Below are positions 1 through 25,011 of a stretch of 25,011 nt of DNA, one piece after another. Both the position numbers and the translations under genes were made by a program. Positions within the stretch are counted from its first letter, which is position 1; every line of letters starts with the position of its first letter. The notes under the pieces are model-generated. The model worked only from the letters and a program-made list of their open reading frames with translations. It did no database searches and had not been told where the DNA came from. This stretch comes from a virus (Duplodnaviria; Caudoviricetes), in IMG/VR virus record IMGVR_UViG_3300031689_000051, positions 1-25,011 of that record; one strand, 5' to 3'.

Positions 1-92
1 ATAGTTGCTGTTCCTTCTGTTTCTGACATTGTCCAATAGCTAGGAAGTTGCTTACCACTGAACCACTCTATGAAATGCTGTTTGTAAGCCAT
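1..92 (-). CDS. 5' part of a gene running off the window (MAYKQHFIEWFSGKQLPSYWTMSETEGTAT...), probably another virion/adhesin protein
   Basis: ATG at 92-90 overlaps the stop of the 92..1030 gene (TAATG); frame is open to position 1; absent from the ORF track. Confidence 0.75.
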   Translation of the reverse strand, partial: MAYKQHFIEWFSGKQLPSYWTMSETEGTAT

Positions 93-1030
93 TATGGAGT
101 CTCTCCTGAGAGTTGTTCATACCATGATGCTGATCTGTAGTTTGTTGCTTCTACTCCACCTTCTTCTTTAAAGTCAATATCATCTCTATGATACATCTTT
201 CTAGTATCAGTTTCTTCAAATCTACTTCCTACTTGTACGTTAGTTGGTTTAGATGTAAGTTCTGTAACTTCTTTCCCACTTCCTGTATTGTATAATGATG
301 TGATTTCTGCTGATGTTAATACTCTACTCCAAATAGACATTTCATCTAAAAGACCATAATGGTTTCCATCTCCACCACCATCATCTCCTATTCTCATTGT
401 TCTTTGTGCATTATTAGCAGTTCCAGCAGCTCCTTGACTAACTGTGGTTTCTAATACGCCATCAACATAACAATTATAATCATTACTCCCTAAAGTTAAA
501 TCTACTGTCATAGTTATCATGTGCCAATTAGTATCATTTGGAACTGCTGTACTTGTATCTGTAATTATACTAACTGCATTTGAAATGATAATATTTTGAT
601 AAAATGAACCATTGTAAAATGCTATTCTAGTTCCAGTTGCTCCAGCTCCACCTGCATTATTTGCTAATATTGTCCTAAATGAAGTGCTACCTGCTGTTTT
701 TTTATACCAAAAGTTAAAACTCCATATTGCAGTTGCACTATGCATAAAATCATAAAGTGATGAAGTTCCAACTTCTGCATAACTTGAACTTGTTGTTCCG
801 TTCCATGAAATTGCATTACCAACTTTTCCAGTTTGTGAATAAGTTAAGTTTGCTACTGTAGTTGAATCTGCGGCAGTTCCTAATGAATCAGTTGAACCCA
901 CAGTAGTAGCCTGATTGATAAGATTTCCACTTGCTTCATTCATTTTCCAATATGCTTTTAATCCTGTTAAATTAAATCCTGTTGCAGCTAACCCTTGAAT
1001 CCTTCTACCTGCGTGATATGTAATAGCCAT
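92..1030 (-). CDS. LamG/concanavalin A-like domain protein, putative fibre-attached adhesin
   Basis: LamG hallmarks GLKAYWKMNE, WSFNFWYK, DTNWHMITMT, YVDG, GLLDEMSIWSRVLTSAEITSLY; AGGTGG Shine-Dalgarno-like sequence upstream. Confidence 0.8.
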   Translation of the reverse strand: MAITYHAGRRIQGLAATGFNLTGLKAYWKMNEASGNLINQATTVGSTDSLGTAADSTTVANLTYSQTGKVGNAISWNGTTSSSYAEVGTSSLYDFMHSATAIWSFNFWYKKTAGSTSFRTILANNAGGAGATGTRIAFYNGSFYQNIIISNAVSIITDTSTAVPNDTNWHMITMTVDLTLGSNDYNCYVDGVLETTVSQGAAGTANNAQRTMRIGDDGGGDGNHYGLLDEMSIWSRVLTSAEITSLYNTGSGKEVTELTSKPTNVQVGSRFEETDTRKMYHRDDIDFKEEGGVEATNYRSASWYEQLSGETP

Positions 1031-1046
1031 CAGTCAATCATTCCAC

Positions 1047-1715
1047 CTATGCAATCTGCACTACCTGTGAAGCACCGTTTTTCCATAATGTGATATATAG
1101 ACCATCATTATTGGCATCTATTTTTCTTGTAAACATATATCCAGTTGCATTTTGTGTTGCAGCTGTTGGAGTATAACTAACTATTTGAACAGTAGAAGCA
1201 ATTTCTGGATCCATTCCACCACCTGCTGCATCTGCCCATGAAATAGCAGTTGCACCAGCATTTGTTGTTAAGACTTGATTTGCAGTTCCTCTTGCTAATC
1301 TAGCATTTGCTGAACCTGTATAAATGTAAACGTCACCTTCTGTTGTAAGTGGACTAGCATCTACAACTGCCCAAGTATTATCTCCTCTAAGGAATGTAGT
1401 TGCATCTTTAGTACCTGTTGCTGTAAGTCCTGTAGTTGCTGGTAATCCTGTAGCGTTAGTTAAAATACTTCCTGCGGCTGGTGTTCCTAATACAGGTGTT
1501 ACGAATGTAGGACTAGTTAATGGTGCTTTTAATGCTAGGTCTGTTGTAAGATTAGTGATATCTGATTGTGGTTGGGTATGTGATACTGCTAATAAATTTG
1601 CTATTGTAACTTTTTTTGTGATTGGTGTGACTGCTGGATCGTCTACTATTGGTATAATATCAGTAGATATAGGGCTAGTTAACTCTCCTAAATTCTCTAT
1701 TTTGGTATTAGCCAT
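1047..1715 (-). CDS. Short tail fibre-like protein
   Basis: N-terminus MANTKIENL...IVDDP...KKVT is shared with 4902..6491; fibre-shaft-like motifs [31 protein letters not shown]. Confidence 0.7.
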
Positions 1716-1737
1716 TATATAAATTTAGCCCCTATTA

Positions 1738-1746
1738 GATATAAAG
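1738..1746 (-). promoter_or_regulatory. Archaeal TATA box for 1047..1715
   Basis: CTTTATATC ending 22 nt before the ATG at 1715. Confidence 0.75.
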
Positions 1747-1750
1747 ATTA

Positions 1751-1855
1751 TCATTTAAAAATACTACCACATTTCACACATACAGCATGTTTATCATATG
1801 TTTCTGATACATAAAACTTCCAGTTACAACATGGACATTGTTTATTATAATTCAT
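1751..1855 (-). CDS. 34-aa zinc-ribbon microprotein (MNYNKQCPCCNWKFYVSETYDKHAVCVKCGSIFK)
   Basis: Hand-translated; two CxxC pairs; start overlaps the halogenase 3' end and it fills the gap up to the next promoter. Confidence 0.7.
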   Translation of the reverse strand: MNYNKQCPCCNWKFYVSETYDKHAVCVKCGSIFK

Positions 1856-3395
1856 TATATATCTCCTTTTTTAGATACTCATATAAACTTGGTGAATCTT
1901 TTACCACATCATTCCAAGCCTTTTTACGGTCATCCATCTGTTTTATTGGTAGTAAAAATGAAGTATAATCAAATTCTTCTACCTTATTACCATATCTTAA
2001 AGTATTATCACTTAGAGGAAAATATCCATATCCTGCACTTATACAATTAATTCCCACTTCTTCATTATATCTGAAATCATATATTTTTGATTTAATATGT
2101 TCCCTAAATCCATGATGTTGTGTAGGTGATAAATCATAAATTCCCTCATCATAATTTCTATTGAGATTATCTTTCCAGTATGGAGTATCATCTCTTTCAC
2201 CTAAAGCATAGTGCATACTAACAAATTCTGCCCAGTTATGGAATGTATTTCTACAAGCATAATTATACACATCTCTATCCCACTGTGATATGTTATCTCT
2301 TTCAAACATTCTTGTTAGATATGATAAGAATTCATGAACTGTGTATAATCCATTACTTTCAAGTGGTTCAATGAACCCTGCTGATAATCCTATTGCTACA
2401 ACATTCTTTACAAAGAGTTTATGATGAATACCTATTTTCATTTTAATGTTAGTGAATTTACATTTAGTGATGTCAAACTTTTGTTTCTTTAGATGTTTCT
2501 TAAGTTCCACTAATGCCTTTTCATCTGTTGTATATTTGTCAGAATATACATATCCAGTACCTATTTTACTCCATAAAGGAATATTCCATACCCACCCATT
2601 TTTTAATGCAGTTGCATTTGTAACACCTTCAAGTTGTTTTTTCTTATCTGTATATTCAACATGTGTTGCCCATGCCTTATTGTTAGGTATAATATCATTA
2701 TATGATATGAACGGTTCTTTCATTGTTTGTTCAAGTAGTAGAGATTTAAATCCTGTACAATCTATGAATAAATCTCCTGTAATAACATCACCATTATCTA
2801 ATGTTAAAGAATCTATACCTTCATCATTAATTTTTATATCCTTTACATTTGATTTAATATGAGTAACTTTTGGTAGACAGATATTATCTCTTAACCATAA
2901 AGCAAACTTTGTTGCATCAAAATGAAATGCTGTATCCCTTTTAAAATCAAAATTACCTAACTCCTTACCTTTATACACTTTGTTATTATTTACCATAGAC
3001 ATTATTGGATAATATGAATCTGCATAATCTGTGTTTGGTGTTTTAGGTTCAATTAACTTTTTAAAATACCATAGATTTAACCTATTATCATCTATCGGTT
3101 CAGGTTGACTAAATGGATATTCTACTCTGCCTGAGTCCATTTTATTAAAATTTGTGAATCGTATTGTAAATTTATAGGAAGCATCACATTCTTTCATAAA
3201 ATCTTCATCTTTGATTTTAACTAAAGATAACCATTGTCTAAATTGAACTATTGTTGATTCACCTACACCAACTGTTTTTATATCTGGTGATTCAATTAAT
3301 GTGACTTTCTTTTTAGGAAATAGTCTAACAAATGTTGTGGCTGTCATCCATCCTGCTGTGCCTCCACCTACAATTACAATATTATTTACTCTCAA
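1845..3395 (-). CDS. Flavin-dependent halogenase, tryptophan halogenase (PrnA/RebH) family
   Basis: FAD-binding VGGGTAGW, GVGEST, Lys in DASYKFTI at the position expected for the catalytic Lys, FIDCTGF, WxWxIP motif GWVWNIP, FIEPLESNG; TTG start preceded by GAGGA. Confidence 0.93.
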   Translation of the reverse strand: MRVNNIVIVGGGTAGWMTATTFVRLFPKKKVTLIESPDIKTVGVGESTIVQFRQWLSLVKIKDEDFMKECDASYKFTIRFTNFNKMDSGRVEYPFSQPEPIDDNRLNLWYFKKLIEPKTPNTDYADSYYPIMSMVNNNKVYKGKELGNFDFKRDTAFHFDATKFALWLRDNICLPKVTHIKSNVKDIKINDEGIDSLTLDNGDVITGDLFIDCTGFKSLLLEQTMKEPFISYNDIIPNNKAWATHVEYTDKKKQLEGVTNATALKNGWVWNIPLWSKIGTGYVYSDKYTTDEKALVELKKHLKKQKFDITKCKFTNIKMKIGIHHKLFVKNVVAIGLSAGFIEPLESNGLYTVHEFLSYLTRMFERDNISQWDRDVYNYACRNTFHNWAEFVSMHYALGERDDTPYWKDNLNRNYDEGIYDLSPTQHHGFREHIKSKIYDFRYNEEVGINCISAGYGYFPLSDNTLRYGNKVEEFDYTSFLLPIKQMDDRKKAWNDVVKDSPSLYEYLKKEIYNEL

Positions 3396-3426
3396 TTTCC
3401 TCTACAGTTATATTGTAAATATGTTA

Positions 3427-3435
3427 TTAATAAAT
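3427..3435 (-). promoter_or_regulatory. Candidate TATA box for the halogenase cassette
   Basis: ATTTATTAA ending 31 nt before the TTG start; would give a ~10-nt leader containing GAGGA. Confidence 0.45.
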
Positions 3436-3436
3436 A

Positions 3437-4897
3437 CTACGTTACATGCCTAATTACTGCATATCCAGTACCACCACTTGAATTAGTACCACTCCAACTA
3501 CTTCCATTACCTGCTCCATGTCCTGTATTAGCACCACCAGCACCAACCGTACCAGTGTTTGACTGTGTTAGATGAGCTCCACCTTGACCACCTGTACTAT
3601 AAGTTCCTGAAACTGTTCCCCAACTTATACTTGTTCCTGAACCTCCATCTCCACTAGTGAAAAGATTATTATTAGCACCACCATCGAAGATTCCAGATGT
3701 ACCATTTGCTGAAGATCCTCCTCCTCCTCCTCCACCATGATGTCCAACTCCACTTCCTCCTGATCTTGATCCATGTGTTGCATATGCAGTTACACCTGAT
3801 TTTAAAACAGATCCACCAGATCCTCCTCCTCCACCAGCATCTGCTGATCCACCAGCTCCTCCTCCACCATGAGCTCCACTTTTTCCATTCCTAGTAGCAA
3901 TGGTTCTTCCACCGCCTCCGCCACCATACCCTGCAACATTACCGTCAAATGATGAATTTGTACCATTTGCTGAACCATTATCAGAACCAGCACCACCTGA
4001 ACCTACAACTACATTTAATGTACCAGTTGACGGTGTGAATGAATTTGTTATTAATATTCCTCCTGCTCCCCCTCCACCACTTGAATGTGCCCCATGTCCT
4101 CCGCCACCACCTACTAGGAATACTTGGACTTGATAACCAACCGAATTAACAGTTCCACCTGAAGTCGAAGTCCATTTATAATAATCATATCCACCTGATT
4201 GAGAGAATGTAGCACCTGTTGTTGCAATAGTAGAGGCAACAATAAGTATAGTTGCGGTTGTTGAATATGAACCAGATGCGAAAGTATTTACTGCTTTTAC
4301 ACGATAGTAGTGATTTACATCTTGTGTAACGTTTGAATCGGTATATGACGTACCTGTTCCACCTGATGTCTTTGTTGTAATTCCTGATGAAAATGAACTA
4401 GATAGGGAATGTTCCAAAGTATATGTCACGCTTGGTATTCCAGATGCGGTATTCCAAACAATTCCAACATTTGGTTTATTATCAGTTAGTGCCAATCCAG
4501 TAACCTGTGATGGTGTAGTTCCGAGAGTTCTTGCGTTTATAACTGATGATACATCTCCTGTACCTATAGAATTTATTGCAGAAACTCTATAATAATATAA
4601 AGTATAAACTGATAAACCTGAATCACCAAAACTTGTTGTACTATTACTTGATGCTACAGTAGTCCATGAACTTGAACCATTTGGACTTCTTTCTACAAGA
4701 TAACCACTCACTGCTGGTGTTGCATCTAATGCGTTCCAAGTAACTGTTAATTCAGTTGAAGACTCTGGTGTTACTCCTACACCTGTAACTTGATCTGGTT
4801 TACCCCCACCTGCGGCTCCAACAAATCCTATATTAAATATATCCATTGGTTTGGATAATTCTTTATTCTTTTTTATTATACTATCTCTATGCGACAT
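3437..4897 (-). CDS. Two fibronectin type III domains plus glycine-rich domain; putative distal adhesin (alternative start at 4846)
   Basis: FN3 patterns LTVTW..YLVERS..YYYRVSAINSIG and IVW..YTLEHS..YYRVKAVN; Gly-rich domain from FLVGGGGG to GGTGYAVIRH. Confidence 0.8.
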   Translation of the reverse strand: MSHRDSIIKKNKELSKPMDIFNIGFVGAAGGGKPDQVTGVGVTPESSTELTVTWNALDATPAVSGYLVERSPNGSSSWTTVASSNSTTSFGDSGLSVYTLYYYRVSAINSIGTGDVSSVINARTLGTTPSQVTGLALTDNKPNVGIVWNTASGIPSVTYTLEHSLSSSFSSGITTKTSGGTGTSYTDSNVTQDVNHYYRVKAVNTFASGSYSTTATILIVASTIATTGATFSQSGGYDYYKWTSTSGGTVNSVGYQVQVFLVGGGGGHGAHSSGGGGAGGILITNSFTPSTGTLNVVVGSGGAGSDNGSANGTNSSFDGNVAGYGGGGGGRTIATRNGKSGAHGGGGAGGSADAGGGGGSGGSVLKSGVTAYATHGSRSGGSGVGHHGGGGGGGSSANGTSGIFDGGANNNLFTSGDGGSGTSISWGTVSGTYSTGGQGGAHLTQSNTGTVGAGGANTGHGAGNGSSWSGTNSSGGTGYAVIRHVT

Positions 4898-4901
4898 AAG
4901 G

Positions 4902-6491
4902 TCATGCCTCTACTGCGTATGCGGCTACAATATCTGTATCTGCTGAACCAAAACAGGTTAATGTAAGTATTGCTGTTTTACTTGGAGCTATATCAGTAGG
5001 TTTTGCTCCAACAAATTTCCATGATGGGAATGCTAAAGTATATGTAGATGAACCAGATGAATTGTATAGTTTGTATGTTTTAGATTTACCTGCTGCTTTA
5101 TTAGATGGTGTAGCGAATGTGGAATGATTAGTTATTGTTAATGTTTGGAGTTGATCTTCTGCAAAATCAATAGTAAGAGATCCACTTGAAGTATCATGTA
5201 TTAAGTTTTGAATATTATCAATATTATTACCTGCTACATCTAATGAGGCTGTTGTGGTTGTTCCTGTAAAAGTATTTGCTCCAAGAGTTGCTTTTGAATT
5301 TAATATATCTGAATATGTTGATGTCATAACTCTATTTCCTGTACCTGATGAAGATATAGCACAGAACATATACAATTCTGGTGACCATACTATTTCGTAC
5401 CAAGTTACAGCGTTGGCAGTTGTTCTAGTTGTCCAGTTAATACCGTCAGGTGAAGTCATTATTCCAGTATCACTTAAAGCACAAAATAATGATATTTCAG
5501 GTGCCCATGTTACAGTTAACCAAGACTGAGTAGGAACTGTTCTAGATGTCCAAGTTGTTCCATCTGGGGATGTTATTACTCTATCACTTCCACTATTAGA
5601 TACCGCACAAAATAGAGTTAATGATGATGACCATGTAACACTTTGTAATGCTGAAGAAATTGGTGAAGTTCTATTTGTCCAATTTATTCCATCTGGTGAT
5701 GTCATTATTTTGGTGGAACTTTGACCTACAACACAAAATAATGTTAAATCTTCTGACCATGTTATATCACCCCAATAGTTTGAAGAACCACTAGTAGTTC
5801 TAGTAGTCCAGTTAGTTCCATCTGGTGAAGTCATAACTTGATTGTTAGTACCATCAGTAGATACCGCACAAAATAGAGTTAATGATGATGACCATGTAAT
5901 AGATTGCCACGAATTAGCTGTTGATGCACTTCTACTAGTCCAGTTAATACCGTCAGGTGAAGTCATAACTCTGTCAGTACCGTTTTCAGATACAGCACAG
6001 AACAATGTTAAATCTTCTGACCATGTTATAGCCTTCCAATTATTAGCTTGTGATGCATTTCTACTAGTCCAGTTAATACCATCTGGTGAAGTCATAACTC
6101 TTTGTGATCCATCCCAAGAAAGAGCACAAAATAATCCTAATGAATTAGCCCATGCTATACTTCTCCAACCATTATCTTGTGCAGATGTTCTTGTTGTCCA
6201 TGTTTTTGCATACAAGTCACCCTCTACAGAATTTTTCATTGAAGTTAGATCATCTGTAAGTGAAATTACACCTGCTTGTGGCAATCCTGTTATATTTGTT
6301 GCTACTCCACTTGCAGGAGTTCCCAATGCTGGTGTTACTAGGGTAGGTGAATTATTAAGAAAAGTTGCAATTTGAGTTACAGTTGCTTTTTTACTTGCAG
6401 GTGATACAGAAGGATCATCAACTATTGCTACTAAATCCTCACCTGCTACTGCGGCTATTGCTGATAAATCTGTAATTTTAGTGTCTGCCAT
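4902..6491 (-). CDS. Tail fibre/spike with Asp-box (BNR-like) beta-propeller
   Basis: About seven ~43-aa repeats WxxITWSxxLxLFCAVS...TSPDGxxWT; N-terminus shared with 1047..1715; C-terminus shared with 6729..8048. Confidence 0.8.
   Translation of the reverse strand: MADTKITDLSAIAAVAGEDLVAIVDDPSVSPASKKATVTQIATFLNNSPTLVTPALGTPASGVATNITGLPQAGVISLTDDLTSMKNSVEGDLYAKTWTTRTSAQDNGWRSIAWANSLGLFCALSWDGSQRVMTSPDGINWTSRNASQANNWKAITWSEDLTLFCAVSENGTDRVMTSPDGINWTSRSASTANSWQSITWSSSLTLFCAVSTDGTNNQVMTSPDGTNWTTRTTSGSSNYWGDITWSEDLTLFCVVGQSSTKIMTSPDGINWTNRTSPISSALQSVTWSSSLTLFCAVSNSGSDRVITSPDGTTWTSRTVPTQSWLTVTWAPEISLFCALSDTGIMTSPDGINWTTRTTANAVTWYEIVWSPELYMFCAISSSGTGNRVMTSTYSDILNSKATLGANTFTGTTTTASLDVAGNNIDNIQNLIHDTSSGSLTIDFAEDQLQTLTITNHSTFATPSNKAAGKSKTYKLYNSSGSSTYTLAFPSWKFVGAKPTDIAPSKTAILTLTCFGSADTDIVAAYAVEA
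5320..6200 (-). repeat. Intragenic tandem repeats encoding propeller blades
   Basis: Exact 42-nt direct repeat at 5597-5638 and 5858-5899; exact 27-nt repeat at 5740-5766 and 6004-6030; unit about 130 nt and in frame. Confidence 0.9.
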
Positions 6492-6512
6492 GATTAAATT
6501 AATTATCTCATC

Positions 6513-6521
6513 CTAATAAAG
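6513..6521 (-). promoter_or_regulatory. Archaeal TATA box for 4902..6491
   Basis: CTTTATTAG ending 21 nt before the ATG at 6491. Confidence 0.7.
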
Positions 6522-6522
6522 T

Positions 6523-6732
6523 TTAGGATAAGAGTAATTTACCTCCATCTGATTTGAGTAATATACCTTCTCCAGTTGTACTGTTTTCAGGAACAAATTT
6601 GGTTCCATCTTCTTGAAGATAGTCATCTGTTGTAGTTTCTAACTCATATAATTCATTAAAGAATGTTTGTAAAAGTGAATCTTGTGCTAGACTTGACATC
6701 CAACCAATATTGTATATATTTTGAATGGTCAT
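6523..6732 (-). CDS. 69-aa protein, putative fibre adaptor
   Basis: ATGA overlap with the upstream fibre gene; N-terminal NIYNIGW; C-terminal YLQEDGTKFVPE and LLKSDGGKLLLS. Function is inference. Confidence 0.7.
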   Translation of the reverse strand: MTIQNIYNIGWMSSLAQDSLLQTFFNELYELETTTDDYLQEDGTKFVPENSTTGEGILLKSDGGKLLLS

Positions 6733-8048
6733 TCTTGTACTCCGTATGAAGCAATCACTCCACTTTCTATACCAGTTCTACAGGTTAATGTTAATATTCC
6801 TATTTTACTGGCTGCTTGATCTGATGGTTTTGCTCCAATGAATATCCAACCTGCTGGGAATGTTAAAGTTCTTATTGTAGCATCAGTTGTAATTATTACT
6901 GTTTTACTCCTACCTATTGCTATATTTGATGATGCTGCAAATGTTGTATCAGCTGATATAGTTATCTCTTGTAATTCATCTCCTGCAAAGTCTAATGTTG
7001 TTGTTGCAGTTGAAAAATCATGAATTAGGTTTTGAACATTATCTACATTATTTCCACTTACATCTACTGCTTGATTAAATGTCCATGAATCGGTTGCATT
7101 TATCCAGTTAATGGTTTTATCTGTTGCACCTTTTAATGTGATACCACCACCATCTGCTGTTGTATCTGTTGGAGATGCAACTGATCCCATTTCAATATTT
7201 TTATCATCAACTGTTAATGTTGTAGAATTAATTGTTGTTGTAGTTCCGTTTACTGTTAAATCACCTGCTATTGTTAAATCGTTAATACCAGTAAGATCTT
7301 TACTTGCATCTACAATGAGTGCTTTTGATGCTGTTACTGTACCTGCTGTTGCACCTAGTAAAGTGGTATTTGCTGTTACAGCAGTATTATTTGCAACTTC
7401 TGTATCGAAATCAACAACTGTACTTGCTGCTTGAGTACCTGTATGACCTGCTCTTGCTAGTGGATCTGAGGCTAATTTTGAAAGTGCTATGTTTGCTGAT
7501 GAGTTAATATCTTCATTTAGTATTGTATCGTTTGCAATTTTTGTTGATGTGATTGATGAATCTGCTACTGCACCTCCACCGTATTCTACCCATTCTAATA
7601 CTGCACCGATAGTTCTAGCCATTAATATTGTTGGTACTGTTGCACTTAGGGCTTTATCTCCTGCTGTTAATGTGGTGATTTTACCTGCACCTGCACCACC
7701 GTTTTGATGTTTAAGGTTAACTATTCCTAATCCAGCAGCTTTTACAACGTATATTAAATCTCCTTCTGAGATAGAAGAAGCTGAATCACTAGCATAATTA
7801 GTTGATGGTAATGAAGTTGTTACTGCTGATAATGTGTAAATATCTCCTGTATTTGTTACTTCAACATATGAATCTGTAATATCAATGTCATTAGATGCTA
7901 TTGCTTGAGCACTTTTTGTTAATCCGAATATACCATCTGTCTTTGGATTCTCATTCCATTCATCAGAACCAACTGGAGAAGTCCCATCATCTGCGTGGGT
8001 TGTTGTGTTTACTAGTGTACTATTACGACCATAGCCCTTTCGTGCCAT
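6729..8048 (-). CDS. Tail fibre protein
   Basis: T/A/S-rich; fibre-type segments HTGTQAAST and GDLTVNGTTTTINSTTLTVDDKNIEMG..ADGGGITLKG; follows the baseplate genes. Confidence 0.8.
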   Translation of the reverse strand: MARKGYGRNSTLVNTTTHADDGTSPVGSDEWNENPKTDGIFGLTKSAQAIASNDIDITDSYVEVTNTGDIYTLSAVTTSLPSTNYASDSASSISEGDLIYVVKAAGLGIVNLKHQNGGAGAGKITTLTAGDKALSATVPTILMARTIGAVLEWVEYGGGAVADSSITSTKIANDTILNEDINSSANIALSKLASDPLARAGHTGTQAASTVVDFDTEVANNTAVTANTTLLGATAGTVTASKALIVDASKDLTGINDLTIAGDLTVNGTTTTINSTTLTVDDKNIEMGSVASPTDTTADGGGITLKGATDKTINWINATDSWTFNQAVDVSGNNVDNVQNLIHDFSTATTTLDFAGDELQEITISADTTFAASSNIAIGRSKTVIITTDATIRTLTFPAGWIFIGAKPSDQAASKIGILTLTCRTGIESGVIASYGVQE

Positions 8049-8051
8049 GTG

Positions 8052-8198
8052 TTACCGTCCAGTTACTGATTTGCCAGTAGAACTCTTTAGAATAAATGGA
8101 GTAGATTCTTCAAACAATATTTTGGTATCAAGACCAGTACTGCCTGTTTCTCTCAGATTAATTCTATCTAATAAGCGAAATAAATTTTTAATACTCAT
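8052..8198 (-). CDS. 48-aa hypothetical protein (MSIKNLFRLLDRINLRETGSTGLDTKILFEESTPFILKSSTGKSVTGR)
   Basis: Hand-translated; TAATG overlap with the 8198 stop; ends 3 nt before the next ATG and fills the gap. Confidence 0.75.
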   Translation of the reverse strand: MSIKNLFRLLDRINLRETGSTGLDTKILFEESTPFILKSSTGKSVTGR

Positions 8199-8806
8199 TA
8201 TGCTTGACCACTCATCGTGTGATTAACATAGAGTGTCAAAGTATCAGTATTTGTTTTATGGAAATTAGATGGACTTACAAAGTTCCAATGAGTCAAAATT
8301 TTACTACCTGCTGTAACACTGTCACCTGATGCATCAGCAGTATCGATAATACATCCACCAGTAATTGCTGCTCCTGAACTTGTATTAATTTGTGCTGTAG
8401 TCCATGCAAATTTATATGTTATTGCATCTACGTCTTTACCAGTATTCTCTGAAGTTACATCATTTACTTTTGGAAATCCAGCAACACAGTCTTGTACTGC
8501 TCCACTTGTAACTATTGGGGTAGTAACATCACCATAATCTTCACCTTTTACAATAGTATCTGGAGCTGGGGTTGAAGCTGTTCCTGGGTTTTGAAGGACA
8601 CATGCTGCTGTCCAAAAGTTAGGATCTGGTAGTGTTGTTAATGATGGATCTATTCCTGCTCTAGTAGCATAGTAAATATCACCGTCATCTGTTACTTGAT
8701 TTTTACCATATAGCCATGTCTTATTACCGTTTTCATCGGTCTTTACAACACAGATATTTAATTTAGGATTAATTGTATTAGTTTGTGGGGTTTTGCTCCA
8801 GAACAT
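8198..8806 (-). CDS. Putative baseplate/fibre-anchoring protein (start re-assigned from 8815 to 8806)
   Basis: Lies between hub and fibre; beta-rich with KNQVTDDG..YYA and KTNTDTLTLYVNH; TATA spacing favours the ATG at 8806. Confidence 0.55.
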   Translation of the reverse strand: MFWSKTPQTNTINPKLNICVVKTDENGNKTWLYGKNQVTDDGDIYYATRAGIDPSLTTLPDPNFWTAACVLQNPGTASTPAPDTIVKGEDYGDVTTPIVTSGAVQDCVAGFPKVNDVTSENTGKDVDAITYKFAWTTAQINTSSGAAITGGCIIDTADASGDSVTAGSKILTHWNFVSPSNFHKTNTDTLTLYVNHTMSGQA

Positions 8807-8827
8807 ATCTAACATATTGTAATTAAG

Positions 8828-8836
8828 TATATAAAG
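8828..8836 (-). promoter_or_regulatory. Archaeal TATA box for the 8806 gene
   Basis: CTTTATATA ending 21 nt before the ATG at 8806. Confidence 0.75.
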
Positions 8837-8844
8837 ATTATTAT

Positions 8845-11028
8845 CTAGTACTTGGTAATAGATACAGATGAATCCAATGATCTTAATGAGTCAATAGTCT
8901 GTTTTTCAACATCAAACCCACTGAACATATATTCACCTAACTCTATGACTGTAAGAGTTTGAGGATATGAATATTCTATTGATCTTACAACTTTATCTGT
9001 TGTACCTGTACTATCAGTATACCTAACTTTTTGACCAACTGTTAGACTATTTACTAAACTTGATGTAATTGCTCTTTCTCTTGTATTTATATCTTTAAAA
9101 TCAGCAATATAATTAGTATTAAATGTTGCAATATCAAATCCACTTGCAAGTTGTGGAACATGAAAATTCCTATGATATACACCATTAGTTGTAATAGAAG
9201 TTGAATCTTGTTTATGTTGTGTTGTTGACCATTGTAAAGAACTACCACCAAAAGTTGCAAAGTCAGCTTTTCTATATGTATATGTGTATTCATATATCAT
9301 CACATAAGCATGGTTACTGGTATCATCTTCATTCCAAAATTGAACAGTATTATCATCATTTAATCTAAATGTATTAGAACCAAATGAACTAGATACTGCA
9401 TTAGAAAGTTGATCAGATTCAGCAAATATTTCAACTCCATCCCTAGTAACTTTAATTATTCTTTCAACAACTGGAGTATAACCTGTTGTTTCTGTCCAAG
9501 ATTGTGAAGCAGTCCAAGTATATTGTGCTGAGTGAGTTAAAGTTCCAAAGTCTTTTGAATGTGTATATAATTTTTTTCTACCAGTTGTAAACATTGAGTT
9601 AGTAGTACCTGTATCATCTTTACCTGAATCAACAATATCATAATTTTGATTACTTATAACTTGGTTAGTTTCAGTTTCCTGACTAATAAATAAAACCTTT
9701 CTAGGTGTAACAACAAACATATGATCATCACCATCAACCATCATCATCACTTTAATAATATCTAAAAGTGAACCTTCTGCAAAAAAGTCACCTTGAAAAC
9801 TAGTACTAGGATCTCTTGAAAAATAAGTATAAACACCACCATCAACATATTTTAATATATCTGTAAGTATATCCTCCATTTGTGGTCTAGTATTTACATT
9901 TGCACCTGATTGATAATATCTATTATACGATCTTGCTCCTGGAGACACACTTCCAATATTAGTATCTAAAGGAGTACCACCAAATGTATTACTGGTTATA
10001 TGTGTGCCTAAAAGTTCTTTTGCAAAACTACTACATGATAATTTTTTAGTACTCCCTTTATCTTCAACCTTCCAAATTCTTCCACCAAATTTCATTGTAG
10101 TGTTTACAGGTTTACTGATTCGTAATTTTTTTACTTCATCATCTAGTAATACAGTGTTATAAAATCTAAATTGTATTGGTACACCATACCAACCTGTACT
10201 AGCAAGGTATGCACTAGTACTTTCATTATACTCTTTAAAAAAGTGAATGTTTTGATTAGAGTTAAGATTACCAGCATTAGTACTATTTGTTAATGTTTTT
10301 TCAACCCCATCTAAATATAGATTGAATACCCCCCCTTGTCTTGAGATTCTTACAAACGTTACTACACCATTAGTTGTTATACTACCTGCAACCATTATTG
10401 TTTCAGTTGTTCCATCATCTGCGGTAATAGTTATGTTAGTACTAGTTGGGTTTATGACTATTTTTAACCCTACACCACTTAATGTAGCATGATCATAATT
10501 ATCAAATAATGTTTGACCATCTGTAGCATTAGTTGTTTTAAATTGAAAAATCATATCAAAGTCACCTGACATATCAATTACTGGTATTTTTGATACACTT
10601 GTATCATTATTCTTAAACTTCTTTTCTATCTGTACACCGTCATTTGAACCAGCATTAATATTAAATTTATAATATCCTTTATGTGCCCAATCAATTTCAG
10701 ATATACTACTTACTAATGTACTATTAACACAATTAGGCATTGTATGGAAATCCCCTGCATAAACATCATCATGTTCATAACCACTTTCATCTCTGAATCC
10801 ACCATAGAAATTCCATACTGCTTTGAGATTGGTAACATCTAATACATCTTGAATATAGAATATTTCATCACCTTGTTCAACTATATGTTCACCAGATAAC
10901 ATCATAGTCATACTATCAGATGCTCTTAATCCTTCTTGTAATACATTTACGGACTTTGGGGTTGTCATTATTCTATTTGTCATGGAACCCCCACTTCTTC
11001 TGATTGCAACTGCTTTTACATTAGGCAT
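8845..11028 (-). CDS. Baseplate hub/tail tip (Tal-like) protein with inserted LamG domain
   Basis: Second gene after the TMP; hub-like VEQGDEI...FGGRIWKV and C-terminal LTVGQKV...IEYSYP...IELG; LamG-like LKAVWNF...LYLDG...FRFYNTVL. Confidence 0.65.
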   Translation of the reverse strand: MPNVKAVAIRRSGGSMTNRIMTTPKSVNVLQEGLRASDSMTMMLSGEHIVEQGDEIFYIQDVLDVTNLKAVWNFYGGFRDESGYEHDDVYAGDFHTMPNCVNSTLVSSISEIDWAHKGYYKFNINAGSNDGVQIEKKFKNNDTSVSKIPVIDMSGDFDMIFQFKTTNATDGQTLFDNYDHATLSGVGLKIVINPTSTNITITADDGTTETIMVAGSITTNGVVTFVRISRQGGVFNLYLDGVEKTLTNSTNAGNLNSNQNIHFFKEYNESTSAYLASTGWYGVPIQFRFYNTVLLDDEVKKLRISKPVNTTMKFGGRIWKVEDKGSTKKLSCSSFAKELLGTHITSNTFGGTPLDTNIGSVSPGARSYNRYYQSGANVNTRPQMEDILTDILKYVDGGVYTYFSRDPSTSFQGDFFAEGSLLDIIKVMMMVDGDDHMFVVTPRKVLFISQETETNQVISNQNYDIVDSGKDDTGTTNSMFTTGRKKLYTHSKDFGTLTHSAQYTWTASQSWTETTGYTPVVERIIKVTRDGVEIFAESDQLSNAVSSSFGSNTFRLNDDNTVQFWNEDDTSNHAYVMIYEYTYTYRKADFATFGGSSLQWSTTQHKQDSTSITTNGVYHRNFHVPQLASGFDIATFNTNYIADFKDINTRERAITSSLVNSLTVGQKVRYTDSTGTTDKVVRSIEYSYPQTLTVIELGEYMFSGFDVEKQTIDSLRSLDSSVSITKY

Positions 11029-11030
11029 TA

Positions 11031-11834
11031 TTATGTCACCGTTACTGTTGAAGACTCGGTTGATGATCTACCAGTTTTATAATATTGTGTACCTGAATCT
11101 TCACTAAATCCATTTAACTCAGCTAATCTGAATTTATACAATCCTGCTGTTAGACCTGTTAATTCGACTACACTAGTTGCGGCAGTTGCAAATTCCCATG
11201 CACCGTTATCTTTTGCATATTTTATTTTAACTCCTGTAACTGCGGCTGTTCCTGTTGGTACTGTTGCATGTCCACTATATGGAACATATGAATATGTGAT
11301 TTTTTGTGCACCACCTGTTATTGTTACACTATCTGGGGCTGGTGGTATATCTGCTTCAAGTACTGCAACAGCGTTTCCTACATAAAATGAACAATTCACA
11401 TTCCAAACTACTGGAGAACTTCCACTTACACTAAAACTCATATTATTTATAACTCCTTCATCTAACAATAACTCTCCATCATTATCATCAGTAACTAACA
11501 CTGCATATGCATCTGAGACTGATATTGGAACAAACTCCTCTTTAAATTCTTTAATTTGTTTATAAACTGTTTTACTAGCATCAGGTGTAAAAACACGAGT
11601 TACATAATTTATATGACCAAAATACGCACCTTCAGTCATTGTCCACGATATGTCAAGTTTCGCTGTATTACCTTCCATTTTTATTAATATGTTTTCTTCA
11701 TGACTGTCTTCAGGTAATGGCATTGGTGTAACAGGTGTATCTACTGTCCAATTTAAATTATTAAGATTACCTATCAAGTATGCAGGGTATGTAGTATTAC
11801 CTCCAACAGTTTTAATTAAATATATATTGGTCAT
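11031..11834 (-). CDS. Distal tail (Dit-like) protein with C-terminal FN3-like domain
   Basis: Directly after the TMP with ATGA overlap; beta-rich; C-terminal PPAPDSVT...LTGLTAGLYKFRL. Confidence 0.55.
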   Translation of the reverse strand: MTNIYLIKTVGGNTTYPAYLIGNLNNLNWTVDTPVTPMPLPEDSHEENILIKMEGNTAKLDISWTMTEGAYFGHINYVTRVFTPDASKTVYKQIKEFKEEFVPISVSDAYAVLVTDDNDGELLLDEGVINNMSFSVSGSSPVVWNVNCSFYVGNAVAVLEADIPPAPDSVTITGGAQKITYSYVPYSGHATVPTGTAAVTGVKIKYAKDNGAWEFATAATSVVELTGLTAGLYKFRLAELNGFSEDSGTQYYKTGRSSTESSTVTVT

Positions 11835-13765
11835 AATCTTCCTCGGTTAGCACTTGATTCCTGTATGACTTCTAATATAGTTTTCTTTAATTTTCTTAGA
11901 TCGTTGTCACTACCATTCATAGTTCCTATATTTACAGTTATTCCACCACTTCCACCACCACTTCCATTAGGTGTAACTCTAACATGTTCTGATCCTGATT
12001 CTCCTGCCAAGAATAATGTAGGACTGTTAACCATACCGTCAAATCCATTTGCTGCTGCAACTCCACCAGCCCTTGCCAATAAATCTTTTGTTGCCTGTGA
12101 ATAATTACTTGAAGACACATGACCTTTAGGTGCGTTTGCTGCTTCATATGCTCCTTCACTGATTCCTGCATTTGTAATTGATGATAATTTTCCTTCCATG
12201 GCAGTACCAATAAATCTTGGATTTTCAACATACTGTGCAATTGGTTCTAATGCTTCTGTTATAATTCCACCTGTTGTTACTGAATCTTTCATTATTTGAT
12301 TTTGTTCATTCTGTGCTCTTTCTCTTTCTTCTTTTGCTAATGCATCTGCTGCTTCTTTTCTATCTTTTTTCTCTTGATCAACTGGATACATTCCTGATTC
12401 TTTTTCTATTGCTTCCCAATCAGGCTCTTCAGGAAGTGGTGGTGTTTTACCGTTAAACATTGGATTTTCACCACTCATATCCCATTCTACACTTGTTCCA
12501 TTTGTTGAAGTTTCATCTGGATTATCAATATCAGATTCTGGAGTTTCACCAGCAGCATCAAATAGACCAACATTACCTGCTTTATAATCTGCTTCTTTTC
12601 TTCTTTTTTCTTCTTCCCACCATTTATCATTTTCAGTAAGGAAATTATATGGATTTGGAGCATTGTCATCATCATCTCCATCTAAAATTCCATCTCCATC
12701 CTTATCTCCAAGACCACCAGGAGTTTTACCAGTAATAAAGTCTTTTAGAGCCTCTGCAATTTTTGCTGGTGTTAACTCCGTTATCCATTTACCAAGTGCA
12801 GTACCTAATAACAACATCTTTGGCATCCATTTTGAAAACATTGGAACTATGAATTTTCTAAGTAACATGATTAATATAGGTCTGAGTAAAGCTCCAAAGA
12901 ATGTACCTATTGGCATGAGAATAAGTGTAACCATAAATTTCATCATCTTCATCATGGATGCAAATAATGGAGAAGCACTAAGAGCCTTTACAATTATACT
13001 CATGAATATACCAGCTACACCAATTCCTATTCCAATAGGAACTGCCTTCTTACCTAGGAAATCTCCCAACTTTGATAACTTTTCAAACATTGGTTTAAAC
13101 ATACCTTGAGTTCCTTGGGCAGGTTTGGTTGCTGCTAACACTCCCTCTTCTGCACTTTGATGAGCTGATTGAGCAATTTTAAGAGCATCGTCTGCATTTC
13201 TTTTGGCTTCTTTATCATCACTACCATGTAAATTATTAACAGTATCAGTTTTTAATTGTAATTGTGCTGCTGTATCTGCACGTTTTTTATTTGCAATTTC
13301 TAATTCTTGATAACTTCTAGTCATACCAGCCATTTTTTTAACTGTTGTTCCTATGGCTGATTGAAAACCAGCTCCACCAGTTATTGCCTTTTTTACGTTA
13401 TTTAACGCATCATTGAAATTATCCATATTATGTCTCAAGTTAATATTTCTTCTTACTTGTGCACCGTGCTCTTTTTCTTGTTGCATGTTTAATTTATGTC
13501 TAAGGCGTACAAGATATTCATCTGCTGCTTTTAATCTCTCCTTTGTTTCTAAAGACTTTATTCCTAAATCAGTTTCTTTTTTTACATCTTTTGAACGTCG
13601 TAGTGATGTTAAATTATCAGATGCACCCTGCTCAATTGCTTTCCCCCATATTGCAAGAGCTTGTACTTGAACACCATTTAAAGCCTCAGTAGTTTTATAA
13701 AGTTTAGTTTGAATTTGAGTAAACATTTCATGCTGTCTATCTTCAGCTTCTTGATATTTAGTCAT
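11831..13765 (-). CDS. Tape measure protein
   Basis: Follows the chaperone; helical N-half, hydrophobic central segments, C-terminal AANGFDGMVNSPTLFLAGESGSEHVRVTP motif typical of TMPs. Confidence 0.85.
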   Translation of the reverse strand: MTKYQEAEDRQHEMFTQIQTKLYKTTEALNGVQVQALAIWGKAIEQGASDNLTSLRRSKDVKKETDLGIKSLETKERLKAADEYLVRLRHKLNMQQEKEHGAQVRRNINLRHNMDNFNDALNNVKKAITGGAGFQSAIGTTVKKMAGMTRSYQELEIANKKRADTAAQLQLKTDTVNNLHGSDDKEAKRNADDALKIAQSAHQSAEEGVLAATKPAQGTQGMFKPMFEKLSKLGDFLGKKAVPIGIGIGVAGIFMSIIVKALSASPLFASMMKMMKFMVTLILMPIGTFFGALLRPILIMLLRKFIVPMFSKWMPKMLLLGTALGKWITELTPAKIAEALKDFITGKTPGGLGDKDGDGILDGDDDDNAPNPYNFLTENDKWWEEEKRRKEADYKAGNVGLFDAAGETPESDIDNPDETSTNGTSVEWDMSGENPMFNGKTPPLPEEPDWEAIEKESGMYPVDQEKKDRKEAADALAKEERERAQNEQNQIMKDSVTTGGIITEALEPIAQYVENPRFIGTAMEGKLSSITNAGISEGAYEAANAPKGHVSSSNYSQATKDLLARAGGVAAANGFDGMVNSPTLFLAGESGSEHVRVTPNGSGGGSGGITVNIGTMNGSDNDLRKLKKTILEVIQESSANRGRL

Positions 13766-13785
13766 ATTATATAAGTATTATATTT

Positions 13786-14031
13786 CTATTTAAAGTTTTT
13801 ACTCATATTCTTAGATATTGGAGGCATTGCACCCTTATTAGAAGCTTCATTCATCATATTATGATGTGTAGCAAATAATTTCTTTAAATAACCTATTTCT
13901 TGCCTATCGACTGTTTCTTTGTCCCAGCAGAATTGTGTGGCACAGTGGTAGTAGATGGCATATCTAAATTTTTCATATCCTGTGAGCTCATGAATGTTTC
14001 CATCCAGTCCTCGATATAGGTCGTTAAAGGG
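13786..14031 (-). CDS. -1 frame extension of the tail assembly chaperone (gpT-like; fusion about 173 aa)
   Basis: Open -1 frame reading ...YEKFRYAIYYHCATQFCWDKETVDRQEIGYLKKLFATHH...KNFK*; in-frame slippery heptamers C CCT TTA (14031-14025) and A AAT TTA (13971-13965). Confidence 0.75.
   Translation of the reverse strand, partial: PFNDLYRGLDGNIHELTGYEKFRYAIYYHCATQFCWDKETVDRQEIGYLKKLFATHHNMMNEASNKGAMPPISKNMSKNFK
13787..13795 (-). promoter_or_regulatory. Archaeal TATA box for TMP-Dit-hub
   Basis: CTTTAAATA ending 21 nt before the ATG at 13765; overlaps the end of the -1 frame extension. Confidence 0.75.
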
Positions 14032-14306
14032 TGTATTTTTACTATCTCCTTTAGTATTGATTTAATGACTTTAGAATCAGTCATTTTTATTGTTGTTACA
14101 TCACCAATTTTAAAAGGTGCTTTTTTAATTGTTAATACTAGTAAGTTTATTCTATATCTTTGTATATCTATTTTAGGTTTTGTAACATCACTAATGTCAA
14201 CAGAATTACCAATTAATGTTTCAGTATCACCGAATGTAAGTGAATCTTCAAATTCAACCACAGCAGGTTTACCATTATAAATAATATCAACTGGTATTAA
14301 AGTCAT
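13893..14306 (-). CDS. Tail assembly chaperone (gpG-like)
   Basis: 137 aa between tube and TMP with an overlapping -1 frame. Confidence 0.8.
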   Translation of the reverse strand: MTLIPVDIIYNGKPAVVEFEDSLTFGDTETLIGNSVDISDVTKPKIDIQRYRINLLVLTIKKAPFKIGDVTTIKMTDSKVIKSILKEIVKIHPLTTYIEDWMETFMSSQDMKNLDMPSTTTVPHNSAGTKKQSIGKK

Positions 14307-14327
14307 TAAAAATTATTAATAGTTGTT

Positions 14328-14336
14328 ATTTATAAG
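14328..14336 (-). promoter_or_regulatory. Archaeal TATA box for the chaperone
   Basis: CTTATAAAT ending 21 nt before the ATG at 14306. Confidence 0.7.
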
Positions 14337-14338
14337 TC

Positions 14339-15400
14339 TTATGCTGATGAATCTACTGTGATTCTAGAAGATTTTGCTTTGAAACTAACATCTTCATATA
14401 ACACTTCGTTTGGCTCAAGTCCACTTGTACTGTGATCAGTTAGTGAAACTCCACCAAATTCTATCAATATTGATTTATTACCATTTGTGAATGTTAATGA
14501 TAATCCAACTCCAGCTGTTCCTGTTAATGTTTCTGTCTCTGTTCCAATAATTGATTGATCAATAACATACTGTAATAATGCACTGTCTTTGAAAGTTGTT
14601 TTAAATCTACCACCAATATCAAATACTTTTCTAAATGAATTTTGTGCATAATGACTACCTAATTCATAAAGTAATTCTGTATTTGTTGCAAATGAAACAT
14701 CTATATCTTGAACATCAAATACTTTAACTAATGCACCTGATGCACCTGTACCTACTTTTACTTCACCATGAGCAAATGTATAAGGAGTCATTGTTGCAGA
14801 ATTAATTGATGCGTGATCTATAAAATTAGTTGCTGCGGTTTCTATAGTAGCAGTACTTTCTTCTGCGAAAACCATATCAATAGTAGCATTTACAACTTCA
14901 CCAATACTTGTATTTAATGACATAGAATTAACAGTACATCCAGTTAATGATCTTGTTTGCATAAGACCTGAACCAACAGTTCCAGAAGTTAACACTTGTA
15001 TTCTAGTTGTTATTGTTGCAGGAGTTTTTACACCTGTTGAGTTTTCACCTAATGCTGTTGGATAAGCAAAAGCAGTTCCTCCTTGAGTTTGTGCTGTACT
15101 ACCACTGTTTTCATAAAGACATCTAAATATTCTATGTGATTCAGTATCATCAAGGACAAAACTAATACCCAAACTTCCTGATTGTTGACCGAAAACGAAT
15201 TTAGTTGGTTCTACTTGACCTAATTTATTAAGAGATGTTTGAGATGTGTTTAATGTTAAACTTGTTACTTTTGCATTTAGACCAAATGTTTTATCTATAG
15301 CTGCTTGAACTGTATTAAATGCTGTTTCAAAACCATATCCAACAGATGCACTACCACCAGTAAGTATGTTTGATACTGTAGATGCTACACGATTGACCAT
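14339..15400 (-). CDS. Major tail (tube) protein
   Basis: Between terminator and chaperone; beta-rich 353 aa; N-terminal VGYGFETAF and GCTVNSMSL patterns resemble tail tube proteins. Confidence 0.8.
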   Translation of the reverse strand: MVNRVASTVSNILTGGSASVGYGFETAFNTVQAAIDKTFGLNAKVTSLTLNTSQTSLNKLGQVEPTKFVFGQQSGSLGISFVLDDTESHRIFRCLYENSGSTAQTQGGTAFAYPTALGENSTGVKTPATITTRIQVLTSGTVGSGLMQTRSLTGCTVNSMSLNTSIGEVVNATIDMVFAEESTATIETAATNFIDHASINSATMTPYTFAHGEVKVGTGASGALVKVFDVQDIDVSFATNTELLYELGSHYAQNSFRKVFDIGGRFKTTFKDSALLQYVIDQSIIGTETETLTGTAGVGLSLTFTNGNKSILIEFGGVSLTDHSTSGLEPNEVLYEDVSFKAKSSRITVDSSA

Positions 15401-15421
15401 GATGTAATGAGGTAGTTAAGG

Positions 15422-15430
15422 TATATAAAG
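15422..15430 (-). promoter_or_regulatory. Archaeal TATA box for the tail tube gene
   Basis: CTTTATATA ending 21 nt before the ATG at 15400, with an A-rich BRE-like run upstream. Confidence 0.8.
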
Positions 15431-15434
15431 ATTT

Positions 15435-15851
15435 TTAAACAGGATTGGCTTTTCTATATGATAGAGTTATAACGTAATCATACATGTTACGGAATTGAAA
15501 GTTTCTACTGTATGAACCTACTACTCTCAAATCAGTATATGTGGTTCCTACTATGTTATCTTTTATGATTTTTACTACCTCTTTTACTACTTTGTTATGT
15601 CTTTTAATATCTTGATAAGTACGAATATCTAATTCTACTATTTGTTCATGCCAAAATGCACTACCACCTAGACCGAAAACTTCTATATTTTCACCTTTTG
15701 GAGATACAATTATTTCATCACTTCTATCATCTATAAATCCAACAGTTCTCTTTTCCCATACTTTAGTGATGTGAGGTGGGCGTAAACTAGACCATTTAGT
15801 TCTTAATAGGTCAATAATATCATCCACTGCATCGTAAGTTGTTATCGTCAT
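15435..15851 (-). CDS. Tail terminator protein
   Basis: 138 aa immediately before the tube; alpha/beta pattern IIDLLRTKW...VELDIRT...VVKII; TAATG coupling. Confidence 0.7.
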   Translation of the reverse strand: MTITTYDAVDDIIDLLRTKWSSLRPPHITKVWEKRTVGFIDDRSDEIIVSPKGENIEVFGLGGSAFWHEQIVELDIRTYQDIKRHNKVVKEVVKIIKDNIVGTTYTDLRVVGSYSRNFQFRNMYDYVITLSYRKANPV

Positions 15852-16669
15852 TAGTCGCTCCCATTATAATCTGGGTCACCACTGCTATAAGAATATTCTT
15901 CTTGAACGTAAGGATTGCCTCTTTCTCCCCAATTTTCAGGTACAGTTTTGTAACTACTAAAAGCACTTGAACCACCACTCTCACCATATTTTCTTCCTTT
16001 TTGACCTTTATTGTAACTTCCATCTGAAGGTCTCATATGTTTAGTATCTCTTTCCCATTCTGTATCAACCATACTACTTGGTTTTCTACCAACATACCAT
16101 ATCTTTCTAGAAACTGCAAATGCTATAGAATTTATCAATCTTTCCATTTTTTTATCATCCCATCCGTTCATTGAATCTTGTTCATACATTGTATTATATT
16201 CTAACTCCAGTTCTCTTTGTGATTTACCTGCAAGTTTGACATCCTCTACCCACTGTCTAATTCCTTGGATATTTGGTTTTCTACCCTCTGTTTGATCAGT
16301 TGTACTAGTTTTACCAGCAGGGTATATTGGTTGTCTCCAAGCATCAGGGTAAGATTCATTCTTTCTAAATATACTACTTTTTAATTGATGGTTAAAATCA
16401 ATATATTGATCTGATGGATCGTTTTTCTTTATATTACCTACTGGATTCTGAAGACCTTCAAGATATTTTAGTAATGCAAAATCACTCATATCCTCATTAA
16501 ATGCTTTTATAGTATTTCCTTTTGGGACTTTAAATGCTACGCCTTTTACTACTAATTCATCTTGAGTTTCTGCCTCCCCGTTCAAAGCTCTAGCGTTCAA
16601 GTTATCTTCCTCTTGTGCTCTTCTAGCTAATTTCATAGCCTTAAGACGTCTATATCTTACACCTCTCAA
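15851..16669 (-). CDS. Putative neck/tail-completion protein (HK97 gp10-like position)
   Basis: Between adaptor and terminator; KPNIQGIRQWV...AFAVSRKIWYVGRKP resembles this class; TTG start overlaps the adaptor stop. Confidence 0.5.
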   Translation of the reverse strand: MRGVRYRRLKAMKLARRAQEEDNLNARALNGEAETQDELVVKGVAFKVPKGNTIKAFNEDMSDFALLKYLEGLQNPVGNIKKNDPSDQYIDFNHQLKSSIFRKNESYPDAWRQPIYPAGKTSTTDQTEGRKPNIQGIRQWVEDVKLAGKSQRELELEYNTMYEQDSMNGWDDKKMERLINSIAFAVSRKIWYVGRKPSSMVDTEWERDTKHMRPSDGSYNKGQKGRKYGESGGSSAFSSYKTVPENWGERGNPYVQEEYSYSSGDPDYNGSD

Positions 16670-17307
16670 GTTATTGTAAACACTTCCCTACGGTTAGATA
16701 TGCATAGGTCTATGTCTTCTTGCCAATACCTTTTAGATTCACTAGGGGATACACTTCCACCACTTGGAATCTCATCCATACGGAATGAAGTATTCATGAC
16801 TTCTATTGAGGTCATTTTAATTATTGCATCTGCAATATCTAATGGTACTACTGTATCACCTGCAAAATCCTCTCCACCATAACGGTAAGTAACTCTAATT
16901 CGATTATGTCTTAAAATTGTAAATAAGAATCCTCGAAGAAATAAAGTTCCATATACAGGTTCTATGTTATACCATTGTGTGTTACCAAGAATATTTTCCC
17001 ATGTATCTGATTCACCTTTGAATATTTCTATCTTATCACCTGCTGATAAATCAAAATCTAGTATGTGTCTATGTTTTAAGAAAACTGGTGTACCCCAACC
17101 AAATGTGTATAGTAGAGGTAAATTATGAGTTTCTTTTGTAATTTTTTTTGTTTTCCAAGTATGACCTATTCTTCTGTCTAATTCCTCTTCTTTTCTAGCA
17201 ATGATTTTACGAACCATCTCCTTGTTTGGAGTGGTAGTACTAGTTATAGGAACTCTTAAGAAATCACTAATATCTCCGACAGTACAATATGTAGTTGTAG
17301 TAACCAT
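16666..17307 (-). CDS. Head-tail adaptor protein (HK97 gp6/SPP1 gp15-like)
   Basis: YCTVGDI start, EEELDRRIG, IRVTYRYG...VPLDIADAIIKM. Confidence 0.8.
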   Translation of the reverse strand: MVTTTTYCTVGDISDFLRVPITSTTTPNKEMVRKIIARKEEELDRRIGHTWKTKKITKETHNLPLLYTFGWGTPVFLKHRHILDFDLSAGDKIEIFKGESDTWENILGNTQWYNIEPVYGTLFLRGFLFTILRHNRIRVTYRYGGEDFAGDTVVPLDIADAIIKMTSIEVMNTSFRMDEIPSGGSVSPSESKRYWQEDIDLCISNRREVFTIT

Positions 17308-17331
17308 ACATTAATATATAAAGTCACTTGA

Positions 17332-17340
17332 TATTTAAAG
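17332..17340 (-). promoter_or_regulatory. Archaeal TATA box for adaptor-neck-terminator
   Basis: CTTTAAATA ending 24 nt before the ATG at 17307; a second TATA-like box at 17315-17323 is too close to the ATG. Confidence 0.6.
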
Positions 17341-17342
17341 AT

Positions 17343-17615
17343 TTATTTAAACACTGTTATGTATCTAGCGGTAGTACCAGTAACTTCTGCATAAATACCT
17401 GCTTCAAATCTTCTAAATACATCTTGTACATGTTGAATACCTTCACCATAGACAGAAAATTCTGCTGGAGCACTTGCATCTGCACCATTATGGAATACTA
17501 CTTTATCTCCTGCTGCACCTGCTTTTGTAACATAGACTGCAACCATTACACCATGTCCTGCTTTAACAGTACCAGATGCGGATATATCTTTTACATTATG
17601 ATTAGTGTAAGTCAT
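17343..17615 (-). CDS. 90-aa beta-rich protein, possibly capsid-associated
   Basis: Own TATA box; between head genes and adaptor; function not recognised. Confidence 0.6.
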   Translation of the reverse strand: MTYTNHNVKDISASGTVKAGHGVMVAVYVTKAGAAGDKVVFHNGADASAPAEFSVYGEGIQHVQDVFRRFEAGIYAEVTGTTARYITVFK

Positions 17616-17636
17616 GATTAATTATTATATCGGTCA

Positions 17637-17645
17637 TATATAAAC
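17637..17645 (-). promoter_or_regulatory. Archaeal TATA box for 17343..17615
   Basis: GTTTATATA ending 21 nt before the ATG at 17615. Confidence 0.75.
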
Positions 17646-17654
17646 ATTATTAAG

Positions 17655-17680
17655 AAAAAAAATATGACTAGGTCTTAGTC
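17655..17680 (-). terminator. Oligo(T) terminator with a mini-hairpin
   Basis: GACTA-AGACC-TAGTC then ATA and T8 directly after the stop at 17680. Confidence 0.65.
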
Positions 17681-18072
17681 TAGTAACCGATAATTCGGAT
17701 ACGAATAGTCATTGAATTGACTGCTGTATCTGCACTATCTAGTTCCTCAAGGGCTACAACGGTTGCTGTAGAGCTTGTTGGAGTATGTCCGAAACATTTT
17801 ATCTTACCAGTTGCTGCTGCACCTGCTGCTGCTGGTACGTACTGTAAAAGTAGACCTTTATTGCAGTGGAGGATTTGTGCTCCAATTACAGTACTGATTC
17901 TACTTCCTAAAGAAAGATCAACTACATTACCATTAGTAGCATACCCATCGGATGCACCATAGGTGACATCGACAATGGTCGACTTTAACTTAGAAGTCAG
18001 TTCTGCTTGGATAGATAGTGTCTTTCCTGTAAGACTTTTATGGTCGGCATTTTGTACAATTGCTATTGCCAT
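17680..18072 (-). CDS. Putative capsid decoration/cement protein
   Basis: 130 aa, beta-rich, directly after the capsid gene, with its own promoter and terminator. Function inferred from position. Confidence 0.55.
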   Translation of the reverse strand: MAIAIVQNADHKSLTGKTLSIQAELTSKLKSTIVDVTYGASDGYATNGNVVDLSLGSRISTVIGAQILHCNKGLLLQYVPAAAGAAATGKIKCFGHTPTSSTATVVALEELDSADTAVNSMTIRIRIIGY

Positions 18073-18094
18073 AAGGAAATGTATGAACCCCTAA

Positions 18095-18103
18095 TATATA
18101 AAG
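18095..18103 (-). promoter_or_regulatory. Archaeal TATA box for 17680..18072
   Basis: CTTTATATA ending 22 nt before the ATG at 18072. Confidence 0.8.
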
Positions 18104-18109
18104 TTAATA

Positions 18110-18132
18110 TAAAAAAAGGGGTAAAAAGAGGG
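18110..18132 (-). terminator. Pyrimidine/oligo(T) terminator after the capsid gene
   Basis: CCCTCTTTTTACCCCTTTTTTTA downstream of the stop with no hairpin, as in archaeal terminators. Confidence 0.7.
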
Positions 18133-18141
18133 TTGGTATGA

Positions 18142-19359
18142 CTAGAGTTTAATATCTCTGATCTTACCTTGTGATTTGAAATGGCGACAAACTGTCTCAC
18201 CCATTGTTCTGAACACACCTTTTTCTACAAAAGCATTGTTCACGAATGGATAGCCAGCAGATCTTCTAGTTGCTTCGTAATACTCGGTTGGTATAGCCAC
18301 TTGTATTCCGATTCTTGGATAACCATATCCTTCTGCATCAGATGTATCTAATGCAAAGAGTCTTCCAACTTCAGTTGAACCATTAGATGGTGCATCTTTT
18401 GTTGGAATAAATGGAATTCCATAGATAGAGTCGACATGAATACCAGTACCAGTTCCTTTGAAGGTCTGGATACCGTTTACGTCTACCTGAACTAATTGCT
18501 CACCGTATGGGTTTGCAATACGGACACTTGGCATGTATAAGCCTTGTATCTCAGAGTAGACTTCATGGGAGCCTAGGAATACATTTGGATCTTTACCTGC
18601 TGCGATTCTAATCTTTCTTAAGAAAGTTCTTAAGACATCGTCAGTAAGTACACCGTCGGTACCGATAGTACCAGAAGCAGATTCTACTGTACAGTCAAAT
18701 TCTCCACCGTTTCCATCTCTGTCAACGGTAGCATCAGCAGCCCATGGATCGTAAAATCCTGAGTGGTTTCCACCTAGTGCATCTTCCTCTGCATCACTTG
18801 ATACGATTCTATCAAGGGATTCAAAGTCTTGTGTACCAGTATGAGCACCACTTGAACCTGCTGCATCGCTTTCAACATCGGCTAAAAGCATTCTATTAAT
18901 GAACTCTTTGTGTTGTACTGCCATATACAATCTAAGTGAACCAAGTCCACCCCAAATGTCGTCTTTTGAATGAGTTGATAGCCACTCCATAACTTCACTT
19001 GCACTGAATGGCAATTGAGCGGTTTTTGGTTTGACATCTAATTCTGCGACTGTTGGTTTGATTGTTTCAGCAATTAATCCACCTTCACTTGTACCACCTA
19101 GGGCGGTATTTGCGTTGGTTGTATTAAGTACTGGTTTTGCAGTTATAACTCTCCATCCAGATTTATCCCAAGGGTATTTTGGGAGGATTCCGAATGCGTT
19201 TGCTTCCAGATTCAGTTGAGCCCATGCATAAGCACCAAAGATGGCGTTAAACATACCAGCAGTACTGGTTGTTGAAGGGGCATCAGCTTTTCTAAGAAGG
19301 TTACGATTGTGTCCATAATATTGTGCCTCAAGCTCGTCGATTGTTCGTATTTGAGTCAT
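18142..19359 (-). CDS. Major capsid protein (HK97 fold)
   Basis: 405 aa after protease-scaffold; AWAQLNLEANAFGILPKYPWDKSGWRV, DFESLDRI, IYGIPFIP, GETVCRHFKSQGKIRDI resemble capsid proteins of archaeal tailed viruses (from recollection). Confidence 0.92.
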   Translation of the reverse strand: MTQIRTIDELEAQYYGHNRNLLRKADAPSTTSTAGMFNAIFGAYAWAQLNLEANAFGILPKYPWDKSGWRVITAKPVLNTTNANTALGGTSEGGLIAETIKPTVAELDVKPKTAQLPFSASEVMEWLSTHSKDDIWGGLGSLRLYMAVQHKEFINRMLLADVESDAAGSSGAHTGTQDFESLDRIVSSDAEEDALGGNHSGFYDPWAADATVDRDGNGGEFDCTVESASGTIGTDGVLTDDVLRTFLRKIRIAAGKDPNVFLGSHEVYSEIQGLYMPSVRIANPYGEQLVQVDVNGIQTFKGTGTGIHVDSIYGIPFIPTKDAPSNGSTEVGRLFALDTSDAEGYGYPRIGIQVAIPTEYYEATRRSAGYPFVNNAFVEKGVFRTMGETVCRHFKSQGKIRDIKL

Positions 19360-19361
19360 TT

Positions 19362-20960
19362 TTAGTATGTTCCTACTTCGTCAGGTGTTGGAGTATAATA
19401 CTTGCCAGCTAGAATGTTTCTTGCTACTACACTTAGATTTCCACCTTCTCTTGCATCTTTCAAAACATATGACATATCAGATTCTGCTGATTTGTTTATT
19501 GAGTTGATTGCTGCACTAGGTCTTGGAGTCTCGGTAGTAAAGTCGAAATTAGATTTCTCTTGCATTTTCAATCCAGATGGATCGGTTTTTGGTTTATCTT
19601 CACCAGATTTATCATCATCTAATCCTGCTTGCACAGAGTTTGATTGATATGTATCTGGGACTATAACCTTTGCACCAACGTCTTCGGTTGCTGAAACACT
19701 TGGTTTCAACGGTAAGTCTGTTGGGGTTTCCAATGCTTTCAATCTACTATCAATACCTACTAATGTAGAACTAACGTCTTTTTGAGTTTCTGCGAGTGAC
19801 TTTATAACGTCAGTTAATGTACTGATGTTTGATTTGATTGCTTCTTGGAAATCAGATTTCTCTACTTCGTTGTAGCTTTCATCTTGTTTGGATTCTGTAT
19901 TGTTTTCCATATCCTTATCAGATTCTTTTGTTTCCGAGTTTATATAGTTTTCGTTATCTTTATTATCTTCATCTTTATCATCTTCTTCCTTCTCTTTTGG
20001 TACACCTTGTCCACCTAGTTGATTATTACCTGCTTCTGTTTGAATGCCTGATTTTTTAGTATCTTCATCCTTTTCCTCCTCATCTTCATCCTTTTCCTCC
20101 TCTTCTTTTACTTCTGTAACCTGTGTTGATTCTGAATTAGTATACTCTTTACCACTACTTCTAATACCACTGTTTAATTGTAAACCCTTTTCTACTTTAT
20201 CATCATCTTCCTTTTCTTCCTCTTTCTTCTCTTCTTTTTCTTGTACTTTTATCTCTACATCACTATCGTCATTAATAGGAGATGATTCCCTGGTTGATGA
20301 TTTCTCAGAATCATTGTTGTATAAGTTGGTTCTATCACCATCTGCGTTTGAAAAGTCTTCGGCTTTCTCAACAGTACAACCAAATTTATCACATTTGATC
20401 ACCATTTTACCGTCTTCTCTAACCTCAACATTGTCAGTTATGGCTTTTGCAAGTGGATTATAATCTGTAATTAATGCTAATGGAACTGCTGGATCTTTAC
20501 AAACTGCTACTTCGTAGTGTTCTAAACTTTTTAATTCATATGCAACACTACCATCTTTCATGATTTTTGGTGTTCTATCTGCTTTAGTAGCCCCCCCAAA
20601 TGATAGTCCTTTGTACTCTCCACTCTTAATTTTACTCCAAATTTCATCATCTAAATGATAGTCTTTGTGTATTTTACCTGTAATTTTAATTGCTGGATAC
20701 TCTTCTCCATCAACACTTTTGTAAACTGTTTTAGCATAACTGATACCTTTACCTATAATTCTGTTACTATGAGTATCACTGATTGGTGCTCCTCTGTCCA
20801 TCCAAATTGGAAGAACCTTGATTAATTCATCAACAATAGTAATCTCTCCTTGTTTATCTTTAACTTGAACTGTAAGATAACCTTCAAAGAATCGTTGATC
20901 TCCGCCTATAGGATGTAGGTCTTTTGTGACAAATTGGTTGAAAAAGATGTCATTATCCAT
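19362..20960 (-). CDS. Prohead maturation protease fused to an acidic linker and scaffold domain
   Basis: HK97-type protease motifs FEGY...DKQGE, DTHSN (His), YKGLSFGG (Ser), YEVAVC..PA; long D/E/K-rich linker; coiled-coil ISTLTDVIKSLAETQKDV...RLKALE. Confidence 0.88.
   Translation of the reverse strand: MDNDIFFNQFVTKDLHPIGGDQRFFEGYLTVQVKDKQGEITIVDELIKVLPIWMDRGAPISDTHSNRIIGKGISYAKTVYKSVDGEEYPAIKITGKIHKDYHLDDEIWSKIKSGEYKGLSFGGATKADRTPKIMKDGSVAYELKSLEHYEVAVCKDPAVPLALITDYNPLAKAITDNVEVREDGKMVIKCDKFGCTVEKAEDFSNADGDRTNLYNNDSEKSSTRESSPINDDSDVEIKVQEKEEKKEEEKEDDDKVEKGLQLNSGIRSSGKEYTNSESTQVTEVKEEEEKDEDEEEKDEDTKKSGIQTEAGNNQLGGQGVPKEKEEDDKDEDNKDNENYINSETKESDKDMENNTESKQDESYNEVEKSDFQEAIKSNISTLTDVIKSLAETQKDVSSTLVGIDSRLKALETPTDLPLKPSVSATEDVGAKVIVPDTYQSNSVQAGLDDDKSGEDKPKTDPSGLKMQEKSNFDFTTETPRPSAAINSINKSAESDMSYVLKDAREGGNLSVVARNILAGKYYTPTPDEVGTY
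19939..19953 (-). promoter_or_regulatory. Candidate internal BRE/TATA for a nested scaffold (19362..19910) and the capsid gene
   Basis: CGAAAA-C-TATATAAA inside the protease ORF, ending 28 nt before the in-frame ATG at 19910, which is preceded by AAGGAT. Confidence 0.55.
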
Positions 20961-20982
20961 TATATAATAATTCGATACATTA

Positions 20983-20991
20983 CTTATAAAG
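20983..20991 (-). promoter_or_regulatory. Archaeal TATA box for the protease
   Basis: CTTTATAAG ending 22 nt before the ATG at 20960. Confidence 0.75.
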
Positions 20992-20995
20992 TTTT

Positions 20996-21016
20996 AGAAA
21001 AATGGAGAAAGGAATA
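20996..21016 (-). terminator. Candidate pyrimidine-rich terminator
   Basis: ATTCCTTTCTCCATTTTTCT follows the stop at 21038. Confidence 0.45.
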
Positions 21017-21037
21017 GTAAGTTGTTTAAAGATCTTA

Positions 21038-21301
21038 CTAAACGGTTTTTTTTGCTTTTGAGACAGCGAAATCTACTGCGAAACCAACAGATAGACCGAT
21101 TAATACGGTTTCCGTAATTCCTAGACTTCCTACGCTCAAAGTTTGTGCAACTGCGATTCCTGCAAATGAAGCTACAATTAAAGCACCAATGAGTTTCTTA
21201 ACTGAATAAGATTCCCCTGTTGCTCCTAAATAACCTCTAACGGTATTTAGTGCTGCTCCACATATTACAGAGAGTGTTGCGATCAATAATGGATCAATCA
21301 T
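21038..21301 (-). CDS. Small membrane protein, holin-like (start re-assigned to 21301)
   Basis: Three hydrophobic segments and basic C-terminus KAKKTV; the ATG at 21301 fits TATA spacing, the GTG at 21319 does not. Confidence 0.6.
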   Translation of the reverse strand: MIDPLLIATLSVICGAALNTVRGYLGATGESYSVKKLIGALIVASFAGIAVAQTLSVGSLGITETVLIGLSVGFAVDFAVSKAKKTV

Positions 21302-21322
21302 ACATGAATCGTAATTCACCTA

Positions 21323-21331
21323 TATTTAAGG
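21323..21331 (-). promoter_or_regulatory. Archaeal TATA box for the holin-like gene
   Basis: CCTTAAATA ending 21 nt before the ATG at 21301. Confidence 0.65.
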
Positions 21332-21332
21332 T

Positions 21333-21419
21333 TTATTCATCATCTTCATCTTTCTCAGAGCATAGTGGGCACAGATGCTCACATAATGTTTGTAAAAATG
21401 TTTTATCTTGATTTACCAT
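21333..21419 (-). CDS. 28-aa Cys-rich acidic-tailed microprotein (MVNQDKTFLQTLCEHLCPLCSEKDEDDE)
   Basis: Hand-translated; overlaps the 3' end of 21403..21618, has GGAG just upstream, and stops right at the next TATA box. Confidence 0.6.
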   Translation of the reverse strand: MVNQDKTFLQTLCEHLCPLCSEKDEDDE

Positions 21420-21618
21420 ATTTCTCCAACTCTCTAGATATTGTCAATCCCGTGACAAATACTGACGAAATTAGTGCAATAATAATAGTCTGTTCTAACG
21501 TTAATCCTATATCAAATATGGTTTCTGCTATATTACCTGATACTAATGGTGAGAAAAAGGATACTCCAAAGTTACCAAAGATCCTTGCACAAGCTTTATT
21601 AACTCTCTTGGAAGCCAT
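21403..21618 (-). CDS. 71-aa membrane protein with 1-2 hydrophobic segments
   Basis: IFGNFGVSFFSPLV and IIIALISSVFVTGLTI; own TATA box. Confidence 0.7.
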   Translation of the reverse strand: MASKRVNKACARIFGNFGVSFFSPLVSGNIAETIFDIGLTLEQTIIIALISSVFVTGLTISRELEKYGKSR

Positions 21619-21639
21619 ATAAATACATATATAGTAAAG

Positions 21640-21648
21640 TATATAAAT
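21640..21648 (-). promoter_or_regulatory. Archaeal TATA box for 21403..21618
   Basis: ATTTATATA ending 21 nt before the ATG at 21618. Confidence 0.75.
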
Positions 21649-21661
21649 TAACGTGTTATTG

Positions 21662-21865
21662 TTATTTATCGTATGTAGGCGTTAACATTTTACTTTCTAT
21701 CATCTCTAATAATATCATAGGATCACCATTAATCTTTTTAATAAATTCATCATCTCCTCCAGAAGTACCAGTAAATCGTCCACATTTGAAACATATTGAC
21801 AAATCATGTACTCCATCAGTATAATTATATACATTCATTTTACAACCTTCACACGTCTTTACCAT
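21662..21865 (-). CDS. 67-aa zinc-ribbon protein
   Basis: CEGC...CFKC. Confidence 0.75.
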   Translation of the reverse strand: MVKTCEGCKMNVYNYTDGVHDLSICFKCGRFTGTSGGDDEFIKKINGDPMILLEMIESKMLTPTYDK

Positions 21866-21884
21866 GATGAGTTGACTAACAAGG

Positions 21885-21894
21885 CTTTATAAAT
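21885..21894. promoter_or_regulatory. Bidirectional palindromic TATA box
   Basis: TTTATAAA at 21886-21893 is 20 nt from the minus-strand ATG at 21865 and 21 nt from the plus-strand ATG at 21915. Confidence 0.7.
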
Positions 21895-21914
21895 AAGTAT
21901 TGCTGCATAAAAAT

Positions 21915-22349
21915 ATGGCTACATCAATATACATATTTGACAGTGACCAGATGTTTAAAGCTGTTTATAGGGAACATATGGATGATGTTGAATATAAGAT
22001 GCCTCTCATAGACTTGTATGTGAAAGGAGAGAGATTATGGGTTGTAACAAATTCCAACGATATGAAAGAACAACCAAGATTAACTAGAAGTATTGTACAT
22101 TTCAGAAAAGATAATGCAAAGGATTTTACAGATGGAGATGAGAAATTAGTTATACATGGTAAGATTAGATATAATGAGAAAAGAAATCAATTAGAGTTCT
22201 TTCCAAGATTTCTGAGAAAGCCTCTATTAAGCATGAGAGTAGGCAGATATTATGGATTAAAGGCAGGAAAGTGTAACATAGATTACGATAAACGTTACTA
22301 TGACTTTAAGAATGACCGTATGATATTCATTTTGGAGAGTAAAGAATGA
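21915..22349 (+). CDS. 144-aa hypothetical protein (start re-assigned from 21900 to 21915)
   Basis: Not shadowing a minus-strand gene; ATG fits TATA spacing; basic, aromatic, beta-rich; family not recognised. Confidence 0.8.
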   Translation: MATSIYIFDSDQMFKAVYREHMDDVEYKMPLIDLYVKGERLWVVTNSNDMKEQPRLTRSIVHFRKDNAKDFTDGDEKLVIHGKIRYNEKRNQLEFFPRFLRKPLLSMRVGRYYGLKAGKCNIDYDKRYYDFKNDRMIFILESKE

Positions 22350-22516
22350 AATTTGATTTTATATTGGGTGAAGTAGAGGAATTATTAGAGGTCACTAACA
22401 TAAAATTGAGTAATATTGAAACATTATTGGAAATGATACTAACTCCACCAGATTTAGTTGCATATATGAAGAAAAAACAACACGTTAAGAAGAAACCTAT
22501 CGACGATTCCCTTTAG
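22346..22516 (+). CDS. 56-aa protein with a leucine-zipper-like segment and basic tail (MKFDFILGEVEELLEVTNIKLSNIETLLEMILTPPDLVAYMKKKQHVKKKPIDDSL)
   Basis: Hand-translated; ATGA overlap with the upstream stop; GGAG upstream; Leu at 7, 14, 21 and 28. Confidence 0.75.
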   Translation: MKFDFILGEVEELLEVTNIKLSNIETLLEMILTPPDLVAYMKKKQHVKKKPIDDSL

Positions 22517-22943
22517 TATAGCCACCCATTATCTTTTTCCAATCTTTACCGTGTTTTTTACGCATTGAAATCCAAAATGGATCTGTTTTCATGAAACCAC
22601 CTTTCTGATTGTACTCTTTTGTGACTTTGGCAATTCTTTTATGACATGTATTGCAAAATCTACCGTTAACTTGTTCAATATGGAACTTGTATGAATTACA
22701 AAAGAAGCATAGACCATAATATTTGTCACAAACCTTTGCTAGGAGGGGTTCACGACCTTTTTTACCTGCACAGTCACCACAAATATCTGCAATCGTTGCT
22801 GCTGCAACGTCAACCTTCATACAACCAAGACAAACTGCCTCTTTATAGTTAGATACCTTGGTAAATTCGTCACCTTGATGCCTTTCCCAAAGCTTCTTGG
22901 TCATGTCGTTTGCGTTTTCGTTAGTATTTAGTTCAGTTGGCAA
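22497..22943 (-). CDS. 148-aa multi-zinc-finger protein
   Basis: Four CxxC pairs (CLGC, CGDC, CFFC, CNTC) and a basic C-terminus. Confidence 0.8.
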   Translation of the reverse strand: MPTELNTNENANDMTKKLWERHQGDEFTKVSNYKEAVCLGCMKVDVAAATIADICGDCAGKKGREPLLAKVCDKYYGLCFFCNSYKFHIEQVNGRFCNTCHKRIAKVTKEYNQKGGFMKTDPFWISMRKKHGKDWKKIMGGYTKGNRR

Positions 22944-23211
22944 TATCTTTTTGTAATTTCCTTAAGTTTATAAGTGTTTTCTCTAGAACTTTGTTAGTTT
23001 CAAGTGAATTATCAATTGAGTCAACCATGTCTATGATTTTCCAAATAACTTCTATCTTTGCTGGGTTTGGTTTTACAGTTGAGAGGTCAGCCATCTGTCC
23101 AGTGATCTCTTTTGCAACTTTTTTAGGGGAAATTATTTTTATTTTCTTAACTTTGGGTTTTTCCTCTGGGTGTTTGCAAGTTTCATCGCACTTGTGGAAT
23201 CTTTTAGTCAT
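22933..23211 (-). CDS. 92-aa basic hypothetical protein
   Basis: HKCDETCKH N-terminus, Lys-rich linker, helical C-terminus; overlaps both neighbours. Confidence 0.7.
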   Translation of the reverse strand: MTKRFHKCDETCKHPEEKPKVKKIKIISPKKVAKEITGQMADLSTVKPNPAKIEVIWKIIDMVDSIDNSLETNKVLEKTLINLRKLQKDIAN

Positions 23212-23303
23212 TCTTCTTCATCCTCTTCTACGAAACCTTTAGTAACATAAAACACAACTTTCTTTGGACTACATTTACCGTCATTACAGTAGACTTTGGT
23301 CAT
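23208..23303 (-). CDS. 31-aa microprotein (MTKVYCNDGKCSPKKVVFYVTKGFVEEDEEE)
   Basis: Hand-translated; ATGA overlaps at both ends (portal stop and the 23211 start). Confidence 0.75.
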   Translation of the reverse strand: MTKVYCNDGKCSPKKVVFYVTKGFVEEDEEE

Positions 23304-25011
23304 TTTTCATCTTCCCATACTTTAACACCTTGAAATTCTGTTGCAACTAAATCTCTAGCATCTCTTACTGTCATTCCAGTTGCCTTTCTTAATTCTTCAA
23401 CTGTTTTTGTTTTCTTCCAATCATAGTCCATTGCGGTTTGGAAAGTGTTCTTTACAATTTCAAAGTTTGCTGGTGTGATACCTTTAGGGTAGGCAGATTT
23501 CTTACTCATTGAACTTCCACTTGTTGGACTACCTTGTCCAGTACCACCAATGTCAGATGGTCGTGGGTTGTGTGGTTCTCCTTCAAATGCTTGTTGATCT
23601 TCTTTAGGAGCAGGCTTTCCTTTACCTGCACCGTTCTGGTTTCCATTGATGGCACCAATACCAAACATCATCTCTGCTGTCAAAGCAGTTTCCTTGCTTA
23701 CCTTAAACTCACCTGTGTGGGTTCTGGTAATGTCAAAGCCCATCTGTTGAAGCATCATCATGTTCTGTATTTCAACTCCGTCCTGTTGCAAGTCTCTAAG
23801 TTTGTCAGTGTCCTCACCAGTTTTTAATTGTAATTCCCAATCATCAATGTTAAGCATCTTGCTGATTTTACTAAAGAATGCTTTCTTTAGAATGTCCTGT
23901 CCGAACTTTACTGCTCTGTTTGTGATGGTTACTTGCAGTCCTTCTTGACTCCATCCAGCAGGGGTTTCACCGTAATAGAAAGGTAGTACACCGTAGACAG
24001 CACCGATAATCATTCTTAGTTCTTTTCTTACTTCAATAAATTCTAACTCTTTAAGGGAACCAGTAAAGTCCAACCATTGGGCAGGGTTCTTTCCACCCTT
24101 GTCATTCTCTACTAATAGGGGGTGAATCATGTAAGGATCTTCTTGTGCTTTCTGTTCTAATACATCCCATGACTTTTTGAATGTGTCATAGTTTCTTGAA
24201 GAGATAACTAACATACCACGTGGTGGTCTCATTTTATCAAAGTACTTTCTGATATACTCATCCATGTGGGATAGGGACATAGCCTTACTCCATACGGAAT
24301 AGATAGGGGAAAATCCATACAATAAGTTTGGTTTGTACTTGCCTGCTTTCCAGATAATCTCACCTTCACCATAGATAACTCGTTTAGGTTGTGGGATACC
24401 GATAGAGTATACAGAGTTTACTTCGATAACTGCCTTTAGGGCTTCAGCACCACAGCGGTCACATTTCGGTTCAACCAATCTTGCATCCCTGTGCTCAAAT
24501 CGTGGACACACGAAAATTTTATTTCGCTTGTCATCATAGCCAATTCGTCCATCACTGTCCGCAATCATTGCCACCTGTGGTGGCTCGATCCTTAGCATTT
24601 CTTTTATAATTGTTTTCTCTTGGTCAATCTTTCCTGTAACATCGTCGATTTTATAATTTTTAAGTAAAAGTAAATATGCGTTATCTGCAATTTCAAAGTC
24701 TCTTTCCAATTGACGTGCTACGTCTTCCAAGGTCTGTTGGTTGGAGTTGACAGGCTCGTTCATCAAGTTCTCTAAAGTCTTGCGGTGTTCTGGAACAGGT
24801 CTAACTAAATCATTACTTCCACAGGTATCACATACTAGTGCATGTGCTGATGGAACATCTGCTGATTTCTTTTTGCGTGGGTGTGCTCCTCCACTATCAC
24901 CGTTGGCTTCGAATGGTTGCTCATCAGGGTTGTCAGCGGTAGGTGCGTATTGGAATTCCTTTGAACAGTTCATGCATTTGTATTTCCATTTCTCGACAAC
25001 TTCAAAGCCGT
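23300..25011 (-). CDS. Portal protein, 5' truncated by the window, with zinc-finger-like insertions
   Basis: Frame is open to the edge (GFEVVEKWKYKC precedes MNC); portal motifs LMNEPVN, DFEIADNAYL, LYGFSPI, YFDKMRPPRGML, ELEFIE...IGAVYGVLP. Confidence 0.9.
   Translation of the reverse strand, partial: GFEVVEKWKYKCMNCSKEFQYAPTADNPDEQPFEANGDSGGAHPRKKKSADVPSAHALVCDTCGSNDLVRPVPEHRKTLENLMNEPVNSNQQTLEDVARQLERDFEIADNAYLLLLKNYKIDDVTGKIDQEKTIIKEMLRIEPPQVAMIADSDGRIGYDDKRNKIFVCPRFEHRDARLVEPKCDRCGAEALKAVIEVNSVYSIGIPQPKRVIYGEGEIIWKAGKYKPNLLYGFSPIYSVWSKAMSLSHMDEYIRKYFDKMRPPRGMLVISSRNYDTFKKSWDVLEQKAQEDPYMIHPLLVENDKGGKNPAQWLDFTGSLKELEFIEVRKELRMIIGAVYGVLPFYYGETPAGWSQEGLQVTITNRAVKFGQDILKKAFFSKISKMLNIDDWELQLKTGEDTDKLRDLQQDGVEIQNMMMLQQMGFDITRTHTGEFKVSKETALTAEMMFGIGAINGNQNGAGKGKPAPKEDQQAFEGEPHNPRPSDIGGTGQGSPTSGSSMSKKSAYPKGITPANFEIVKNTFQTAMDYDWKKTKTVEELRKATGMTVRDARDLVATEFQGVKVWEDEK

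Follow-up and report, generated by a model that had tools for sequence, protein, structure and literature searches.

Three short conserved module pairs at neighbouring fibre and adhesin gene ends as likely plug-and-socket joints of a marine archaeal tailed virus

Docking domains and tip adhesins are already known as a principle. As described in the available excerpts, the XD domains of CBA120 TSP2 and TSP4 are docking stations of branched RBP complexes, lie near the N-terminus and dock folded TD domains (PMC11721090). The RBPseg TC8 head D31 is described, again in excerpt, as joined to an unassigned density, D31 itself being the proposed adhesin adaptor (PMC12143355). In the T-even gp37-gp38 and hafunavirus adhesin systems, by the parts of the reports available, a glycine-rich putative adhesin gene stands right after the fibre gene, the adhesin is attached via its N-terminus (the gp38 attachment domain being helical) and the cassette is hypervariable (PMC12032242, PMC8651126). 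Pseudomonas phage DEV is described in its excerpted report as encoding a trimeric fibre tip (gp56), a small adaptor (gp55) and a receptor-binding protein (gp54) in a single operon whose genes overlap at their stop and start codons, gp55 and gp54 being modelled together on a beta-helix tip (PMC12892993). The rope-type scaffold A1002 gp39 is, in the available text, an extended chain whose repeated strands dock fibre units in the form of Ig-like dimers (PMC13730344).

The window considered here is the whole stretch of DNA analysed, 25,011 nucleotides of IMG/VR record IMGVR_UViG_3300031689_000051. Sequence searches found capsid, portal and tail tube genes, placing the virus in the archaeal Caudoviricetes; all 11 capsid matches among annotated phage records come from viruses of archaeal hosts, and the host-side matches are Nitrosopelagicus, Poseidoniales and two bacterial MAG bins. 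Three conserved module pairs at the ends of its fibre and adhesin genes are read as interchangeable plug-and-socket joints, with a probability of roughly 0.6. If true, such joints would let the virus chain fibres and swap its host-binding tips. The first pair involves the following features.

6729..8048, minus strand: fibre 1, 439 aa, with an N0 module (DDGTSPVGSDEWN), a shaft and the C-terminal socket S1
6732..7070, minus strand: socket S1 of subtype A (CRTG...ASYGV), a predicted beta-sandwich knob, remotely like Phage_phiTE_241_C and gp9/gp10/XD
6523..6732, minus strand: 69-aa adaptor with plug, amphipathic segment and acidic hairpins
6700..6717, minus strand: plug A, IYNIGW, in the adaptor
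4902..6491, minus strand: fibre 2, 529 aa, with N1, seven Asp-box-like repeats and socket S1
4905..5246, minus strand: socket S1 of subtype B (FGxADTDIVAAYAV), the C-terminus of fibre 2
3437..4897, minus strand: plug-B protein with a leader, FN3 (PF00041) and a glycine-rich domain (PF21722), a putative tip adhesin
4823..4840, minus strand: plug B, IFNIGF, in the preceding protein

That fibres 1 and 2 end alike, as a sequence-only reading had noticed, is borne out by an alignment of 114 aa at 49% identity (E 2e-31), with no other part of the two proteins aligning. The common domain, S1, is 113 aa long and belongs to a viral family of 4,065 clusters, being C-terminal in 144 of the best 150 matches. 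Pfam and PHROG searches left S1, N1 and the adaptor without a family, and S1 found no match in sequence searches of the PDB, in tblastn against annotated phages or in a scan of genome contigs. The location of S1 genes varies, since in loci L043, L045 and L051 they adjoin capsid genes.

The S1 monomer model (pLDDT 96) has its best structural neighbours, in both the viral library and the Atlas, in PF26209 Phage_phiTE_241_C, a putative tail-fibre C-terminal domain that is likewise C-terminal in phage fibres. The top viral match is the phiTE fibre (E 6e-8, TM 0.74) and the aligned PF26209 parts reach an Atlas TM of 0.82–0.83; the S1 profile has no sequence-level match to phiTE_241. Foldseek also returned gp9 (E 9e-3), gp10 (E 1e-2, TM 0.46) and TSP4 (E 0.2), and the VIA comparison gave Z 6.8 (9f4a) and 5.3 (TSP4), the XD matches at Z 5.2–6.8 lying in a range that can reflect a common arrangement; no sequence similarity between S1 and XD was detected (Z 5–7). 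Among PDB structures the Pa223 capsid-spike knob matches best (Z 8.3, rmsd 3.1, 106 aligned); the available part of its description mentions no partner protein. The predicted fold thus resembles Phage_phiTE_241_C and, more weakly, T4 gp9/gp10 and CBA120 XD, and on these models such knobs would be a closer precedent than the gp37/gp38 pairing first invoked for the socket, since the prediction is not of a gp37 tip. No gp37/gp38 families or structures occur among the sequence-family and structure matches. S1 has a predicted beta-sandwich fold that resembles gp9, gp10 and the TSP4 XD, is likewise swapped as a module and, by analogy, may be a docking station for the N-terminus of another protein; unlike XD, it forms the very C-terminal end in nearly all cases, and the partner of S1 has only a seven-residue motif.

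A six-frame search for I[FY]NIG[FW] gives exactly two occurrences, 6717-6700 and 4840-4823, both on the minus strand and each in the gene after an S1 fibre, as had been pointed out. The ORF with plug B opens with a conserved leader, MSHRDSxIKKNKELxKPM, which puts the plug 19 codons in. The looser motif has a chance of about 2e-4 per random 35-mer of pooled composition. Across distinct loci the gene after S1 begins with the strict plug in 17 of 37 cases and with the relaxed plug, a pattern composed (like the hairpin patterns below) after the data were seen, in 31 of 37, compared with 1 and 2, respectively, of 1,516 other N-termini. Leaving out adaptor-fetched loci gives 10/29 for the strict and 24/29 for the relaxed plug, so the predicted socket-then-plug adjacency extends across viral contigs; in 5/29 the next gene is without a plug by the relaxed pattern. 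Of the two relaxed plugs among the 1,516, one has its upstream gene cut off and the other lies two genes after S1. The plug alignment is gapless even though the proteins, which come from viral contigs of both archaeal and bacterial type, are otherwise unrelated. Beyond the family, phiTE_242, the gene after phiTE_241, starts with the plug-like MIPFAIIGFVGG; in four further records of the distant phiTE clade the next gene is unrelated in two and has only a hydrophobic M-phi-P-phi-P start in two. No partner motif for PF26209 was found in the literature searched.

At the proposed joint 1, the S1 knob at the fibre C-terminus, assumed to be a trimer as in the gp9/gp10/XD-type folds it resembles, would grip a hydrophobic N-terminal peptide of the next gene's product with the pattern phi-x-N/D-phi-G/A-F/W-phi. 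A complex prediction with three S1 copies and adaptor residues 1-34, run without controls, gave a score of 0.02 (mark 0.32) and is evidence neither way. The arrangement recalls gp37-gp38 in that the downstream protein 3437..4897 has a glycine-rich domain (PF21722, E 1e-6), which the 69-aa protein does not, is encoded immediately behind a fibre, would attach through its N-terminus and belongs to a hypervariable cassette. It differs in that a short peptide and a beta-sandwich knob would take the place of the helical gp38 attachment domain, and in that the same plug stands at the start of many proteins with no other relationship, a non-adhesin linker among them.

The second pair would link the adaptor to the N-termini of fibres 2 and 3.

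6526..6621, minus strand: acidic hairpin repeats (YLQEDG..., ILLKSDGGKLLLS) within the adaptor
6506..6533, minus strand: hairpin that encloses a TATA-like box, CTTTATTA, whose start at 6521 is 30 nt upstream of fibre 2
6351..6491, minus strand: N1 module (MADTKI...IVDDP...KKAT) of fibre 2, a predicted beta-hairpin plus helix
1740..1746, minus strand: CTTTATA, a TATA-like box 31 nt upstream of fibre 3
1047..1715, minus strand: fibre 3, 222 aa, with N1, a short shaft and a second socket, S2

The adaptor start codon overlaps the fibre-1 stop (ATGA). A spurious ORF is ruled out by relatives in 7 clusters (57–90% identity, each 69 aa) and at 13 other loci in a metagenome scan, conserved as expected between S1 and N1 genes; a scan of viral contigs gave no match. 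The sequence-only reading saw in the protein little besides the motif and repeats, both of which are present, and overlooked a conserved amphipathic segment at residues about 12-29. Where the neighbour is visible, an S1 gene lies upstream in 11/11 loci and an N1 gene downstream in 12/12, and the fibre bodies on both sides vary among loci. An adaptor follows S1 of the CRTG subtype in 6/6 cases and S1 of other subtypes in 0/31; socket and plug subtypes could co-vary through linkage alone.

The N-terminal module that fibres 2 and 3 had been said to share is confirmed, at 41% over 92 columns (E 2e-14). N1 had no match in sequence searches of the PDB, and the weak matches of its model (pLDDT 83) to a Milano baseplate chain (E 3.0) and the 7-7-1 fibre (Z 2.9) are a lead only. 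The acidic hairpins, proposed to be the N1-binding part of the adaptor, occur within the fetched flanks of 22 of 103 N1 loci (not dereplicated) against 2 of 131 others, and are absent from those of the remaining 81; among long records they occur in 4/5 N1-positive and 0/6 N1-negative ones. They recur on other scaffolds in N1-bearing viruses, in as many as four arrays per chain. A hub-like protein of 973 aa, whose gene immediately precedes an N1 gene, ends in them, and they are also present in gp55 of Roseobacter phage CRP-5, before gp54. At joint 2, acidic beta-hairpins (phi-phi-phi-E-D-G...) would grip the N1 of a further fibre, such that fibre 1 would carry the adaptor and the adaptor fibre 2 or fibre 3; attachment of the chain to the baseplate is assumed. 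As in DEV, a fibre tip, a small adaptor and a further protein with overlapping stop and start codons would form one operon, but here the adaptor would join two fibres.

An unlikely alternative is that the S1-plug and S2-P2 pairs are real but the 69-aa protein is merely a cap or assembly helper of fibre 1, the N1 fibres attaching independently with no chain. N1 fibres often stand in the first-fibre position without an adaptor, one N1-positive long record has no hairpins, and enrichment of the archaeal adaptor C-half profile upstream of other N1 genes was not significant (p 0.05–0.24). Some phages have assembly-protein-like genes after S1-family genes, and fibre-tip-binding chaperones are known (Pam3 gp25, PMC9608196). 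Pfam/PHROG searches of the 69-aa protein found no Tfa family or other match. What speaks for an adaptor in a chain instead is its position before N1 in all 12 loci and the tracking of N1 by hairpins across unrelated scaffolds, a cultured phage included.

As for the branched tree first envisaged, a single adaptor gene would extend the chain linearly unless more than one adaptor sits on each socket; branching in this virus is thus presumed, multivalent scaffolds being seen only in relatives. For the multi-hairpin proteins of records G017 and G019, the A1002 gp39 scaffold is a possible model by analogy.

The third pair, overlooked by the earlier reader, lies downstream.

1050..1184, minus strand: second socket S2 (KIDANNxG...KNG..VQIA), the tail of fibre 3
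92..1030, minus strand: LamG protein, framed by a split P2 module
992-1030, minus strand: N-terminal part of the split P2, MAITYHAGRRIQG
191-250, minus strand: C-terminal part of the split P2, KPTNVQVGSRFEETDTRKMY

Contiguous P2 forms also occur. A P2 gene (MAITYHAGRRI-type) follows S2 in 32/34 loci, against a background of 23/1,488 in which the matches follow genes without S2 and are mostly further P2-family modules. That S2 precedes such genes accounts for the LamG protein, which had been placed in the S1-plug chain: an S1 plug in it was rejected, and it is tied to fibre 3 through the unrelated S2/P2 pair. At joint 3 the S2 tail would grip the small P2 module, which hosts inserted LamG or glycine-rich domains; the FN3/glycine-rich protein would form the tip of fibre 2 and the LamG protein that of fibre 3.

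Modules recombine freely in the cassette, with motifs and gene order conserved. All four combinations of N0/N1 with S1/S2 exist (10, 14, 6 and 15 proteins), two fibre-1 relatives that are 77–78% identical over residues 1-340 end in S2, not S1, and where the window has S1, S2 is found in a contig whose capsid protein is 100% identical. Such recombination, together with a terminal capsid-spike knob as top solved match, would also suit S1 as a partnerless terminal receptor-binding or trimerising knob, the shared N-terminal peptides being relics of crossovers just inside the next gene. This is improbable, as the motif is kept with conservative substitutions, at varied stop-codon distances and behind different leaders in very distant viruses. 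Still less probable is that the joints are real but plug and N1 bind virion proteins encoded elsewhere (capsid, tube, hub), with adjacency reflecting operon order only, for which the variable S1 gene location and the 23 background P2 matches speak, since plugs without S1 directly upstream are very rare (2/1,516) and a switch of socket from S1 to S2 brings a switch in the start of the next gene.

Support for binding at the proposed plug-and-socket joints comes entirely from genomic evidence and fold analogy, and trimer state, stoichiometry, virion position (head or tail) and receptor binding are what we infer. More tentatively, and with rather less than even odds, S1/plug, S2/P2 and acidic hairpin/N1 may form a three-connector short-motif assembly code that builds branched trees in marine archaeal viruses and many phages. 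Its connectors would recombine freely and occur in multiples where a scaffold has several hairpins or one chain two sockets, the wiring would be readable from gene ends, and the 69-aa protein would be a minimal converter between two connector types. The kit is unusual in having three connectors, used combinatorially and common to archaeal and bacterial viruses, and is kin to known fibre-docking systems. The earlier reader knew of no such description in archaeal viruses, but glycine-rich gp38-like tip adhesins are already described, in the available part of the source, for haloarchaeal tailed viruses (PMC8651126); the literature searched had no description of the short-motif code, of the second or third connector or of the fibre-to-fibre converter. 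Should the joints prove real, adhesins could be assigned from sequence alone to thousands of so far unannotated fibre genes (S1 by itself has 4,065 clusters). For uncultured marine archaeal viruses, the receptor-binding proteins would then become identifiable and testable, and seven-residue plugs on small trimeric knobs would make compact display joints.

Boxes of the form CTTTAT(A/T)(A/T) start 30 nt upstream of 6491 and 31 nt upstream of 1715, and three other late genes have equal spacing, making 5 of 11 such minus-strand boxes; a 30-nt spacer similar to that of fibre 2 was present in 12/12 relatives examined. Candidate promoters before fibres 2 and 3 are therefore plausible; a sigma-70 scan, unsuited to archaeal promoters, gave a chance-level result (39 against 44). 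Fibre 2 itself contains six exact TSPDG motifs and one degenerate copy, gave no Pfam match above cut-off, and its Asp-box-like repeats likely form a beta-propeller. Upstream of fibre 1 is one ORF that was missing from the earlier reader's list.

8052..8198, minus strand: 48-aa ORF, conserved before fibre-1-type genes, with one hairpin-like stretch

It has relatives in L001, L002, L090, L100, L101 and L211, and its product is a possible candidate anchor for fibre 1.

The fibre genes of the window form part of a modular system that is real, conserved and strongly backed by the statistics, and whose fibres and adhesins would probably dock onto one another, a variation on known fibre-docking principles. 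The fibre cassette and its neighbour contain:

8052-8198 (-), 48-aa ORF, conserved, one stretch of which resembles a hairpin
6729..8048 (-), fibre 1, ending in the socket module S1
6523..6732 (-), 69-aa adaptor with a plug, an amphipathic segment and acidic hairpins
4902..6491 (-), fibre 2, opening with the N-terminal module N1 (MAxTKI) and ending in S1
3437..4897 (-), FN3/glycine-rich protein with an N-terminal plug
1845-3395 (-), tryptophan-halogenase family gene (PF04820, E 4e-102)
1047..1715 (-), fibre 3, opening with N1 and ending in a second socket module, S2
92..1030 (-), LamG protein

In the likeliest arrangement, S1 of fibre 1 would hold the adaptor, and the adaptor in turn would hold the N1 module of either fibre 2 or fibre 3; S1 of fibre 2 would then bind the FN3/glycine-rich protein, and S2 of fibre 3 would bind the LamG protein. 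Stoichiometry would decide between a tree and a chain whose ends are alternatives. The four observations of the sequence-only reading, namely a common fibre C-terminus, the plug motif, the motif and repeats of the 69-aa protein and a common N-terminal module, were all borne out.

The S1 profile, built from 14 sequences, matched 4,065 clusters at a cut-off of E 1e-3, and among the best 150 of these S1 lies at the protein end in 144. It had been proposed that a short hydrophobic plug, I[FY]NIG[FW], opens the gene that follows S1, and this adjacency holds on viral contigs. Genes were called in the loci with one row per distinct N-terminus, leaving out S1 genes truncated by a contig end or with no next gene within 150 nt, and the plug was scored in the first 35 aa. 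The strict motif follows S1 in 17/37 cases against 1/1,516 other N-termini, and a relaxed pattern, written after the data had been seen, in 31/37 against 2/1,516; with adaptor-fetched loci removed the values are 10/29 and 24/29. The plug aligns without gaps across unrelated proteins. The CRTG subtype of S1 precedes the adaptor in 6/6 cases and the remaining subtypes in 0/31, an association that linkage could also explain. Three proteins (P0008, P0031 and P0066) carry either three tandem S1 domains or an internal S1 with an S2-type end in one chain, and are candidate branch nodes.

The third proposed joint, overlooked earlier, would be formed by S2, whose motif is distinct from S1, and its partner module P2. 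Of 34 distinct S2 loci, 32 have a P2 motif at the start of the following gene, compared with 23/1,488 elsewhere, most of the 23 being further P2-family modules within the same cassettes. In the LamG protein the LamG domain splits the P2 module, which occurs uninterrupted elsewhere. In two proteins closely related to fibre 1 the C-terminus is S2 and the next gene is of the P2 type, so the partner changes along with the socket. Each of the four combinations of the N-terminal modules N0 and N1 with S1 and S2 was found, and P0066 has S1 internally and the S2-type motif terminally. Long arrays of P2-family genes (L001 11605-18037, L335 11800-16174, L337 7131-11547; YHAGRRI, EYKDSKRI and WLAGNRI starts), often behind genes ending W.E.GT, are possibly daisy-chained adhesins.

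The proposed joint between the hairpins and N1 is the weakest of the three. The adaptor is conserved, as the earlier reading required, in 13 other loci, where the upstream neighbour is S1 in 11/11 and the downstream neighbour N1 in 12/12 visible cases, whilst the flanking fibre bodies differ on both sides. Small ORFs ahead of N1 genes in other viral contigs end in hairpins like those of the adaptor C-half. By pattern search, at least two hairpin units stand before N1 in 16/94 cases against 23/1,448 (some ten of the 16 come from loci selected through the adaptor), and a hairpin lies anywhere in the locus in 22/103 N1 loci against 2/131 others (adaptor loci excluded, not dereplicated). In most N1 loci no hairpin was found within the flanks, and a profile made solely from the C-half of the adaptor gave no significant enrichment before N1. 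N1 occurs in 5/23 long records; hairpin arrays, judged by eye among pattern hits in the five positives and six of the 18 negatives, are present in 4/5 and 0/6 respectively (p 0.015, post hoc). These arrays include the one that ends a 973-aa hub-like protein, with an N1 gene directly next, and the four of a 506-aa protein (L333, G017); in CRP-5 the hairpins are in gp55, ahead of the N1 gene gp54. The 506-aa gene and L335-L336 (G019) encode repeat proteins interspersed with several LEDGxG hairpin arrays, which may serve N1 fibres as multivalent scaffolds.

AlphaFold2 predicts the S1 monomer to be a confident beta-sandwich (pLDDT 96). Against the PDB the model matches the Pa223 capsid-spike knob (E 5e-4, Z 8.3), T4 gp9 and gp10, a KP1 baseplate chain (Z 6.8) and CBA120 TSP4 (Z 5.3), and the viral structure library and Atlas indicate phiTE_241 and PF26209. 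The gene following phiTE_241 starts MIPFAIIGFVGG and that following Caulobacter S2B gp10 starts MIPFK. The literal plug is not universal in the phiTE clade, since in four more records (of 300 matched) the next gene starts only M-phi-P-phi-P in two and is unrelated in two. Large genes with hydrophobic M-phi-P-phi starts after PF26209-type fibres of phiTE, V5 and ESCO5 (L370 21109-22350, L371 2017-3765, L373 1800-3255) are candidate tip adhesins. For the head of a V5-like fibre, RBPseg describes unassigned density and proposes that it is an adhesin adaptor (PMC12143355).

The proposed system would work like several known ones: the T4 gp9/gp10-like XD domains, the docking stations of branched tailspike complexes (PMC11721090), the gp37/gp38 tip adhesin (PMC12032242), hafunavirus tip adhesins (PMC8651126) and DEV gp56-55-54 (PMC12892993). 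Pa223 (10.1101/2025.06.11.659172), A1002 (PMC13730344), Milano (PMC10811340) and Pam3 (PMC9608196) were also considered. The available portions of the phiTE paper (PMC11972413) do not describe an S1-plug-type joint, and those of the AOA virome survey (10.1101/2025.08.23.671958) do not mention fibres or adhesins. Literature searches turned up no account of the connector motifs, and a prior mention is possible.

The window corresponds to the late region of a head-tail virus: on the - strand its structural genes run from portal, capsid, tail tube and probable tape measure to a hub-like gene and then the fibre cassette. Fibre attachment to the tail is assumed from this order. Among annotated phage records the capsid matches have archaeal hosts in 11/11, and it also matches contigs from four MAG bins (Nitrosopelagicus, Poseidoniales, Paraglaciecola and a bacterium); we infer a marine archaeon as host. 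The N1 fibres may have their own promoters, since TATA-like boxes lie before them with the 30-31 nt spacing seen at three other late genes. A stem-loop at 6506-6533 (-) spans the adaptor stop codon and contains a TATA-like box, with a comparable spacer in 12 relatives.

The 48-aa ORF stands ahead of fibre-1-type genes and is possibly the anchor of the first fibre; counterparts of 41-43 aa precede N1 fibres in L052, L189, L244 and L335. Fibre 2 contains seven Asp-box-like repeats of the TSPDG type (5313-6200, -), likely a beta-propeller; L096 has them as well, but further relatives carry different bodies in their place. The halogenase-family gene, which lies within the fibre cassette, also follows the FN3/glycine-rich type of protein in L045, L046, L049, L051 and L100. 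In three relatives S1 fibre genes adjoin the capsid gene (L043 4160-4807, L045 5608-6333, L051 5500-6333), and head fibres may therefore use S1 too.
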